From contig CAKSHC010000002.1 in NCBI GenBank assembly GCA_934456365.1, positions 160,508-224,507 on the forward strand: 64,000 nucleotides of DNA, given 5' to 3'. Each line of letters starts with the position of its first letter. Position 1 is the first letter of the stretch. Position numbers and translations under genes: made by a program. Under the pieces are notes generated by a model. It was not told where the DNA came from, did not search any database, and saw only the letters and a program-made list of their open reading frames with translations. This stretch comes from an uncultured Eubacteriales bacterium (GTDB lineage: Bacteria > Bacillota > Clostridia > Oscillospirales > UMGS1783). Positions 1-64,000 of the stretch are shown one piece after another.

Positions 1-695
1 AGATCAAGGCGATCATCGCTTCTCTGCATGAGTTCAACCCGATGATGGGCCACCGCGGCTGCCGCCTCACGGTCACCTATCCCGAAATCGCCAAGATGCA
101 GACCCGCGCCGTCATCCGCGCCGCGATCAACGTCAAGAAGAATCATCCCGATTGGGATATCAAGCCCGAGATCATGATCCCGCTGGTCGGTGAGGTCAAG
201 GAGTTCGTCTTCGTCAAGAAGATCGTCGTCGCCACCGCCGACGAGGAGATCAAGAATGCCGGCGTCGATCTCAAGTATGAGGTCGGCACCATGATCGAGA
301 TCCCCCGCGCCGCCCTCACGGCCGACGAGATCGCCAAAGAGGCCGACTTCTTCTGCTTCGGCACCAACGACCTGACCCAGATGACCTTCGGCTTCTCCCG
401 CGACGACGCCGGCAAGTTCCTCGGCGCCTACTACGATGCCAAGATCTTCGAAAGCGATCCCTTCGCCCGCCTCGATCAGAAGGGCGTGGGCAAGCTGATG
501 AAGATGGCCCTCGAGCTCGGCCGTCCGGCCAATGCGAAGCTCCATTGCGGTATCTGCGGCGAGCACGGCGGAGATCCCTCCTCGGTCGAATTCTGCAACG
601 AAATCGGCCTCGACTATGTCTCCTGCTCTCCTTTCCGCGTTCCCATCGCCCGGCTCTCGGCCGCGCAGGCAGCCATTTTGGCAAAGCGCAAGTAA
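1..695 (+). CDS. ppdK: pyruvate, phosphate dikinase, C-terminal PEP-utilising/TIM-barrel part (5' partial, runs off the window start)
   Basis: The frame is open from base 3. The sequence [20 protein letters not shown]...[17 protein letters not shown] is the conserved PPDK C-terminal catalytic region. Confidence 0.85.
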
Positions 696-708
696 GAATC
701 CAAAAGAA

Positions 709-745
709 AAAGCCTTGCAGGAAAATCCTGCAAGGCTTTTTTGTT
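709..745. terminator. bidirectional rho-independent terminator between convergent ppdK and MATE genes
   Basis: Hairpin gccttgcagg-aaaat-cctgcaaggc flanked by an A-run upstream and ttttttg downstream. Confidence 0.6.
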
Positions 746-783
746 CCCCCGCATACAGGCGGGCAAAAATCCTTTGAAGGGCT

Positions 784-2136
784 TCAGTGATCGAAGGCGC
801 GGCACCAGTTGGCCTTGAGATAATAGATCAGGAAGAAAATGCAGCTGAGCCCCCAGGTGATGGGGTAAACGAGGAAAAGCGTCTGGAATTCCACCCGCAA
901 AGCCATCAGCACCATCAGAATGGAAATGCGGATCAAACACCAGATGATGAGCATCACCGCCATCGGCACAAAGGCCCGCCCCGCCCCGCGGCAAACAGCC
1001 GCCACTGAATGGGCAAAGGCCATCAGAAAATAGAAGAGCGCAATGGTGCGGATCAGCCCCGTGCCCAGGCGAATCACCTCGGTCGAGGAATCGAAGATCG
1101 AGATCAGCTGCGGAGCAAAAAGATAGTAGCAGATCCCCAGCGCCTCGGCCAGAAGACAGGCCCCCAGAATGCCGATGTTGGCGCCCTTGCGCGCCCGCTT
1201 GGTTTCCCCGGCCCCCAAATTCTGGCTCACAAAGGTGGTCACCGTCGTGTTGAGGCTGGTCACCGGCAAAAAGATGAAGCCCTCGATTTTGCCGTGGGTT
1301 CCCACCGCCGCCATCGCCGCCGCGCCGAAGGTGTTGATCTGCGACTGCACAATCACATTGGCAAACCCGATCACCGAATCCTGAATTCCCGAGGGCAGCC
1401 CGTTTTTCAGAATGTCGCGCAGGCTCTCCCGGTCAAACCGGAGCTGCGAAAAGCGCAGCGGCACCAGGTTCTTTTTGCTGTGCAGCGAGATCAGGCACAA
1501 AGCAGCGCTCACGCACTGCGCTAAAACCGTGGCAAAAGCCGCGCCCCACACGTTGAGATCCATCGGCCCGACAAATAAAAGATCCAGCCCCACATTGAGC
1601 AGCGAAGAAACGATCAGATAGAAAAGCGGCCGGCGGCTGTCGCCCATGGCCGTCATGATCCCGCGGCAGGAATTGTAGATCACCAGCCCCAAAGCCCCCG
1701 CAAAATAGCAGCGGAAATAGGAGATCGCCCCCGGGAGAACCGCCGGATCGGTGTTCATCCAGCGCAGAAAGGTGGGGGTCAGCCCTATGCCCACCCCGGT
1801 CAGCAAAACCCCGCAGAAAAGCGAAAGGGAAAGATTCGTGTGGATGGCTTTTTTCAGCCGCTCGGTATCTCCCGCGCCGAAGCAGCGGGCGATGACCACG
1901 CCCGCCCCGGTGGAAAGCCCCGAGAAAAAGCTTACCAGAAGAAAGATCAGATTGCCCGAAGAGGCCACCGCAGCCAAAGCTTCGGTGCCCAAAAAGCGGC
2001 CGACAATGAGCGTGTCGGCCATATTATAGAGCTGCTGGAAGAGTAGGCTGACGAAAATCGGCCCGGTAAAACGCGCGAAAAGGGGCAGAATGCTCCCTTT
2101 TGTGAGGTCTAATTCTCTCGTTTGTTCCTTTTTCAT
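784..2136 (-). CDS. MATE family efflux transporter
   Basis: 450 aa, 12 predicted TM segments. The N-terminal motif FARFTGPIFVSLLFQQLYNMADTLIVGRFLG is typical of MatE/NorM/DinF. Confidence 0.85.
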   Translation of the reverse strand: MKKEQTRELDLTKGSILPLFARFTGPIFVSLLFQQLYNMADTLIVGRFLGTEALAAVASSGNLIFLLVSFFSGLSTGAGVVIARCFGAGDTERLKKAIHTNLSLSLFCGVLLTGVGIGLTPTFLRWMNTDPAVLPGAISYFRCYFAGALGLVIYNSCRGIMTAMGDSRRPLFYLIVSSLLNVGLDLLFVGPMDLNVWGAAFATVLAQCVSAALCLISLHSKKNLVPLRFSQLRFDRESLRDILKNGLPSGIQDSVIGFANVIVQSQINTFGAAAMAAVGTHGKIEGFIFLPVTSLNTTVTTFVSQNLGAGETKRARKGANIGILGACLLAEALGICYYLFAPQLISIFDSSTEVIRLGTGLIRTIALFYFLMAFAHSVAAVCRGAGRAFVPMAVMLIIWCLIRISILMVLMALRVEFQTLFLVYPITWGLSCIFFLIYYLKANWCRAFDH

Positions 2137-2390
2137 AACGTCCCCGTTCGGTTTTTTCGGAAAAATGGCGCCTTTGGCGCACTGAAAATCATTCTATCAC
2201 CGCGCGAAACCCTTGTCAAGGCGGGCAAAAAGGGAAGAAAACGGCTCTTTTGAAGAAGAAAACGGGATCAAAAGAGCCCTTTTTTCGCTCCTTTTTGCGA
2301 AAAAAGAGGCTGATTTTGCTCTGAAAAGCCGTTGTCGGAGCCCTCTTTTTCTGCATTTCGCGCCCGAAAAGCGGCATTTCGCGAAAAAAT

Positions 2391-2418
2391 TTAATTTTGC
2401 CTATTTTTGATTTATAAT
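2391..2418 (+). promoter_or_regulatory. putative sigma-A promoter for the surface-protein gene
   Basis: TTAATT-N16-TATAAT about 90 nt upstream of the RBS-supported start at 2511. The -35 element is weak. Confidence 0.3.
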
Positions 2419-2510
2419 GAGTAGCATGAGAAAGGATGCCCGTTTGCATTCGTTTTTCCCTTCGGCCGCCCGGGCCGGGGGTGCAGATCATTCCAATAGG
2501 AGGAATCCAG

Positions 2511-5500
2511 ATGAAGAAAAAACTGTTCGCTCTTCTTTTGAGCCTTGTGATGGTGGCGGCGCTTTTGCCCGTCACGGTACAGGCGGCGGAAACGGCGCAC
2601 GCAAACCACTGCGAGTGCGGCACCGAGAAGCTTTCCTATGGCGGCCATGCTCATACCGCCGGGATAGAATGGCGTGAAATTTCCAGCCTAAACCAGATCA
2701 ACCGGGACGGCTATTTTTATCTGACCGATACGTCGACCCGCCTGAATTCCTGGACTTGCGCGTATAATGCGACCGTCTGCCTCAACGGACACGACATCAT
2801 TCTGGTCGGCGACGATACGGGCATTACCGTTAATTCAGGAAAAACCCTGACGATCACCGACTGCCGGGAACCGATGGGCACGATCACCCATGCGATGAAA
2901 AGCGAAGAACAGAAGTATCAGGGCCGCGCGATCACCGTGAACGGCTCTCTGGTGCTCTACAACGGCGCCATCTCGGGCAACGAGGCGGAGGCATCCGGCG
3001 CGGGCGTGGCGGTTTACCAGGGCGGATCCTTTGTGATGCGCGGCGGCAAAATCTCCGAAAACAAGACCAGCGCCTGGAGCAGCGGCGGCGGCGTTTTTAT
3101 CCGCAAGGGCGAGTTTACCATGACCGGCGGAGTGATCGAGAAGAACTATGCGCAAGGCTCGGGCGGCGGCGTGTATAATGTGGCGGGGACGATCCTGCTC
3201 GACAGCAGCGCGACCATCCGGGAAAACGAGGCCAACTACGAGAGCGGCACCAGCTCGGGCGGCGGCGTTGCGAACTACCACGGCTCCTTCACCATGCAGG
3301 GCGGCACCATTGCGAACAACCGCTGCGGCGGCAACGGCGGCGGCGGGGTGTCGATCCAGGCGGAGTACGGCAATGGATTTACGACGAATTCGACCTTTAA
3401 CATGACCGGCGGCATCATTGCCGCAAACACCTCCAGCATGTACGGCGGCGGCCTTGGGCTCTATGCGGGGCAGAGTGTCCATACCATCGCGAACATCCGG
3501 GGCACGGCCCAGATTTACGATAATAAGGCGCAGAGCGGCGGCGGTGTGGCCGTCAACGGCGGCGCGATGCTTTATTTGTCTGAAAATGCGGCGATTTCTT
3601 CCAACAAGACCGGGGATTCGGTGCGCCGCGGCAACGGCGGCGGTGTTTTCCTCACCACGCCGGGCGGCTACAGCGGCTATGGTTACTTCATGATGCTCGG
3701 CGGCACTATTTCCGACAACACGGCTCAGCGCGGCGGAGGCGTTTTCGCTCCTGCCGGCACGACCTTTGAGATGCAGGGCGGCACCATCACCGGCAATAAG
3801 GCTGCGGATGGCGGCGGGGTTTACGCTCAGAGCGATAAGATTGTTCTGCGGTATACTCCCCAGATTATCGGGAATCAGGACAAAGAGGACGGCAGCGTCA
3901 GCAATCTCTTTTTCTACTATGGCAATGGATCGAATGCGGTTGTTCCCATTTCGGCAGGCGATCTGATGGACGGCGCGAGCATTGGCGTGTCGCTGTGGGA
4001 CGGCGCGACCTATCCGGCCATATTGACCCGCGATGCGGTCAATAAGGATTATTTCTTCGCCGACAAAGACGCCTACGAGGTGGCCAAAGCCGCCGACGGC
4101 ACCCTGATCCTGCAGGAGAGAACGACTCCTCCCGCCGAGCATAAGCACTGCGTGTGCGCGACCGGCGAGCTTTCGGCCGACGGGCATACCCACAACAAGG
4201 AGCAGGTCTGGACTCCGGTTTCCGATCTTTCCGAGATCACCGGCGCCGGCTACTACTACCTGACCAAGAATATCGTGCTGGAGCAGTATGTTTCGACCGA
4301 CAACAGCTATTCCTGCTACGGCTGGGTGGCTCCGGACGGAGCGGCGCTCTGCCTCAACGGCTACAGCATCACCATGAAAAACCCTGCCGAGGCGGATGTG
4401 GATAAAACGCAGGAAGAGAACAAGTATTACGACGGGTATGTGGATGTGATTCAGGTGGAGGGGACCTTCACCCTGACCGACTGCAAGCCCGCCGCGCAGC
4501 AGGGCACCATCACCCACGGCCAGGACGCCTCCGGCACGACCTACAACGGACGCGGTGTGCACGTGGAGGGCGGAGTCTTTAACCAGTTTGGCGGCAAGAT
4601 CTCCGGCAACACCACGGCTTATGATGTCGGCGGCGCCGGGGTGGCCGTCGAAAGGGGAAGCGACCGCGAAACCAAGGGCGCGTATAACCTCTACGGCGGC
4701 GAGATTTCCGGCAACACCGGGAAAAACGGCGGCGGGGTGAGCGTGTTCGGAGGAATCTTCCGGATGTTCGGCGGCCGCATCGTGGACAACACGGCCGACC
4801 ACATGATCCACGAGGAGTTCTACGGCAAGGGCGGCGGAGTGTACGTTGGCTGGACGAGCGAATTTGAGATGCTCGGCGGCGAGATCTCCGGCAACAGCGC
4901 CAATAAGATCGGTGCGGGCGTGTATCTGACGGCGTATGCCAAGCAGGGCGCGACCGTTTACTTCTCCGGCGGCACGGCGACCTTCAAGGTTTCCGGCGGC
5001 GCGGTGGTGGAGAATAACCGCGCGAACGGCGCTCTGAACAACGTGTATCTGGCTTCCGCGACCTCGGACTTTGATGCGGTGCAGTCGACGATCACGATCG
5101 CGGGCGCTCTGACGGGCCGGATCGGCGTGACGGCCGGTAAGGCTCCCGGGCTGATCGCGACCGGCGCGGCGGCCAACACCGACTACAGCGGCATTCTTCT
5201 CAGCGACAACGCCGACTATTCCATCATCCATAATCCCGGCGACGCCACCCAGCTCTGGCTTTCGGACGGCGCGCCTCTCCCGCCGGTTTACCGCATTGTG
5301 GAAGGCGCCAACGGCTCCTGGAAGCAGGAGAGCGAGGGCGGCCTGACCTTCCGCGCCGACGGCGACGTTTCGAAGTTTGCGGGTGTGACGGTGGATGGGG
5401 ATCGTCTGGACGCGGGCAACTATGAGGTCGCTTCCGACGCGACGGCGGTCACGCTGAAACCGGAATATCTGGCCTCTTTGGAGATCGGGGAGCACACGCT

Positions 5501-5894
5501 GGTCATCCTTTACAGCGACGGCGAGTGCAGCACGACCTTTACGGTCAAAGCCAACACCCCGCACGATCACCTCTTCGGCGAGGACTGGAAGGCCGACGGT
5601 GAGAACCACTGGCACGCATGCGAATGCGGCGAGGTGGCCGATAAGGCGGCGCATACCTTCGTTTGGAAGATCGACCGGGAGGCGACCGAGCAGGAAACCG
5701 GCCTCAAGCATGAGGAATGCTCGATCTGCGGCGCCAAGCGCAATGAGAACACCGTGATCGACAAGCTGGCGGGCGGCGGCGAAACGCCTCCGAACCCCAA
5801 CACCGGGGATACCCGGATCTGCCTGTGGGTGGCGTTGAGCCTGATTGCCGGTGCGTCGGTTGTGCTTTTCCAAAAGAAAAAGGAAAATCGATAA
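2511..5894 (+). CDS. cell-wall-sorted surface protein with two blocks of Pmp-like parallel beta-helix repeats and duplicated Cys/His modules
   Basis: Start placed at MKKKLF behind a GGAGG RBS. The track ORF 2436..5894 carries an unsupported 25-aa leader. The signal peptide ends at VQA. There are many GGGV...N beta-helix repeat units. The C-terminus is PPNPNTGDT, then a hydrophobic segment, then KKKENR, which is an NPxTG-type sorting signal. Confidence 0.8.
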   Translation: MKKKLFALLLSLVMVAALLPVTVQAAETAHANHCECGTEKLSYGGHAHTAGIEWREISSLNQINRDGYFYLTDTSTRLNSWTCAYNATVCLNGHDIILVGDDTGITVNSGKTLTITDCREPMGTITHAMKSEEQKYQGRAITVNGSLVLYNGAISGNEAEASGAGVAVYQGGSFVMRGGKISENKTSAWSSGGGVFIRKGEFTMTGGVIEKNYAQGSGGGVYNVAGTILLDSSATIRENEANYESGTSSGGGVANYHGSFTMQGGTIANNRCGGNGGGGVSIQAEYGNGFTTNSTFNMTGGIIAANTSSMYGGGLGLYAGQSVHTIANIRGTAQIYDNKAQSGGGVAVNGGAMLYLSENAAISSNKTGDSVRRGNGGGVFLTTPGGYSGYGYFMMLGGTISDNTAQRGGGVFAPAGTTFEMQGGTITGNKAADGGGVYAQSDKIVLRYTPQIIGNQDKEDGSVSNLFFYYGNGSNAVVPISAGDLMDGASIGVSLWDGATYPAILTRDAVNKDYFFADKDAYEVAKAADGTLILQERTTPPAEHKHCVCATGELSADGHTHNKEQVWTPVSDLSEITGAGYYYLTKNIVLEQYVSTDNSYSCYGWVAPDGAALCLNGYSITMKNPAEADVDKTQEENKYYDGYVDVIQVEGTFTLTDCKPAAQQGTITHGQDASGTTYNGRGVHVEGGVFNQFGGKISGNTTAYDVGGAGVAVERGSDRETKGAYNLYGGEISGNTGKNGGGVSVFGGIFRMFGGRIVDNTADHMIHEEFYGKGGGVYVGWTSEFEMLGGEISGNSANKIGAGVYLTAYAKQGATVYFSGGTATFKVSGGAVVENNRANGALNNVYLASATSDFDAVQSTITIAGALTGRIGVTAGKAPGLIATGAAANTDYSGILLSDNADYSIIHNPGDATQLWLSDGAPLPPVYRIVEGANGSWKQESEGGLTFRADGDVSKFAGVTVDGDRLDAGNYEVASDATAVTLKPEYLASLEIGEHTLVILYSDGECSTTFTVKANTPHDHLFGEDWKADGENHWHACECGEVADKAAHTFVWKIDREATEQETGLKHEECSICGAKRNENTVIDKLAGGGETPPNPNTGDTRICLWVALSLIAGASVVLFQKKKENR

Positions 5895-5909
5895 AGAAAA
5901 GGGGCGGCT

Positions 5910-5943
5910 ATCCGAGATAGCCGCCTTTTTTATGCGCTTTTTC
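5910..5943 (+). terminator. rho-independent terminator of the surface-protein gene
   Basis: Hairpin ggcggctatccgagatagccgcc followed by tttttta. Confidence 0.6.
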
Positions 5944-6009
5944 GGCGGCGGGACTTACGACAGGAATATCCGCTTCGGGATTTCGCGAAATGGAAAAAAG
6001 AAAGCAGAG

Positions 6010-6040
6010 CGATGCTCTGCTTTCTTTTTAGAAAGGAAAT
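6010..6040. terminator. bidirectional terminator at the 3' end of the long minus-strand gene run
   Basis: Hairpin gaaagcagagc-gatg-ctctgctttc with A-run and T-run flanks, directly downstream of the small minus-strand ORF. Confidence 0.5.
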
Positions 6041-6223
6041 TTAAGATACGGATTTTTTCTTCGGGCGGGAATGCAGCTTGCGGTAGGCCTTATCGCAGGG
6101 ATTTTCCAGCGATTTATCGCACTTTTCGCAGTAGTCGAAGCTGCCGCAGGCGTCTTTTCCCTCCTTTTCGCTTTTGAGCCATTTGGCCTTGTCGAGGGTT
6201 TGCTGCCGTTTGGTGATTGCCAT
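6041..6223 (-). CDS. small Cys-rich protein (60 aa; C-x5-C-x2-C-x7-C)
   Basis: An aaggaaagga RBS lies 7-10 nt upstream. The ORF sits 5 nt after mutY in the same tightly packed run. No family recognised. Confidence 0.4.
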   Translation of the reverse strand: MAITKRQQTLDKAKWLKSEKEGKDACGSFDYCEKCDKSLENPCDKAYRKLHSRPKKKSVS

Positions 6224-6228
6224 TGCTC

Positions 6229-7281
6229 TCAGTCCTTTCCTTTTTTTTCCATTTTACCACGATCCCCGGGGCTTGTCAAGGCGGCGGGGAGATAGGGGCG
6301 AAAGGCGGAAGGGAGGGCATAGCGGGTTTCGAGCTCCTGCGGGGAGGCCCAGACAAGGCCGGGCAGCTCGGGCGGCTCGGAAAGCTCGTAGCCCTGCATG
6401 CGCCATTCCACATGGGAAAAGAGATGCTTGGCGGGGCCGAGGCTTTGGGCGCCGGGAAGGGAATCGGCCGGGACAAAGCCGGGGAGCATGGGAAACTGCC
6501 AAAGCCCGGCAAGCAGGCCGGAATCCGGCCTTTTTTGCAGGGCGATGAGCCCCTTGCGGCGGCAAATCAGAACCGTCCATTCCTCGACGCGGCGCTCTTT
6601 CTTTTTGCGGGGAAGGGGATAGGCGCTTTGGGCCTCTTCGGCAAAGGCCCGGCAATGGGCTTGCAGGGGGCAGAGAGCGCAGCGGGGGACGCCGTTTGGC
6701 AGGCAGAGCACCTCGCCCAGCTCCATCAGCCCTTCGGTGAGGATTCTGGCGCTTTCGCCGGGGCGATAGAGGGGCAGGAGCCATTCGCGCGCCGTTTTGC
6801 GGGTTTTGGGATCGCCTCCGTCGAGGGGGAGGGCAAGCAGGCGGGCGAGGACGCGAACGACGTTGCCGTCTACCGCCGGTTCGGGGCGGAGGAAGGCGAT
6901 GGAGGCGATGGCGCCGGCGGTGTAGTCGCCCACGCCGGGGAGGTCGAGAAGCTCCCGGCGCGACGAGGGCATATTCCCTCCGAAGCGCTCGACGATCACG
7001 CGGGCGGCTTTTTGCAGGTTGCGGGCGCGGGAATAATAGCCGAGGCCTTCCCAGAGCTTGAGCAGGTCTTCCTCGCGGACTTCGGCGAGCGCGGGGATAT
7101 CCGGCAAAGCGGCGAGGAAGCGCTCGTAGGTGGAGATGGCGGCCTCGATGCGGGTTTGCTGGAGCATGATCTCACTGATCCAGACGTGGTAAGGCGAAGG
7201 GTCGGCTCGCCAGGGGAGGGGGCGGCCGTTTTGCTCAAACCAGGGGATCAGCTTTTCGGGGAGAAAGGAGAGATCGGGCAT
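6229..7281 (-). CDS. mutY: A/G-specific adenine DNA glycosylase
   Basis: HhH-GPD region (LPGVGDYTAGAIASIAF...VDGNVVRVLARL), a C-x6-C-x2-C-x5-C iron-sulfur loop, and a C-terminal NUDIX-like GLWQFP motif. Confidence 0.85.
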   Translation of the reverse strand: MPDLSFLPEKLIPWFEQNGRPLPWRADPSPYHVWISEIMLQQTRIEAAISTYERFLAALPDIPALAEVREEDLLKLWEGLGYYSRARNLQKAARVIVERFGGNMPSSRRELLDLPGVGDYTAGAIASIAFLRPEPAVDGNVVRVLARLLALPLDGGDPKTRKTAREWLLPLYRPGESARILTEGLMELGEVLCLPNGVPRCALCPLQAHCRAFAEEAQSAYPLPRKKKERRVEEWTVLICRRKGLIALQKRPDSGLLAGLWQFPMLPGFVPADSLPGAQSLGPAKHLFSHVEWRMQGYELSEPPELPGLVWASPQELETRYALPSAFRPYLPAALTSPGDRGKMEKKGKD

Positions 7282-7282
7282 A

Positions 7283-7837
7283 TCAGCTCTCCTTTTTTTC
7301 GATCAGAAAGAAGAAGGGGGCCGCGGGGGAATTGACGATGCGCACCAGGGTGGCGCAGAAGGCGAAGCGGCTGAGGGCGGAGAGCTCTTGGCGGATGAGC
7401 TCGCCCTCGGCGGCTCCCTCGGGGTGCCCGGGATAGACGGCCACCAGCAGCGCTCCGCCGGGGGCGAGGAGCTCCAGGGCGGCGCGGATGGCGGGCAGGG
7501 TGCTTTCGCGGCGGGTGGTCACGCTTTTATCGCCGCCCGGGAGCCAGCCGAGGTTGAAGAGCCCGGCGGCGATCGGCTCGGGGATATGGGCTTTGGCGTT
7601 GGCGTGGGAATCGTGGATCAGGGTGACGTTTTCGCGGCCATGCTCTTTTAAGAGGGCGGCCGTTTTGGAGAGGGCCTGGTCCTGGATATCGAAGGCATAG
7701 ACGCGCCCGGTTTCGCCGACCTGCTCGGAGAGCCAGAGGGTGTCGTGGCCGTTGCCCATGGTGAAATCCGCGGCGGCGGCGCCGGGGAAGAGGTGCGGCG
7801 CGATCAGCGCTTTTTGGGTGGAGAGAAGATCGATCAT
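7283..7837 (-). CDS. class I SAM-dependent methyltransferase (putative rRNA methylase, YtqB-like)
   Basis: 184 aa. The motif DFTMGNGHDTL...YAFDIQ fits the small putative rRNA methylase family. Confidence 0.65.
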   Translation of the reverse strand: MIDLLSTQKALIAPHLFPGAAAADFTMGNGHDTLWLSEQVGETGRVYAFDIQDQALSKTAALLKEHGRENVTLIHDSHANAKAHIPEPIAAGLFNLGWLPGGDKSVTTRRESTLPAIRAALELLAPGGALLVAVYPGHPEGAAEGELIRQELSALSRFAFCATLVRIVNSPAAPFFFLIEKKES

Positions 7838-8796
7838 TCTCTTACCTCGCTTTGCGGGAAGCGGGATTCGGTGAACTCGCGCAGGGCCCCGTCGTAGCGC
7901 GCGGGATCGGTCACGCGCAGGTGGGAATGCTTGCCGTGGGGGAACCAGACGACCATTTTATCGCTCTTTGTGCGGGCGATGATCTGTTCGGCGCGCTCGG
8001 GGAGGGAGAACACGTCTTCCCGGCTGTGGAGGAAGAGGATGGGGACTTTCAGGCGGGGCACAGAATAGTAGGGCCCGTGGGTGAAGGGATTTTTCCCGCT
8101 GTGGAGGAAGAGGAGGAACATGCATTCCTGCAGAACGGGGAAGGTGGGCTTATGGAGCTGCTTCATGTGGGTGCGGAAGGTTTCGGCGAAGGTGGTGAAG
8201 GCCCCGTCGGCGATCACGCCGTCCACGCAGCCCGGGCAGGCCGGATCGGTTGCGGCATAGAGGGCGGTGGCGCTGCCGATGCAGACGCCGTGGAGCAGCA
8301 CGCGCTGGCCCATTTTTTCCAGAAGGCGAAGCCAGGCGAGAACGTCGCGGTACTCGCGCAGGCCGACGGTATTGTATTTCCCGTCGCTTTTGCCGTGGGC
8401 GCGCCCGTCGATGACCAGCACGTTATAGCCGAGGGCTTTGTAGGGGATGGCGAAGTAGTAGGAATAGGTGAGGGCTTCGGCGCGGCCGGAGAGGAGAAAG
8501 ACGGTGCGGGGAAAGCCGAAGTCGAACCATTCGCCGTAGAGGTTGAAGCCGTCGTTTTGGATGTGCAGATCGGTTTTATGGGCGGCGTTTTGGGCACCCC
8601 AGGCCATGCCTTCATTGAACATGCGCACAGCCTCGGGATCCTCGGGGAAGGAGCAGACGCCGCGCGCCCAGTCGCTTTTCGAGCGGCGCACGAGCTGGCG
8701 GCGGTAAACGTCGGCTGCGAGGGGGAAGGTGAAGCAGAAAAGCCCCACCACCGATAGGGCCAGAAGGCCCAGCAAGATCCAGAAAATCAGCTCCAT
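7834..8796 (-). CDS. membrane-anchored alpha/beta hydrolase
   Basis: N-terminal TM helix, HGKSDG and GVCIGSAT nucleophile-elbow motifs. Confidence 0.7.
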   Translation of the reverse strand: MELIFWILLGLLALSVVGLFCFTFPLAADVYRRQLVRRSKSDWARGVCSFPEDPEAVRMFNEGMAWGAQNAAHKTDLHIQNDGFNLYGEWFDFGFPRTVFLLSGRAEALTYSYYFAIPYKALGYNVLVIDGRAHGKSDGKYNTVGLREYRDVLAWLRLLEKMGQRVLLHGVCIGSATALYAATDPACPGCVDGVIADGAFTTFAETFRTHMKQLHKPTFPVLQECMFLLFLHSGKNPFTHGPYYSVPRLKVPILFLHSREDVFSLPERAEQIIARTKSDKMVVWFPHGKHSHLRVTDPARYDGALREFTESRFPQSEVRE

Positions 8797-8806
8797 TGGC
8801 TTCTCC

Positions 8807-10375
8807 TTACGAGTGGGTCACGCCCACGATCAATTCATCCACATCCTGCCCGCCCCAGATCACACCGGTATCGGTGAGCGGGAAGGCTTCACGCAGCGTA
8901 TCCTCCAGGGCATAGCAATCGTCGGCGTTCAGGGACTGGCCGTAGAACAGGACGGCCATTTCGCGATCCTTTTCGGGGATTTGAGAAAGAGCCCGGCAGA
9001 GGACCTCGCCGCGGTCTTCTCCGGCTGCGATCAGGCGGCGGTCCAGCAGGGCCACGCAGTCGCCCTCGCGGCAGGAAACGCCGCCGATCTCGGCTTGGCG
9101 CACGGCGCGGCACAGGCGCAGGGTGGCGACGCTTTCCATGCCGCGCTGCATGGCGGCAAACTGGATGGCGGGATCGGTTTCCTGCGGGACGATCATGGAG
9201 AGGGCGAAGTAGCCCTCGACGAGCGAGCGGGTGGGCAGGATCCGCACGGTTTTCTTTTCGAAGAGCTCGGTGGCCTGCCGGGCGGCGGGGAGAAGGTCGG
9301 GATCGTTGGGGAGGACGATGATGGAATCGGCGTTGAGCGAGCGGTAGGCCTGGAGGAACTCCTCGGTGGAGGTGTTCATGGTTTGGCCGGCGTTGATCAC
9401 GAGGTCGCAGCCGAGGGATTCGAAGGTTTCGAGAAACCCGTCGCCCTGGGCGGCGGCGACGAAGGCGATGGCCTTATGCTCGCGCGCCGGCTCGGCGGGG
9501 GAGGCGGCGGCTTCGTCCATATTTTCGATTTTGGCGTGGACGAAGGTGCCGTATTTTTCGGCCTTTTGGAAGACCTCGAGCGGTTTTTTGGTGTGGACGT
9601 GGACCTTCACCAGGTCCCCTTCGCGGATGGCGACGATGGAGCGGCCGAGCGTTTTCAGATAGTCGATAAAGGAATCGATGTCGAAGCTCAGGTCGCGCTC
9701 GGGCAGGCGCAGGAGAAATTCGGTGCAGAAGCCGTAGGGCTCCTCCTTCTGCGGGTAGTTGACGGCCGAGCGCACGCTTAAGAGCCCTTCCACGCTGCCT
9801 TTGGAGAAGAGGGTGACCAGGCCCTGGCCGCCGCTGTCGACCACGCCGGCCTCCTTGAGGACGGGAAGCATTTCGGGGGTGCGGGAAAGGGTTTTGGCGC
9901 AGGCGTCGCGATAGATCGCCCAGAGCTCTTCGGCGGGAAGGCCCTCGCGAACGGCGGCCTGCGCCGCCCGGGCGCCTTCGCGCGAAACGGTGAGGATGGT
10001 GCCCTCGGTGGGGTTGACCACGGCGGCGGCCGCCTTTTCGGCGCCCCGGCGCAGGGCCTGGGCCAAGAGGGCGGCGTCGGCGCTTTCGTGGCCTTCAAAT
10101 GCCTGCGCGATACCCTTAAAGAGCTGCGACAAAATGACGCCCGAATTGCCGCGCGCGCCGAGCAGCATGCCCAGCGAGAGCTCGGCGGCGTATTGGCCGA
10201 GGTTTTCGTTGGAGCGGGCGCGGTTGAGCCCGTTTTCCACCGTCAGGCGCATATTGGTGCCGGTGTCGCCGTCGGACACCGGGAAAACGTTCATGGCGTT
10301 GATGGCCGTTTCCTGATTTTTCAGATTTTGCCAGCCGACCCGCACGAGGGTCTCAAAGAATGTTCCGGTCAACAT
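8807..10375 (-). CDS. fakA: DAK2-domain fusion protein YloV (fatty acid kinase ATP-binding subunit FakA family)
   Basis: The DGDTGTNM Dak2/DhaL motif near the N-terminus and the 522-aa length match YloV/FakA. Confidence 0.75.
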   Translation of the reverse strand: MLTGTFFETLVRVGWQNLKNQETAINAMNVFPVSDGDTGTNMRLTVENGLNRARSNENLGQYAAELSLGMLLGARGNSGVILSQLFKGIAQAFEGHESADAALLAQALRRGAEKAAAAVVNPTEGTILTVSREGARAAQAAVREGLPAEELWAIYRDACAKTLSRTPEMLPVLKEAGVVDSGGQGLVTLFSKGSVEGLLSVRSAVNYPQKEEPYGFCTEFLLRLPERDLSFDIDSFIDYLKTLGRSIVAIREGDLVKVHVHTKKPLEVFQKAEKYGTFVHAKIENMDEAAASPAEPAREHKAIAFVAAAQGDGFLETFESLGCDLVINAGQTMNTSTEEFLQAYRSLNADSIIVLPNDPDLLPAARQATELFEKKTVRILPTRSLVEGYFALSMIVPQETDPAIQFAAMQRGMESVATLRLCRAVRQAEIGGVSCREGDCVALLDRRLIAAGEDRGEVLCRALSQIPEKDREMAVLFYGQSLNADDCYALEDTLREAFPLTDTGVIWGGQDVDELIVGVTHS

Positions 10376-10384
10376 GTAGTCTCC

Positions 10385-11716
10385 TTACTTCCGGTCTTTG
10401 CCGATGGCGTCGATCGACGCGGGCAAAAAGAGCGACAGGATCGCCGAAGCCACCGCAGCGGCGATCACGAGATAGGGCATGGCGAAGCTCAGGCCGGCGT
10501 TTTTCAGATTGATCCAGACCGGCCCGACGGCCACGGCGGTGGCCAGGCCGGAGAAGAGGCCCTGGACGGCGAAATACATGGCCGGGTGCGACACGCCCTT
10601 ATCCACGGCGTCGCGGTGGGCGAGCGCCGAGGGGATCACATAGCCGACCGAGAAGAAGCTGCCCACGCCGAAGGAGGCGCACAAAGCGCCCAGGCAGGCA
10701 ATCGGCAGGCGCAGCGCCTGCGGCAGCGTTGCCGCCAGCGACATGGCGCACATGGCCACGATGAAGGTGCCGATCGAATAAAGATAGCCGACGCGGAAGC
10801 CGAATTTATGCACGATCTTGTTATAAAGCAAAAGGGTGAAGGGCACGGGGGCAAACACGCAGGCGGTGAGCACCGTGATCTGCCAGCCGACGAAAAGAAG
10901 GGTGCCGGAATAGTAGACGTTCTGGGCGGTGAGGAAAAGCTGAAGACAAAACTGCAGCGCGCAGTAGACGCCCATCCAGAGCCAGAAATGGCCGTTTTTG
11001 AAGGTGTATTTCAAGGATTCGATCATCCCGACCTGCTTTTCCACCGCAAGCTCCGGCTGATCCTTTTTGAGCGAGGAGGGCTCCTTGATGAGGAAGAGGG
11101 GGATGAGCATGGTGAGCACGAAGGGCAGGCAGATCAGGGCGATGGTGCGGATGTTGAGGTTGCCGACCAGCAGGGGGATCAGGGCATAGCCGACCACGAA
11201 ATAGATGATGTCGAAGGTGGATTTATAATTGGAAAGGCGCAGACGATCCTGCTCGTTGTCCACGATCTCGGAGAAGGTGGCATAATAGGTGACCATCACC
11301 AAGGTGTAGGCGCTGTAGAAGAGGCAGAGCAGGAAGCCGAACCAGACGGTGTTGAGCAGGCTCTCGCCGTTGGTGAGGGGCAGGAGGAAGAGGAGGTAGG
11401 CCGCGATCATGGGGATCATACCCGCCACGATCGAGGGGCGGCGGCGGCCGAAACGTGAGCGCAGGTTGTCGGTCAGGCTGGCGAGGGGGATGTCGATCAG
11501 CCCGTCGACGATCTTGGCTACCAGCACCAGCACGCTCCAGATCCCGGCGACGACCAGCGTTTTATTGAGGTAGGTCCAGTTTTCGATGTTTTTGGAAAAG
11601 CCCTGGGTCATGAGCGCGTCGCAAAGGTAGGAGGTGACGATCAGGTTGAGAAGATTGACCCCGCAGCCGCTGGCGGCATAGAGAAAGAGGGTGGATTTTT
11701 TCTGAATGGTTTTCAT
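10385..11716 (-). CDS. MFS transporter, GPH/MFS_2-like (D-x-x-G-R-R-R-P loop motif)
   Basis: 443 aa with about 12 TM segments. The LASLTDNLRSRFGRRRP motif between TM2 and TM3 is typical of the MelB/MFSD2A-type subfamily. Confidence 0.7.
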   Translation of the reverse strand: MKTIQKKSTLFLYAASGCGVNLLNLIVTSYLCDALMTQGFSKNIENWTYLNKTLVVAGIWSVLVLVAKIVDGLIDIPLASLTDNLRSRFGRRRPSIVAGMIPMIAAYLLFLLPLTNGESLLNTVWFGFLLCLFYSAYTLVMVTYYATFSEIVDNEQDRLRLSNYKSTFDIIYFVVGYALIPLLVGNLNIRTIALICLPFVLTMLIPLFLIKEPSSLKKDQPELAVEKQVGMIESLKYTFKNGHFWLWMGVYCALQFCLQLFLTAQNVYYSGTLLFVGWQITVLTACVFAPVPFTLLLYNKIVHKFGFRVGYLYSIGTFIVAMCAMSLAATLPQALRLPIACLGALCASFGVGSFFSVGYVIPSALAHRDAVDKGVSHPAMYFAVQGLFSGLATAVAVGPVWINLKNAGLSFAMPYLVIAAAVASAILSLFLPASIDAIGKDRK

Positions 11717-11720
11717 CGGT

Positions 11721-12674
11721 TCATGCCTTTCCCAGAATATGATCGATCAAAGCCTTTTCTTCGGCGAGATCCTCGGAGATGGGCTTGCCGAAATAATAGG
11801 CCGACATCAGCCCCGGGCCGACGTTGACTCCGTTGGCGGGGTAGACCTCGGTGAGCAGGATCTCTTTGGGAGCGAAGGTTTCGCGCACAAGCTCGACCAA
11901 AAGCTCGGCCTGCCTTTTCCGATCGGAATAGGCGATCACCACGATCTGCTCGGAGGGGTTTTCAATGGTTTTTTCCATATAGCGCAGGATGGCGTCGAGC
12001 CCGGCGCGCTCGCCCTTGGCCTTGCCCAAAACGGTGGTTTTGCCGCTCCGGTCGATCTCACCGAGAGGCTTGATGCCCACCAGTGTGCCAAAGAAGGCGG
12101 CACTGCCCGAAACGCGCCCTTTGCGGGCCACAAAGGTCAGATCGTCGAGCCAGCCCATCTGGTGGAAGCGGTCGCGGTTGGCGAGGAGCCAGGCGGCCGT
12201 TTCGTCAAGGCTTTCGCCGGCGGCGCGGTGGAGAGAGGCATGAATGGCCATCAGGCCGAAAAGGGAGGTGTAGCGTTTGGTATCCACGCAGATCACCCGC
12301 CGTCCGGGGCAGGCGGCCATGGCTTCCTCGGCGCCCCGGCAGGCGAAATCGTAGGTGCCGGAAAGGCCGGAGGAGATGGTGAGGCAGAGCACATCTTCGC
12401 CCTTTTTCAGATGCTCCTGAAAGGCGAGGGAGAATTCGGTGATGTTGGCCGGAGAGGTGGTATAGACGGCGTCTTTACGGCGCAGGGAGGCGTAGAAATC
12501 CTTCTGCGGCATGAAATCCCATTCGCAGCGGGAAGGGCGCTCGGTTTTATCGGGCAGGGTGATGTGTCCCGGGATCACCTCGATCCCGAATCTTTTCTGC
12601 AGCTCGGGGGAGAGGTCGCAGGTAACGTCGGCCAGGATGGTAAAAGACATGGCAAAGCTCCTTTCAGCAATCAC
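11721..12674 (-). CDS. DegV family fatty-acid-binding protein (FakB-like)
   Basis: 317 aa. The N-terminus ILADVTCDLSPELQKRFGIEVIPGHITL and the length fit DegV/EDD-domain proteins. Confidence 0.85.
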   Translation of the reverse strand: MIAERSFAMSFTILADVTCDLSPELQKRFGIEVIPGHITLPDKTERPSRCEWDFMPQKDFYASLRRKDAVYTTSPANITEFSLAFQEHLKKGEDVLCLTISSGLSGTYDFACRGAEEAMAACPGRRVICVDTKRYTSLFGLMAIHASLHRAAGESLDETAAWLLANRDRFHQMGWLDDLTFVARKGRVSGSAAFFGTLVGIKPLGEIDRSGKTTVLGKAKGERAGLDAILRYMEKTIENPSEQIVVIAYSDRKRQAELLVELVRETFAPKEILLTEVYPANGVNVGPGLMSAYYFGKPISEDLAEEKALIDHILGKA

Positions 12675-13587
12675 AGCTTGTCAAAAATTCGGAGAGGGCC
12701 TTTTCCAGCGGCGCACCGCCGGACAGAAAGCCCACGGCATGACCCGAGGCGGGCGAAAGGAAGAGCTCCTTACGCGCGGCGCAGGCCCTGTAGTTTTGCA
12801 GGGTATCGTCCGGGGAAACGACCCGGTCGGTTTCGGTGTGGAGAAAAAAGGTCGGAGTCCGGCAGCGAGAGAAGGCCTGCACCGTATCGCCGCCGGCGAG
12901 GGATGCGTGGGCAAAGAGGCGGGCAAAGAAATCGATCCCGCGGGCGATCAGAGGGGCAAAGGGGCCGAAGACCGGGCGGGCCAGACGGGTGATCTGCCGC
13001 AAGGGGGAGCGAAAGCCGCAGTCCACCATCAGAGCGTGCACGAAATCCGGCATTCGATCGGACAGGCGGGCAACGGTGTGGCCGCCCATGGAAAGGCCGC
13101 AGACCAGACAGGGCTCACCGCGGCGGCGGGCGGAGAGCTCGGTCAGCCAGCGGGCGAGGTCCTTTTCCTCGAGGGCTCCCAGGGTGATGCGGCGGCCGCC
13201 GCTTTCGCCGTGGCCGCGCTGCTCGATCATCAGGAGGTTGTAGCCGCGGCGGCGCAGGAAAAGCCCGAGTGAAGAAAAGTTGCTCAGATAAAAGGCCCGA
13301 TAGCCATGGACAAAAAGCGCTGTGCGGGAAAAGCCGCCGTCGTAGAAATGGCCGACGAGGCGGGCGCCGTCCTGTGCCCGGATTTCCCATTTTTGGGAGG
13401 GGAGGGCGCGGAGCTGAGCCATATCCTCCTTGAGGCGGGCGGCATAAGGGGCGTAGTGGGTGCGCGAAAGATCCAGCTCGTCGAGCGGGGGATCGGTGCC
13501 GCGGCGGGTGATCCGCTCAAAGAGAAAGAGGCAGATGGCAAAATAGATCAGAAGATTTCCCAGCAGGATCAGGAGAGCGATGGCCAT
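12664..13587 (-). CDS. membrane-anchored alpha/beta hydrolase (possible thioesterase/lipase)
   Basis: N-terminal TM helix, HGYRAFY...GHGESGG and GLSMGGHT serine-hydrolase motifs. Confidence 0.7.
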   Translation of the reverse strand: MAIALLILLGNLLIYFAICLFLFERITRRGTDPPLDELDLSRTHYAPYAARLKEDMAQLRALPSQKWEIRAQDGARLVGHFYDGGFSRTALFVHGYRAFYLSNFSSLGLFLRRRGYNLLMIEQRGHGESGGRRITLGALEEKDLARWLTELSARRRGEPCLVCGLSMGGHTVARLSDRMPDFVHALMVDCGFRSPLRQITRLARPVFGPFAPLIARGIDFFARLFAHASLAGGDTVQAFSRCRTPTFFLHTETDRVVSPDDTLQNYRACAARKELFLSPASGHAVGFLSGGAPLEKALSEFLTSCDC

Positions 13588-14576
13588 GTTGCCTCCTCTC
13601 CCCGCAGCCCGTCTTCGGTTTGCCGGACAAAAAAGCAGCGCAGTGAGGCCAGCTCATTTCCGGCGACCGAAAGGAAGACATCCGGCAGAGGCTGAAAGCT
13701 TTTGACCGGGGCATTTTCGGTTTCGATGGTTTTCGGTTCAAAACGCCCGGAGCCGAAGGCTTTGAAAAGGGCTTCCTTTTGGGTCCAGACCATCAGGAGC
13801 TTTTCCGGGCAAATGGCTTTCGCTTCCCGCTCGGTGAGAAAATGCCGGGCGGCGCCGTCTGGCGGGATGGCGCGGGCTTTGGCCTCCAGATCCACTCCCA
13901 CCGGTTTGCGGGAGAGGGCGACGGCGGCAAAGGAGCCGCTGTGGGACAGCGACAGGAAGCAGCGCTCGGAGAGGGGCTTGCCGTCGGCATTTTTATGGAC
14001 GGCGGCCCTTTCGGGGGTGAGCCCCAGCGAGCGGAAGAGGGCATACCCGAGCAAAAGACGGGCGAAGGCTCTTCTGCGCTTTTCCTCGCCCTCCGGCATG
14101 GCCGCCACCTCGGGATCTTTGATCGCGGGCAAAGGCGCGTCCGAGGCGATGGGAAGCAGGTAGACATCAAGCAGGGGACGCTCGCGCAGCGACCGGCGCA
14201 GCGCCTCGGCCTGGGTGCAGACCGGCTTTCCCGTCAGGCAGGAGGTGGCGAAATGCTCGCAGTTGTTGGTGAGGATATGGTAGCCGCGTTCGCCGAGGCG
14301 CGAAAGCGCGCACTGGGCGACCTTTTCGCGCGGGCGGGCCTGCAAACGCTCGAGGGGCGAGAGGGAGCAGACCTCCAAAAAGCCGCCGGCCAGGAAATCG
14401 GACAGGTCGGTGGCGAGCACCTCGATCTGCTCGGCGGGGGTGGGGTCGTGGTGGATGGGGTTGCGGCCGAACTGGACCACGCAGTCATCCGAGAGGTAGA
14501 CCCCGTAGTGGTAGAGCCCGTGGAAGCCGACCCGGATCAGGTCGCCGCGGCGGGCGGAGGTCAGGATCCATTTCAT
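13569..14576 (-). CDS. fusion protein: N-terminal LRAT/NlpC-P60-type papain-like acyltransferase domain joined to a C-terminal Sfp-type 4'-phosphopantetheinyl transferase
   Basis: The N-terminal roughly 130 aa carry HYGVY and NNCEHFATSC, the LRAT His/Cys catalytic motifs. The C-terminal half carries GKPL, LSLSHSG, GVDLE and WTQKEALFKAFG, which are the Sfp/EntD PPTase motifs. Confidence 0.65.
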   Translation of the reverse strand: MKWILTSARRGDLIRVGFHGLYHYGVYLSDDCVVQFGRNPIHHDPTPAEQIEVLATDLSDFLAGGFLEVCSLSPLERLQARPREKVAQCALSRLGERGYHILTNNCEHFATSCLTGKPVCTQAEALRRSLRERPLLDVYLLPIASDAPLPAIKDPEVAAMPEGEEKRRRAFARLLLGYALFRSLGLTPERAAVHKNADGKPLSERCFLSLSHSGSFAAVALSRKPVGVDLEAKARAIPPDGAARHFLTEREAKAICPEKLLMVWTQKEALFKAFGSGRFEPKTIETENAPVKSFQPLPDVFLSVAGNELASLRCFFVRQTEDGLRGEEATWPSLS

Positions 14577-14827
14577 TGGGCCGTTTTCGCCTCGATGAAA
14601 TCCACCACCTGAGAAACGGTTGTGAAATCGCCCATGCTCACCCCATCGAAGCGGATGTCAAAGGCCTCCTCGATGGCGATGACGATATAGAGGATCCCGA
14701 CCGATGAGAGACCGAGGTCGGTATGCAGATTGCTCTGCTCGGTCAGGCCGGCCAGTTTCTCTTCCGGCACGCTTCCCATCTGGCGGAGGATATCCGTCAG
14801 CTTTTCAAGAATGATCGCTCTGCGCAT
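14573..14827 (-). CDS. acyl carrier protein (stand-alone)
   Basis: 84 aa. The DLGLSSVGI motif is a phosphopantetheine-attachment site. Its start overlaps the PPTase-fusion gene by ATGA. Confidence 0.75.
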   Translation of the reverse strand: MRRAIILEKLTDILRQMGSVPEEKLAGLTEQSNLHTDLGLSSVGILYIVIAIEEAFDIRFDGVSMGDFTTVSQVVDFIEAKTAQ

Positions 14828-16319
14828 TTTTCTCCCTCAGAATCTTCATGCTGGGCGAACGCTCGAAATCGGCGTCGCGCACGATGATTTTGCTGACCCG
14901 TTCAAAGCCCGGCAGCCCGGCGTTGATTTTTTCCACTTCGGCGCGGATATGCGCTTCGGGATCGGCGATGCCCTGCGCCTTCAGGACGACCTGGCGCGGC
15001 ACCACCTGCAGGGAAAGGACCCCGTGGGAATCGACATAGACCAGGGAATCCTGGACGGCCTCGATGGTGTTGAAAAGCGTTTCCAGCTCGGCCGGAGAAA
15101 CCTTCTCGCCCGAGGGGAGCACCAGAACCTCCTTGATGCGGCCGGTGATGTAGAGGAAGCCTTCTTCGTCGAAGCGGACGAGGTCGCCGGTGCGCAGCCA
15201 GCCGTCGCAGAAGGCCTGCTTGTTGGCTTCGGGATCGAGGTAACCGTCCATGATGTTTTCGCCGCGCAGCCAGAGCTCGCCGTCGACGATCTTAAGCTCC
15301 TGTCCGGGATAGGGGAGGCCGACGGACGAGGGCTTTTTCAGGCTTTCGGGGTTGCCCGAAACGAGGTTGGCGCTTTCGGTGAGGCCGTAGCCGGCCAGCA
15401 GGGCGATGCCGAGCTTATCGTATTCCCGGATGAGGTAGGGCGGGACGACGGCGGCGCCGCAGACGATGGTTTTCAGATCGTCGCCGAGCATATTGCGGCC
15501 GAACTGCTTGGAGAGGTTGAGCGCCATTTCGGCTAGCGCCGGCACCATGACCATCACGGTGGGGCGGAAGGCGGCGATGTCGCGGAACATATCCTTGTTG
15601 TTGCGGGTGATGAAGATGGAGGAGCCGGTATAGAGCGAGGAGAGCAGGTTGCGGATCAGGCCGAAGACGTGGGTCAGCGGCAGGACCAGCAGGTAGCGCT
15701 GGCCGAAGATATCATGGATGCCGTAGCAGCCGTTGCGCACGCCGGCCATCAGCGCCCGGTGCGACAGCAGCGCGGCCTTGCTCTTTCCGGTGGTGCCGCC
15801 GGTGAAGAGCACGGTGGCGGGATCCTCGGGGGAAAGCTTGGCCATCGGCGCGCCCTGCTCGGGCAGGGAGGCGGCGGTGAATACGGGAACGCCGGTTTTT
15901 TCGGCGGCGAGAGCGGTGTTGGGCAGCATCGGCTCGCAGGAGAGGAGCGCCTTGAGGGAAAAGCCCGCGGTGCAGCCCAAAACGGCCTCGGCCGGGAGGT
16001 GGGGCGGCAGAAGCACAGCCACGCAGCCCGCGGTGGCGGCGCCGAGGAAGAAGACGGCGAAATCGGCGCAGTTGGGAAGATAGAGGCCGACCCGATCGCC
16101 CTTTTTCACGCCTTTTTCGGCCAGCGCCCGGCGCACCCGGGCTGCGCGCTCCTCCAGAGCGGAGAAGGAAAGGGTTTCTCCGTCGACCACGGCGGGCGAA
16201 TCGCCGTACTGGGAAAGGCAGCTTTCCCACATCTCGGCAAGGGTGGGATAGCTTCGGATGCGGGCGAAGGTTTCGGGGGTGGTGTAGGCGGCAAAGCACT
16301 CGAGCTTGGGATCGGTCAT
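14805..16319 (-). CDS. AMP-dependent synthetase/ligase (fatty acyl-AMP ligase or acyl-carrier-protein synthetase-like)
   Basis: ANL motifs FTGGTTGKSKAALLSH (A3) and GYGLTESAN (A5). 504 aa. Confidence 0.8.
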   Translation of the reverse strand: MTDPKLECFAAYTTPETFARIRSYPTLAEMWESCLSQYGDSPAVVDGETLSFSALEERAARVRRALAEKGVKKGDRVGLYLPNCADFAVFFLGAATAGCVAVLLPPHLPAEAVLGCTAGFSLKALLSCEPMLPNTALAAEKTGVPVFTAASLPEQGAPMAKLSPEDPATVLFTGGTTGKSKAALLSHRALMAGVRNGCYGIHDIFGQRYLLVLPLTHVFGLIRNLLSSLYTGSSIFITRNNKDMFRDIAAFRPTVMVMVPALAEMALNLSKQFGRNMLGDDLKTIVCGAAVVPPYLIREYDKLGIALLAGYGLTESANLVSGNPESLKKPSSVGLPYPGQELKIVDGELWLRGENIMDGYLDPEANKQAFCDGWLRTGDLVRFDEEGFLYITGRIKEVLVLPSGEKVSPAELETLFNTIEAVQDSLVYVDSHGVLSLQVVPRQVVLKAQGIADPEAHIRAEVEKINAGLPGFERVSKIIVRDADFERSPSMKILREKNAQSDHS

Positions 16320-16321
16320 AA

Positions 16322-17578
16322 TCAGTCCTCCTTTTCGGTCAGTGATTTTAATTTCAGCTCGGTTTCATGGAGCTCGTTTGCGATTCGTTCGATCTCCTGC
16401 ATGGGGGGAAGGCCCTTGCAGGCGGGCAGGGCAACCGGCGCGCCGAAGGCCAGCTTCTGACGGTGCAGGATGTTTTTGCGCGGGGCGATATAGACCGGGA
16501 CGATGGGCACGCCGGCGCGCAGGGCCATGAGGATCATGCCGGTTTTGAAGGCGCCGACGGGGTCGCCGGTGCGGTTGAGGCCGCCCTCGGGGAAGATCTG
16601 GATGGCGCAGCCCGCCTTGAGCTCCTCTTCGACCAGCCGGAAGGAGGAGAGGCGGAAGTCGGCCTTATCCACGGGGATGCAGTGGAGCTGGCGGAAGAGC
16701 CAGGTGAGAAAATCGTTGGCGTAGAGCGCGCGGGTGGCCAGCGAATGCAGCCGGCGGAACCATACGGCCATCAGCATGATGACGGGGTCCAGGAAGGAGC
16801 GGTGGTTGGCCATATACAGAACGCCGCCCCGGGGGTGCTTTTTCGCTTCGTCGTTGAGATAGAAGCGCTTGGGGCGAAGAAAGAGCCAAAGCGGGAGGGC
16901 GCCAGTGACGCGCACGAATTCGTAGAAGACGTGGTTTTTCGGCGGCTCGAGGCGCTTTTCCTCCAAAAGGCGGCCCAGGGTGGCCACCCGGGCGCGCAGC
17001 AGCTCGGTCACGGCGGCGAGGTTTTCCTTTTCGGAGAGGGAATCGTCCCAATGCTCGGACACGAGAAAGGGCTTGCCGATGATGACCCGCGCGCGGCGCG
17101 GGGAGAAGTAGGAGCCGTTGGTGTAGACGGGGATAATGGGCTTGCCCGAAAGATGGGCCAGGTAGACGGCGCTGGTTTTGAAGGGCAGGAGGGGCGTTTC
17201 ATCCTTTCGCGGCAGGCGCGATTCAGGGAAAATGCCGACCACGCCGCCCTTTTCGAGGATGGCGAGGCATTCGCTGAGGAAGGAGAAGTTTTTCGAGCTG
17301 CGGTCCACGAAGATTCCGCCCATGGCCCGCAGAAAGGGGCCGAGCAGCTTTTTGCGAAAGAGCACCTCGGCCATGAGGGTGCGCAGGGTGCGGCCGAAAA
17401 AGACAAAGAGCAAAACGGCGTAGTCGAAAACCGAGGTATGGTTGCAGACCACGATCGCTCCGCCCCGGATGCGCCGGCTCTGGGCGGCTTTCTCTTCGTA
17501 GTAGACCTTGGTGCGGAAGCAGAACCACTGGATGGGCCAGGCCGTGATCTTCACGAAGGCGTTGAAAAAGCGGATCAT
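16322..17578 (-). CDS. tandem lysophospholipid-acyltransferase (PlsC/LPLAT) didomain protein
   Basis: Two HX4D acyltransferase motifs in one 418-aa polypeptide: VCNHTSVFD in the N-terminal half and MANHRSFLD in the C-terminal half. Confidence 0.75.
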   Translation of the reverse strand: MIRFFNAFVKITAWPIQWFCFRTKVYYEEKAAQSRRIRGGAIVVCNHTSVFDYAVLLFVFFGRTLRTLMAEVLFRKKLLGPFLRAMGGIFVDRSSKNFSFLSECLAILEKGGVVGIFPESRLPRKDETPLLPFKTSAVYLAHLSGKPIIPVYTNGSYFSPRRARVIIGKPFLVSEHWDDSLSEKENLAAVTELLRARVATLGRLLEEKRLEPPKNHVFYEFVRVTGALPLWLFLRPKRFYLNDEAKKHPRGGVLYMANHRSFLDPVIMLMAVWFRRLHSLATRALYANDFLTWLFRQLHCIPVDKADFRLSSFRLVEEELKAGCAIQIFPEGGLNRTGDPVGAFKTGMILMALRAGVPIVPVYIAPRKNILHRQKLAFGAPVALPACKGLPPMQEIERIANELHETELKLKSLTEKED

Positions 17579-19458
17579 GCGCAGTCCCTCCCGGAAAGGA
17601 GGCGGCAGAAGTCCTCCACGGTGGCCGGGGCTTCCTGCCCGTCGGGCAGAGAGAAGCCGTAGGCGTCCTGAAGGGACGAGAGGAGGGAGAAATAATCCAG
17701 CGAGGAGCCGTTGAGGTCGAAGAAGAAGTTGGACTGCGGGGAGATGCCCTCGGGCTCGCGGTCGAGCGCCTGGGCAAACAGGCGGATCAGGGCATCGGTC
17801 AGCTCGCTGCGGCTTTCCTGAGCCGCTTCCCGGCCGGCGGGGCGCAGCTCGCCGTGCGCGAGGCGCTCAGCCAGTCGCTTGCGGCTGAGCTTGAAGTCCT
17901 CCGGCAAAAGGAGGGGGGAAACGGTCAGATAGAGCCCGACCTTGCCCAAAAGCCCGAGGCGGGAAAGCTCCTTCTGCGCTGCGTCGCGCAGGGCGGCGCA
18001 GGTCGCCTCGTCGGCAAAGGGGGAGAGCTGGATGAGAAGGGTGGGGCCGGAAACAAGGGCGAAGCCTTCGTTTTCCGGAAGCGAGAGCGAGGCTTCGATG
18101 AGGGTGGGGTTGAGGTTTTCCCCATCCGGGCCGATGACAAGATCGTCTTTCCGTCCGGCGAGGTAGAGGCGACCCTTTTTCAGCTCGGCCAGGTCGTCTG
18201 TTTTGAGCCAGCCGTCGGGCTTTTCCAGTTCACTGGCGGAGGTGAAAACGCGTTGGGCGGTGGTTTCGCCCCGCAGGAAGAGCTCGCCTTGCTCGGTTTT
18301 GTAGAAAACCGAGGCGAAGGGCTTTCCCGCCGAGCCGGAGATGCGCGTGCGGGGCACGCGGGAGAGCTCGACCGAGGTGATGCCGGCCTCGGTCATGCCG
18401 TAGCCGTTGGAAAGGCGGTAGCCGATGGCGTTGAAGAAGAGGAGCGTTTCGCGGGAAATGGCGCTGCCGCCGGCGATGGTGAAGCGGATGCTGCTGCCGA
18501 ACATTTTTGCGCGCACCGAAGAAAAAGCCAGCCTGGAAAAGAGCTTTGCCAGAAGCGGAAGGCCGGAAATGCGGTCATAGAGACGCAGGGCGCTTTGGAG
18601 CCTTTTCTCCTGCCCGGTTTTGCGGGCCTCGCGCAGCGCGGCGGCATAGACCTTATTCCAGAAGAGGGGCACGCAGAAGATGTGCGTGATCCCGTGCCAG
18701 CGCACCGTTTTGAGCACGGTATCGGGGGTGAGGTCGTTGAGGAAAACGAAGGTGCGCGAGAAGAAGGCGAACCACAGGTAAACGGCGAAGAGGCCGAAGA
18801 TATGATACAGAGGCAAAACGACCAGCTGCTTGAGGTGGCCCTGATAAAAGCCCTTCATATCGGGGCTTTTGCGGATGATGCGGCCGCTGTCGAAGATCTG
18901 CGCGGCAAGATTTGCGCCGGTATAGGCGCAGAGCTTGACCTCGCCGCCCGTGCCGGAGGACATCAGAAGAAGCTCGTTTGCCCAATGCGCTTCGGCCTCG
19001 CCTTCGTCCAAAAAGGGAGCCACGGTGGGGACGGCATAGGACGCCTCTTCGCTGACCACGGCGGCAACCTGATTGGCTGTCAGCAGCCGGTCGAGCGTTT
19101 GGCGATCCAGGCGGGTGTTGAGCAAAAGCGGGCGAAAGCCGAGCTGGGCGAGAGCCCACATCACGCAGAGGAAGTCCGGTCCGTTGGGCAGGGAAAGCCC
19201 TACGATCCGGCCTCTTTCCACGCCCGCAAGGCGCACGGAAAGGCCTGCGGCGAAGGCGCGGGTGCGCCGGTCGAAGTCGCCGTAGGTCATGAAATTCGTG
19301 TGCCCGCCGTCGCGGCTTTCGCAGAACACGGCGTCGCGCTGCTCGACGATCATTTCGTAGATCTCGTGCAGGGTGCGCCCGCTTGCCGCCAGGCGCGTGA
19401 CCTTATCGGCCACGAAGGCATCAATGGTTGAAAATCCACCGAGGAAATCTGGTTTCAC
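17575..19458 (-). CDS. adenylation (AMP-binding) domain fused to a C-terminal carrier (PCP/ACP-like) domain
   Basis: GTG start with a ggaaagga RBS. It has a deviant A3 motif LMSSGTGGEVK and a YGMTE A5 motif. The C-terminal FFDLNGSSLDYFSLLSSL resembles a thiolation-domain Ser motif. Confidence 0.7.
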   Translation of the reverse strand: MKPDFLGGFSTIDAFVADKVTRLAASGRTLHEIYEMIVEQRDAVFCESRDGGHTNFMTYGDFDRRTRAFAAGLSVRLAGVERGRIVGLSLPNGPDFLCVMWALAQLGFRPLLLNTRLDRQTLDRLLTANQVAAVVSEEASYAVPTVAPFLDEGEAEAHWANELLLMSSGTGGEVKLCAYTGANLAAQIFDSGRIIRKSPDMKGFYQGHLKQLVVLPLYHIFGLFAVYLWFAFFSRTFVFLNDLTPDTVLKTVRWHGITHIFCVPLFWNKVYAAALREARKTGQEKRLQSALRLYDRISGLPLLAKLFSRLAFSSVRAKMFGSSIRFTIAGGSAISRETLLFFNAIGYRLSNGYGMTEAGITSVELSRVPRTRISGSAGKPFASVFYKTEQGELFLRGETTAQRVFTSASELEKPDGWLKTDDLAELKKGRLYLAGRKDDLVIGPDGENLNPTLIEASLSLPENEGFALVSGPTLLIQLSPFADEATCAALRDAAQKELSRLGLLGKVGLYLTVSPLLLPEDFKLSRKRLAERLAHGELRPAGREAAQESRSELTDALIRLFAQALDREPEGISPQSNFFFDLNGSSLDYFSLLSSLQDAYGFSLPDGQEAPATVEDFCRLLSGRDCA

Positions 19459-19543
19459 GAAGCGTCCTTTCCCGATCGGTTTATTCTATGTGCGCCATAA
19501 GGGCAAAAGACCCGTCGATTTTTGACGAAAACACACATATTTA

Positions 19544-19572
19544 ATATTAACAGAACGGTCATTCTTTGTCAA
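19544..19572 (-). promoter_or_regulatory. strong sigma-A promoter driving the minus-strand lipid-module gene run
   Basis: On the minus strand: TTGACA-N17-TAATAT. An approximately 75-nt leader runs to the GTG start at 19458. Confidence 0.5.
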
Positions 19573-19602
19573 TGATTCGGGAAATTTTACAAGGCGAAAG
19601 AA

Positions 19603-19631
19603 AAGCCGGAAGCCTGGGCTTCCGGCGCTTT
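19603..19631 (-). terminator. rho-independent terminator after the small acidic-tail gene
   Basis: Minus-strand hairpin gccggaagcccaggcttccggc followed by ttttctttcg. Confidence 0.5.
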
Positions 19632-19632
19632 C

Positions 19633-19836
19633 TTATTCGGCTTTTTCGTTTTTTTCGGCGTTTTCCCCGGCCTTGGGGTCATCTCCCTCGGCGGCGGGTT
19701 TTTCTTCTTCGGGAGCAGCCCAGGCGTCGGCCTTCTGCACTCCGGTGGAAACCGTGTGGACAATGCTCTTGCCCAGCTGGGTAAAGGCCTTTCCGAGGCC
19801 GGTGCCCGTTTTTTTCCATTCGTCTCTCAATGCCAT
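19633..19836 (-). CDS. small protein (67 aa) with an acidic low-complexity tail
   Basis: MALRDEWKKTGTGLGKAF...EEKPAAEGDDPKAGENAEKNEKAE. A ggaaagggga RBS sits 6 nt upstream. The track ORF 19633..20178 has a spurious N-terminal extension. Confidence 0.4.
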   Translation of the reverse strand: MALRDEWKKTGTGLGKAFTQLGKSIVHTVSTGVQKADAWAAPEEEKPAAEGDDPKAGENAEKNEKAE

Positions 19837-20258
19837 TGTGAAAATCCCCTTTCCGGATTGAATTTTTCCAAAAGAGCCAGGGCGGATTCGATCCGTCCAG
19901 CCACATTGCCGGGGGCCAGCCCGGCCACGGCGGTGTTGCACTGGTCCATCGGGATGAGAATGCGCCGGGCGCGCGAGCGGGCCACGGCGGCGGCCATGGC
20001 GGGGGTGACCTCGCCTAAAAGCGCGTCGGCCATCACGATCCCCATCGGGCCTAAGATCACGTCGGCCTCGCGGCAGGCGACGATCACGGCGTTTTCTCCG
20101 GTGGCGCCCTTGGCGGGGCCGCCCTTGAGCATGGTCTGGGTGGCGGCCGAATTGGTGCCCACGGCGCGGATGGCGCACTCGGGCAGCCGTTCGGCCACGG
20201 CCTTGACGAGGAGCTTTCCCAAAGCGCCGCCCTGCCCGTCGATGATCAGAACGTTCAT
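19827..20258 (-). CDS. hypothetical protein (DUF3842-like)
   Basis: 143 aa, MNVLIIDGQGGALGKLLV... Its start overlaps the stop of the upstream capD-like gene by 4 nt. Confidence 0.45.
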   Translation of the reverse strand: MNVLIIDGQGGALGKLLVKAVAERLPECAIRAVGTNSAATQTMLKGGPAKGATGENAVIVACREADVILGPMGIVMADALLGEVTPAMAAAVARSRARRILIPMDQCNTAVAGLAPGNVAGRIESALALLEKFNPERGFSQWH

Positions 20259-22111
20259 TTCGAAGGCGCCTCGCTGACTCCGGTACCGCCGTACTGGGAA
20301 ATGATATCGAATACCAGATCGTGGACCTTGACGGGGTTGGGGTTGGCGCCCTTGGCCATGCGCTCGAGAGCGCCGAGACGATCGTGGAAGTTTTCCAGAT
20401 TCACGTCGGTGCCGCGCATCACGAAGATTTTTTCGTGGCTTGTGGCGTCGACCGATTCGCTGTCCTGCACCAGCTCTTCATAGAGCTTTTCGCCGGGACG
20501 CAGCCCGGTGGTCACGATCTGGATATCCACCCCCGGCTCGAAGCCCGAGAGGCGGATGAGGTTGGTGGCCAGGTCGTAGATTTTTACCGGCTGGCCCATA
20601 TCCAGAACGAAGATCTCGCCGCCGCGGGCGAGCGTGCCCGCCTTCATCACGAGGGAAACGGCTTCGGGAATGGTCATGAAATAGCGGGTCATATCCTTAT
20701 GGGTCACGGTAACGGGGCCGCCGGCGGCGATCTGCTTTTTGAAGGTGGGGATCACCGAGCCGTTGGAGCCCAGCACATTGCCGAAGCGCACGGCGGCGCA
20801 TTCGCAGCCGCAGCCGGCATAGGATTTCACCAGAAGCTCGGCCATGCGCTTGGTTGCGCCCATGATGTTGGTGGGGTTGACGGCCTTGTCGGTCGAGATC
20901 AGGATGAAGCGGGAAACGCCGCCCATCAGGCAGGCCTCCAGCAGGTTTTTGGTGCCGAAGATATTGTTTTTCACCGCTTCGACGGGGTTGATCTCCATCA
21001 TCGGCACATGCTTGTGGGCCGCGGCGTGGAACACGATATCCGGCTTGAACTGGCGGATCACCTGATCGAGGCGCTTGCGGTCGCGGATGCTGCCGAGGAT
21101 GAGCTCGTAGCGGGAGGTATCGAACCGCTGCTTGAACTCTTCGTTGATCTCGAAGAGGCCGTTTTCATGGATGTCGAAGATGATGAGCTTTTTGCAGCCG
21201 TGCAGGAGCGACTGACGGCAGAGCTCGCTTCCGATCGAGCCGGCGCCGCCCGTGACCAGGATGGTTTTCCCGTTGATGAAGCGGATCACGTCGCTCATAT
21301 CGGTGGAAACGTTTTTGCGGAAGAGGAGGTCTTCGATCGAAACGTCGCGGATGCCGTGGCCGTTGTTCATGAAGCTTTCGAAGTTGACGGCGTCTTTGAA
21401 AATGCGCAGGCGCACGTTGAGGGTTTTGCAGATATCATAGATCTCGCGCACCTCTTCGCTGCGGATGGAGGGGATGGCGATGATGACGTCGGTCGCGTTG
21501 TATTTGCGCACGGCGGCCGCCAGCCGGTCGATATCGCCCACGATGGGCACGCCGGCGATGCGCATGCCGTGCTTGGAGGTATCGGCGTCGCAGGCGGCGA
21601 CCGGATAGGTCCCGTCGCCGGGGTTTTCGCACAGGCGCTTGATGAGCATGGCGCCGGTGGAGCCCGCGCCCACGATCACCGCGCGGGAATGGGCCTTATC
21701 CGAGGAATGGCGGGTGGTGGCCATCCAGTGGCGGAAGCGCGGGATGATGCGCAGGCCGGTGGTGGCGCAGAACACGAGGAAGAGGTAGATCAGCGGGATG
21801 GTGCCCGACGGCAGAAGCCCCACCGCCCGCAGAAGCAGCAGGCAGAGCGCCGAAATGGCCGAGGAGAAGAACTGGCGGAAAACATCCGAAAAGCCCATAT
21901 AGGCCCAGATGCTGTTGTAGGTGCCCAGGGCGAAGGAGGCGGCCGCGAGGGTGAGCGGGGCGACGGTCAGATAAAGAAGCAGCGCGTGGATATCCACTCC
22001 GAAGCCGAAGAGCTGCCCCTCCAGCCGCAGCAGCACGGCGCAGAGCATGGCCAGGATCCCGATGATCAGATCCCCGAGCAGATATTCCCATTGCAAGCGT
22101 TTTTCTTTCAT
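20255..22111 (-). CDS. polysaccharide biosynthesis protein (CapD/PglF/WbpM-type membrane-anchored nucleotide-sugar 4,6-dehydratase)
   Basis: Start placed at MKEKRLQ behind an aaggaagg RBS. The track ORF's first 97 codons are arginine-rich junk. Four N-terminal TM segments, two Rossmann glycine motifs and a short-chain dehydrogenase fold. Confidence 0.8.
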   Translation of the reverse strand: MKEKRLQWEYLLGDLIIGILAMLCAVLLRLEGQLFGFGVDIHALLLYLTVAPLTLAAASFALGTYNSIWAYMGFSDVFRQFFSSAISALCLLLLRAVGLLPSGTIPLIYLFLVFCATTGLRIIPRFRHWMATTRHSSDKAHSRAVIVGAGSTGAMLIKRLCENPGDGTYPVAACDADTSKHGMRIAGVPIVGDIDRLAAAVRKYNATDVIIAIPSIRSEEVREIYDICKTLNVRLRIFKDAVNFESFMNNGHGIRDVSIEDLLFRKNVSTDMSDVIRFINGKTILVTGGAGSIGSELCRQSLLHGCKKLIIFDIHENGLFEINEEFKQRFDTSRYELILGSIRDRKRLDQVIRQFKPDIVFHAAAHKHVPMMEINPVEAVKNNIFGTKNLLEACLMGGVSRFILISTDKAVNPTNIMGATKRMAELLVKSYAGCGCECAAVRFGNVLGSNGSVIPTFKKQIAAGGPVTVTHKDMTRYFMTIPEAVSLVMKAGTLARGGEIFVLDMGQPVKIYDLATNLIRLSGFEPGVDIQIVTTGLRPGEKLYEELVQDSESVDATSHEKIFVMRGTDVNLENFHDRLGALERMAKGANPNPVKVHDLVFDIISQYGGTGVSEAPSK

Positions 22112-22112
22112 G

Positions 22113-22724
22113 TCAACCTTCCTTTTCCGCCCGCTTCCGGCTTTCCCGATAGGAGAATTCGCAGCCGCACCAGCTTTGCCGGTACAGCCCGTATTCCTTC
22201 GAGAGGGCAAGCGAGCGCAAGTATCCGTTTTCTTTTTTGAAATCCGACGGCAGCCAGCGCACTCCCGCGCGCCTGGCCGCTTCTTCGCCCAGCTCGTTGA
22301 CCCAGTCGGCATTCTTATGGGGCGACACCGAGAGGGTGGAGCAGAGCCAGGGGAAGCCGTTTGCACGGGCGAATTCCGCCGCGCGAAAAAGGCGCAGCGC
22401 ATAGCAGGCGCGGCAGCGCGCTCCCCGCTCCGGCTCGTCGCCGAAGCGCTCGGCCAGAGGGGCGAAGTCCTGCGGGGAGTAGAGCTCCTCGATCAGGGGG
22501 ATCCCCCGTTGGGCGAGAAACCACCGCTCTTCCTCGGCGCGGCGCCGGTATTCCTCCGGCGGGGCGATGTTGGGATTATAAAAATAGACCGTCAGATCAA
22601 AATGGGGAGCCAAGCGCTCAACCACGCTCGACGAGCAGGGGGCGCAGCAGGCATGCAGAAGCAGCCGGGGGCGATCCGTCTGCACGGCGAGGATCTCCCG
22701 CATCTCGGTGTTCCAGCGGCGCAA
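22113..22724 (-). CDS. queH: epoxyqueuosine reductase QueH (DUF208)
   Basis: The LLLHACCAPCSS motif and the conserved Cys pattern. TTG start with a GGAGG RBS. The stop sits 1 nt from the capD-like start. Confidence 0.8.
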   Translation of the reverse strand: MRRWNTEMREILAVQTDRPRLLLHACCAPCSSSVVERLAPHFDLTVYFYNPNIAPPEEYRRRAEEERWFLAQRGIPLIEELYSPQDFAPLAERFGDEPERGARCRACYALRLFRAAEFARANGFPWLCSTLSVSPHKNADWVNELGEEAARRAGVRWLPSDFKKENGYLRSLALSKEYGLYRQSWCGCEFSYRESRKRAEKEG

Positions 22725-22753
22725 GGCAATCCCTCCCCATAAAATCTCAAGCT

Positions 22754-22782
22754 ATTCTACCACAGTTTTCTTCAATTTTCAA
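22754..22782 (-). promoter_or_regulatory. sigma-A promoter for the queH operon (diverges from asnS)
   Basis: Minus strand: TTGAAA-N17-TAGAAT with an extended TG. Confidence 0.45.
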
Positions 22783-22804
22783 TCCTATTTTCTCCCGCCT
22801 TTTT

Positions 22805-22832
22805 CTTGACAACCGTTTCCGTTCGGTATAAT
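22805..22832 (+). promoter_or_regulatory. sigma-A promoter for asnS
   Basis: TTGACA-N15/16-TATAAT, about 30 nt upstream of the RBS. No T-box leader is present. Confidence 0.55.
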
Positions 22833-22865
22833 CTAAAGATAATAAAGATAAGGAGTCATTTCGAC

Positions 22866-24230
22866 ATGGATCTCAGAGAATTGTTTGCCGATCCCGAGCG
22901 TTTGAGCGGGCAGACGGTCCGGTTAGAGGGCTGGATCCGCAACCACCGCCGCCAGAAGGGCTTCGGCTTCATCGATTTTTACGACGGGACCTGCCTCCCC
23001 TCGCTTCAGCTGGTTTACGACGGCGCCCTGCCGGATTTCGACCGGATCGCCGCTCTGCGCGTCGGCTCGGCGATCCGCGCCGAGGGCGAGGTGGTGAAAA
23101 ACGAGCGCGGCGTCTGGGAGCTGCGGGTGGCTCGTATCGAGCTGGAGGGGGACTGCCCGGAGGATTATCCTTTGCAGCCCAAGCGCCATTCGATCGAGTT
23201 TCTGCGCGAGATCGCCTATCTGCGCCCGCGCACACGGCTGTTCCAGGCCGTTTTCCGGGTGCGTTCGGCGGCGGCGCAGGCCATCCACGATTATTTCCAG
23301 TCGCGCGGGTATGTGTATGTCCACACCCCGCTGATCACCGCCAACGACGGCGAGGGCGCGGGCAACACCTTTACCGTTTCGGCCTTTGATTTTGACAAGA
23401 TTTCGGGCAAGCCCGATTTTTCGAAGGATTTCTTCGGCAAGCAGACCTCGCTTGCCGTGACGGGGCAGCTGGAGGGCGAAACCTTCGCGATGGCCTTCAA
23501 GCGGATCTACACCTTCGGCCCCACCTTCCGCGCCGAGAATTCCAACACAAAGACCCATGCGGCCGAATTCTGGATGATCGAGCCGGAGGTCGCTTTCTGC
23601 GATCTTTCCCAGCTGATGGATCTGGAGGAGGATTTCCTCAAGGCCGTGATCCGGCAGGTGCTGGATACCTGCCCGGAGGAGCTTGCGCATCTGGATCGGG
23701 TGGCCGGAGGCGGCCTGATCGAGAAGCTGGAAGGCTTCCTGGCGGCACATGCCGTGCGGCTCACGCATGAGGAGGCCATCCGGGTTTTGCGCGAGTCGGG
23801 GGTGAAATTCGATTTCGAGCCCCGCTTCGGCGAGGATCTGGCCAAGGAGCACGAGAAGTATCTGACCGAGGTGTATGCCAAGGCGCCGGTTTTCGTGTAC
23901 GACTGGCCGAAGGAGATCAAGGCCTTCTACATGCGGCAGAACGACGACGGGAAAACCGTGGCGGCCGTGGATCTTCTGGTGCCCGGCGCGGGCGAGCTGA
24001 TGGGCGGCAGCCAGCGCGAGGAGCGCGAGCAGAAGCTGATCGACCGGATCGAGGAGCTCGGCATCAGCGCCGAGGCGATGGATTGGTACATCAAGCTGCG
24101 CCGCTATGGCGGCTGCACCCATTCCGGCTTCGGCATGGGCTTTGAGCGGCTGATTATTTATCTCACGGGCGTGGAGAACATCCGCGACGTGATCCCCTAT
24201 CCCAGAACACCCAACAACTGCGAATTTTAA
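22866..24230 (+). CDS. asnS: asparagine--tRNA ligase
   Basis: Start at MDLRELF behind an AAGGAG RBS. Class II motifs are present. The FTVSAFDFDKISGKPDFSKDFFGKQTSLAVTGQLEGE block is typical of AsnRS. Confidence 0.9.
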   Translation: MDLRELFADPERLSGQTVRLEGWIRNHRRQKGFGFIDFYDGTCLPSLQLVYDGALPDFDRIAALRVGSAIRAEGEVVKNERGVWELRVARIELEGDCPEDYPLQPKRHSIEFLREIAYLRPRTRLFQAVFRVRSAAAQAIHDYFQSRGYVYVHTPLITANDGEGAGNTFTVSAFDFDKISGKPDFSKDFFGKQTSLAVTGQLEGETFAMAFKRIYTFGPTFRAENSNTKTHAAEFWMIEPEVAFCDLSQLMDLEEDFLKAVIRQVLDTCPEELAHLDRVAGGGLIEKLEGFLAAHAVRLTHEEAIRVLRESGVKFDFEPRFGEDLAKEHEKYLTEVYAKAPVFVYDWPKEIKAFYMRQNDDGKTVAAVDLLVPGAGELMGGSQREEREQKLIDRIEELGISAEAMDWYIKLRRYGGCTHSGFGMGFERLIIYLTGVENIRDVIPYPRTPNNCEF

Positions 24231-24242
24231 GGAGGAGATCTC

Positions 24243-24641
24243 ATGCTCAAAGGCGGCATTCTGCATCCGCAGCTGCGGTCCCTGATGGGGCGGCTGCGCC
24301 ACATGGACACGCTGGTCATCGCCGACGCCGGGCTTCCCGTGCCGGCGGGGGTGGAGCGGGTTGATCTCGGCTGGCGGCCGGGCGATCCGGCGTATCTGGA
24401 TGTGCTCGAGGAGCTTCTGAAGGCCATGGTGGTGGAGCACGCCACCTTTGCCGAGGAGGCTTTGACCGTTTCTCCGGAATTTCATAAGAAGGCGCTGGCG
24501 CTTCTGCCCGAGGGCTGCCCGGTGGACTATCTGACCCATGCCGAGCTGAAAAAGCAGACCGAGAAGGCCATGGCGATCGTTCTCACCGGCGAGTTTACCC
24601 CCTATACCAACGTCATCCTGCGCTGCGGCTGCGCCTATTAA
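24243..24641 (+). CDS. rbsD: D-ribose pyranase / RbsD-FucU family mutarotase
   Basis: 132 aa. HMDTLVIADAGLPVP matches the RbsD/FucU active-site region. Confidence 0.7.
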   Translation: MLKGGILHPQLRSLMGRLRHMDTLVIADAGLPVPAGVERVDLGWRPGDPAYLDVLEELLKAMVVEHATFAEEALTVSPEFHKKALALLPEGCPVDYLTHAELKKQTEKAMAIVLTGEFTPYTNVILRCGCAY

Positions 24642-24647
24642 AAAGCC

Positions 24648-24676
24648 TTGACAAATGGGGCTTGTCCGGATATAAT
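24648..24676 (+). promoter_or_regulatory. sigma-A promoter for rpmH-rnpA-yidD-yidC-jag
   Basis: TTGACA-N17-TATAAT. Confidence 0.55.
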
Positions 24677-24737
24677 AGATAAGCAAACTTTGTAAATTTC
24701 GGATTTTTCCGTTTCCGTTCATAAGGGAGGTGTCAAA

Positions 24738-24872
24738 ATGGTTCGTACCTATCAACCCAAAAAGCGCCAGAGAAGCAAGGTCCATGGCTTCCGCAAGAGA
24801 ATGCATACCGCTTCCGGCCGCGCCGTCCTCGCTCGCAGAAGAGCTCGCGGCAGAGCAAGACTGTCCCACTGA
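24738..24872 (+). CDS. rpmH: 50S ribosomal protein L34
   Basis: 44 aa, [44 protein letters not shown]. It is below the 60-aa cut-off of the ORF track. RBS is GGGAGG. Confidence 0.9.
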
Positions 24873-24892
24873 TCGCAGGTTCGGGAGTTTAT

Positions 24893-25258
24893 ATGAAGAG
24901 CTTTGTTTCTTTGAATAAGAACAGAGATTTTATCAGGGCGTATCATAAGGGCCGCTCGGCCGTTACGCCCTGTCTTGCTTTATATATACGCCCAAACGGC
25001 AAGCCTGTCAACCGCGTCGGCATCACCGTCAGCAAGAAGATCGGCGGCGCTGTCGAGCGCAACCGCGCCAAGCGTATCATCCGCGCGGCCTATGTCCAGG
25101 CCGCCCCGCAGCTTCGGCCGGGCTTCGATCTTGTTTTCGTGGCCCGCAGCAGTACGGTGCGTAAAAAAACGCAGGATGTATACAAGGCGTTGATCGGAGC
25201 CGCCCGCCGGGAAAACCTCTTAATGGACTGCACGTTGTGTGCTGAGGATTCCGAATGA
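24893..25258 (+). CDS. rnpA: ribonuclease P protein component
   Basis: 121 aa, basic, [14 protein letters not shown]...[11 protein letters not shown]. Confidence 0.9.
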
Positions 25259-25482
25259 AGCGGCTTTTTCTCGCTCTGATCCGCTGGTATCAGACCAGCA
25301 TTTCGCCGCACACCCAGCCGCGCTGCCGCTTTGTGCCGACCTGTTCGGAGTATGCCCGGCAGGCCATTGAGATCCATGGAGCGGGCAAGGGGCTGCTGCT
25401 GGCGCTGTGGCGGTTTCTGCGCTGCAATCCCTTTGGGAAGTTCGGCGTGGATCCCGTTCCCCCCAAACACAAATGGAGGTAA
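25255..25482 (+). CDS. yidD: membrane protein insertion efficiency factor YidD
   Basis: 75 aa. The [15 protein letters not shown] motif. Overlaps rnpA by 4 nt. Confidence 0.9.
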
Positions 25483-25486
25483 AAAC

Positions 25487-26515
25487 TTGAGCAGTATTCT
25501 TGATATCATCAACGTCCCCATCGGATGGCTGATGAGCTGGCTGTATTCCTTTACGCAGAACTACGGACTGGCCATCCTTCTTTTGGCCGTGCTGACCAAG
25601 CTCCTGCTGATCCCGCTGGGCATCAAGCAGCAGAAGGGCCAGCTTTCTCAGATGAAATTTGCGCCGCGGGTGCGCCGGATCCAGGAAAAGTATGCCAACG
25701 ATCCCACCCGGCAGCAGCAGGAGATGCAGAAGCTCCAGGCCGAGGGCTACAGCCCCACCGCCGGCTGCTCGACTCTGCTGATCCAGTTTCCGATCCTGAT
25801 CGGTATCTACAACGTCATCCGCTACCCGCTCCAGTATGTCTGCGGCCTGTCCAAGGACATCATCGAGCAGCTGCTGACGCTCTACAACTCCACCTTCGGC
25901 ACCGAAATGACGGCGCAGACGGCCGAGTATCAGGTCAAGATCGTCGACGCGCTCAACAAGGGCTGGGACGCTTCGTCCATCCTGGGCGACAAGGTGGTTT
26001 CCCTGAACCTGGACTTCCTCGGGATGAACCTTTCCGAGGTGCCGGCCAAGATCAATTATTTCCTGCAGTCGATCATCCCCATTCCCAGCTTCACCGACTG
26101 GCTCTGGATCATCCCGGTTGTGTCGGCGCTGACGGCGGCTCTGAGCACCATCATCGCCAACAAGATGGGCCCCTCGCGCTATATGCAGAACCCCGCTCAG
26201 AATCCGGGCAGCAAGAGCACCATGATCCTGATGAATGTTCTGGGGCCGTATATGTCGTATGCCATTGCGTTTTCTGTGCCGGCCGGTCTGGGCTTCTACT
26301 GGATCTGCTCCAACATTCTGATGGCGGTTCAGGCCTTTGTTCTCAATAAGGTTTACGATCCGAAGAAGTATAAGGAACAGTTCGAGCGGGAAGAGGCCGA
26401 GCGCATCGCCCGCCGCAAGAAGAAAAAGGCCGCCGCGGCCCGGATTGCCGCCGAACAGAAAAAGCAGCTTGCCTCGGCGCCCGAGGATTCGGCCGAATCC
26501 GAAAAGGAAGAGTGA
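25487..26515 (+). CDS. yidC: YidC/Oxa1-family membrane protein insertase (short Firmicute type)
   Basis: TTG start 7 nt after GGAGG. The track ORF start 25331 runs through yidD out of frame. 5-TM core with a C-terminal basic tail. Confidence 0.8.
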   Translation: MSSILDIINVPIGWLMSWLYSFTQNYGLAILLLAVLTKLLLIPLGIKQQKGQLSQMKFAPRVRRIQEKYANDPTRQQQEMQKLQAEGYSPTAGCSTLLIQFPILIGIYNVIRYPLQYVCGLSKDIIEQLLTLYNSTFGTEMTAQTAEYQVKIVDALNKGWDASSILGDKVVSLNLDFLGMNLSEVPAKINYFLQSIIPIPSFTDWLWIIPVVSALTAALSTIIANKMGPSRYMQNPAQNPGSKSTMILMNVLGPYMSYAIAFSVPAGLGFYWICSNILMAVQAFVLNKVYDPKKYKEQFEREEAERIARRKKKKAAAARIAAEQKKQLASAPEDSAESEKEE

Positions 26516-26520
26516 GAACT

Positions 26521-27357
26521 ATGAAAAGAGAAGTCGTTGCGACCGGTAAGGATATCGACGAAGCCATCGATTCCGCCCTGATCGAGCTGGGTGTGGATCG
26601 GGACGAGGCTTCGGTGGAAATCATTGACGTGCCCTCCCGCGGCTTTCTGGGATTGGGCCGCTGCCCGGCCCGGGTCCGCGTTTGGGTGGGCGAGGACGAG
26701 GAGCCTGCTCCCGCCCCGGCCTCCGCGCCTGCGCCCGCGCCCGTGAAAAAGGAAGCGCCCGCTCCGGCCAAAAAGGAGCGCAGCGAGCGCCCTGAGCGGC
26801 GGGAAAGAGGCTCGCGCCCCGAGAAGCGGGAAAAGCCCCGCGCTCCGCGTGCGGAAAAGCCGCGTGCGCCGCGCCGCGAGGAAAGCGCGCCCGACGCCGA
26901 AACGGTTCAGGCTGCCCGGGAGTATTTCGAAGGGCTTTGCCGTCAGATCGGCCTGCCGGATACCGAGGTTTCCGCCTATGAAACCGAAAACAAAACGCTT
27001 CGTGTGGAGCTCCACGGCGAAGGGATGGGAATGCTCATCGGTAAGGGCGGAGAAACCATGTACGCCCTCCAGTATCTCGCCTCCCTCTCGCTCAACAAGA
27101 GCGAAGGGCAGTTCACCCGCCTGGAGCTTGATATTGAGGGCTACCGCGAAAAGCGCACGGCCGCGCTGGAAAAGCTGGCGCTGCGCACCGCGGAACGCGC
27201 GATCAAGCAGAAGCGCAACATCACCATGGAATATATGCAGCCCTACGAGCGCCGCGTGATCCATGCCACTTTGCAGAACCACGAGTCGGTCAGCACCCGC
27301 TCGGTCGGAGAGGATCCTTTCCGCCGGGTGATCGTGGTCTACGAAGGCCGCCGATAA
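26521..27357 (+). CDS. khpB: RNA-binding protein KhpB/Jag (Jag_N, KH, R3H)
   Basis: MKREVVATGKDIDEAIDSAL (Jag N domain), an acidic/basic low-complexity linker, and a KH plus R3H C-terminus. Confidence 0.85.
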   Translation: MKREVVATGKDIDEAIDSALIELGVDRDEASVEIIDVPSRGFLGLGRCPARVRVWVGEDEEPAPAPASAPAPAPVKKEAPAPAKKERSERPERRERGSRPEKREKPRAPRAEKPRAPRREESAPDAETVQAAREYFEGLCRQIGLPDTEVSAYETENKTLRVELHGEGMGMLIGKGGETMYALQYLASLSLNKSEGQFTRLELDIEGYREKRTAALEKLALRTAERAIKQKRNITMEYMQPYERRVIHATLQNHESVSTRSVGEDPFRRVIVVYEGRR

Positions 27358-27361
27358 GAAG

Positions 27362-27396
27362 AAACGGAGGAGATTCAATCTCCTCCGTTTTTGATT
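27362..27396 (+). terminator. rho-independent terminator after jag
   Basis: Hairpin aaacggaggagat-tcaa-tctcctccgttt followed by ttgatt. Confidence 0.6.
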
Positions 27397-27635
27397 AAGG
27401 AAAGCTTCTGCGCGCGGGTGAGCCGCTTGACGGCCGCCTCCCGGCGCAGCGCTTCGCTGCGCGAGAGGGCCGGCTCTTGATAAACGAGGGAAACCGGGCG
27501 GCGCGAGCGGGTGTATTTTGCGCCGCGGCCGGCGTTGTGGGCGGCAAGGCGCCGGGGCAGATCGTTGGTCATCCCGGTGTAGAGCGTGCCGTCGGCGGTT
27601 TGCAGGATGTATACGGTGTAGGTTTTCTCGTCCAT
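27375..27635 (-). CDS. GIY-YIG nuclease-domain protein (UPF0213-like)
   Basis: 86 aa, YTVYILQTADGTLYTGMTNDLPRRLAAHN. Confidence 0.8.
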   Translation of the reverse strand: MDEKTYTVYILQTADGTLYTGMTNDLPRRLAAHNAGRGAKYTRSRRPVSLVYQEPALSRSEALRREAAVKRLTRAQKLSLIKNGGD

Positions 27636-27706
27636 GGCGGATGCGGCCTTTCCCTTCTTTTGGGTTCAGTATAGCATGGCGCGCCCGCCTTGTCAAAGGC
27701 GGCGGT

Positions 27707-28390
27707 TCAGGAGAAAAGGGCGGCGGCGCGCGGGAAGGCGGGATAAAAATCCAGCCGGTCGAGAAGCTTTGAGAAAAGGCCGATCAGGGAGCCGTTGAAA
27801 AGAGCCATGAGGAGCGTGCCCCAGCCGATCCCCTGGATCCGGCCGAAAAAGGCGAAGGTCATTCCGAGGCTTATCGCGAGGCAGGAGAGGTCCACGATGG
27901 TTTTCAAAAGGGAGATTTTGATCCCGTAGCGCTCGGCGACGGCCTTTACGAAGAAATCATAGACCTGCGGATAGAGATAGGTTTTGAAAAACAGGGCGAC
28001 GGAAAAGGAGGTCAGGACAAAGCCCGCGCCGAAGAGAAGAAGGCGCGCCTCCAAAGCCATGCTGCCGGGCGGGGTTTGCTGCGGATCGAAGAAGGGGATC
28101 TTCCGCCACAGATCGAGCACAAGCCCATAGAGCAGGCAGGTGCCGAAGGAGCAGAGATAGATGGGGCGGAATTTTCGCAGAACCAGGCAAAGCAGGAGGA
28201 AGACTCCGGCCTGGATGAGGTATTCGGCCTGTCCGAAGGTGACAACGCCGGTTTTCAGGCTGAGCAGGTAAGCGGGCGCCACGATCATGGACACCCCGAA
28301 ATCGGCCGCGGAAAGCAGGGAAACGGCCAGCGCCAGCAGCACGATCGCCGCAAAATAAGCAAGCTCGCTTGCGATCCGGATCTTTTTCAT
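27707..28390 (-). CDS. integral membrane protein (YczE/YyaS-like, 6 TM)
   Basis: Hydrophobic profile only. The start is probably MKKIRIA. Confidence 0.45.
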   Translation of the reverse strand: MKKIRIASELAYFAAIVLLALAVSLLSAADFGVSMIVAPAYLLSLKTGVVTFGQAEYLIQAGVFLLLCLVLRKFRPIYLCSFGTCLLYGLVLDLWRKIPFFDPQQTPPGSMALEARLLLFGAGFVLTSFSVALFFKTYLYPQVYDFFVKAVAERYGIKISLLKTIVDLSCLAISLGMTFAFFGRIQGIGWGTLLMALFNGSLIGLFSKLLDRLDFYPAFPRAAALFS

Positions 28391-28624
28391 GGCATTTCTC
28401 CTTTTGATAAAAAACGCCATACGCCCTTTGGGGGCGTATGGCGAAAAATGAGCGATTCTCCGAAAAATCCATACGAATTTTACCCTTTCAGTTTACTCAT
28501 AAAAAGGGGAGCTGTCAAGAGGAAAAGGCGCGGCAAAAGGCCCACGGAGAAACTCTCCATGGGCCTTTCGCCTTCGGTTGAAAGCGCAAGTCTAAAAAAT
28601 TCAGTTTGCGTTCCCAGCGGGAAT

Positions 28625-28797
28625 TTACTGCATGTTGCTTTCATAACGGGAGATCATCTTTTTGACCATCTGCCCGCCGATCGAGCCCGCCTGCTTGGAG
28701 GTAAGGTCGCCGTTATAGCCCTGCTTCAGGGTAACGCCCACCTCACCGGCGCACTCGTTCTTAAAACGATTCAAAGCCTCTTTCGCCTTCGCGTCCA
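28625..28797 (-). CDS. alpha/beta-type small acid-soluble spore protein
   Basis: 57 aa, MDAKAKEALNRFKNECAGEVGVTLKQGYNGDLTSKQAGSIGGQMVKKMI. The SASP signature T-S-K-x-x-G-S-I-G-G is present. GGAGG RBS. The track ORF 28625..28957 has a spurious 53-aa extension. A CACAATA sequence upstream could be a forespore-type -10 element. Confidence 0.8.
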
Positions 28798-28949
28798 TGT
28801 GCTCACCTCCTTTTTTTAGGGTTCGCCTGTATTGTGCGCAGGGCGCGGGAAAATACCCATAGAAAAAACTGGTTTTCGAAAAAAATTCGGAAATTCCCTC
28901 GCCAAGCGGCGCATAAAATGGTATAATAATCGACAAAGGAGAAATCAAT

Positions 28950-29495
28950 ATGCGCATCTGTATTTTCGGAGCCGCCAGCTCGGATATTCATCCCGCCTTT
29001 ATCCGTTCGGCCGAGGCGATTTCCCGCGCGCTTGCCCGGGAAGGGCATTCGCTTGTGTTCGGCGGGGGCTGCAACGGGCTGATGGGCGCGGCGGCCCGCG
29101 GCTTTGCCGCCGAAAACGCCGAGATCATCGGCGTGATCCCGCATTTTCTGGAGGATGAGGGCATCGAGCCTGTTTTCTCCGAAAAATCCCGCCTGATCTA
29201 TACCGAAACCATGCACGAAAGAAAGGCCAAAATGGAAGAGCTGGCCGACGCTTTTCTCATCCTCCCGGGTGGCACCGGCACGCTGGAGGAATTTTTCGAG
29301 GTGCTGACCTTAAAAAAGCTCGGCCGCCACGAAAAGCGCATTCTGGTGTTCAGCCAAAACGGATACTACGATCCGATCCGCGGCATGCTCGAGCGGGTGG
29401 TGGAGGAAAAGTTTTCCGATTCCGGCCTGCTGGATTGCTGCCGGTTCTGCTCTTCGGAAGAGGAAGTTCTGTCGGAATTCAAAAAGGAGAAGTGA
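28950..29495 (+). CDS. LOG family protein (cytokinin riboside 5'-monophosphate phosphoribohydrolase-like, TIGR00730)
   Basis: GGGxxGLMG and PGGxGTxxE motifs. Confidence 0.85.
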   Translation: MRICIFGAASSDIHPAFIRSAEAISRALAREGHSLVFGGGCNGLMGAAARGFAAENAEIIGVIPHFLEDEGIEPVFSEKSRLIYTETMHERKAKMEELADAFLILPGGTGTLEEFFEVLTLKKLGRHEKRILVFSQNGYYDPIRGMLERVVEEKFSDSGLLDCCRFCSSEEEVLSEFKKEK

Positions 29496-29499
29496 TTGC

Positions 29500-30570
29500 A
29501 TGGATCAAACGGTCCAGTCCTTCAAATGCCCATCCTGCGGCTCGCCGCTCAAGTGGGGCGCCGAGAGCGGGAAGTTCGAATGCGCCGCCTGCGGCTCGAT
29601 CTATTCCCTCGAAGAGGTCAAAAACGCCGTTCGCGAAACCGAAAAGGAATTCGAATGGGGCGATTATAAGAAAAACCTCCGCGAGGATCCCATTCCCGCC
29701 ACCGCGTCCTACGTCTGCAAATCCTGCGGCGCGGAGCTGATCGTGGAAGGGACCACCGCGGCCACCCACTGCCCGTACTGCGACAATGTGGTGGTGCTGG
29801 AGCCCAACCTCACCGGCTCGATCCGGCCGAACGCCGTGATCCCCTTCAAGATCGATCAGAAGCGCCTGGCCGAGATCGTGCGCGGCTATGGAAAGGGCAA
29901 GCTTCTGTTGCCCAAGCGCTTTATCAGCGAAAACAAGATCCGCGAGGTGCAGGGGCTGTATGTGCCCTTCTGGCTCTTTTCCACCGGGGTCGACGGCAGC
30001 TGCTCTTTTGAGGCCACCCGCAGCCGCGCCTGGTCGGACAGCGAGTATGATTATGTGGAAACCTCGCATTTCCTGATTTCCTGCGAGGGGGACATGCGCT
30101 TTGAGAAGATCCCCGTGGACGGCTCCTCCCGCATGGACGACGCGCTGATGGATTCCATCGAGCCCTTCGACTATTCCGATTTGGTGGATTTCGACGAGCG
30201 CTACTTATCCGGCTTTCTGGCCGACCGGTTCGACGTCAGCGCCGACCAGAGTCTGCCCCGCGCTTCCTCGCGGGTGAAAAACAGCGCGGAGGATGTGTTC
30301 CGCTCGGCGGTGACGGGGTATGAAACGGTCACGCCGATCTCCTCCGATCTGTCTTTGCAGGATCCTTCGGTGCGCTATGTTTTGCTGCCCGTGTATCTGG
30401 TCACCTCGAAATACGGCGGCAAGCCCTTTACCTTCGCCGTCAACGGTCAGACCGGAAAGATCACCGGCCGGCTTCCCATTTCCTGGGGGCGCTTCTGGGG
30501 CTTTTTCGCTCTCTTCGGAGGGATCTCGGCCGTTGTCTTTACGCTGCTGATGCTGCTGTTTGGCGCTTGA
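29500..30570 (+). CDS. double zinc-ribbon membrane protein, YdjG-like
   Basis: Two CPxCG...CxxCG ribbons (CPSCGSPL...CAACGS and CKSCGAEL...CPYCDN), then a C-terminal TM helix. Size and architecture match B. subtilis YdjG. Confidence 0.55.
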   Translation: MDQTVQSFKCPSCGSPLKWGAESGKFECAACGSIYSLEEVKNAVRETEKEFEWGDYKKNLREDPIPATASYVCKSCGAELIVEGTTAATHCPYCDNVVVLEPNLTGSIRPNAVIPFKIDQKRLAEIVRGYGKGKLLLPKRFISENKIREVQGLYVPFWLFSTGVDGSCSFEATRSRAWSDSEYDYVETSHFLISCEGDMRFEKIPVDGSSRMDDALMDSIEPFDYSDLVDFDERYLSGFLADRFDVSADQSLPRASSRVKNSAEDVFRSAVTGYETVTPISSDLSLQDPSVRYVLLPVYLVTSKYGGKPFTFAVNGQTGKITGRLPISWGRFWGFFALFGGISAVVFTLLMLLFGA

Positions 30571-30584
30571 AGGAGGAAACCGAG

Positions 30585-31385
30585 ATGAAAAAAGCATTGA
30601 AAATTCTGATTCCCATTCTCCTGCTCGCGCTTCTGGCGCTTCCGGTGAGCGCGCAGAGCGCCTCGGTGTTTGACGAGGCGGGGCTTTTTGAAGAGCCCGA
30701 GGCCATCCGGCAAAAGGCCGCCGGGCTGGCGCAGGATTTTTCCATCGATGTGGTGGTTTTGACCGTTGACGATATCGACGGCGCCGATGTCAAGCTTTAC
30801 GCCGCCGATTACTACGATGAAAACGGCTTCGGGGTCGGCGCGGATCGCGACGGGCTGATCTTCTGCATCTGCACCGAGCCGAATAACCGCAGCTTTGCCT
30901 TTGTGACCACCGGGAAGGAAGAATATATCTTCACCGATTCCTCCATCGACCGCATCCTCGCCGAAATCAAGCCCTATCTTTCCGCCGGGGACTACGACGG
31001 AGGCGCGGAGGTCTTTTTTGCCGAGATGCGGCAGGCTAATCTCGACCCGCCCTCGGGGAGAACCAGCGCCGACGAGCCCATCCGGGAGAAGGGGGAGTTT
31101 CCGATCGTGACCGTTTTGGTGGGTGTTGCGATCGGGCTGGTGATCGGATTGATCGTGGTGCTGGCGGAGAAGAAAAAGCTCAATCCCGTGGCGCAGGCGG
31201 CGGGGGCGATGACCTATCTCGTGTCCGACAGCTTCCATCTTCGCGACAAAAGCGAGCTTTTTGCCGGAACGACCGTTTCCCGCACGGCGCGGCCCAAGTC
31301 CGATTCGTCGGGCAGCAGCGGAGGCGGCGGGCATTTCACCTCGTCCAGCGGCTCGAGCCACGGCGGCGGAAGCAGCAGCTTTTAA
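30585..31385 (+). CDS. TPM-domain (TLP18.3/Psb32/MOLO-1) protein, YdjH-like
   Basis: Signal peptide, TPM phosphatase-fold core, TM helix and a Gly/Ser-rich tail. Start at MKKALK behind a GGAGG RBS. Confidence 0.65.
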   Translation: MKKALKILIPILLLALLALPVSAQSASVFDEAGLFEEPEAIRQKAAGLAQDFSIDVVVLTVDDIDGADVKLYAADYYDENGFGVGADRDGLIFCICTEPNNRSFAFVTTGKEEYIFTDSSIDRILAEIKPYLSAGDYDGGAEVFFAEMRQANLDPPSGRTSADEPIREKGEFPIVTVLVGVAIGLVIGLIVVLAEKKKLNPVAQAAGAMTYLVSDSFHLRDKSELFAGTTVSRTARPKSDSSGSSGGGGHFTSSSGSSHGGGSSSF

Positions 31386-31406
31386 TATTGAAAGGAGAAT
31401 TGAATC

Positions 31407-32594
31407 ATGGGACTCATCAAAGCAGGGATCAGATCGGTCGGCGGGGTGCTGGCGGATCAGTGGAAAGAGTTTTTCTATTGCGAAGCGCTGGATAAAGAGG
31501 TGCTGGTCACCAAAGGCAAAAAGCGGGTGAGCGGCCGCTCGTCCAACACCAAAGGCAGCGACAACATCATCACCAGCGGCTCCGGCATCGCCGTGGCTGA
31601 CGGCCAGTGCATGATCATCGTCGAGCAGGGCAAGGTTGTGGAGGTCTGCGCCGAGCCCGGCGAATTCACCTACGACGCTTCCACCGAGCCCAGCGTCTTC
31701 TCGGGCAGCTTCGGCGACAGCCTGAAGAAAACCTTCCAGACCATCGGCAAGCGCTTCACCTTCGGCGGCGATACCGCCAAGGATCAGCGGGTGTATTATT
31801 TCAATACCAAAGAACTCATCGACAATAAATTCGGCACCGCCAACCCCGTCCCCTTCCGGGTGGTCGATTCCAAGATCGGGCTCGATATCGACGTGGCCGT
31901 GCGCTGCGCCGGGGTGTATTCCTATAAGATCGCCGATCCGATTCTGTTCTATACCAATGTCTGCGGCAATGTGGAGGAGGAATACCGGCGCGAAGAGCTC
32001 GATCCCCAGCTCAAGAGCGAATTCATCAGCGCATTGCAGCCTGCGTTCGGACGGTTGTCGGCGCTGGAGATGCGCCCCAACCAGATCGTGCTGCACAACA
32101 CCGAGCTCGAACAGGCCATGAACGAGGCGCTCTCGGCCAAGTGGGGCGAGCTGAGGGGGCTGAAGGTGGTGAGCGTGGCGCTGTCGACCGTCACGCTGCC
32201 GGAGGAAGACGCCGACCTCATCAAGCAGGCGCAGCGCAACGCCATGCTGCGCGACCCGTCGATGGCGGGCGCAACGCTGGTGGGCGCGCAGGCCGAGGCC
32301 ATGAAGGCCGCTGCGGCAAACGAAGCGGGAGCCATGACCGGCTTTATGGGCATGGGCATGGCCATGAACGCCGGCGGCACCAACGCGCAGAACCTTTTCG
32401 CGATGGGTCAGCAAAACCAGCAGCAAGGGCAGCCTGCGGCGCAGGGCGGCTGGCAGTGCGCCTGCGGAGCGGTAAACCAGGGCAACTTCTGCCAAAGCTG
32501 CGGGGCGAAGAAGCCGGAAGCGAAGTTCTGCCAAAACTGCGGCGCGCCCGCCTCGGGCAACTTCTGCCCAAATTGCGGCGCGAAGCTCAACTGA
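31407..32594 (+). CDS. SPFH/band-7-like protein with three C-terminal zinc-ribbons, YdjI-like
   Basis: N-terminal roughly 300-aa SPFH-like core, then a Gln-rich linker, then CACGAV..CQSCGAKK..CQNCGAP..CPNCGAKL. Confidence 0.6.
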   Translation: MGLIKAGIRSVGGVLADQWKEFFYCEALDKEVLVTKGKKRVSGRSSNTKGSDNIITSGSGIAVADGQCMIIVEQGKVVEVCAEPGEFTYDASTEPSVFSGSFGDSLKKTFQTIGKRFTFGGDTAKDQRVYYFNTKELIDNKFGTANPVPFRVVDSKIGLDIDVAVRCAGVYSYKIADPILFYTNVCGNVEEEYRREELDPQLKSEFISALQPAFGRLSALEMRPNQIVLHNTELEQAMNEALSAKWGELRGLKVVSVALSTVTLPEEDADLIKQAQRNAMLRDPSMAGATLVGAQAEAMKAAAANEAGAMTGFMGMGMAMNAGGTNAQNLFAMGQQNQQQGQPAAQGGWQCACGAVNQGNFCQSCGAKKPEAKFCQNCGAPASGNFCPNCGAKLN

Positions 32595-32658
32595 TCGAAA
32601 AAGAAAACGGGCTCCCGGAGAAGGCTTCTCCGGGGCCCTTTCTGCGAGGTGAAATTTC

Positions 32659-33705
32659 ATGAAGAGGAAGATGGGTTTTCTGCTGGCCGCCGTTTTGCTG
32701 ACGGCGCTTCTTGCGATGCCGGTCTGCGCGGCGCGGGCGGTTTCCCGGCCCGACGCGGTGGCCTGGCTGCGCGCGCAGGACAACGCCTACTACGATCTGG
32801 ACGGCGCGTACGGCGCGCAGTGCTCGGATTTTACCACGGCCTATATGAACTGGTGTGTGACCGGCGATCCTTACAGCGGTACCTACGGGGTGTGGAACGC
32901 CTGCGATTATCCCGATGTGGCGCGCGAGGATCCGGCCAACTGGATTGTGATCCCCAATCAGGAGGGGCTGGTGCCCGAGCCCGGCGATATTTTCGTTTCG
33001 GTGGGGAACTACCCCACCCTGGGGCACACCGGGGTGATTCTGGAGGCCCGGAGCGCGGATCGGGTTTCGCTGATCGATCAGAACACCCGCTGGGACGGCG
33101 CGCAGAACGCCACTCTTTATGAGGAAATGTGGATGGCCGGGTCTTATGAGGTCACCTACTACATCCGCTACCGCCACCTCACGGCAGACGGCCATACCCA
33201 CACCTACACCGCCTCGGTGCTGCGCCCGGCGACCTGCAGCGAGCCCGGCGAGCGGAAAATGACCTGCACCTGCGGGGATTCCTATACGGAGGAGATCCCG
33301 CCGGCGGCGCATTCCTTTGCCGAAGTCGAGCGGATCGAGCCGACCTGCGAGAAGGAGGGGCGGCTCCGGCTTCGCTGCTCTGTCTGCGGGGCGGAATCCG
33401 AGGAAACGATCCCAGCTGCCGGACATCAGGAAAAGCGGCTTCCCGGGCGCGCGCCGACGGCCACGGAGCCGGGGCTTGGCGACGGGAAGGTTTGCGCGGC
33501 CTGCGGCGCTGTGCTCCAAAAGCAGGAGGAGATTCCGGCGCTCGGCGCAAAGGAACCGGAGCCCGGTGAGCCACAGGCCGCGGCGGATTCTCCGGGGCCG
33601 GGGCCGCTTTTGTGGATTCTGCTTTCGGCGGGCGTTCTGCTTTTGGCGGGAGCGGGCCTTGCAATCTTTCTGATCCTACGAAAAAAGAAAAGCTCTTCCC
33701 GCTGA
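32659..33705 (+). CDS. secreted CHAP-domain amidase/peptidase with a Cys/His repeat region and a C-terminal membrane anchor
   Basis: Signal peptide; the CHAP Cys (GAQCSDF) and His (GHTGVIL); three approximately 35-aa C-x-C-G...IPAxGH repeats; a C-terminal TM helix followed by RKKKSSSR. Confidence 0.75.
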   Translation: MKRKMGFLLAAVLLTALLAMPVCAARAVSRPDAVAWLRAQDNAYYDLDGAYGAQCSDFTTAYMNWCVTGDPYSGTYGVWNACDYPDVAREDPANWIVIPNQEGLVPEPGDIFVSVGNYPTLGHTGVILEARSADRVSLIDQNTRWDGAQNATLYEEMWMAGSYEVTYYIRYRHLTADGHTHTYTASVLRPATCSEPGERKMTCTCGDSYTEEIPPAAHSFAEVERIEPTCEKEGRLRLRCSVCGAESEETIPAAGHQEKRLPGRAPTATEPGLGDGKVCAACGAVLQKQEEIPALGAKEPEPGEPQAAADSPGPGPLLWILLSAGVLLLAGAGLAIFLILRKKKSSSR

Positions 33706-33722
33706 GGGAAGAGCTTTTTTCA
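33686..33722 (+). terminator. rho-independent terminator after the CHAP gene
   Basis: Hairpin aaagctcttccc-gctga-gggaagagctttt followed by ttca. Confidence 0.55.
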
Positions 33723-35729
33723 AAGGTTTGCCGCCTGTTCCGAGGGGGCTGCCGCGTCGCGCAGGCCGCGATGGGCGGGGAGTGAGAGGTCGGGATCGGC
33801 GGCGAGGATGGAATCGGCCGCGGCACGGGCGGCGGTCAGCACGTCCATATCGGTCATCAGGTCGGCGATGGCGAAGCGCACCTCGCCGCTCTGGCGCTGC
33901 CCGAAAAACTCGCCGGGCCCGCGCTGGCGCAAATCTTCGCGGGCGAGGGCGAAGCCGTCGGTCGTTTTCTTCATGGCCGAGAGGCGCTCGTTGTCTTCCC
34001 GGGGACTGATGAGGATGCAGTAGCCGGGCAGCTTTCCGCGCCCCACCCGGCCGCGCAGCTGGTGGAGCTGCGAAAGGCCGAAGCGCTCGGCGTTTTCCAC
34101 CACGATCCCCGTGGCCCGTGGCACATCCAGCCCGACCTCGACCACCGTGGTGGCCACGAGCACCGAAAGCTCGCCCCGGTAAAAGCGATCCAGCACGTCC
34201 TGCTTGCGCCGGGCACCCATTTTCCCGTAGAGAATATCGCAGCTCAGGCCGCGCAGCGGGCCCTCGCTCAGCTCCCGGCAGAGCGTTTTCACATCCGCGA
34301 TCTCGCCGGTTTCGCTTTCCTCGGCCTTGGGGCAGACCACATAGGCCTGTTCCCCGGCCAGCACATGCTTTCTCACAAATCCATAGAGCCGTTCACGCAG
34401 CTCGGGGGTGACGACATAGGTTGCAGTCGGCGTTCTCCCCGGAGGCAGCTCGTCGAGCTGTGACACGTCCAGCTCGGCATAGAGGATCAGAGCCAGGGTG
34501 CGCGGGATGGGGGTGGCGCTCATCACCAGCACATGCGCCCCTTCGCCCTTTTGGGAGAGCGCCTGGCGCTGGCGCACGCCGAAGCGGTGCTGCTCGTCGG
34601 TGATGACCAGCCCCAGCCGGGCAAACTCGACCCGTTCGCCGAAGATCGCGTGGGTGCCGATCAAGAGATCGATCTCGCCCGCGGCAAGCTTTTGCAGAAT
34701 CTCCCGGCGCTCGGGAGCGTGGGTCGAGCCGGTCAGCAGGGCGCAGCGCACCCCGAAGGGGGCTAAAAAGCGGGTCATGGTGGAAAGATGCTGCGCGGCC
34801 AAAACCTCGGTCGGCGCCATCATGGCCGATTGATAGCCGTTTTGAAATAAGGCATACACGGCGGCGGCGGCGCAGACCGTTTTCCCGCTTCCCACATCGC
34901 CCTGGATCAGCCGGTTCTGCACCGTGCTTTGCCGATAATCGCTCAGAATTTCCTCGATCACCCGCTTTTGCGCGCCCGTCAGCGGGAAGGGGAGAGAGCG
35001 GAAAAAGGGCTCCATCGGCACGGGCTTTACCCGGACCGGCGTTTGGGCCCGCTCGCCGCGGCGCAGAAGGGAAAGGCGCAGCGAGAAGATCAGAAGCTCC
35101 TCGAAGGCCAGCCGCCGGCGAGCCTGTTCGACCTCCTCCGGGCTTTTGGGCTGATGCAGCATTCGATAGGCCTTGCCGCGAGAGCAAAGGCTTCGGCGGG
35201 CGCAAAGTGCGGGAGGCAAAACCTCGTCAAATTCCGTTAGATCTTCGAGGGCTTTGGCGATCGCCCGGCGCACGGCATATTGGTTCAGTCCGGCCGTAAG
35301 CGGGTAAACGGGCAGGATCTGCCCCTCGCCCCGCACCACGAGCGGATTGACCAGCTCCCGCCGCAGCGGAGAGCCGGTGACTTTTCCGTAGAAAATCACG
35401 GTTTCGCCGGGCTTGAGGGAAAGCGCTGTAAAGCGTGTGTTGAAAAAAACCAGATCAAAAATTCCCGAAGCGTCCCGTGCGGTTGTTTTATAAACCTCCA
35501 TGCCGGGGCGCAGCCGCACTCCGCGCGCGGCGGAAAGCACAGTCCCCCGCAGAGCGGCGACCTGCCCGAGAGGGGCGGCCGCGCAGGGCAGGGGATCTCT
35601 CAGATCCAGATATTCGCGCGGCACCAGCCGCAGAAGATCGCACACCGATTCCACGCCGAGCCTGCGAAAGAGCGCGGCGCGTTTGGGTCCGACCGAGGGA
35701 ACCGCTTCGATTTTGGTCGAGAGGTTCAT
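33720..35729 (-). CDS. recG: ATP-dependent DNA helicase RecG
   Basis: Start at MNLSTK. Its ATG overlaps the cysS TGA as ATGA. The 265 N-terminal codons of track ORF 33720..36548 are junk. Wedge domain, helicase motifs I-VI, Walker A GSGKT. Confidence 0.85.
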   Translation of the reverse strand: MNLSTKIEAVPSVGPKRAALFRRLGVESVCDLLRLVPREYLDLRDPLPCAAAPLGQVAALRGTVLSAARGVRLRPGMEVYKTTARDASGIFDLVFFNTRFTALSLKPGETVIFYGKVTGSPLRRELVNPLVVRGEGQILPVYPLTAGLNQYAVRRAIAKALEDLTEFDEVLPPALCARRSLCSRGKAYRMLHQPKSPEEVEQARRRLAFEELLIFSLRLSLLRRGERAQTPVRVKPVPMEPFFRSLPFPLTGAQKRVIEEILSDYRQSTVQNRLIQGDVGSGKTVCAAAAVYALFQNGYQSAMMAPTEVLAAQHLSTMTRFLAPFGVRCALLTGSTHAPERREILQKLAAGEIDLLIGTHAIFGERVEFARLGLVITDEQHRFGVRQRQALSQKGEGAHVLVMSATPIPRTLALILYAELDVSQLDELPPGRTPTATYVVTPELRERLYGFVRKHVLAGEQAYVVCPKAEESETGEIADVKTLCRELSEGPLRGLSCDILYGKMGARRKQDVLDRFYRGELSVLVATTVVEVGLDVPRATGIVVENAERFGLSQLHQLRGRVGRGKLPGYCILISPREDNERLSAMKKTTDGFALAREDLRQRGPGEFFGQRQSGEVRFAIADLMTDMDVLTAARAAADSILAADPDLSLPAHRGLRDAAAPSEQAANL

Positions 35730-37120
35730 GCCTTGTGCCATTTCACTCCCTGCGGGGTATCCTCCAGCAGGATGCCGCGGGCTTTGAGCTCGTCGCGGAT
35801 GCGGTCGGCCTCGGCGAAGTTTTTCGCGCTTCTGGCCTCCTGCCTCTGTGCGACCAGCGCTTCGATCTCGGATTCTTCTTTGGCGTCCATCGCCTTTTGC
35901 AGTACATTCATCGGACGGTCGAGATCCAGCGCCAGCACCTGATCGAAGTCCATCAGGAGGTCGTAGATGGCCTGATTTTTCGCGTCCGAGCGCACCAGGC
36001 TCCAGGCGATCCCCAGCGCCTTGGGCACATTGAGATCGTCGGCGCAGGCTGCATCGAAGGCGCGGCGGGCCTTTTCGAGCGTTTCCGAATCCACGGGGTC
36101 GGTGCCGCCCTTGTGGCGGGCCACGGCGGTCTTGAGGTTTTCCAGCGATTTCTGAGCGGACTTCATGGCCTCCCAGGTGAAGTTGATCTTGGAGCGGTAG
36201 TGGGCGTTGAGGCAGAAATAGCGGAAGGAGAGGGGATCGTAGCCCGCCTCCATCAGCTGGGAAACGGTGTAGGTGTTGCCGAGGCTTTTGCTCATTTTGC
36301 CGCCGTCGACCAGCATGAATTCGCCGTGCATCCACACGTTGACGGCCGGATGCCCCAAAGCGCCCTCCGACTGGGCGATTTCGTTTTCGTGGTGGATGGG
36401 GATATGATCCACCCCGCCGGTGTGGATGTCGAAGCGCTCGCCGAGGTAGCGCAGGCCCATAGCCGAGCACTCGATGTGCCAGCCCGGGAAGCCCATGCCC
36501 CAGGGCGAGGGCCACTGCATGATATGATTGGGCTGAGCCTTTTTCCAAAGGGCGAAGTCGGCGGGGTGGCGCTTTTCGTCGTTGATCTCCACCCGGGCGC
36601 CGGCCTGCTGCTCGTCGAAATTCATCCGGCTGAGCTTCCCGTAGCCGGGGAATTTGGAAATATCGTAGTAGATGCCGTCGGAGGTTTCGTAGCCGTAGCC
36701 CTTCTCGATCAGAGTTTGCACGAAATCGATCATCTGAGGGATATTGTCGGTCGCGCGCGGGATGAATTCCGGCTTTTCGATGTGGAGCCGGTCCAGATCC
36801 TGAAGGAAAACGTCTGTGTAGTAGGCGGCGATCTCCATCGGGTCCTTTTTCTGGGTACGGGCGGCCTTTTCCATTTTATCCTCGCCGTCGTCGGCGTCCG
36901 AGGTCAAGTGGCCGACGTCGGTGATGTTCATGCAGTGGCGCAGCGCGTAGCCGTTGCGGCGGAAGATGCGGCGCAGCTGATCCATGAAGATGTAGGTGCG
37001 CAGGTTGCCGATGTGGGCGTAGTTATACACCGTGGGGCCGCAGGAATACACGCTCACCTCGCCCGGCTTGATCGGCACGAATTCTTCCTTCTGTCTGGTC
37101 AGGGTGTTGTAAACAATCAT
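35726..37120 (-). CDS. cysS: cysteine--tRNA ligase
   Basis: HIGH (HIGNLRTY) and KMSKS motifs. 464 aa. Confidence 0.9.
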   Translation of the reverse strand: MIVYNTLTRQKEEFVPIKPGEVSVYSCGPTVYNYAHIGNLRTYIFMDQLRRIFRRNGYALRHCMNITDVGHLTSDADDGEDKMEKAARTQKKDPMEIAAYYTDVFLQDLDRLHIEKPEFIPRATDNIPQMIDFVQTLIEKGYGYETSDGIYYDISKFPGYGKLSRMNFDEQQAGARVEINDEKRHPADFALWKKAQPNHIMQWPSPWGMGFPGWHIECSAMGLRYLGERFDIHTGGVDHIPIHHENEIAQSEGALGHPAVNVWMHGEFMLVDGGKMSKSLGNTYTVSQLMEAGYDPLSFRYFCLNAHYRSKINFTWEAMKSAQKSLENLKTAVARHKGGTDPVDSETLEKARRAFDAACADDLNVPKALGIAWSLVRSDAKNQAIYDLLMDFDQVLALDLDRPMNVLQKAMDAKEESEIEALVAQRQEARSAKNFAEADRIRDELKARGILLEDTPQGVKWHKA

Positions 37121-37746
37121 GATTTCTCCTCCTTTTTCTCCAGCTGTGCAATCCGGATCTCGAGGCGGCAGAGCTCCTGGGCCACCGGATCGGGAATGTG
37201 AACCTGGTCGGTGTCGGCGCAGACGCGCACCCCGCCCAAACGCACCACCTTGGCCGGGCTGCCCACCGCGGTGGAATCCGGCGGGATGGGGCTTAATACC
37301 ACGGCTCCCGCCGCGATCTTCGAGCCCTCGCCCACGGTAAAGGGGCCCAGCACCTTGGCACCCGCTCCCACCATCACATTGCGCTCCAGCGTGGGGTGGC
37401 GCTTGCCTTTATCCTTGCCGGTGCCGCCCAGCGTGACTCCCTGATAGAGCACGCAGCCCTCGCCGACCTCGGCCGTTTCACCGATGACCACGCCGCTGCC
37501 GTGGTCGATAAACACGCCCGGAGCGATCTTTGCGCCCGGATGGATCTCGATCCCCGTGGCCCGGCGCGCCCTATGCGCTACCCATTCGGCCAGAAACGGG
37601 TGCCCCGATTCCCAGAGCTTATGCGCCCGGCGGTGCCGCCGCAGCGCCTTGACCCCGGCGTAAAAGAAAAACACCTGCGCCTTCGAGCGCGCCGCCGGGT
37701 CGTTCTGCATCGCCGCGGCGATGTCTTTTTTCCAAGCTTCGAACAT
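37117..37746 (-). CDS. cysE: serine O-acetyltransferase
   Basis: Hexapeptide-repeat left-handed beta-helix. Start at MFEAWKK behind an AGGAGAGG RBS. The track ORF is extended in the 5' direction. Confidence 0.85.
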   Translation of the reverse strand: MFEAWKKDIAAAMQNDPAARSKAQVFFFYAGVKALRRHRRAHKLWESGHPFLAEWVAHRARRATGIEIHPGAKIAPGVFIDHGSGVVIGETAEVGEGCVLYQGVTLGGTGKDKGKRHPTLERNVMVGAGAKVLGPFTVGEGSKIAAGAVVLSPIPPDSTAVGSPAKVVRLGGVRVCADTDQVHIPDPVAQELCRLEIRIAQLEKKEEKS

Positions 37747-37764
37747 GCTGCCTCTCCTGTCCAT

Positions 37765-38011
37765 AAAAAAACTCCGCGGGAAAAACCCCACGGAGGCGAA
37801 AATCATTCGCGGTCCCACTCCTGTTTGTTGCTCGCTGCGCCGGTATCGGGGCGCTGCCGCCGGGTGCTGCCCGGGCAAGGCCGAAGGCCCACGGCCGCAC
37901 AAGAAAAGCCTGCCCGAAGCGCGCTTGCAGCCCATGACGCGCTCTCTCTGCCGGAGTGCCTTTCTATTTTGCCGTTTTCTTTATTATAGCAAACCGAAGC
38001 CTGCTTGGCAA
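37765..38011 (-). promoter_or_regulatory. sigma-A promoter plus a Cys-specific T-box riboswitch leader of cysE-cysS(-recG)
   Basis: Minus strand: TTGCCA-N17-TATAAT. Stem I has AGAGAGA and GGGCUGCAAG (a UGC specifier followed by A). The T-box sequence is AGGAGUGGGACCGCG. The terminator CCUCCGUGGGGUUUUUCCCGCGGAG followed by U7 ends about 20 nt before the cysE start. Confidence 0.65.
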
Positions 38012-38566
38012 TCACTTTTTTGAAGCGAGATAGCTTCGGATGTAGTGAATTCCGCTTAAAATGCACAAAACGGTGGCCGCCCCCATCAGAACCTGCGCGA
38101 TCCAGATCAGGGGGGTGTCGATGAAGAAGAAATAGGCGCCGATGGCGATCATCTGCACAACGGTTTTGCATTTTCCGATCATATCGGCCGCCATCACCAC
38201 CCCCTGCCGCGCCGCCAGCATCCGCAGCGAGGAGATCGAAAACTCCCTCAGAAGCGTGACGGCCAGCGCGATGTACAAAACGGGGAGCCCGCGGTCGGCG
38301 TCGCGATACAGAAAGCCCATCATGGCGAAAACGATCAGAAGCTTATCGGCAATGGGATCGAGGAATTTTCCGAGGTCGGAAACCACGTTGTATTTCCGCG
38401 CCAGATTTCCGTCCAGGTAGTCGGTGATGCAGGCGATGAGGAAAAGCCCGCCCGGCAGCAGGATCCATAAAACCCGGTTGCCCGGATCCAAAACCGATAA
38501 AAGCACCAGAACCGCGCAGGACAGCACCGCCCGCGCCGCCGAAAGAATGTTCGGGATCTGTTTCAT
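38012..38566 (-). CDS. pgsA: CDP-diacylglycerol--glycerol-3-phosphate 3-phosphatidyltransferase
   Basis: CDP-alcohol phosphatidyltransferase motif DYLDGNLARK...GKFLDPIADK. Confidence 0.85.
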   Translation of the reverse strand: MKQIPNILSAARAVLSCAVLVLLSVLDPGNRVLWILLPGGLFLIACITDYLDGNLARKYNVVSDLGKFLDPIADKLLIVFAMMGFLYRDADRGLPVLYIALAVTLLREFSISSLRMLAARQGVVMAADMIGKCKTVVQMIAIGAYFFFIDTPLIWIAQVLMGAATVLCILSGIHYIRSYLASKK

Positions 38567-39882
38567 TCCAAAGCCTCCCCCACCAAATCATAGGTCAGCG
38601 CGCTTTTGATCTCCACGCGCACAAACTGCCCCGGCAAAACCTCTTCGCGGGACTGGAAAAACACCTTGCCGTCCACGTCCGGCGCGTCGCCCGCCGTGCG
38701 GCCCACATAGCAGTCGCTCTCTTCGTCGAAGCCCTCGCAGAGCACCTCGCACACCTGCCCGACCCGCTCGGCCAAAAGCTCCTCCGACAGGCGGCTTTGC
38801 AGCGACATCAGCGCGTCGAGCCGCGCCTGTTTGACCTCTTCGTCGATCTGCCCGGGCATTTCGGCCGCCTCAGTGCCCTCTTCGGGCGAGTAGGCGAAGG
38901 CGCCCAGCTTGTCAAACCGCATCTCCTTCACGAATTCGCACAGCCGCTCAAACTGCTCGTCGGTTTCTCCGGGAAAGCCCACGATCAGAGTGGTACGCAG
39001 CACAGCCTCCGGCAGCTCGCGGCGCAGCTTTTCGATCAGCTCGCGCAGGGAGGCCTCGTTTCCGGGGCGGCGCATGGCGCGCAGGATCGCCCCGTCGCAG
39101 TGCTGCATGGGGATATCGAAATAAGGCAGGATCTGCGGACGCGCCTTCATGCAGGCGATCAGATCGTCGCCGATGCGCTCGGGATAGCAGTACAGGAGCC
39201 GGATCCAGTGGAAGGGAAGCTCGCACAGGCGCTCCAGAAGCGGCACCAGCGCGCGCTCGCCCCGGTCGTTTCCGTAGGCGGTGGTGTCCTGCGCGATCAG
39301 GATCAGCTCCTGCACTCCGGCTTCGCTCAGGGCCCTGGCCTGATCGAGCAGATCGTCGATCGGCTGGGAGCGCAGCGGCCCGCGGATCAGCGGGATCGCG
39401 CAGTAGGTGCAGCGGTTGTTGCAGCCCTCGGCGATTTTTAAGTAGGCGGTATAGGAGGGGGTGGAGAGAATGCGGGGGCCGAAGAGGGGAGAATCGGTTT
39501 CCCCGTCGAAGGCGGCGAACCTGCGCCCGGCCAGCACCTCGTCGGCCGCTTCGGCCACGCGGGCTTCGCTGGTGGTGCCCAAAAACCCGTCGACCTCCGG
39601 GAATTCTTCGGCGATCTCTTCCCGGTAGCGCTGCGACAGGCAGCCGGTGACCAGAATGCCCTGAATTTTTCCCTGCCGCTTGAGCTCGGCCGCCGCCAGG
39701 ATCTGCTCGATCCCCTCGCGCTTGGCCGATTCAATGAAGCCGCAGGTGTTGATGAGCAGAAGATCGGCCTCCTCCGGCTCGGCCACGGGGCAAAGCCCGT
39801 GATCGGCCAGCGCGGCCAGCATGGTTTCGCTGTCCACCAGGTTTTTCGGACAGCCAAGGGAAATCAGTGCGACCTTTTTCAT
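38563..39882 (-). CDS. rimO: ribosomal protein S12 methylthiotransferase
   Basis: MTTase N-domain, a radical-SAM CNNRCTYCAIP motif, and a TRAM C-terminus. 439 aa. Confidence 0.8.
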   Translation of the reverse strand: MKKVALISLGCPKNLVDSETMLAALADHGLCPVAEPEEADLLLINTCGFIESAKREGIEQILAAAELKRQGKIQGILVTGCLSQRYREEIAEEFPEVDGFLGTTSEARVAEAADEVLAGRRFAAFDGETDSPLFGPRILSTPSYTAYLKIAEGCNNRCTYCAIPLIRGPLRSQPIDDLLDQARALSEAGVQELILIAQDTTAYGNDRGERALVPLLERLCELPFHWIRLLYCYPERIGDDLIACMKARPQILPYFDIPMQHCDGAILRAMRRPGNEASLRELIEKLRRELPEAVLRTTLIVGFPGETDEQFERLCEFVKEMRFDKLGAFAYSPEEGTEAAEMPGQIDEEVKQARLDALMSLQSRLSEELLAERVGQVCEVLCEGFDEESDCYVGRTAGDAPDVDGKVFFQSREEVLPGQFVRVEIKSALTYDLVGEALE

Positions 39883-40505
39883 GAAAATTCCTCCGCCGGA
39901 AAATCCGATACCCGGGCCATCGCTGCCCGGATATCGGAATATGAATATCCTTTTCTCAAATACTTCCCGATCAGCCGTTCCCGCTGCCGGGGATCGGCCA
40001 ACGCTTCGCTTTGACGGGCGAGCATCTCGCTTAACCGGGCGAGCGGATCGTCGTTTTCCTCCTCGAGCAGCTCGCCGATCAGCGCCCGGTCGTAGCCCTT
40101 GAGGGCCATCGCCTCGCGCGCCCGGCGTTCGCCGTAGCCGCGCCCCGAAAGAAGCGATTTCAGAAGCGCTTTTCCGGTGCGCCGGTCGTCCACAAAGCCC
40201 TGGCTCACACAGTAGCTCACAGCTTCGGCCGCCGCCTCGGGGGAGAGCTTGCGCCGGGTCAGCTTATCGAACAGGGCCTTTTCCGAGCAGTCGCCATAGC
40301 CCAGAAGCTCCACCGCCTTGCGCTTGGCAAAGAGCCGCTCCTGCGCCTCGGCCAAACGGGAGAGGGCGGGCGCGTCGAGCTCGGAGCCGAGAGAGATCTC
40401 CTGCTGGGCCAGAATATCCGGATAAACCGAAAGGGCATACTCGCCGTCCAGATGCAGGTAACAGAGCCCCCGCTTGCCTTCGCGGATGTCGGTCACCCGG
40501 CTCAT
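39879..40505 (-). CDS. recX: recombination regulator RecX
   Basis: 208 aa of three-helix repeats, immediately downstream of recA with a 4-nt overlap. Confidence 0.85.
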
Positions 40506-41629
40506 TCAAAATCATCCGCCGTGAGGATCACGTCGGTTTCGGGCTCAGCCTTGGCCTTGGCCGGAGCTTCCGCCACGGGCGCGGGCTTTTCCGGAGAGGG
40601 CTTGTTTTTGCCCTTGAAAGCGCCCTGCTTTTCCCGCTCGGCCTCCACGGCCGCCATGATCTTCTGCGCGATCTCCTCGGCCAGCGGTTCGTTATCCGCC
40701 AGGATCTGCTTGAGGTTGTCGCGACCCTGGCCGAGCCGCTCGCCCTGATAGCTGAACCAGCTGCCCGATTTTTCCAGGATATCGTATTTCACGCCGAGGT
40801 CCAGGATTTCGCCTTCGCGCGAAATGCCGGTGCCGAACATGATATCGAATTCCGCCTCGCGGAAGGGAGGCGCCACCTTGTTTTTCACGACCTTCACCCG
40901 CACGTGGTTGCCCACGCCCACGCCGCCGGCCTTGAGCGTTTCCACCCGGCGCACGTCGAGGCGGATGGTGGCGAAGAATTTCAGCGCCCGGCCGCCCGTC
41001 GTGACCTCCGGATTGCCGAACATCACCCCCACCTTCTCGCGAAGCTGGTTGATGAAGATCGCAATGCAGCCGGCGCGCGAAACCGCGCCCGAGAGCTTGC
41101 GCAATGCCTGCGACATCAGGCGCGCATGCAGGCCGACGTGGGCATCGCCCATATCGCCTTCGAGCTCGGCCTTGGGCACAAGGGCCGCCACCGAGTCGAC
41201 CACCACGATATCGATCGCGCCCGAGCGCACCAGCTCGTCGGCGATTTCGAGGGCCTGCTCGCCGTCGTCCGGCTGAGAGACCAGGAGCTCGTCCACATTC
41301 ACACCCAGATTCTGCGCGTAAACGGGATCCAGGGCATGCTCGGCATCGATAAAGGCCGCCGTGCCGCCCGCTTTCTGCACCTGCGCCACGGCATGCAGCG
41401 CCACCGTGGTTTTACCGGAAGATTCCGGCCCGTAGATCTCGATGATGCGCCCTTTCGGGTAGCCGCCGCAGCCCAGCGCCATATCCAGCGATAAGGAGCC
41501 CGTCGGCACATGCTCGATGGTCAGAGAGCTCTGCTCCCCGAGCCGCATCACGCTGCCCTTGCCAAACTTCTTTTCAATGGTTCCGATCGCCGTTTCCAGC
41601 GCTTTGCTCCGGTTGTCGTTTTTCTCCAT
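40502..41629 (-). CDS. recA: recombinase RecA
   Basis: Walker [10 protein letters not shown]. Start at MEKNDN with a GGAAGGGGAAG RBS. The track start 41668 lies inside the promoter. The C-terminus is an acidic/Ala-Pro-rich extension. Confidence 0.9.
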
Positions 41630-41658
41630 GATTCTTCCCCTTCCGTCATTCTGGAGCC

Positions 41659-41687
41659 AGTATACCATACCGGCCGCGGCTTGACAA
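41659..41687 (-). promoter_or_regulatory. sigma-A promoter of recA
   Basis: Minus strand: TTGTCA-N17-TATACT. No convincing GAAC-N4-GTTC LexA (Cheo) box was seen. Confidence 0.45.
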
Positions 41688-41710
41688 GAGGGGAAAATTT
41701 GAGTGTCCCG

Positions 41711-42343
41711 TTAATTGTACTTTGCGTCGCAGAAAGGGACGACGTCGCGGTCGTTGACCACCAGGAAGGGATGGTCGACCAGCGAGAGCATCGGCCGGTC
41801 GCGCAGGGAATCGGAGTAGGCGTAGGAATCGGCGCGGTCGATGGTGAGGTTGTGTTCCTGTAAGTAGATCCCGAGCCGGCGCACCTTTTCCTGACCCGCG
41901 CAGTTTTTCCCGGCGGGCAGGCAGGAGAAGCGGCCGTTTTTGAGGGGGCGCAGGGGGGAGGCCAGAATATCGTCGCAAAGACCGCGCCGGGCGAATTCGC
42001 GCACATACGGTTCAGGCGAGGCCGAAAGGATCAGCACCCGCCGGCCTTCTTTTTTGTGCTGCTCGAGAAGAGCCCAGGTCGCCTCGATGGCACGGGGGCG
42101 CAGCTTTTTTTCGAAAAAGGCGGCGAAATCCTCCGGGCGCATACGGCTCATCGGGGAGTAGACCACCGCCTTGAAAAGCTCGACCGGCAGAATTTTGCAG
42201 AGATAGAGAAGCAGGATCAGCGGGAAAACGGGAAGCCAAAGGGCGCAGAGCGGCGCCCGGGAAAGCCCGAAGAAATAGAAGGGAATCAGGCTGTCGCCGG
42301 GGGTGAGAGTGTCGTCAAGATCAAAAAGCGCAAAGGATTCCAT
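41711..42343 (-). CDS. HAD-IB family hydrolase
   Basis: FDLDDTL (motif I), ILSASP (motif II), and K...D...D (motif III). Confidence 0.7.
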   Translation of the reverse strand: MESFALFDLDDTLTPGDSLIPFYFFGLSRAPLCALWLPVFPLILLLYLCKILPVELFKAVVYSPMSRMRPEDFAAFFEKKLRPRAIEATWALLEQHKKEGRRVLILSASPEPYVREFARRGLCDDILASPLRPLKNGRFSCLPAGKNCAGQEKVRRLGIYLQEHNLTIDRADSYAYSDSLRDRPMLSLVDHPFLVVNDRDVVPFCDAKYN

Positions 42344-42367
42344 GGCTGCCTCCCGTTTTTCTCTTTA

Positions 42368-43447
42368 TTATAAGGGATTTCGGGCGCGTTTGCAAGCCCG
42401 GAAGCTCAAAAGCCAGGCCGCGAAAAGGGGAATCACCAAAAAGGGAGCGGCCAGAAAGGGATAGGCGCGCAAAGCCGCCAGAAGCTCGGCCGAATCGGCA
42501 AAGAGGATCAGCGAAAAGCCCAGCATTAGCGCCGCCACCGCCGGCGCCAGCCGCTCGGGGCGCTCCACCCGGGCGCACCCGCCCAGCGAATGCAGGCAGA
42601 AAAGCAGGCAAACGCAGGTTTTCAGATACATTCCCACAATGAAATGCACCGATAAGATCACTTCAATGCGCTGGAAAAAGCTGTTGATCTCCAAAACGGA
42701 AAGAGCCATATAGTAGGGATAGCTCAGCGCATACAGGCACCCCTCGCCCAGCACCCCCGCGGTGAGCGCATAGCAAAGCGCCGTCACGGCTCCCGAGCAG
42801 AAAAGCGAGGCTAAAAGCGGCTTTTCCACCCCCTTCGCCTCGCAGCGGAAGAGAAAGGGCATGCAGAAAAGCGCCTGCGCGAAGGGGTAGAAAAAGAGGG
42901 AAAGCGAGCCGAGGGCGAAATCCCCGAAGGGGCGGTTGAGCAGCGGCAGAAGCTGGGCCGGGTCGAAGCGGGAAAAGGAAAGAAGGAGGCTGAGCAGCAA
43001 AACGCCCGCCGCCAGCGGAAAGAGCAGCCGGCAAAGCCGCGCGGTGGCCGCCAGGCCGCTTTTGGCCGTCAGAGCCGTGGCCAGCGTGATCAGAAGGGAA
43101 AAGACGATGGCCAGAGCGCTCGTGCGCCCCACGATCAGGAGAAACCGGGTCACATAGGAGATCAGGATGGCTCCGGTCAGCAGGGAAAAGAGGGCGTAGA
43201 TCCCGAGCAGGATCCGGCCGAACACCCGCCCGAACAAAAGCAGCACCACTTCGTCGGCACGCTTGTCGGGGAAGCGGCGGCGCAGCGCGGCCGCCATGGC
43301 GTAAAGCGGCAGGGCCAGAAGCATGCCGCAAAGCGCCGCCAGGTAGGAATCCGAGCCGGCGAAATCGTTCATGCCCAGGACCAGCGTGGTGGAGGTTGTG
43401 GTCGTGAAGCAGACAGCAAACAGGGAAAGCTGCGAAACTTTTTTCAT
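42368..43447 (-). CDS. spore germination protein, GerAB/GerKB-type permease subunit
   Basis: 10-TM APC-like permease. Start at MKKVSQ. Confidence 0.75.
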   Translation of the reverse strand: MKKVSQLSLFAVCFTTTTSTTLVLGMNDFAGSDSYLAALCGMLLALPLYAMAAALRRRFPDKRADEVVLLLFGRVFGRILLGIYALFSLLTGAILISYVTRFLLIVGRTSALAIVFSLLITLATALTAKSGLAATARLCRLLFPLAAGVLLLSLLLSFSRFDPAQLLPLLNRPFGDFALGSLSLFFYPFAQALFCMPFLFRCEAKGVEKPLLASLFCSGAVTALCYALTAGVLGEGCLYALSYPYYMALSVLEINSFFQRIEVILSVHFIVGMYLKTCVCLLFCLHSLGGCARVERPERLAPAVAALMLGFSLILFADSAELLAALRAYPFLAAPFLVIPLFAAWLLSFRACKRARNPL

Positions 43448-43623
43448 AAAAACCACCTCGCCACCGAAAAGCTGTCGAAGAAAACGGCGCACAGAAAGAG
43501 CGCCAGCGCCGCGGCGCTGAGGGAAAAATAAAGCGGGGCCGGAGGCCTGTCCTCCTGCCGCGTCAGAAAATAGAAGAGCGGCAAAGCCAGCGCAAAGGTG
43601 AAGAAAAAGAGCAAACGGGACAT
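43444..43623 (-). CDS. small hydrophobic ORF (59 aa, 2 TM) between the ger C and B subunits
   Basis: MSRLLFFFTFALALPLFYFLTRQ... Its ATG sits right after the gerC-like stop region, and its TGA overlaps the gerB ATG (ATGA). Below the ORF-track cut-off. Unverified. Confidence 0.3.
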   Translation of the reverse strand: MSRLLFFFTFALALPLFYFLTRQEDRPPAPLYFSLSAAALALFLCAVFFDSFSVARWFL

Positions 43624-43636
43624 ACTGCCTCCTGAT

Positions 43637-44695
43637 TCATTCCGACTGGCCGTAGTCGACCAGATAGACTTCGCAGAAAATCGCGGGGGAAAGCTCGGCC
43701 AGCTCCTTTTCGGGCAGCCGGGCGCGCAGGCGCGCGTTTTTCAGGCCGAAGAGGTCGGCGTCCAGCCGCTGCGCCTTTTCCCAAAGGGCCTCGGCCCGGC
43801 GCGTCAGCGCCTCCTGCAAAAGCTCGCCCGGGTTTCCGCCCGGATCCCCCTGATCCAGCTCGGCCCGCACAAAGAAGGAGAGCGTTTCGCCCGAGGGGGC
43901 GGCCGAGAGGGAAACCTGCGTCTGGTCGGTGCGGAAGGAGCGGCCTTGGGCTGTCAGCACGCCTTGAGGGATCCCGTCGGTCATCAGCCGGAAAACCACC
44001 GTTTCCTCCTCGGAAAGCGAGCCGCAGAGCTTTCCTTCCCGCACCACAGCCGCCCCCGAGAGCGCCGGGCTTTCGCCTCTGGTGGAGAGCAGGGGCAAAA
44101 CCGCCGTTTTCGAGGCGCTTTTCATCGCCCCGTAGACCGAATAAACCGGCATTTCCACCCCGGTGCCGTTTTCCCGGGCGTTGTCGAGCAGGCTGCGAAG
44201 CCCATACGAGCAAACCGAGAAAAATTCCAGCTTTTGGCGCAAAAGCGCGCCGCTTTCTCCTTCGGTCACCGCCAGCGGCACGGCGATGCGCAGTGTGTAG
44301 GCGCGCAGCACCCATTCGGCGATGGTTTCGATCCCGTCCCGGCAGAGCTCCTGCGAAAGCAGGAGGATGGAGGCGTGGCTCCAGTAGATGGGCTTGCCCA
44401 TCTGCCGCTCCAGGGCGATGGTGGCGTCGCTCATGGTTTCGCCCTCGGCCGAAAAGCAGAGCGAGCCGGTCGGGCCCTCGGCCTCGCCGCCCGAAACATC
44501 GGCCACCTCGAGCGTCAGGCGGATGCGCCCGCCCTCGCCCCGGTCAAGCGCCGCGCCGGCCGCGATGGCGTAGGTTTCCAGCTCCCGCCCCGAGCCACCG
44601 GTCACGGTGCACAAAACGGTCAGAGCCGCCACCGCCGCGATCAGCGCCCAGGCCTGCCGCGCGCCGAGGCGGGTTTTCGCGTCATCCTTCCGCAC
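43637..44695 (-). CDS. spore germination protein, GerAC-type lipoprotein subunit
   Basis: The signal peptide ends with a lipobox-like LTVLC. The length and composition fit the Ger(x)C family. Confidence 0.7.
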   Translation of the reverse strand: MRKDDAKTRLGARQAWALIAAVAALTVLCTVTGGSGRELETYAIAAGAALDRGEGGRIRLTLEVADVSGGEAEGPTGSLCFSAEGETMSDATIALERQMGKPIYWSHASILLLSQELCRDGIETIAEWVLRAYTLRIAVPLAVTEGESGALLRQKLEFFSVCSYGLRSLLDNARENGTGVEMPVYSVYGAMKSASKTAVLPLLSTRGESPALSGAAVVREGKLCGSLSEEETVVFRLMTDGIPQGVLTAQGRSFRTDQTQVSLSAAPSGETLSFFVRAELDQGDPGGNPGELLQEALTRRAEALWEKAQRLDADLFGLKNARLRARLPEKELAELSPAIFCEVYLVDYGQSE

Positions 44696-46118
44696 CGTGA
44701 TCCCTCCCCGTTAAGGCATGGGTGGAAAGCCGCGCCCAGGGCGCGCGCAAAAGCGCGTCGCGCAGCTGCCCCGGCTTGTCCGGCACCAGATAATCGGTAA
44801 AGGCATAGCCGAAGGATTGGGTGGCGCACAGGCTCAGCAGAAGCACGCACAGCCCGAAGATCACCCCGTAAAAGCCCGAAAAGGAGGCGATCAGAAGCAT
44901 TCCGAAGCGCCCTACGACCGAAACCGTTTTGAGCTGAGGGTTGCAAAGCCCCGCCGCTCCCGTGGCCGCCGCCACGATCACCAGCGGCGCCGACACCAGC
45001 CGCGCCGACACGCTGGCCTCCCCCAGTACCAGAGCCCCCACGATCGAAAGGCTCTGCCCCATCGTGGGCGACATGCGGTAAGACGCGTCGCGCAGAAGCT
45101 CAAAGGCGATCAGCAGGATCAGCGTTTCCAGAACCAGCGGGAAGGGCACCCCCTCCCGCGCCGCCGCGATCGAGAGCAGAAGCTTGGTCGGGATCAGCTC
45201 CTGATGAAACTGCACCATCGAAACGTAAAGGGCCGGAAGCGTCAGCGAAACGAAAAAGCAGATCAGGCGCAAAACGCGCGAAAAGGAGGCGATCAGAAAG
45301 TTCTGATGGTAGTCGTCCACCCCCTGAAAATGCTCGATGAAGAAAAAGGGAGCCGTGATCATCACCGGGCTGCCGTCGATCAGCAGGCCCACCCGCCCCT
45401 CCAGCAGCTTGGAGGCCGCCGTGTCCGGCCGCTCGGTCAGCCCGGCGGTACGGAAAGGGGAGAGGGGCTTGTCCATGATCTTGGCGCAAAGGGGGTAGGC
45501 GTCGGTCAGATCCTCCTGCTTCACGGCGTTTAAGCGGCGGATCACCTCGTCGAGCAGGCTCTGCGGCGCCAGCCCCTCCAGATAGCAGACCGCGATCTTC
45601 TGCCGCACGGTTTCTCCCGTTTCCAGGAATTTCACCCGCAGCTTCGGCGAGCGCACCCGCCGGCGCAGAAGCGCCAGATTGGCGACGATCGATTCGGTAA
45701 AGCCCTCCCGCGATCCTACCGCCGCGCGCTCGCTCTGCGGCTCCTCCACGCTTCGCTGCGGAAAGCCCTTGGCCGAAACGACCAGCGCTCCCGGCGCGCC
45801 CTGCGCGAAGAAAAGGCAGTCGCCCGCCTGCAAAGAAAGCGCCAGCGGCTCGAGCCCCTCCTTTTCCTCCAGCTCGCCCGCGCGCACAAAGCGCCGCCGC
45901 AGAATCTCCCGGGCGCGCGCCGGCGTGAGCAGACAGGCCTCCTGCACCGGGCGGATCACCTGCTGCGCGATCTGGTCGGCGTCGCTCATCCCGTCAAAAT
46001 ACAGCACGCAGCATTCCACCCCCGCCGGGCCGCCGGACAGAAAACGGCGCTCGACGAGCGTGGGATCGTTTCCGAACAGCTGCCGCAGCTGCGCAATTTC
46101 TTCTCCCGTTTTCAGCAT
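44682..46118 (-). CDS. spore germination protein, GerAA-type subunit
   Basis: 478 aa with a soluble N-terminal domain and a 5-TM C-terminus. MLKTGEEIAQLRQLFGNDPTLVERRF resembles GerAA/GerKA. Confidence 0.8.
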   Translation of the reverse strand: MLKTGEEIAQLRQLFGNDPTLVERRFLSGGPAGVECCVLYFDGMSDADQIAQQVIRPVQEACLLTPARAREILRRRFVRAGELEEKEGLEPLALSLQAGDCLFFAQGAPGALVVSAKGFPQRSVEEPQSERAAVGSREGFTESIVANLALLRRRVRSPKLRVKFLETGETVRQKIAVCYLEGLAPQSLLDEVIRRLNAVKQEDLTDAYPLCAKIMDKPLSPFRTAGLTERPDTAASKLLEGRVGLLIDGSPVMITAPFFFIEHFQGVDDYHQNFLIASFSRVLRLICFFVSLTLPALYVSMVQFHQELIPTKLLLSIAAAREGVPFPLVLETLILLIAFELLRDASYRMSPTMGQSLSIVGALVLGEASVSARLVSAPLVIVAAATGAAGLCNPQLKTVSVVGRFGMLLIASFSGFYGVIFGLCVLLLSLCATQSFGYAFTDYLVPDKPGQLRDALLRAPWARLSTHALTGRDHGAEG

Positions 46119-46141
46119 CTTCCGCTCCTTTCTCTTTTCCG

Positions 46142-46170
46142 TAGTGTGGCCGCTGACGCGCCGTTTATCC
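46142..46170 (-). promoter_or_regulatory. putative forespore (sigma-G/F-type) promoter of the ger operon
   Basis: Minus strand: GGATA-N17-CACACTA, 17 nt upstream of the gerAA start with an AAAGGAG RBS. It matches the GnATR-N17/18-CAnnnTA pattern. Confidence 0.35.
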
Positions 46171-47067
46171 CAAAAGAGGAAAGAGAAGAAAGGCGATTAT
46201 GCCCGAAAGAAGCGCCGAAACCATCCGCCGCAGGCAAAATTTTCCGATCGAAAGCCCGGCGGCCTGCGCTTCGGGAAGGATCTGGGAAAGCACGCACAGC
46301 CCGCCCAGCTCAGCTAAAAAAGCCGCCGCCGCAAAGGAAAGCGCCGTGGGCGCGCTCAGGGCGCTCAGCCCCGTCGTCATTTCGAAAAATCCGCCGATAA
46401 GGGCCCGGGCCCAGTCCGGCAGCGCCCAAAGCGGCAAAAGCGCGACCAGCGAGGAATAGAAAAGAACCTGCGCGCAAATGCGCAGTAAGGTCGCCGCCCC
46501 GTCGCCCACCGCCTCGCCCAAAGCCGGAAGAAAGGGCGGCGAGGGCCGTTCGGGCACGCGCGCCGTATCCTCAGGGCGCTTTTTGCCCAAACGATACAAA
46601 GCATAATGGCAGACAAGGCAGATCCCCCATAAAAGCAGCCCCGCCTGCGCCTTTCCGAAAAGCCCTTCCCCGATCCGCGCGCAGAGAAAAGCCGGGCTCG
46701 GCGCGCACACCGCCTCCAAAAGCCGCTCGCCGCTTTGGCGCGAAAGCCGCCCCTGGCGCACCTGCGCGCAAAGCTCCAAAGCGCCCACGGGATACCCGCA
46801 GAAATTCCCCATCACAAAAGCTCCCGCCGCCGCGCCCGGGATCCCCAGCGCCCGGAAAAGAAACCCCAGCCGCCGCTCGATCCCGTCGGTTAGATAAAGC
46901 CGCCGGGAAAGGGCGCCCGTGCAGAGGAAAAGAAACAGAGAGGGAATCACCCCCGTGCGGCAAAGATTCAGCCCGTTTTCGATCGCCGCGCGCGCCGCCC
47001 CGGGGGAAAGGAGAATCGCCAACGCGCCCAATCCCAAAAAAAGCCCGCGCCAGAATTTCCGTCCCAT
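46165..47067 (-). CDS. nucleoside-recognition (Gate) domain membrane protein, YlbJ-like sporulation protein
   Basis: 300 aa and polytopic. Its N-terminal region resembles sporulation integral membrane protein YlbJ. Confidence 0.55.
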   Translation of the reverse strand: MGRKFWRGLFLGLGALAILLSPGAARAAIENGLNLCRTGVIPSLFLFLCTGALSRRLYLTDGIERRLGFLFRALGIPGAAAGAFVMGNFCGYPVGALELCAQVRQGRLSRQSGERLLEAVCAPSPAFLCARIGEGLFGKAQAGLLLWGICLVCHYALYRLGKKRPEDTARVPERPSPPFLPALGEAVGDGAATLLRICAQVLFYSSLVALLPLWALPDWARALIGGFFEMTTGLSALSAPTALSFAAAAFLAELGGLCVLSQILPEAQAAGLSIGKFCLRRMVSALLSGIIAFLLFPLLG

Positions 47068-47139
47068 TTCCCGCCCTCCCTTTCTATCAGGCTATTCGGC
47101 GGCATATCTATTTAATAAAAAAACAAGGGAGGAATTTCC

Positions 47140-47385
47140 ATGCCGATCCCGCTTCTTTTTCCCCGCGCCGAATGCGGCGGCGAGCCCCAGGTTGAAATTT
47201 TCGGCCGCTCCCGCCTCGTGGCCGATGGGGTGATGGGCGTTTTATCCTACGACGCCTGCTACGCCCGCCTCAAAACCCGCTCCTTCATTCTTGCGGTGAC
47301 CGGCGAGTCGCTCCTGCTCGATTTCCTCACCCCCACCTCGGTCGCCCTCTCGGGGCAGATCCGCCTTTTGGAATGGGAGGATTGA
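47140..47385 (+). CDS. yqfC: sporulation protein YqfC (YabP/YqfC family)
   Basis: 81 aa, directly upstream of yqfD and overlapping it. Confidence 0.65.
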   Translation: MPIPLLFPRAECGGEPQVEIFGRSRLVADGVMGVLSYDACYARLKTRSFILAVTGESLLLDFLTPTSVALSGQIRLLEWED

Positions 47386-47386
47386 G

Positions 47387-48547
47387 ATGAAGCTTGTCCG
47401 CTTTCTGCGCGGCGAGGTGCGGGTGCGCGCCACCGGCGACACGGCTGCCGTCCTCTCCCGGCTTCAGGTCGCCTCCCTCCCGGTCTACGACCTTTCGCCC
47501 GAGCCCGGCGCTTTGCGCTTCTCCCTTTCGCCCCGTGCCTTTGTGCGCGCCCGCCCCGTTTTGCGCCGCGCCCACGCCCGGCTGCACATTCTGAAAAAGC
47601 GCGGCCTGCCCTTCTGGGTGCGCCGCCACCGCCATCGCCCCATGCTGGCCCTCGGCGCCCTTTTCTTTCTGGCGCTGGTGGTGCTGTGCTCCCAGTTTAT
47701 CTGGGAGATCCGCCTGACCGGCTCGCCCCCCGAGCGGGAGGCGGCGCTGGCCGTTCTGCGCTCCGCCGGGCTGTATGAGGGGTGCTTCCGCCCCGGGGTC
47801 GACGCCACCGCCGTCGAGCAGGCGCTGCTCTCCTCCGATCTGGGGCTCTCGTTTGCCTCGGTCGTTTTCCGGGGCAGCGTGGCCGAGGTCGACCTCGCGC
47901 TGGCCGCCTCTCCGCCGCCCCTTTCCGAGGAAGCGCCCTGCCACCTCGTTGCCGGTCGGGCGGGGGTTGTGCGCGCGATGGAGATCACCGAGGGCACCCC
48001 GGCGGTGAGCGTGGGGGAGAGCGTGGAGCCCGGGCAGATTCTGGTGCGCGGCGAATGGCTCGACGACGAGGGCAATTCCGTGCGCCGGGCGCACGCCTCC
48101 GGCCGGGTCTGGGCATATTGCCCGGAGTCCTATGAGGTATTTGTTCCCTTCGAGGAGGAGGTCTCCTTTCTCACCGGGCGCGAAACCGAGGTTTTCCGCC
48201 TGAAAATCTTCACTTTTTCCTTCAATTTGTATTTTGGGGGTGGAATTCCCTATGAAGAATATGATAAAATAGAACAAGAAGAACATGCCGCCATCGGCAG
48301 CTTTCTCCTGCCCGTTTCCCGGATCCGCGTCACTGCGCGCGAGCGCGCGGTGACGCGCCGCTCCTTCTCGGCCGAGCAGGCCCGCGCCGAGGCGGAAAGC
48401 CGCCTGGAGGAAACCATTTCCCTCGCCGCCTTCGGCCAGGATTTCAGGGAAACCGAGCGGGTCTGGGAGGAATCCGAAACGGGGATCACCCTCATAAGCC
48501 GCGGCGTGACCACCCGGCTGATCGCCGTGGAACAAGCATGGGAGTAG
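47387..48547 (+). CDS. yqfD: sporulation protein YqfD (stage IV)
   Basis: 386 aa with a single TM segment near residue 95. Follows yqfC. Confidence 0.75.
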   Translation: MKLVRFLRGEVRVRATGDTAAVLSRLQVASLPVYDLSPEPGALRFSLSPRAFVRARPVLRRAHARLHILKKRGLPFWVRRHRHRPMLALGALFFLALVVLCSQFIWEIRLTGSPPEREAALAVLRSAGLYEGCFRPGVDATAVEQALLSSDLGLSFASVVFRGSVAEVDLALAASPPPLSEEAPCHLVAGRAGVVRAMEITEGTPAVSVGESVEPGQILVRGEWLDDEGNSVRRAHASGRVWAYCPESYEVFVPFEEEVSFLTGRETEVFRLKIFTFSFNLYFGGGIPYEEYDKIEQEEHAAIGSFLLPVSRIRVTARERAVTRRSFSAEQARAEAESRLEETISLAAFGQDFRETERVWEESETGITLISRGVTTRLIAVEQAWE

Positions 48548-48549
48548 CT

Positions 48550-49515
48550 ATGGAACAAAGCATCAAAATCCGCGCCGACGAGGCAGCCGCCGTTTTCGGC
48601 GCGGGCGATTGCCATCTGAAAAAAATCGAAGCCGCCTTCGGCGTGTCCATTGTCAACCGGGGCGACGATCTGAAAATCTCCGGCGAGGCGCAGAACGTGG
48701 AGGCCGCGATGAAGGCCGTGCGCTCCCTTCTGGTGGTGGCCGCCCATGGCGACGTCAGCGAGCAGAACGTCGGATATGTGACCGATATGGTCAAGGGCGG
48801 GGAAGACGGGTATCTCCGCTTTCTCGACAGCTCCTGCATCGGCGTCACCGCCTCCGGCAAGCCCGTCAAGGCCAAAACCCAGGGCCAGCAGGATTATATC
48901 GACGCCGTTTCTTCTCATACCGTTACCTTTGCCGTCGGCCCCGCCGGCACCGGCAAAACCTATCTTGCCGTCGCGCTGGCCGTGCGGGCGCTGCGCCAGA
49001 AGGAGATCAGCCGCATCGTCATCACCCGCCCCGCCGTCGAGGCCGGCGAAAAGCTCGGGTTTCTGCCCGGCGATCTGCAGGAAAAGGTGGATCCCTACCT
49101 GCGCCCGATCCACGACGCTCTGCGCGACCTCCTCGGCTCCGAGCCCTATCAGCGCCTGCTCGAGCGCGGCACCATCGAGATCGCCCCGCTTGCCTATATG
49201 CGCGGGCGCACTCTGGACGACAGCTTCATCATCCTCGACGAAGCGCAGAACACCACCCCCGAGCAGATGAAAATGTTTATCACCCGCTTCGGCTTCGGCA
49301 GCCGCGTCGTCGTCACCGGCGACCCCTCGCAGACCGACCTTCCCCACGGCACCCCCTCGGGCCTGCGCGAGGCGGTGCGCGCGCTCGGGAAGGTGCCCGA
49401 GATCGCCGTGATGCGCCTGACGGGGAAGGACATCGTCCGCCATCCCCTTGTGCAGAAAATCATCGAAGCCTATGAATCGTTCGAACACGCCAAAGAGAAG
49501 GGAAAAGAAAAATGA
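48550..49515 (+). CDS. phoH: PhoH family ATPase
   Basis: Walker A GPAGTGKTYLAV and Walker B ILDEAQN. Start at MEQSIKI. Confidence 0.9.
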   Translation: MEQSIKIRADEAAAVFGAGDCHLKKIEAAFGVSIVNRGDDLKISGEAQNVEAAMKAVRSLLVVAAHGDVSEQNVGYVTDMVKGGEDGYLRFLDSSCIGVTASGKPVKAKTQGQQDYIDAVSSHTVTFAVGPAGTGKTYLAVALAVRALRQKEISRIVITRPAVEAGEKLGFLPGDLQEKVDPYLRPIHDALRDLLGSEPYQRLLERGTIEIAPLAYMRGRTLDDSFIILDEAQNTTPEQMKMFITRFGFGSRVVVTGDPSQTDLPHGTPSGLREAVRALGKVPEIAVMRLTGKDIVRHPLVQKIIEAYESFEHAKEKGKEK

Positions 49516-49982
49516 AAATCACCGTCGGATTTGTCAATCAGCAAAAGGATGTGCCCATTGGCACCGAAGAAAAGGCTCTGATCCGCGAGGCCGTTCAGAA
49601 AACACTCGCCCTCGAGGCCTACGAGCGCTCCTGCGACGTTTCGGTCGCGCTGGTGGACGAGCCCACCATCCAAGGCCTCAACACCCGCTACCGCGCCGTC
49701 GACCGCGTGACCGACGTGCTCTCCTTCCCCGACGGCACCGCCGACCCCGACTCCGGCGTCATTGCACTGGGCGATGTGGTTATCTGTGCCCGCCGCGCCG
49801 AGGAGCAGGCCCGCTCCTTCGGCCATTCCTTCCAAAGAGAGCTCGCCTACCTCACCTCCCACAGCGTGCTCCACCTTCTGGGCTACGATCATGTGGACAG
49901 CGAGGAAGACGACCGGATCATGCGCCAGAAGCAAAACGCCGTGATGCGCGCCATGGGATTGGAGATCGACCATGCCGATTAA
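49512..49982 (+). CDS. ybeY: rRNA maturation endoribonuclease YbeY
   Basis: HSVLHLLGYDH zinc-binding motif. Confidence 0.9.
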   Translation: MKITVGFVNQQKDVPIGTEEKALIREAVQKTLALEAYERSCDVSVALVDEPTIQGLNTRYRAVDRVTDVLSFPDGTADPDSGVIALGDVVICARRAEEQARSFGHSFQRELAYLTSHSVLHLLGYDHVDSEEDDRIMRQKQNAVMRAMGLEIDHAD

Positions 49983-50874
49983 CCGTTCCGCCTTCGTCGC
50001 CCTCGCCGGGCTGCCCAACGTCGGGAAATCCACCCTTCTCAACTCCCTTCTGGAGCGCAAGATCGCCATCACCTCCCCCCGCCCGCAGACCACGCGCGGC
50101 CGTGTGGTCGGGATTTTGACCGAAGGGGAGAGCCAGGTCGTTTTCCTCGATACGCCCGGGGTCCATACCGCCAAAAGCGAGCTCGGAAGGAATATGAACC
50201 GCGCCGCCTTCGGCTGCCTGGCCGACGCCGATATTCAGATCCTGGTCACCACCCCCAAAAAAGGCCCCGCCCCTTTGGAGGAAAAGATCCTCGCCGAGCT
50301 CAAGCGCTCGGGAAAGCCGGCCATTCTCGTCATCAATAAGGTCGATCAGGCGGCCGATAAAACCCGCATTCTGGAAACGATCTCCGCCTTCTCGGGGCTT
50401 TGCGGATTCGCCGCCGTCGTTCCCCTCTGCGCCCGCAACGGCAAAGGCGTGGGTATTCTGAAAAAGGAGCTTTTTGCCCTGCTGCCCGAGGGAGTGGCCT
50501 ATTATCCCGAGGAAATGGTCACCGAAACCCCGCAGGCCGTCTACTGCGCCGAGGTGATCCGCGAAAAGCTGCTCACGGCGCTCTCCGAAGAGGTGCCCCA
50601 CGGCATCGCCGTCGATGTCTACCGCATAGCCCGCCGCGAAAACGGCATCTGGGACCTCGACGCCGATATCGTCTGCGAAAAGGAAAGCCATAAGGCCATC
50701 ATCATCGGCCGGGGCGGGGAAAAGCTCAAGGAGATCTCCTCCCGCGCCCGCCGGGAGCTCGAGGAATATTTCGGCGAAAAGGTCAACCTCAAGGTGTGGG
50801 TCAAGGTGCGCGCCGACTGGCGCAACGATCCCCGCGTCATCCGCTCCCTCGGCCTTTCCTCGGACGAAGCATGA
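49972..50874 (+). CDS. era: GTPase Era
   Basis: G1 motif GLPNVGKST, G3 DTPG, G4 NKVD and a C-terminal KH domain. Confidence 0.9.
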   Translation: MPINRSAFVALAGLPNVGKSTLLNSLLERKIAITSPRPQTTRGRVVGILTEGESQVVFLDTPGVHTAKSELGRNMNRAAFGCLADADIQILVTTPKKGPAPLEEKILAELKRSGKPAILVINKVDQAADKTRILETISAFSGLCGFAAVVPLCARNGKGVGILKKELFALLPEGVAYYPEEMVTETPQAVYCAEVIREKLLTALSEEVPHGIAVDVYRIARRENGIWDLDADIVCEKESHKAIIIGRGGEKLKEISSRARRELEEYFGEKVNLKVWVKVRADWRNDPRVIRSLGLSSDEA

Positions 50875-51623
50875 GCCGGCTTTTGAAAACCGACGGCGTG
50901 GTTCTCAAATGCGCCGACGGCGGAAAAAACTCCAAATTGCTCCTGCTCCTTACGAGAGAGCAGGGGCTTTTGCCCGTTCTGGCCCGCGGCGCCGCCTCGC
51001 TGAAAAGCCCGCTGTGCGCGCCGGCGGCGCAGTTTTGCTATTCCTCGTTCGTGCTCTTTCAGAGCGGAGAGCGCTGGCTTGTGAACGAAGCCTCGGTCAA
51101 GGAGCTTTTCTTCGATCTGCGCCTGGATCTGGAGCGCCTGAGCGCCGCCCAGGTCATCGCCGAGCTCGCGCTGGGGCTCTGCGCCGAAACGGTGCCCGAC
51201 GAGCCGCTGCTGCGCCTGGTGCTCAACTGCTTCTATGCCCTCTCCTCGCTCAAGCTGCCCCCTGCTTTGTGCAAGGCTGTTTTCGAGTGCCGCGCCGCCT
51301 GCATCGAGGGCTATGCTCCCGATCTGGACGCCTGCGCTGTCTGCGGCAGGGAGAGCGCCTCCGGAAAGCTCGACACCGTCGGCGGGCGCCTGTTCTGCCC
51401 CGATTGCCCGGCTCCGGCCACGGCGATCCCCCTTTCCGAGCAGGCGCTGGCGCTGCTGCGCCGCATGGGCGACCTGCCCGATGAAAAGCTCTTTTCCTTC
51501 TCGGCCTCCGGCGCGGCGCTGCGGGAGCTCTATTTCGCGGCCGAGCGCTATCTGCTTGATCAGACGGACCTTCACCCCCGATCCCTGAAATTTTTCCGAT
51601 CCCTCCAAGGAGAAACTCCATGA
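50871..51623 (+). CDS. recO: DNA repair protein RecO
   Basis: Start at MSRLLKTDGVVLK, overlapping the era stop as ATGA. OB-fold followed by a Cys4 zinc motif (CAVCG...CPDC). Confidence 0.8.
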   Translation: MSRLLKTDGVVLKCADGGKNSKLLLLLTREQGLLPVLARGAASLKSPLCAPAAQFCYSSFVLFQSGERWLVNEASVKELFFDLRLDLERLSAAQVIAELALGLCAETVPDEPLLRLVLNCFYALSSLKLPPALCKAVFECRAACIEGYAPDLDACAVCGRESASGKLDTVGGRLFCPDCPAPATAIPLSEQALALLRRMGDLPDEKLFSFSASGAALRELYFAAERYLLDQTDLHPRSLKFFRSLQGETP

Positions 51624-53986
51624 CCGATGAAAAATGCTTGAGGCTGCTCGAATTCGATAAGATCCTCGAGCGCCTTTCCCAGGAGGCGCAAACGGCCGCC
51701 GGCCGTCAAAAATGCCTCGCTCTTTCGCCCGAGTCCGACCGGATCGTCGCGCAGGAGCAGCTCGACCAGACCCGCGCCGCCCTCTGGCTCTACGACCATA
51801 AGGGCAGCTTCTCAATGCCCGCCCTCGGCGATCTGAGCGAGCTTCTGCGCCGCACCGGCGCGGGCGGGCTTTTGTCGCCCGCCGAGCTGTGCGATGTGGC
51901 CCGCGTCCTCGAGGCCTCCCGCCGCCTTGCAGCCTACCGCGGCGAGGAGGAAATTCCCGAGCCGGCGCTCGACGATTATTTCGTCCGCCTGCAGGGCAAT
52001 AAATTTTTTGAAGACCGCGTTTTCCGCTCCTTCACCCCCGAGGGTGAGCTGTGCGACGCCGCATCCCCCGCCCTCGGCGACATTCGTCGTAAAATGCAGC
52101 AGGCCCGCTCCCGCGTGCGCGAGGCGCTGCAGAAGCTCATCCGCTCGGCCCAGTATCAGAAGGCCCTGCAGGACCCCGTCGTCACCCAGCGCGGCGGGCG
52201 CTTCGTCGTGCCGGTCAAGGTCGAGCATAAGGGCGAGATCCAGGGTCTTGTCCACGACGTGTCCCCCTCGGGGATGACGCTTTTCGTCGAACCGGCCTCG
52301 GTCGTCGAGGCCAACAACGAGATCCGCATTCTGGAGGGCAGGGAAAAGCAGGAGGAGGAGCGCATCCTCGCCGAGCTCTCGGCCGCCGCCTGCGACGAGG
52401 CCGAGCGGCTGGAGGAGGATTATGCGCTGCTCGCCTTTTTCGACCTCTGCTTTGCCAAGGCGCGCCTCGCCGCCGCCTGGAAAGCCACCGAGCCCCGGCT
52501 CAACGAGCAGGGCAGGGTGGTGCTCAAGCGCGCCCGCCATCCGCTGATCGACCGGGAAAAGGTGGTGCCCATCGACCTCTCGCTCGGCAAAACGGCCGAT
52601 ACCCTCATCATCACCGGCCCCAACACCGGCGGCAAAACCGTCACTCTGAAAACCACCGGCCTTCTCTGCGCCCTCGCCGCCTCCGGCCTCTTTATCCCCT
52701 GCGACGACGGCTCGGAAATCGCCCTGTTTGACCGCATCCTGGTCGACATCGGCGACGAGCAGTCCATCGAGCAGTCGCTCTCCACCTTCTCCGGCCACAT
52801 GACCAATCTGGTCGCCATTCTGAAAAAGGTCACCGGCCGCTCCCTCTGCCTCTTCGACGAGCTGGGAGCCGGCACCGATCCCATCGAGGGCGCCGCATTG
52901 AGCCAGGCCATTTTGGAGGAGATCCGCGAAAAGGGCGCCAGGATCCTCTGTACCACCCATTATCCCGAGCTGAAGATCTATGCCCTCCAAACCGAAGGGG
53001 TGCAGAATGCCTCCTGCGAGTTTGATGTGGCCACCCTTCGCCCCACCTATCGGCTCATCCTCGGCACCCCCGGCCGCTCCAATGCCTTTGCCATTTCCGA
53101 GCGCCTTGGGCTGCCGCGCCCGATCCTGGAGCGCGCCGCCAACCATCTCGACCAGAGTGACGTCGACTTCGAAAAGCTTCTCCAGCGCATCGAGGAAAAC
53201 CGACTGGAAACCGAAAAAATGCGCCGCGAAGCGGAGGACGCCGAGCGTCGCGCCCGGGAAACTGAAAACCGCGCCAAAACCATGGCGCGCGACTACGAGA
53301 AAAAGCTCAATCAGGAGCTCGACCGGTCCCGCGCCGAGGGCAAGCGCGTCGTTGCTTCGGCCCGCGCCCGTATCGATTCGGTGCTCGACGAGCTCGATTC
53401 CCTCATCAAAGAAAAGGAACGCGCCGACTTCAAGGAGCGCGTCGGCGCCTTCCGCAGCAAAACGAAAGCCACCCTCAAGGAGCTTGACAACGAGATCGAC
53501 CCCGTCCGCGAAGAAAAAACGGTCTATGTCCTGCCCCGTCCTCTCAAAATCGGCGATACGGTGGAGGTCCCCGGCATCGCCCGCGCCGCCCGTGTCCTCT
53601 CCCTGCCCGACGGGAAGGGCAAGCTGCGTGTTTCCTCCGGCTCGATGAGCTTTGAGGTCGCCGCCTCTTCGGTGCGCCTGATCAGGCCGCCCCGCGAAAA
53701 GAAGGCCTATGTACCATCATCCACCGGCAAAGCGCAGGGTGCCGGCACCTCGCTCAATATCATCGGCAAGCGCGCCGCCGAGGCCGAGCCCGAGGTCGAG
53801 CAGTTTATCGACCGCGCGGTGCTCTGCAACCTTTCGGAGGTCACCATCGTCCACGGAAAAGGCACCGGTGCGCTGCGCCAGGCTGTTTGGGATCTGCTGC
53901 GCGCCCATCCCTCGGTCGAATCCATGCGTCTGGGCGCCTACGGCGAGGGCGACGCCGGGGTCACAGTAGTCAAGTTAAAGCAGTGA
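51620..53986 (+). CDS. mutS2: endonuclease MutS2
   Basis: Walker A GPNTGGKT, a long coiled-coil region, and a C-terminal Smr domain. Confidence 0.9.
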   Translation: MTDEKCLRLLEFDKILERLSQEAQTAAGRQKCLALSPESDRIVAQEQLDQTRAALWLYDHKGSFSMPALGDLSELLRRTGAGGLLSPAELCDVARVLEASRRLAAYRGEEEIPEPALDDYFVRLQGNKFFEDRVFRSFTPEGELCDAASPALGDIRRKMQQARSRVREALQKLIRSAQYQKALQDPVVTQRGGRFVVPVKVEHKGEIQGLVHDVSPSGMTLFVEPASVVEANNEIRILEGREKQEEERILAELSAAACDEAERLEEDYALLAFFDLCFAKARLAAAWKATEPRLNEQGRVVLKRARHPLIDREKVVPIDLSLGKTADTLIITGPNTGGKTVTLKTTGLLCALAASGLFIPCDDGSEIALFDRILVDIGDEQSIEQSLSTFSGHMTNLVAILKKVTGRSLCLFDELGAGTDPIEGAALSQAILEEIREKGARILCTTHYPELKIYALQTEGVQNASCEFDVATLRPTYRLILGTPGRSNAFAISERLGLPRPILERAANHLDQSDVDFEKLLQRIEENRLETEKMRREAEDAERRARETENRAKTMARDYEKKLNQELDRSRAEGKRVVASARARIDSVLDELDSLIKEKERADFKERVGAFRSKTKATLKELDNEIDPVREEKTVYVLPRPLKIGDTVEVPGIARAARVLSLPDGKGKLRVSSGSMSFEVAASSVRLIRPPREKKAYVPSSTGKAQGAGTSLNIIGKRAAEAEPEVEQFIDRAVLCNLSEVTIVHGKGTGALRQAVWDLLRAHPSVESMRLGAYGEGDAGVTVVKLKQ

Positions 53987-54315
53987 TGAACGAGGAATGA
54001 GAAATGAGAAATTAAGGTAGGCGCGGGGCGCGCCATCCGATAGAATGCCCTTGTCCTTTAACGCGCCGCAGGCGCGGCACCGATGAGCAAAAAGAAACGC
54101 CCCACACGCAAAAAGAACGAAGTTCTCTGCGTGGGGGCGGAGCGTTTGCGAGTCGAAAGGAGGGGAGCGAGCCGACCGCCGCCGGTGGCGGAGGAAGGAA
54201 GGCGAGCGAGTGGCCGCGGTCGAATTTTTCAAGCGAGCGCTGCGAGCGCCGAAAAAGGCGGGCACCGCAACAGGAGCAAGGAAGCGGGCGACGACATTTT
54301 TTTGTTTTTCAAACA

Positions 54316-54352
54316 AAAAAATCGTCGGAGCAAAGCGAACTTTGCTCCGACG
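54316..54352 (-). terminator. rho-independent terminator of the tRNA-Thr gene
   Basis: Minus strand: hairpin cgtcggagcaaag-ttcg-ctttgctccgacg followed by atttttttg. Confidence 0.55.
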
Positions 54353-54427
54353 TGGAGCTGGTGAAAGGAATCGAACCTTCAACCTGCTCATTACGAATGA
54401 GCTGCTCTACCATTGAGCCACACCAGC
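54353..54427 (-). tRNA. tRNA-Thr (anticodon CGU), CCA encoded
   Basis: The reverse complement GCTGGTGTGGCTCAATGGTAGAGCAGCTCATTCGTAATGAGCAGGTTGAAGGTTCGATTCCTTTCACCAGCTCCA folds as a cloverleaf: 7-bp acceptor stem, GCTC/GAGC D-stem, GCTCA/TGAGC anticodon stem with loop TTCGTAA, and a GGTTCGATTCC T-arm. Confidence 0.8.
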
Positions 54428-54499
54428 GATTGCAAAAGATATTGTACCAAATCCGTTTAGGTTTTGTCAATCATTTTTCAAGGATTAGGAGGAAAAATC

Positions 54500-54703
54500 A
54501 TGAAAATCCAGCTTTCCGTGTCCGGAATGGCCTGCGCCCACTGCGCCGCGCGCCTGAAAGCCGCTTTGGAGGCGCAGGCGGGCGTACTTTCCGCCGAGAC
54601 TTCCCATGAGGCGGGTCAGGCCGTCGTCACCTACGACGAAGCGAAGACCGATGAAAAGGCCATCCGCCAAACGGTGGAAGACGCCGGCTTCGATCTCAAC
54701 TGA
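54500..54703 (+). CDS. copZ: heavy-metal-associated (HMA) copper chaperone CopZ-like
   Basis: 67 aa. The GMACAHC metal-binding loop. AGGAGG RBS. The track ORF starts 36 nt earlier. Confidence 0.8.
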   Translation: MKIQLSVSGMACAHCAARLKAALEAQAGVLSAETSHEAGQAVVTYDEAKTDEKAIRQTVEDAGFDLN

Positions 54704-54706
54704 AAA

Positions 54707-54740
54707 AAGCGGGAGCATGATTCATGCTCCCGCTTTTTTG
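54707..54740. terminator. bidirectional terminator between copZ and the lacI-family gene
   Basis: Hairpin agcgggagcatg-att-catgctcccgct flanked by A6 and T6. Confidence 0.6.
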
Positions 54741-54744
54741 CCGG

Positions 54745-55797
54745 TTATTCCTCGTCCTTTAGTCGGCCGCGGGTGATCAGATAGGGATTGATGGAGATCA
54801 GCCCGGCCGAGCCGCCGTCGAGGCAGCTGAGCAGCGCGCGAAACGCCCGCCGCGCCTGCTCCTCCTGTCGCTGATCGATGATGGCCGCCAGGCTCCCGCT
54901 GCGCAGACAGGCGCAGTTTTCCCGGGTGGCGTCCACACCCACCAGGCGCACCTCCCGGCTTTTTCCCAGCTCTTCCAGCGCTTTGCAGACCATCCAGGCG
55001 CTGTAGGTGGAAACAAAGGCCGCGCGGGGCGCGTCGGGCGAGGAAAAGCGGGCCAGCGCCTTTTCGTAGGCTACCTCCGGATAATCGCAGCTGGCATGCA
55101 CCTGCCCGAGGGAAAGCCCGTAAAAGCCGAGCTCCTGCTCAAAATTGTCGATATAGCGCTTATACATGTCCTGCGGCGGCACCACCGCGGCAAACACATC
55201 GGCCCGCTCGCCCGGAGAAAGCACCGCGCCGAAGAAATCGGCGGCAATGCGCCCGCCCACTGCGCCGTCGAGCATCACATGCCCGCAGGTTTTGGTCAGC
55301 GTCAGCCGGTCGCCCAGCGAAACCACGGGGATCCCCTGCGCATGAATGCGCTCGATCGGGGCCCGCCGCCGGTCCTCGTAGATATCCGGATGGGAGAGGA
55401 TCAGCCCATCGTAGCCGCCTTCGGCCATCTCTTCGAAAACGGATTCCGCGTCTTCGCTGATTGTGGAATAGGTCAGAAGATGCAGCTCCAGCTTCCCGCC
55501 TTCGTATTCGGCCGTGGCCTGCGCAAAGCCCCGGCGGAACTTCTCAAAAATGGAGGGCGGGGTGTTCGGCATACCCACGGCGATGCGGATCAGGCTCTTA
55601 TGAAAATTGCGGGCCACGGTGTTGGGTTCGTAGCCCATCTGCTCGGCCAGCTCGCAGATCTGCGCCCGTTTGGCCGCGCTGATATTGCTCTTTCCGGCCA
55701 GCGCGTTGCTCACCGCCGCCGTCGAAACGCCCGTCATGCGGGCCAGGTCCTTGATCGTCACCTTATGAGAGGTCAGAACCTCTTTCTGATACAGCAT
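54745..55797 (-). CDS. LacI family transcriptional regulator
   Basis: N-terminal HTH (VTIKDLARMTGVSTAAVSNAL) and a periplasmic-binding-protein-like C-terminal domain. Confidence 0.85.
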   Translation of the reverse strand: MLYQKEVLTSHKVTIKDLARMTGVSTAAVSNALAGKSNISAAKRAQICELAEQMGYEPNTVARNFHKSLIRIAVGMPNTPPSIFEKFRRGFAQATAEYEGGKLELHLLTYSTISEDAESVFEEMAEGGYDGLILSHPDIYEDRRRAPIERIHAQGIPVVSLGDRLTLTKTCGHVMLDGAVGGRIAADFFGAVLSPGERADVFAAVVPPQDMYKRYIDNFEQELGFYGLSLGQVHASCDYPEVAYEKALARFSSPDAPRAAFVSTYSAWMVCKALEELGKSREVRLVGVDATRENCACLRSGSLAAIIDQRQEEQARRAFRALLSCLDGGSAGLISINPYLITRGRLKDEE

Positions 55798-55871
55798 CGC
55801 TTCTCTTCCTTTGTTTTAATCCTTTTTATTATAGCATTCGTTTTCCGGGCAAGTCAACCATGCCTTTTGGG

Positions 55872-55912
55872 GGTAAAACGTTTACCCTCCCCGATCCGTA
55901 AAATGTTTTACG
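55872..55912. promoter_or_regulatory. two adjacent CG-centred palindromes (LacI-type operator candidates) in the lacI-family gene's upstream region
   Basis: GGTAAAACGTTTACC (55872-55886) and CGTAAAATGTTTTACG (55897-55912). Confidence 0.4.
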
Positions 55913-55967
55913 TTTTTCCATAGGCAAGCAAAACGGGCGCATCCATCGATGCGCCCGCATTTTTCGC

Positions 55968-56543
55968 TTACCGAGCCTTGATGCGCGACCAGAGCAGGAT
56001 GATCGCCTGCCCGGGGATCCCCAGCGTGAAGATCAGCCAGAAATTCACCTTGGCGAAAACCAGCAGGGAAAGATACACCGAGCCCAGAACCGTCCACATC
56101 AGAAGCGAAACGATCAGGAAATTTTTGCGCGGATTGAACCAGACCGAATTGAAAACCAGCCAAAGGATCATCGAGGCCGGCACGGCGTAAACAAAAGGCA
56201 TCCAGGGAAACGAGGAGAGCGGCAGGATGAAAAATAAAGTGGCGATCATCCAGACGAGCAGAATGCACATCCCCGTGATAAAAGCCCGGTTGTGCTTTTC
56301 CCGGCGGCTCATCTCGGCGGCCGGCTGATCGTGCTCCGACTCCAAAAGATAATCCACCGAAACCGAAAACAGCGAGGCGATTTCTTTCAGAACCGACACG
56401 TCGGGAATCGATTCGCCCCGCTCCCATTTGGAAACGGCCTTGTCCGAATAGCTCAGGGCCTGCGCCAGCTCGATCTGCGTCATCCCGCTTTCCCGCCGCA
56501 GCGCCGCGATGTTGCGCGCCACCGTTTGCTTCAGATCTTCCAT
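55968..56543 (-). CDS. XRE-family HTH regulator with a C-terminal 4-TM membrane domain
   Basis: The HTH_3 motif (QIELAQALSYSDKAVSKWERGESIP), followed by hydrophobic segments. Confidence 0.8.
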   Translation of the reverse strand: MEDLKQTVARNIAALRRESGMTQIELAQALSYSDKAVSKWERGESIPDVSVLKEIASLFSVSVDYLLESEHDQPAAEMSRREKHNRAFITGMCILLVWMIATLFFILPLSSFPWMPFVYAVPASMILWLVFNSVWFNPRKNFLIVSLLMWTVLGSVYLSLLVFAKVNFWLIFTLGIPGQAIILLWSRIKAR

Positions 56544-56706
56544 CTTCGTCTCCTTTCCCGAAAGGTTTCTTTTATTATAGCATAAAAGCCTCCCGGTGAC
56601 AACCCGGAAAAATTCGCCCCCGTTCGACGGGATTTTTCATCCTCTTCCTGGTGCGGCCGATCGGTGCGGCGGCCCCGAATTTTTTGCAGCTTTTTTCGGG
56701 CCGTTC

Positions 56707-56757
56707 TTGAATTTGCCGATAGGCTATGGTATAGTATAATTAACTAATCGATCAGTT
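56707..56757 (+). promoter_or_regulatory. sigma-A promoter and a 16-bp near-palindromic operator upstream of the TetR-like gene
   Basis: TTGAAT-N17-TATAGT, followed by AACTAATCGATCAGTT (14/16 palindromic) between the -10 element and the RBS. Confidence 0.45.
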
Positions 56758-56780
56758 GCCAAAAGAAGGAAGGAACGGAT

Positions 56781-57386
56781 ATGAGAACGACAGAACAGCA
56801 GCACAACGAGCGCAAACGCGAGATCATGGAAAAGTGCTTTGCCTGCTATGCGGAAAACGGGCTGACGGGCACGGGCATCAAGGCTTTGGCAGCGGCCTGC
56901 GGCTGTACCACGGGAAATCTGTATTCCTATTTCAATAGCGTGGATGAGCTGATTTTGGAATCGACCGCCTACTGCATGGCAAAGGTGGAGGACGATTTCA
57001 TGAAAAAAGCCCCGACCGATCCCCGGGACGCCATGCGCTTTATCGAGGAGATCCCCTATTGGACGGCACGGGAGCACGGCAAGAAATACCGGCTGATGTA
57101 TCAGATTTACACCCATCCGAAATATATTGAATATGGCAAGAGGTTTTTCGAGGGCGTGAACGAGCGCTATACCGAGTATGCCAGGCAGCTGGAACCGAAG
57201 ATCGGCATTCCCTATACGACGATCACGCCGCTGATCTTCATCTTTGTGCGCGCCTGCGTGCACTACGCCATGTTCGAGGACGAATACTATCTGAAAGCCC
57301 AGATGGAGGTTCTGAAGCAGGGCGTTGCCCTGTTTGCTGATAAATACCGCTCACAATATCTGAATCACGGAGGGGATGCGAAATGA
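56781..57386 (+). CDS. TetR/AcrR family transcriptional regulator
   Basis: N-terminal HTH (CFACYAENGLTGTGIKALAAACGCTTGNLYSYF). Its stop overlaps the start of the following lipoprotein gene (ATGA). Confidence 0.65.
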   Translation: MRTTEQQHNERKREIMEKCFACYAENGLTGTGIKALAAACGCTTGNLYSYFNSVDELILESTAYCMAKVEDDFMKKAPTDPRDAMRFIEEIPYWTAREHGKKYRLMYQIYTHPKYIEYGKRFFEGVNERYTEYARQLEPKIGIPYTTITPLIFIFVRACVHYAMFEDEYYLKAQMEVLKQGVALFADKYRSQYLNHGGDAK

Positions 57387-58465
57387 GAAGATGGCTGCGA
57401 GGGATCGTTTGTCTGCTTGTGATGTCGGTCGTGCTTTTCGCCGGGTGCAGCAGCACTCAGCAAACAAGCACGGCACAGGACCGGCCGGAGGTGCGCAACA
57501 ACGGCACGGCGATCCAGTGGAAGTATGGCAGTGAGAGCGAGTGGCGCGACCTTGTGGCGCTTGCGGATCTTATGGGCGCCTCGGGAGAAAAGGGCGCGGC
57601 CGGGATCGCCGGTAAAGACGGCATTGATGGCAGAAACGGCGTCGATGGCAAAAACGGCGCCGACGGCAAAACCGTTGAGGTGAGAAAAACCGATTCCAGC
57701 ATTCAGTGGCGGGTTGAAGGCGGCGAGTGGCAGGATCTTGTGGCGCTCTCCGATCTTTCCGGCCCCTCCGGGAAAAGCGGCGCGGACGGAGCAAACGGCG
57801 CAAACGGCAAAACGCCGGAATTCCGGGTGAACGAAAACACCCTGCAATGGCGCTACATCGGCGATGAGATCTGGCTGAACCTGTATGATCTTTCCGCCTT
57901 GAAAGGGCTCGACGGCAAAGACGGCGCAGCCGGGAAAGACGGCGTAAACGGCAAAGACGGCACTGACGGCAAGGATGGAATCGACGGGCAAAATGGCAAG
58001 GACGGCAGCTGCCCAGGCTATTTTTACGCAGAGGGAAGCGTTTCGGCCTGGCCTCTTCAATACGGATCCCAAAAAATTTCTCTTTCGGAAGTCATCAACA
58101 AGGGCGGCCTGATCGCAGCCACACAGGACGGCGGCCTTACCCTGAAAAAGGGGCATACCTACCGCGTTATCATAAGCGGCTCGCTCGGGGTGTGCTCGGG
58201 CGCTTCCGATGGCAGCGGCTATTATGGCATTCAGCTGACAGACAGCAGCGCCACCCCCGACTTCTGCCGGGAGATCACCCGCATAAAACGGGACGGAGTG
58301 AGCGCAGCCATTCCCTACAGCACCGACTACCATTCCTTCCATTTCACCAGGCTGTACGACGCGTCCGCGCAGGATATAACCCTGAAATTCCTGTTTGAGC
58401 AATCCGAATACGATACCTATATCGAACGCTTCAGAGGCACGATCACCATAACCGCCCTGGACTGA
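57383..58465 (+). CDS. BclA-like collagen-repeat lipoprotein: lipobox signal, three QW-WxDL beta repeats interleaved with G-X-Y triplets, and a C-terminal beta-jellyroll (C1q-like) domain
   Basis: The lipobox is LFAGC. The repeats are IQWKYGSESEWRDLVALADL, IQWRVEGGEWQDLVALSDL and LQWRYIGDEIWLNLYDLSAL, each followed by (G-x-D/N-G) runs. The C-terminal 150 aa are beta-rich. Confidence 0.7.
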   Translation: MRRWLRGIVCLLVMSVVLFAGCSSTQQTSTAQDRPEVRNNGTAIQWKYGSESEWRDLVALADLMGASGEKGAAGIAGKDGIDGRNGVDGKNGADGKTVEVRKTDSSIQWRVEGGEWQDLVALSDLSGPSGKSGADGANGANGKTPEFRVNENTLQWRYIGDEIWLNLYDLSALKGLDGKDGAAGKDGVNGKDGTDGKDGIDGQNGKDGSCPGYFYAEGSVSAWPLQYGSQKISLSEVINKGGLIAATQDGGLTLKKGHTYRVIISGSLGVCSGASDGSGYYGIQLTDSSATPDFCREITRIKRDGVSAAIPYSTDYHSFHFTRLYDASAQDITLKFLFEQSEYDTYIERFRGTITITALD

Positions 58466-58495
58466 GCCGATCCACAGAAAACGGAGGTGCGGAAC

Positions 58496-60281
58496 ATGAA
58501 AAAACGAATCCTCGGCGTCCTGCTCGCCCTTTGTCTGGTGCTTGGAATGATGCCGACGGCCGTCTTTGCCGAAGGCGGCGCAAAGAAAAAGCATTACCCT
58601 CGGCACAACCGCTTTTGAGGGCGTTCAGAAAAGCAGCGTCCGGTTCGGCAGCTACAAGCAGTCGAGCGACGGCAGCGGCGGCTTTCAGACGGAGCCTGTC
58701 AGATGGCGCGTTCTGCGCCGCTCGGAGGGGCTGGTATGGCTCCTTTCGGATAAAATCCTGGATACCTATTATTACCACAGCGAAGACGGATGGTATCATG
58801 ATGTGTACTGGCAGGACACCCTGATGAAGCAATGGCTGAACAGCGAGCTTGAGGAGGGCGGATTTTCCGACGAGGCATTCAGCCCCGAGGAGTTTAAAGC
58901 CATTGCACTGAAAGAAGAACGGCTTGGCCGGGTGCTGCTCCTTTCCCGTGACGAAACGGAAGACCCCGAATGGTACGCAAACGGGCGCACCGCTCTTTTG
59001 GCAAAAGACAGCGATTACACCGCCTCCGGCGGAACGGTCGGGGCCCGCAACTTCGGGAAAAACGGCGCCTGGGTCCTTCGGGAAGACAAGGCCACGGCAT
59101 ACGTCTATTACGTGGATTCCGACGGGCAATACACCGACATTATGTACGGCGATTATTTTATCTTTGCCGTCCGCCCGTTTGTTTATATAGACGAAGCAAA
59201 GGTCCTCTTCACCTCTCCGGCCGTCGGCGGGAAAACGGCAATGGGGCTGACCGCTGTTTTCGGCTATGACGGAGAGGATTATAAGCTGACGGTGAAGGAC
59301 GATGAGAGAAACGGATTTCTTGCAAAGCTGAGGTCTTATGCGGGAAACATCGTTCAGTTTGATTACGAGGGCGCCAAAACGGGCGGCAATGAGTATCTTT
59401 CCGCAATGGTGCTCAACGGCGAAACCGTGAAATACTACGGCAGGCTCAAAAACGTCGGCGCCGCGGGCGAGGAAAGCGGAACGCTGACGCTCACTCTTCC
59501 CGTAAGCGTGGATGCGGAAAGCGGCGATCGGCTGTTTGTTTTCAACGAGCAGTGCAACGGCGACGGCAAAACTGACTATGCAAGCAGTTTGTGCGAGCTT
59601 GCGCTGAAATCGGCCGGCGCCGCGGCGCCCCGACTTCGCATCCATCCCGAAACCGACGAGTGGGAGGTTTCCTACGACGAGGGAACCACCTGGACCTCCC
59701 TCGGCGTGAAAGCGACCGGGATGAAAGGGGATAAGGGCGACGCCGGAGCGGACGGCGCGACCCCTCAGCTGAAAATCGGAAGCGACGCCCTCTGGTATGT
59801 TTCCCATGACGGCGGAACCACCTGGACCTCTCTCGGTGTGAAAGCCACGGGAGCGGACGGGAAAGACGGTCAGCCCGGCGCAGAGGGCAAGGACGGCACG
59901 ACCCCGCAGCTGAAAATCGGAAGCGACGCCCTCTGGTACGTTTCCCACGACGGCGGAGAAACCTGGATCTCTCTTGGCGTGAAAGCCTTTGGGGATAAAG
60001 GCGAAAAGGGAGATCGCGGAGAAAAAGGCGACGAAGGCGACAAAGGAGATAACGGCGCAGACGGCCGGATCCCCTTCATCGGCGAAAACGGCAACTGGTG
60101 GGTCGGGGAAAAGGATACCGGCGTAAAAGCGTCGGCGGCCGCGGCTGCCGCAGGGGATTTGGCGGGCGCTGAAAAAAGCCCGCTGGCGATCCTCGCGATC
60201 GCCGTCGCAGGGGTTTCGCTTTTGATCAACATCGTTTTGATTTCGTATACTGTGCTGAAAAAGAAAAAGAGCCCTGCTTGA
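58496..60281 (+). pseudogene. surface protein with collagen-like triplets and a C-terminal TM anchor; the reading frame is broken by a +1/-1 shift in an A-run about 85 nt after the start (sequencing error, pseudogene or slippage)
   Basis: ATG at 58496 encodes the signal peptide MKKRILGVLLALCLVLGMMPTAVFA..., then stops after HNRF. The 571-aa track ORF 58566..60281 continues in another frame from the GCAAAGAAAAAGC run. Deleting one A joins the two. The C-terminus is a TM helix followed by KKKKSPA. Confidence 0.6.
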
Positions 60282-60392
60282 GTGCCTCACAAGCTTTTTT
60301 CCCGCTTATAGGGCATCGATCGGGCGCAAGGCGGAAAACGGCACAAGTTCAAGAACCGCTCTGAATTCCGTTTATAAATGGAGGTATGGAAC

Positions 60393-63300
60393 ATGAAAGT
60401 ACGAGTCCTCGGTATCCTGCTCACGCTTTGCCTGGCGGCGAGCGCCGTGGCGCCCGTGGTGAGCCATTTTGCCCCGGGCGCAGCAGCCTCGGGCGCATAC
60501 GGCGCCCTGCTCGCGCCCGACACCACACCCCCTGCCGGATGGGAAGAAGATGCAAGCAACCCATACGGCACAAAGCAGGGGCAGCCCTTTGCCATCACCC
60601 CGTGGTATGAGCCGATTCTCTACGGCACCCGCAACGCGGAAAACGAAGCCGCAAAGGATCACACCAAGGTGTACGACAAGCTGACCCTCGGAAAAAATAT
60701 CATCGAGTCCCCGAGCGGTTCCTACAGCCTATCCTCGGTCGACAATGTCGCCTTCGCGGTCGGGACGGCTTACGACCCGCTCGGCACGGGCCGAAACGAC
60801 CACGCCATCTTTGTCGGCCTTTGCGATCTGGATAATACCAGGAACACGGCGAAGGTCTGCTTCTGGGTGCAGAATCTTGTAACCGATCAGCGCTCCGATC
60901 TTCAGAAAATCGCCGACGCGCCGAAGTGGGCGTGCAAAACCGACTACGGCGAGCTGGAATATCAGGAATTCCGCCACTATTTCAATGTCACGGCGGGCGA
61001 CTACGACGGCGACGGCAAGATGACCGCCGTGATCACCTATGCCGGCAGCGACGACCTCTGGGGGATCGCGGGCACGGGGATCGCCGGTGAACCGAAGTTT
61101 TACATAAGATCCTTCGCGGGCGCGGATACCTACTTCGGCGGTTGGGAAACAACCGAATACGAAAGAGATCAGATCACGAAATCCCTCGTTTCGCTTGACA
61201 TCGACCGCGACGGCTGCGACGAGCTTGCGGTTGTCGCCGGCGCCGCCGAGCCGCTTCCTTACAGCACCGGTATGGCGCCCGGGCTCCCCGGGGTTTCGGC
61301 GGATGCTTATGCCCTTTTTGTTTCAAAGCTGACGGTGTATAAAAACAACAGCGGAACCTTTAAGAAAATCTCGCAGAAAAAGCTGATGACCTTAAACCGC
61401 GAGGATGAGAAGGAAGACGGCAACCGATACTACGACCATATCCGCTTCCCGAACATCGCAGCGGCGGATATCAACTGCGACGGATACGAAGAGATCGTCG
61501 TCGCGGGATACCACAACGAAGTAAAGGAAGAAAAGCTCTACGGTTTTCTCGCCAATTCGGATGCCGACGCTTCGAATATGGGCTACGCCGTATACTACAG
61601 CGAAACCGACGCGATCACAAACGTCCAGAAGATCGCGATGAGCCGCTACACCGCAGGCGGAACGGACAATAACGGCGTGAAGCCCAAGCCCGCCATGACC
61701 GGCGTTGCCATCAACGGAAGGGGCACGCCCGAGCAGGTCTTCATCGCCGGCGGCCTTTATGAAGTGCAGGAAAACGGCGCGCTCAATCTTCTGTGCGATA
61801 CCGCGCGCGATAAAAACAAGAGCGCAAGATGGTGGTGGTATTATCAGGACGCCATCGCGGGCAACTTCGATCATAACACAGAGGGGCGCGAGCAGGTGAT
61901 CGCGCTTGCCGCCGAACGGCAGGACGGCACCAAAAATGCGCGCAAATTCGACCTCTTTACCGATGTATACTATGGCGAGAACTTCGGCAGCGGGGCTTTA
62001 TCGACCGCCGGCAAATATACGGTGACAGCCGAAAATGATGAATATTCCAAGCTGTGCCACGACGTCGACCTCGCCTGGGATATGCCGTATAACTGCATCC
62101 TGCTTGCGGGGGATGTGAACAAGGACGGTCTGTTTGCCCGCTATGAGGGCAAGGGCTACGGCTATTCCGACGCCCAGGTGCAGGCGGTGCTTCAGGCGGC
62201 TCCCTATTTTTCGGAGATCGGCGACTATGACCTCGACTTCTCCGACGGCTCCACCACCTATACCTTCTCCTCCGGCTATTCGGACACGAAATCCTCCTCG
62301 CACAATACCTCCTTCGGCGCGTCCATCGTTGTGCAGGGCGATCTGAAGGTGTGGCGATACGAGGCGACGCTCGGATATACCATGGACTTCACAAAAAGCA
62401 CCGAGGACACCCTTTCAAAGGAATACAGCGCTTCCTTCAATGCCGGCGGCAACGATTCCGTGGTGCTCTACCGCGTGCCGGCAACAACCTATTACTACTC
62501 CGTCTATGACCCCCAAAAGGGCGATTTCGACCTGAGCGAGAAAAACACCATCGCCCTCATGATCCCCGGCCAGCCGGTCTATACCATGCTCGACCGCGAG
62601 TATTACGACGAGTTTGCAAAGCTGTATAACGAAACCTATAAAGAGGATATCGCGGCGGGGAAAGCAAAGGCTTTGCCGCTGCTGACCCGTCATGTCCTGC
62701 CGGAAAACGCCGAGGGTGATCCGTTTGCCTATTGGTCAAATCCCGGCTCTTCCGACGAATCGGTCACGCAATTTGAGTCGCTGAGCAAGCAGAAATACGA
62801 GCTCGGCTTCGGCGCGAGCAGCATCACAAACGACTGGACGATAACCTCCGAGCACGCCGAAGGCATTGAAATGGCGCACGGGTTCTCCGCCTCGATGAAA
62901 AGCACCTGGGGCACGGATGCCTTCAATATGGGATTTGCGATCGATTTCAGCTACAGCCATGCCAAAGGAACGGTCTATACCACAACCGAGAGCAGCGGCG
63001 CCAGCGGCACGGTCAATAATATCGACCGCCGCTCGCTTCTGTCCTCCTACGGAATCGGGTATGACGTTTCCGGCCAGTACGGCTTTACCTGGGATTTCGG
63101 TATGCGCACCTGGACGGCGGGCGATCAGAAGATCCCCGTGTTCGGCTATGTGCTGACCAATCTTCGCGCCGCCCCGCCCGTGCCGGAGCTGACCGGCGTG
63201 TCCGTAACGGATCGTCAAAGCGCCAAAATCACCTGGGAAGCGCCCGCGGCAGACAGCCGCCGCCCCTTTGCCGGGTATCATATCTGGATGCGCCTGGACG

Positions 63301-64000
63301 ACGGCGAGTTTGAGCGCGTGACCGAAACGCCGCTTTCTCCGGAAATTCTTTCCTACACCTACCCCTCGCTTCAGGAGAACACCACCTATACCTTTGCGGT
63401 CACTTCCGTGAGCGGCAGCGGCATGGTGTCGGCGTTTTCCAACAGCAAAACCTTCTCAACCTTCTCGGGCGCCGACGGCCGGGAAATCGAATTCCGAAAC
63501 AACGGCAGCACCATCCAGTGGCGCTATGCGGGTGAGGGAGACGACGCTTACCGCGATCTCGTTTCGCTCGCCGATCTGACAGGCTCCGACGGCGCAGACG
63601 GAAAACAGATCGAGCTGCGGGTCTATAACGGGTTTGTGCAGTGGAAGTACAGCGGGGATTCCGCCTGGCGCGATCTGATCGCCCTGTCGGATCTGAAGGG
63701 CGAAAAGGGCGACCCCGGACAGGACGGGAAAGACGGCATAACGCCGCGGCTGAAAATAGACGACGACAACTTCTGGTATGTTTCGTATGACGGCGGCCAA
63801 AGCTGGATTTCCCTTGGCGTAAAAGCCACCGGAGAAACCGGCGCGCCGGGGCAGGAGGGGAAAGACGGCAAGGATGGGCGCGGAATCGCCAAAGCGGAGA
63901 TCAACGCAAACGGCGAGCTTACCCTCACCTATACGGACGGCACAACGGTCAACCTCGGTAAGGTCGTCGGCGCGGACGGGAAAGACGGTCAGATCCCCTT
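60393..64000 (+). CDS. giant secreted protein (more than 1200 aa, 3' partial) with FG-GAP/VCBS-like repeats, an unassigned beta-rich central region, an FN3 domain and collagen-like triplets
   Basis: ATG 8 nt after a GGAGGT RBS, with signal peptide MKVRVLGILLTLCLAASAVAP. The frame stays open to the window end, so it is absent from the ORF track. Calcium-binding-like loops DIDRDGCDELAV, DINCDGYEEIVVAG and GDVNKDGL. FN3-like region VPELTGVSVTDRQSAKITWEAP...TYTFAVTSVS. Then repeats IQWRYAGEGDDAYRDLVSLADL and VQWKYSGDSAWRDLIALSDL followed by G-x-x triplets. Confidence 0.7.
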   Translation, partial: MKVRVLGILLTLCLAASAVAPVVSHFAPGAAASGAYGALLAPDTTPPAGWEEDASNPYGTKQGQPFAITPWYEPILYGTRNAENEAAKDHTKVYDKLTLGKNIIESPSGSYSLSSVDNVAFAVGTAYDPLGTGRNDHAIFVGLCDLDNTRNTAKVCFWVQNLVTDQRSDLQKIADAPKWACKTDYGELEYQEFRHYFNVTAGDYDGDGKMTAVITYAGSDDLWGIAGTGIAGEPKFYIRSFAGADTYFGGWETTEYERDQITKSLVSLDIDRDGCDELAVVAGAAEPLPYSTGMAPGLPGVSADAYALFVSKLTVYKNNSGTFKKISQKKLMTLNREDEKEDGNRYYDHIRFPNIAAADINCDGYEEIVVAGYHNEVKEEKLYGFLANSDADASNMGYAVYYSETDAITNVQKIAMSRYTAGGTDNNGVKPKPAMTGVAINGRGTPEQVFIAGGLYEVQENGALNLLCDTARDKNKSARWWWYYQDAIAGNFDHNTEGREQVIALAAERQDGTKNARKFDLFTDVYYGENFGSGALSTAGKYTVTAENDEYSKLCHDVDLAWDMPYNCILLAGDVNKDGLFARYEGKGYGYSDAQVQAVLQAAPYFSEIGDYDLDFSDGSTTYTFSSGYSDTKSSSHNTSFGASIVVQGDLKVWRYEATLGYTMDFTKSTEDTLSKEYSASFNAGGNDSVVLYRVPATTYYYSVYDPQKGDFDLSEKNTIALMIPGQPVYTMLDREYYDEFAKLYNETYKEDIAAGKAKALPLLTRHVLPENAEGDPFAYWSNPGSSDESVTQFESLSKQKYELGFGASSITNDWTITSEHAEGIEMAHGFSASMKSTWGTDAFNMGFAIDFSYSHAKGTVYTTTESSGASGTVNNIDRRSLLSSYGIGYDVSGQYGFTWDFGMRTWTAGDQKIPVFGYVLTNLRAAPPVPELTGVSVTDRQSAKITWEAPAADSRRPFAGYHIWMRLDDGEFERVTETPLSPEILSYTYPSLQENTTYTFAVTSVSGSGMVSAFSNSKTFSTFSGADGREIEFRNNGSTIQWRYAGEGDDAYRDLVSLADLTGSDGADGKQIELRVYNGFVQWKYSGDSAWRDLIALSDLKGEKGDPGQDGKDGITPRLKIDDDNFWYVSYDGGQSWISLGVKATGETGAPGQEGKDGKDGRGIAKAEINANGELTLTYTDGTTVNLGKVVGADGKDGQIP

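What the first reader, a model, noticed from the sequence alone, without database searches (positions are those of the whole stretch)
57383..64000. Novel approximately 20-aa beta-strand repeat (x-I/V-Q-W-K/R-Y...W-x-D-L-V/I-x-L-x-D-L) alternating with collagen-like G-X-Y triplets in three neighbouring proteins
The lipoprotein has three copies of the repeat. The frameshifted protein has a variant, TPQLKIGSDALWYVSHDGGTTWTSLGVKATG, in two exact copies between G-x-x runs. The giant protein has two canonical copies plus the variant (TPRLKIDDDNFWYVSYDGGQSWISLGVKATG). Such interleaving of short beta units with collagen triplets suggests a fibre or stalk architecture, as in BclA-like exosporium or phage-fibre proteins. 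The unit may be an uncatalogued repeat family. The exact nucleotide-level repetition at about 59730-59960 also makes this a recombination hotspot.
Basis: seen in the sequence. Interest (0 to 1): 0.5.

Follow-up and report, generated by a model that had tools for sequence, protein, structure and literature searches.

The report
Collagen-stalk surface proteins with beta-unit repeats
Three neighbouring genes of a human-gut Clostridia bacterium encode membrane-anchored, collagen-like stalk proteins whose stalks are punctuated by small beta-sheet modules. The main module is a real, very widespread 33-residue repeat, also found in phage tail fibres, that no domain library searched here models.

Summary
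The repeat is real. An HMM built from 629 units of other proteins finds exactly five copies in the window, each 43-53 bits (E 1e-12 to 1e-15): three in the lipoprotein P1 and two in the large protein P3. The unit is about 33 aa, not 20 (consensus REvELqxxxthIQWRYxGDxxWxNLvALSDLKG). AlphaFold2 predicts a three-stranded beta-meander plus one helical turn (pLDDT 88).

An exhaustive profile search finds at least 3,867 protein clusters with up to 16 copies each, mostly flanked by G-X-Y triplets. Members include surface lipoproteins and tail-fibre proteins of cultured phages (Erwinia S6, Xylella Salvo). Pfam, NCBIfam and the PDB hold no model or structure of it.

It is the core of Pfam DUF4988 and contains an Asp-box-like hairpin. 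P2 has three copies, none exact: 86% DNA identity, longest exact run 32 nt.

P1 ends in a TNF/C1q-like head resembling BclA and BxpB. P2 and P3 end in a transmembrane anchor. Orthologues keep the order of module types but vary collagen length.

Best reading: trimeric display stalks in which the beta modules act as trimer nodes. Trimerisation is inferred, not shown. This is an uncatalogued variant of a known kind, of moderate interest.

The parts
57383..58465 (+). P1: 360-aa lipoprotein. Order: lipid anchor, stalk, TNF-like head. Its start overlaps the stop of the upstream TetR gene (56781-57386).
   Evidence: ORF. Lipobox LFAGC at aa 18-22. Pfam Collagen 47.4 bits against a cut-off of 27.2. 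More than 1,700 homologues, many full-length at 36-60% identity.
57485..57577 (+). Canonical unit 1 (PEVRNNGTAIQWKYGSESEWRDLVALADLMG)
   Evidence: 44.0 bits, E 7e-13 against the external-unit HMM. AF2 strands at aa 35-39, 43-48 and 55-59, then helix 60-64.
57575..57673 (+). G-X-Y run of 11 triplets
57668..57763 (+). Canonical unit 2 (KTVEVRKTDSSIQWRVEGGEWQDLVALSDLSG)
   Evidence: 43.3 bits, E 1e-12
57761..57814 (+). G-X-Y run of 6 triplets
57809..57907 (+). Canonical unit 3 (KTPEFRVNENTLQWRYIGDEIWLNLYDLSALKG)
   Evidence: 45.3 bits, E 2.5e-13
57905..58012 (+). G-X-Y run of 12 triplets
58013..58462 (+). P1 C-terminal head: predicted TNF/C1q-like jelly roll
   Evidence: pLDDT 82-89. Foldseek against the PDB: 4-1BBL E 6e-6, BxpB 8d02 TM 0.63, BclA complex 3twi, cyanophage A-1(L) short tail-fibre domain. 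No Pfam hit.
58496..58618 (+). P2 signal-peptide ORF (MKKRILGVLLALCLVLGMMPTAVFA...), out of frame with the body of the gene
   Evidence: The ribosome-binding site plus signal peptide DNA is 82% identical to the start of P3 (family D6).
58586..58590 (+). A5 run, the likely site of the frameshift. Removing one A joins the frames and reads ...AEGGAKKSITLGTTAFEG.
   Evidence: reading the sequence. The same split (40-aa plus 571-aa ORFs) occurs in four metagenome contigs from at least two Hadza samples.
58566..60281 (+). P2 body (571-aa ORF). Order: DUF6273 head, middle region, stalk, C-terminal transmembrane anchor.
   Evidence: Pfam DUF6273 25.1 bits (cut-off 23.5) and DUF4988 44.4 bits (cut-off 30)
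59625..59720 (+). DUF4988-type unit 1 (APRLRIHPETDEWEVSYDEGTTWTSLGVKATG)
59760..59852 (+). DUF4988-type unit 2 (TPQLKIGSDALWYVSHDGGTTWTSLGVKATG), with an Asp-box-like S-x-D-x-G-x-T-W hairpin
   Evidence: Pfam DUF4988 best stretch aa 393-433, aligned to profile 106-152. BNR 25.2 bits, below the cut-off of 27.
59901..59993 (+). DUF4988-type unit 3 (TPQLKIGSDALWYVSHDGGETWISLGVKAFG)
   Evidence: 86% nt and 28/31 aa identical to unit 2
60066..60131 (+). Third unit kind (RIPFIGENGNWWVGEKDTGVKA), next to the membrane anchor
   Evidence: Weak match to the segment after the collagen region of phage 80alpha FibU gp68 (6v8i_BN, E 1e-3). Common in P1 homologues.
60180..60257 (+). P2 C-terminal hydrophobic anchor (PLAILAIAVAGVSLLINIVLISYTVL), followed by KKKK
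   Evidence: Sequence. P3 orthologues end the same way.
60393..64000 (+). P3: large surface protein that runs off the window. Order: signal peptide, FG-GAP region, fn3 domain, stalk.
   Evidence: Pfam FG-GAP, fn3 and DUF4988. Orthologues are 1,243-1,488 aa and end in a transmembrane anchor plus KKKK.
63480..63584 (+). Canonical unit 4 (REIEFRNNGSTIQWRYAGEGDDAYRDLVSLADLTG)
   Evidence: 46.6 bits, E 1e-13
63603..63701 (+). Canonical unit 5 (KQIELRVYNGFVQWKYSGDSAWRDLIALSDLKG)
   Evidence: 52.6 bits, E 1e-15. AF2 single-unit model with mean pLDDT 88.
63741..63833 (+). DUF4988-type unit (TPRLKIDDDNFWYVSYDGGQSWISLGVKATG)
   Evidence: Pfam DUF4988 44.1 bits
63879..63971 (+). Fourth unit kind (RGIAKAEINANGELTLTYTDGTTVNLGKVVG), flanked by collagen triplets
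   Evidence: Weak full-length alignment to Pfam CFSR, 'Collagen-flanked surface repeat' (E 0.2, 12.3 bits, cut-off 27). Conserved at this position in all complete P3 orthologues examined.

Best explanation
P1, P2 and P3 are membrane-anchored surface proteins of a spore-forming human-gut Oscillospirales bacterium, a relative of Clostridium sp. CAG:964 and Eubacterium sp. OM08-24. Each is built as anchor, stalk and head.

The stalk is made of short, proline-poor collagen-like G-X-Y runs. These are punctuated by small autonomous beta modules of four kinds in a conserved N-to-C order:
- canonical 33-aa unit
- DUF4988-type unit
- CFSR-like unit
- GENGNWW unit

The canonical unit folds as a three-stranded antiparallel beta-meander followed by one helical turn. 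One face of the sheet is hydrophobic (V/I3, L5, I12, W14, Y16, W22). I infer that three chains bring these faces together around the three-fold axis. Each unit would then be a trimer node that nucleates, registers and clamps the adjoining short triple helices, and may also act as a hinge.

The result is a stalk that holds a variable head away from the membrane:
- P1: TNF/C1q-like trimer
- P2: DUF6273
- P3: FG-GAP plus fn3

In P1 the collagen part alone would span about 25 nm. The same module serves as shaft material in phage tail fibres.

Shown: the repeat itself, its family size, the monomer fold prediction, the collagen flanking, the anchors, the TNF-like head, its presence in phage fibres, and the conserved order with variable lengths.
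Inferred: trimerisation of the unit, the node or clamp role, and the display function.
For: - Five copies at E 1e-12 to 1e-15 and nothing else in the window.
- An exhaustive profile search of 1.84 billion representatives gives 3,867 proteins at E<=1e-3, 1,970 at E<=1e-10 and 397 at E<=1e-30, with up to 16 units per protein.
- In the 150 best proteins there are 883 units, and 449 of 651 full-length ones are exactly 33 aa. About 78-80% have G-X-Y in at least 3 of the 4 flanking triplets. Of the spacers between successive units, 507 of 726 are multiples of 3, most often only 1-4 triplets. That is too short for a stand-alone triple helix.
- The AF2 single-unit model has mean pLDDT 88 (core 95-97), with strands at 9-14, 17-22 and 29-33 and a helix at 34-37. 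All three P1 units show the same elements.
- P1 passes the Pfam Collagen cut-off. Its head matches TNF/C1q-like folds, which are obligate trimers in established knowledge.
- Anchors lie at the end opposite the head: a lipobox in P1 and a C-terminal transmembrane segment plus KKKK in P2 and the P3 orthologues.
- All complete P3 orthologues examined read CANON-CANON-collagen-VAR(1-3)-collagen-CFSRlike-GENGNWW, followed in the orthologue read in full by a transmembrane anchor. Their collagen runs vary from 5 to 25 triplets. P1-like lipoproteins vary in the same way.
- Phage shaft use: Erwinia phage S6 gp066 'tail fiber protein' has three units and Xylella phage Salvo gp42 has one. In all, 43 phage records match.
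- Prokaryotic collagen-like proteins are normally flanked by non-collagen domains, and BclA is stabilised by its C-terminal domain (review PMC8968730).
Against: - No oligomer prediction or experiment was possible, so trimerisation of the unit is inference.
- The collagen runs in the window's own P2 and P3 are short (5-9 triplets). P2's Collagen score (25.6 bits) is just under the Pfam cut-off of 27.2.
- The conserved Trp and Tyr residues could equally be a ligand-binding surface.
- P2 is frameshifted and may not be made as a surface protein.
Confidence: 0.6

Rival explanations
1. The beta units are ligand-binding (glycan or host-matrix) adhesin repeats. They are displayed along a fibre and are not structural trimer nodes. 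The conserved aromatic face (W14, Y16, W22) is a binding platform.
For: Invariant Q13, W14 and W22 and an aromatic-rich face. Multi-copy arrays occur in phage receptor-recognition proteins and surface proteins. The proteins come from a gut organism.
Against: The unit is embedded in G-X-Y on both sides in about 80% of cases, and spacers are often only 1-4 triplets. Sequence conservation is uniform across hosts as different as Xylella, Erwinia, Clostridium and gut Oscillospirales, which is unexpected for a specificity determinant. The proteins already carry separate distal head domains.
Confidence: 0.17
2. The G-X-Y runs here are too short and too proline-poor to form triple helices. The proteins would be monomeric 'beads on a string', with the beta units as independent spacers and the triplets as flexible linkers.
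For: Spacers of only 1-4 triplets are the commonest. P2's Collagen score is below the Pfam cut-off, and P3 in the window has runs of only 5 triplets. AF2 gives a confident monomer fold.
Against: P1 and the P3 orthologues have runs of 11-25 triplets that pass the Pfam Collagen cut-off (46-86 bits). P1's head has a TNF/C1q-like fold, a class that trimerises. The strict multiple-of-3 spacing would not be needed for a mere linker. A 33-aa sheet with a fully hydrophobic face is unlikely to be stable alone (inference).
Confidence: 0.13
3. The genes are BclA-type exosporium 'hair' proteins of the spore, or remnants of prophage tail-fibre genes, and not vegetative cell-surface proteins.
For: The organism has sporulation and germination genes nearby: YqfD, GerA and a spore permease at 42-48 kb. 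The architecture of collagen plus a TNF-like head matches BclA and BxpB. PHROG tail-family hits were found.
Against: All three proteins have Sec-type or lipoprotein signal peptides, and two have C-terminal transmembrane anchors. Exosporium proteins are assembled in the mother-cell cytoplasm without signal peptides (established knowledge). No phage genes flank the locus. The neighbours are LacI, XRE, TetR, an HMA-domain protein, MutS2, Era and PhoH. The cluster is conserved at a chromosomal position in many related genomes.
Confidence: 0.07

Closest known systems
BclA / BxpB (Bacillus exosporium) and C1q/TNF-superfamily collagen-headed proteins (C1q, EDA-A1)
   Same: A collagen-like G-X-Y stalk ends in a C-terminal TNF/C1q-like jelly-roll head. 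P1's head matches BxpB (TM 0.63), a BclA entry, EDA-A1 and 4-1BBL by fold.
   Different: P1 has a lipoprotein signal peptide, not an exosporium-targeting N-terminus. Its stalk is interrupted three times by 33-aa beta units, which BclA lacks. There is no sequence similarity (no Pfam or PDB sequence hit for the head).
Pfam PF19079 CFSR (Collagen-flanked surface repeat) and PF16378 DUF4988
   Same: Both are short non-collagen modules flanked by collagen triplets in bacterial surface proteins. The 'variant' unit is the core of DUF4988 and passes its cut-off in P2 and P3. The RGIAKAEINANGELTLTY... unit aligns end to end with CFSR, though weakly.
   Different: The canonical unit matches neither family: no Pfam hit at E<=10, and hhalign against the DUF4988-type unit gives only 8% probability. 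CFSR itself is below its cut-off here (12.3 against 27 bits). Neither family has an assigned function.
Phage tail-fibre shafts with collagen-like segments (PHROG phrog_19976 'tail assembly protein'; Erwinia phage S6 gp066; Xylella phage Salvo gp42; S. aureus phage 80alpha FibU gp68)
   Same: The same canonical unit, at 38-50% identity, sits in annotated tail-fibre or tail-assembly proteins. The GENGNWW-type unit resembles the segment after the collagen region of 80alpha FibU.
   Different: The window genes are chromosomal, carry signal peptides and membrane anchors, and have no phage neighbours. In 80alpha only the N-terminal domain of FibU was modelled. The collagen region and what follows it were not resolved (PMC7048315), so no structure covers any of these units.
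T4 fibritin foldon (27-aa beta-hairpin trimerisation domain, used to nucleate collagen peptides)
   Same: Functional analogy only. Both are very small beta modules next to a trimeric fibre, with an extended N-terminal segment, a hairpin carrying a central Trp, and a short C-terminal helical turn. The foldon description is from my own knowledge.

Membership tests
Pfam PF01391 Collagen triple helix repeat | Score at or above the gathering cut-off (27.2 bits) on uninterrupted G-X-Y repeats | tested here: met
   P1 scores 47.4 bits and P3 orthologues 46.5 and 75.2 bits. P2 alone is just below, at 25.6 bits.
Pfam PF01391 Collagen triple helix repeat | Formation of a trimeric triple helix | not testable with these tools
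   Only monomer AF2 was available. The collagen segments have pLDDT below 50 in the monomer model.
Pfam PF16378 DUF4988 | Score at or above the gathering cut-off (30 bits) | tested here: met
   P2 scores 44.4 bits and P3 44.1 bits. The TP.LKI..WYVS.DGG..W.SLG unit aligns to profile positions about 106-152. This applies to the 'variant' unit only.
Pfam PF16378 DUF4988 | The canonical IQWRY unit belongs to the same family | tested here: not met
   P1 (three canonical units) has no DUF4988 hit. The canonical HMM scores the variant at -2.8 bits. hhalign gives 8% probability.
Pfam PF19079 CFSR (Collagen-flanked surface repeat) | Score at or above the gathering cut-off (27 bits) | tested here: not met
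   The best score is 12.3 bits (E 0.2) for the unit at 63879-63971. Canonical units give no hit. CFSR is not listed for P3 orthologues at E<=0.1.
BclA-like exosporium collagen glycoproteins | Collagen-like region followed by a C-terminal TNF/C1q-like trimeric domain | tested here: met
   Fold match of P1 aa 211-360 to BxpB 8d02, the BclA complex 3twi and TNF ligands, plus a Collagen hit. The trimeric state itself was not tested.
BclA-like exosporium collagen glycoproteins | No secretion signal, and an N-terminal exosporium-targeting segment | tested here: not met
   P1 starts with a lipoprotein signal peptide (MRRWLRGIVCLLVMSVVLFAGC).
Phage tail fibre (PHROG phrog_19976 / phrog_36335) | Profile match | tested here: met
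   P1 E 2e-20 with three stretches, and P3 E 2e-13 with two stretches, both over the canonical units.
Phage tail fibre (PHROG phrog_19976 / phrog_36335) | Encoded within a phage or prophage structural module | tested here: not met
   The neighbours are LacI, XRE, TetR, an HMA-domain protein, MutS2, Era, PhoH, YqfD and GerA. The locus is conserved in related chromosomes.
BNR/Asp-box (PF02012) | S-x-D-x-G-x-T-W hairpin scoring at or above 27 bits | tested here: inconclusive
   P2 scores 25.2 bits with two stretches (SHDGGTTW, SHDGGETW), just below the cut-off. The motif is visible by eye in the DUF4988-type units.
Fibritin foldon | Sequence or fold similarity to the 27-aa foldon | tested here: not met

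The most novel reading that the evidence does not exclude
The canonical 33-aa unit is a previously undescribed, autonomous, foldon-like trimerisation module. It would nucleate and register collagen triple helices from an internal position, on both sides. It has spread between phage tail fibres and bacterial surface stalks across phyla. It could explain how hydroxyproline-free, very short prokaryotic collagen segments fold, and it could serve as a new building block for designed collagens.
Probability: 0.3. Interest if true: 0.55.

Novelty: new variant of a known kind. Interest (0 to 1): 0.4.

Why it matters
Prokaryotic collagen-like proteins lack hydroxyproline and depend on adjacent trimerisation domains to fold. 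Here a compact 33-residue module is found in thousands of phage fibres and bacterial surface proteins, yet Pfam, NCBIfam and the PDB do not cover it. It sits between collagen runs that are often far too short to be stable alone.

Defining it as a family would improve annotation of many 'hypothetical' and 'tail fiber' proteins of the gut microbiome. If it is a trimer node, it would be a natural internal clamp that collagen and biomaterial engineers could use.

For the organism, the locus describes a modular surface-display system: the same stalk grammar carries interchangeable heads. None of this overturns current understanding. It extends a known architecture.

Tried and rejected

2. Common origin of the unit kinds. 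hhalign gave 8% probability for canonical against DUF4988-type (the short alignment was in register), 16% for DUF4988-type against GENGNWW, and 0.1% for canonical against GENGNWW. None is demonstrable.

3. A solved structure for any unit. The PDB sequence searches found only collagen peptides and phage 80alpha FibU. The 80alpha paper shows that the relevant part of FibU was not modelled.

4. Word-indexed homologue searches with short queries. These returned only 8 hits and then 1 hit, so the third search was wasted. The exhaustive profile search was what worked.

5. The search for related loci with the unit alignment failed because no conserved stretch was long enough.

6. Literature. There were no hits for the motif strings or for 'collagen-flanked surface repeat'. 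The three DUF4988 papers were seen by title and abstract only and none was opened; none looked structural or functional.

7. Source names for family members were only 'hypothetical protein' and an unrelated 'trypsin-like peptidase domain-containing protein'.

8. The prophage explanation was rejected on context.

9. Assembly error as the cause of the P2 frameshift is unlikely. The same split is present in contigs from at least two independent samples.

Full report
GENES

The region 57383-64000 holds three same-strand genes.

P1 (57383-58465, 360 aa) starts with a lipoprotein signal (…LFAGC). Its start overlaps the stop of an upstream TetR-family gene.

P2 is split. An ATG at 58496 with a good ribosome-binding site opens a signal peptide (MKKRILGVLLALCLVLGMMPTAVFA…) that stops at 58616-58618. 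The 571-aa body (58566-60281) lies in the +1 frame. Removing one A from the A5 run at 58586-58590 joins the two frames and reads …AEGGAKKSITLGTTAFEG. The same split is called in four metagenome contigs from at least two Hadza gut samples. So it is a property of the organism and not an error in this window.

P3 starts at 60393 and runs off the window. Its ribosome-binding site and signal-peptide DNA are 82% identical to those of P2.

CHECK OF THE OBSERVATION

Aligning the window copies with relatives gives a 33-residue unit, RExELRxxxxxIQWRYxGDxxWxDLVALSDLxG.

A profile built from 629 non-redundant units taken from other proteins finds exactly five copies in the six-frame translation of the whole 64-kb window. 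Three are in P1 and two in P3, each at 43-53 bits (E 1e-12 to 1e-15). Nothing else scores.

P2 has no canonical unit. It has three copies, not two, of TP.LKI…WYVS.DGG..W.SLGVKATG, and P3 has one.

The two closest P2 copies share 28 of 31 residues and 80 of 93 nucleotides. The 141-nt tandem duplication is 77% identical, and its longest exact run is 32 nt. 'Exact nucleotide-level repetition' is therefore overstated.

Two further unit kinds are present:
- IPFIGENGNWWVGEKDTGVKA, at 60066-60131
- RGIAKAEINANGELTLTYTDGTTVNLGKVVG, at 63879-63971

IS THE UNIT CATALOGUED?

The 'variant' is. P2 and P3 pass the Pfam DUF4988 cut-off (44.4 and 44.1 bits against 30), with the unit on profile positions about 106-152. 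NCBIfam aligns the same stretch to the N-terminal part of the BT3328-family lyase model. The unit also contains an Asp-box-like S-x-D-x-G-x-T-W hairpin (BNR 25.2 bits, just under the cut-off).

The canonical unit is not catalogued:
- No Pfam match at E<=10 for isolated units.
- No Pfam match in eight relatives with 4-16 copies, where only 'Collagen' is found.
- Nothing in NCBIfam, PDB sequences, the literature search or source annotations.
- It is picked up only by whole-protein phage clusters in PHROGs: phrog_19976 'tail assembly protein' (E 2e-20, three stretches) and phrog_36335.

The canonical profile does not recognise the DUF4988-type unit (-2.8 bits). Profile-profile comparisons among the unit kinds are not significant. 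I therefore treat them as separate module families that occupy equivalent positions.

SIZE AND SPREAD OF THE FAMILY

An exhaustive HMMER search of 1.84 billion cluster representatives with the unit profile returned 3,867 proteins at E<=1e-3 and 397 at E<=1e-30. The richest protein has 16 units.

In the best 150 proteins there are 883 units:
- 449 of 651 full-length units are exactly 33 aa.
- About 78-80% are flanked by G-X-Y on each side.
- 507 of 726 inter-unit spacers are multiples of three, most often only 1-4 triplets.

By a rough heuristic, 63 of the 150 have signal-peptide-like N-termini (35 with a lipobox). The rest look like phage fibre proteins.

In cultured phages the unit lies in Erwinia phage S6 gp066 'tail fiber protein' (three units) and in Xylella phage Salvo gp42. 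It also occurs in Xanthomonas, Stenotrophomonas, Pseudomonas and Clostridium phages, 43 records in all.

STRUCTURE

With a 113-sequence alignment, AlphaFold2 predicts the unit with mean pLDDT 88 (core 95-97). The fold is a three-stranded antiparallel meander (EIELR, IQWRY, W.DLIA) followed by one helical turn. The three units in the full P1 model show the same elements.

From the alternation of residues, one face of the sheet carries V/I3, L5, I12, W14, Y16 and W22, and the other carries E2, E4, Q13 and R15. This is my inference from the sequence pattern; I had no coordinates.

P1's last 150 residues, which have no Pfam hit, are predicted at pLDDT 82-89 as a jelly roll. It matches TNF-family ligands (4-1BBL E 6e-6, CD40L, EDA-A1), B. 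anthracis BxpB (TM 0.63), a BclA entry and a cyanophage short-tail-fibre domain.

CONTEXT AND COMPARATIVE ANATOMY

The surrounding genes are chromosomal: MutS2, Era, PhoH, YqfD, GerA, a spore permease, LacI, XRE and TetR. There are no phage genes.

Relatives at 86-92% identity of the P3 mid-part are human-gut Oscillospirales: Clostridium sp. CAG:964 and CAG:448, Eubacterium sp. OM08-24, uncultured Ruminococcaceae and Hadza MAGs.

P3 orthologues are 1,243-1,488 aa and end in a hydrophobic anchor plus KKKK, as P2 does.

Across all complete P3 orthologues examined the stalk reads CANON-CANON-collagen-VAR(1-3 copies)-collagen-CFSRlike-GENGNWW; the one orthologue read in full continues into the transmembrane anchor. 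The collagen runs vary from 5 to 25 triplets.

P1-type lipoproteins read CANON-collagen-CANON-col5-CANON-collagen-(GENGNWW-collagen)-head, with runs of 4-39 triplets and occasional extra unit pairs.

So the grammar of module kinds is conserved while lengths and copy numbers drift.

The heads differ:
- P1: TNF-like
- P2: DUF6273
- P3: FG-GAP plus fn3
- One paralogue elsewhere: a ubiquitin-family domain

MECHANISM

Shown:
- collagen-class G-X-Y runs
- anchors at the end opposite the heads
- a head on P1 of a fold class that trimerises
- unit arrays embedded in triplets
- use of the same unit in phage fibre shafts

Inferred:
- The proteins are homotrimeric stalks that display heads away from the membrane. 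P1's 29 triplets at 0.286 nm per residue give about 25 nm, to which the three units add.
- Each beta unit is a trimer node whose hydrophobic faces meet on the three-fold axis. It would nucleate, register and clamp collagen segments that are too short and too proline-poor to be stable alone, and might also act as a hinge.

This fits the general rule that prokaryotic collagen-like regions rely on adjacent non-collagen domains (review PMC8968730).

I put this reading at about 0.6. The rivals are:
- ligand-binding repeats (0.17)
- monomeric beads on a string (0.13)
- exosporium or prophage proteins (0.07)

COMPARISON AND VERDICT

The architecture works like BclA or C1q-type collagen-headed proteins and like phage fibre shafts. 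However, P1 fails the exosporium-targeting criterion because it has a lipoprotein signal, and the locus is not phage.

The idea of a collagen-flanked beta module already exists in Pfam (CFSR, DUF4988). The canonical unit is a distinct sequence family that these libraries do not model. I classify it as a new variant of a known kind.

Interest is moderate (0.4). The finding is a solid annotation gap with a testable structural hypothesis, not a surprise to specialists.

Noticed in passing
window 58496-58618 and 58586-58590: P2's signal peptide is in a different frame from the gene body. One extra A in an A5 run explains the split, and the same split occurs in metagenome contigs from at least two samples. 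It could be a fixed pseudogene or slipped-strand phase variation.
   Followed up: partly
L006:2047-4251 (+) (MAG uncultured Anaerotruncus sp., CAJLZE010000026.1): A 735-aa paralogue with the same DUF4988-type/collagen/GENGNWW stalk carries a Pfam ubiquitin-family domain at aa 39-100 (E 6e-14, 52 bits against a cut-off of 25.4). That is a ubiquitin-like head on a bacterial surface stalk.
   Followed up: no
window 58479-58538 and 60376-60435: The 60 nt covering the ribosome-binding site and signal peptide of P2 and P3 are 82% identical. Similar signal peptides head many paralogues in related loci. This suggests duplication of a common 5' cassette.
   Followed up: partly
loci L005-L023; window 57383-64000: The N-to-C order of module kinds (canonical, DUF4988-type, CFSR-like, GENGNWW) is the same whether the membrane anchor is N-terminal (P1 type) or C-terminal (P2 and P3 type). 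The module next to the membrane therefore differs between the two types. This may reflect a folding direction.
   Followed up: no
alignment A2 (P1 homologues), columns about 60-70: Many P1 homologues have Trp in place of the lipobox Cys (…LAIGWSKAAK… in place of …AAGCSK…). Part of the family is therefore probably not lipidated.
   Followed up: no
window 56781-57386 and 57383: The stop of a TetR-family regulator gene overlaps the P1 start codon (ATGA overlap). This suggests co-transcription, or regulation of the stalk-protein genes by this repressor.
   Followed up: no
window 42001-44000: AT skew is unusually high here (0.336) compared with the rest of the window. The region encodes a spore-germination permease and neighbouring genes on the minus strand.
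   Followed up: no
window 54353-54427 (-): A single tRNA-Thr (CGT) is the only RNA gene detected in the window.
   Followed up: yes
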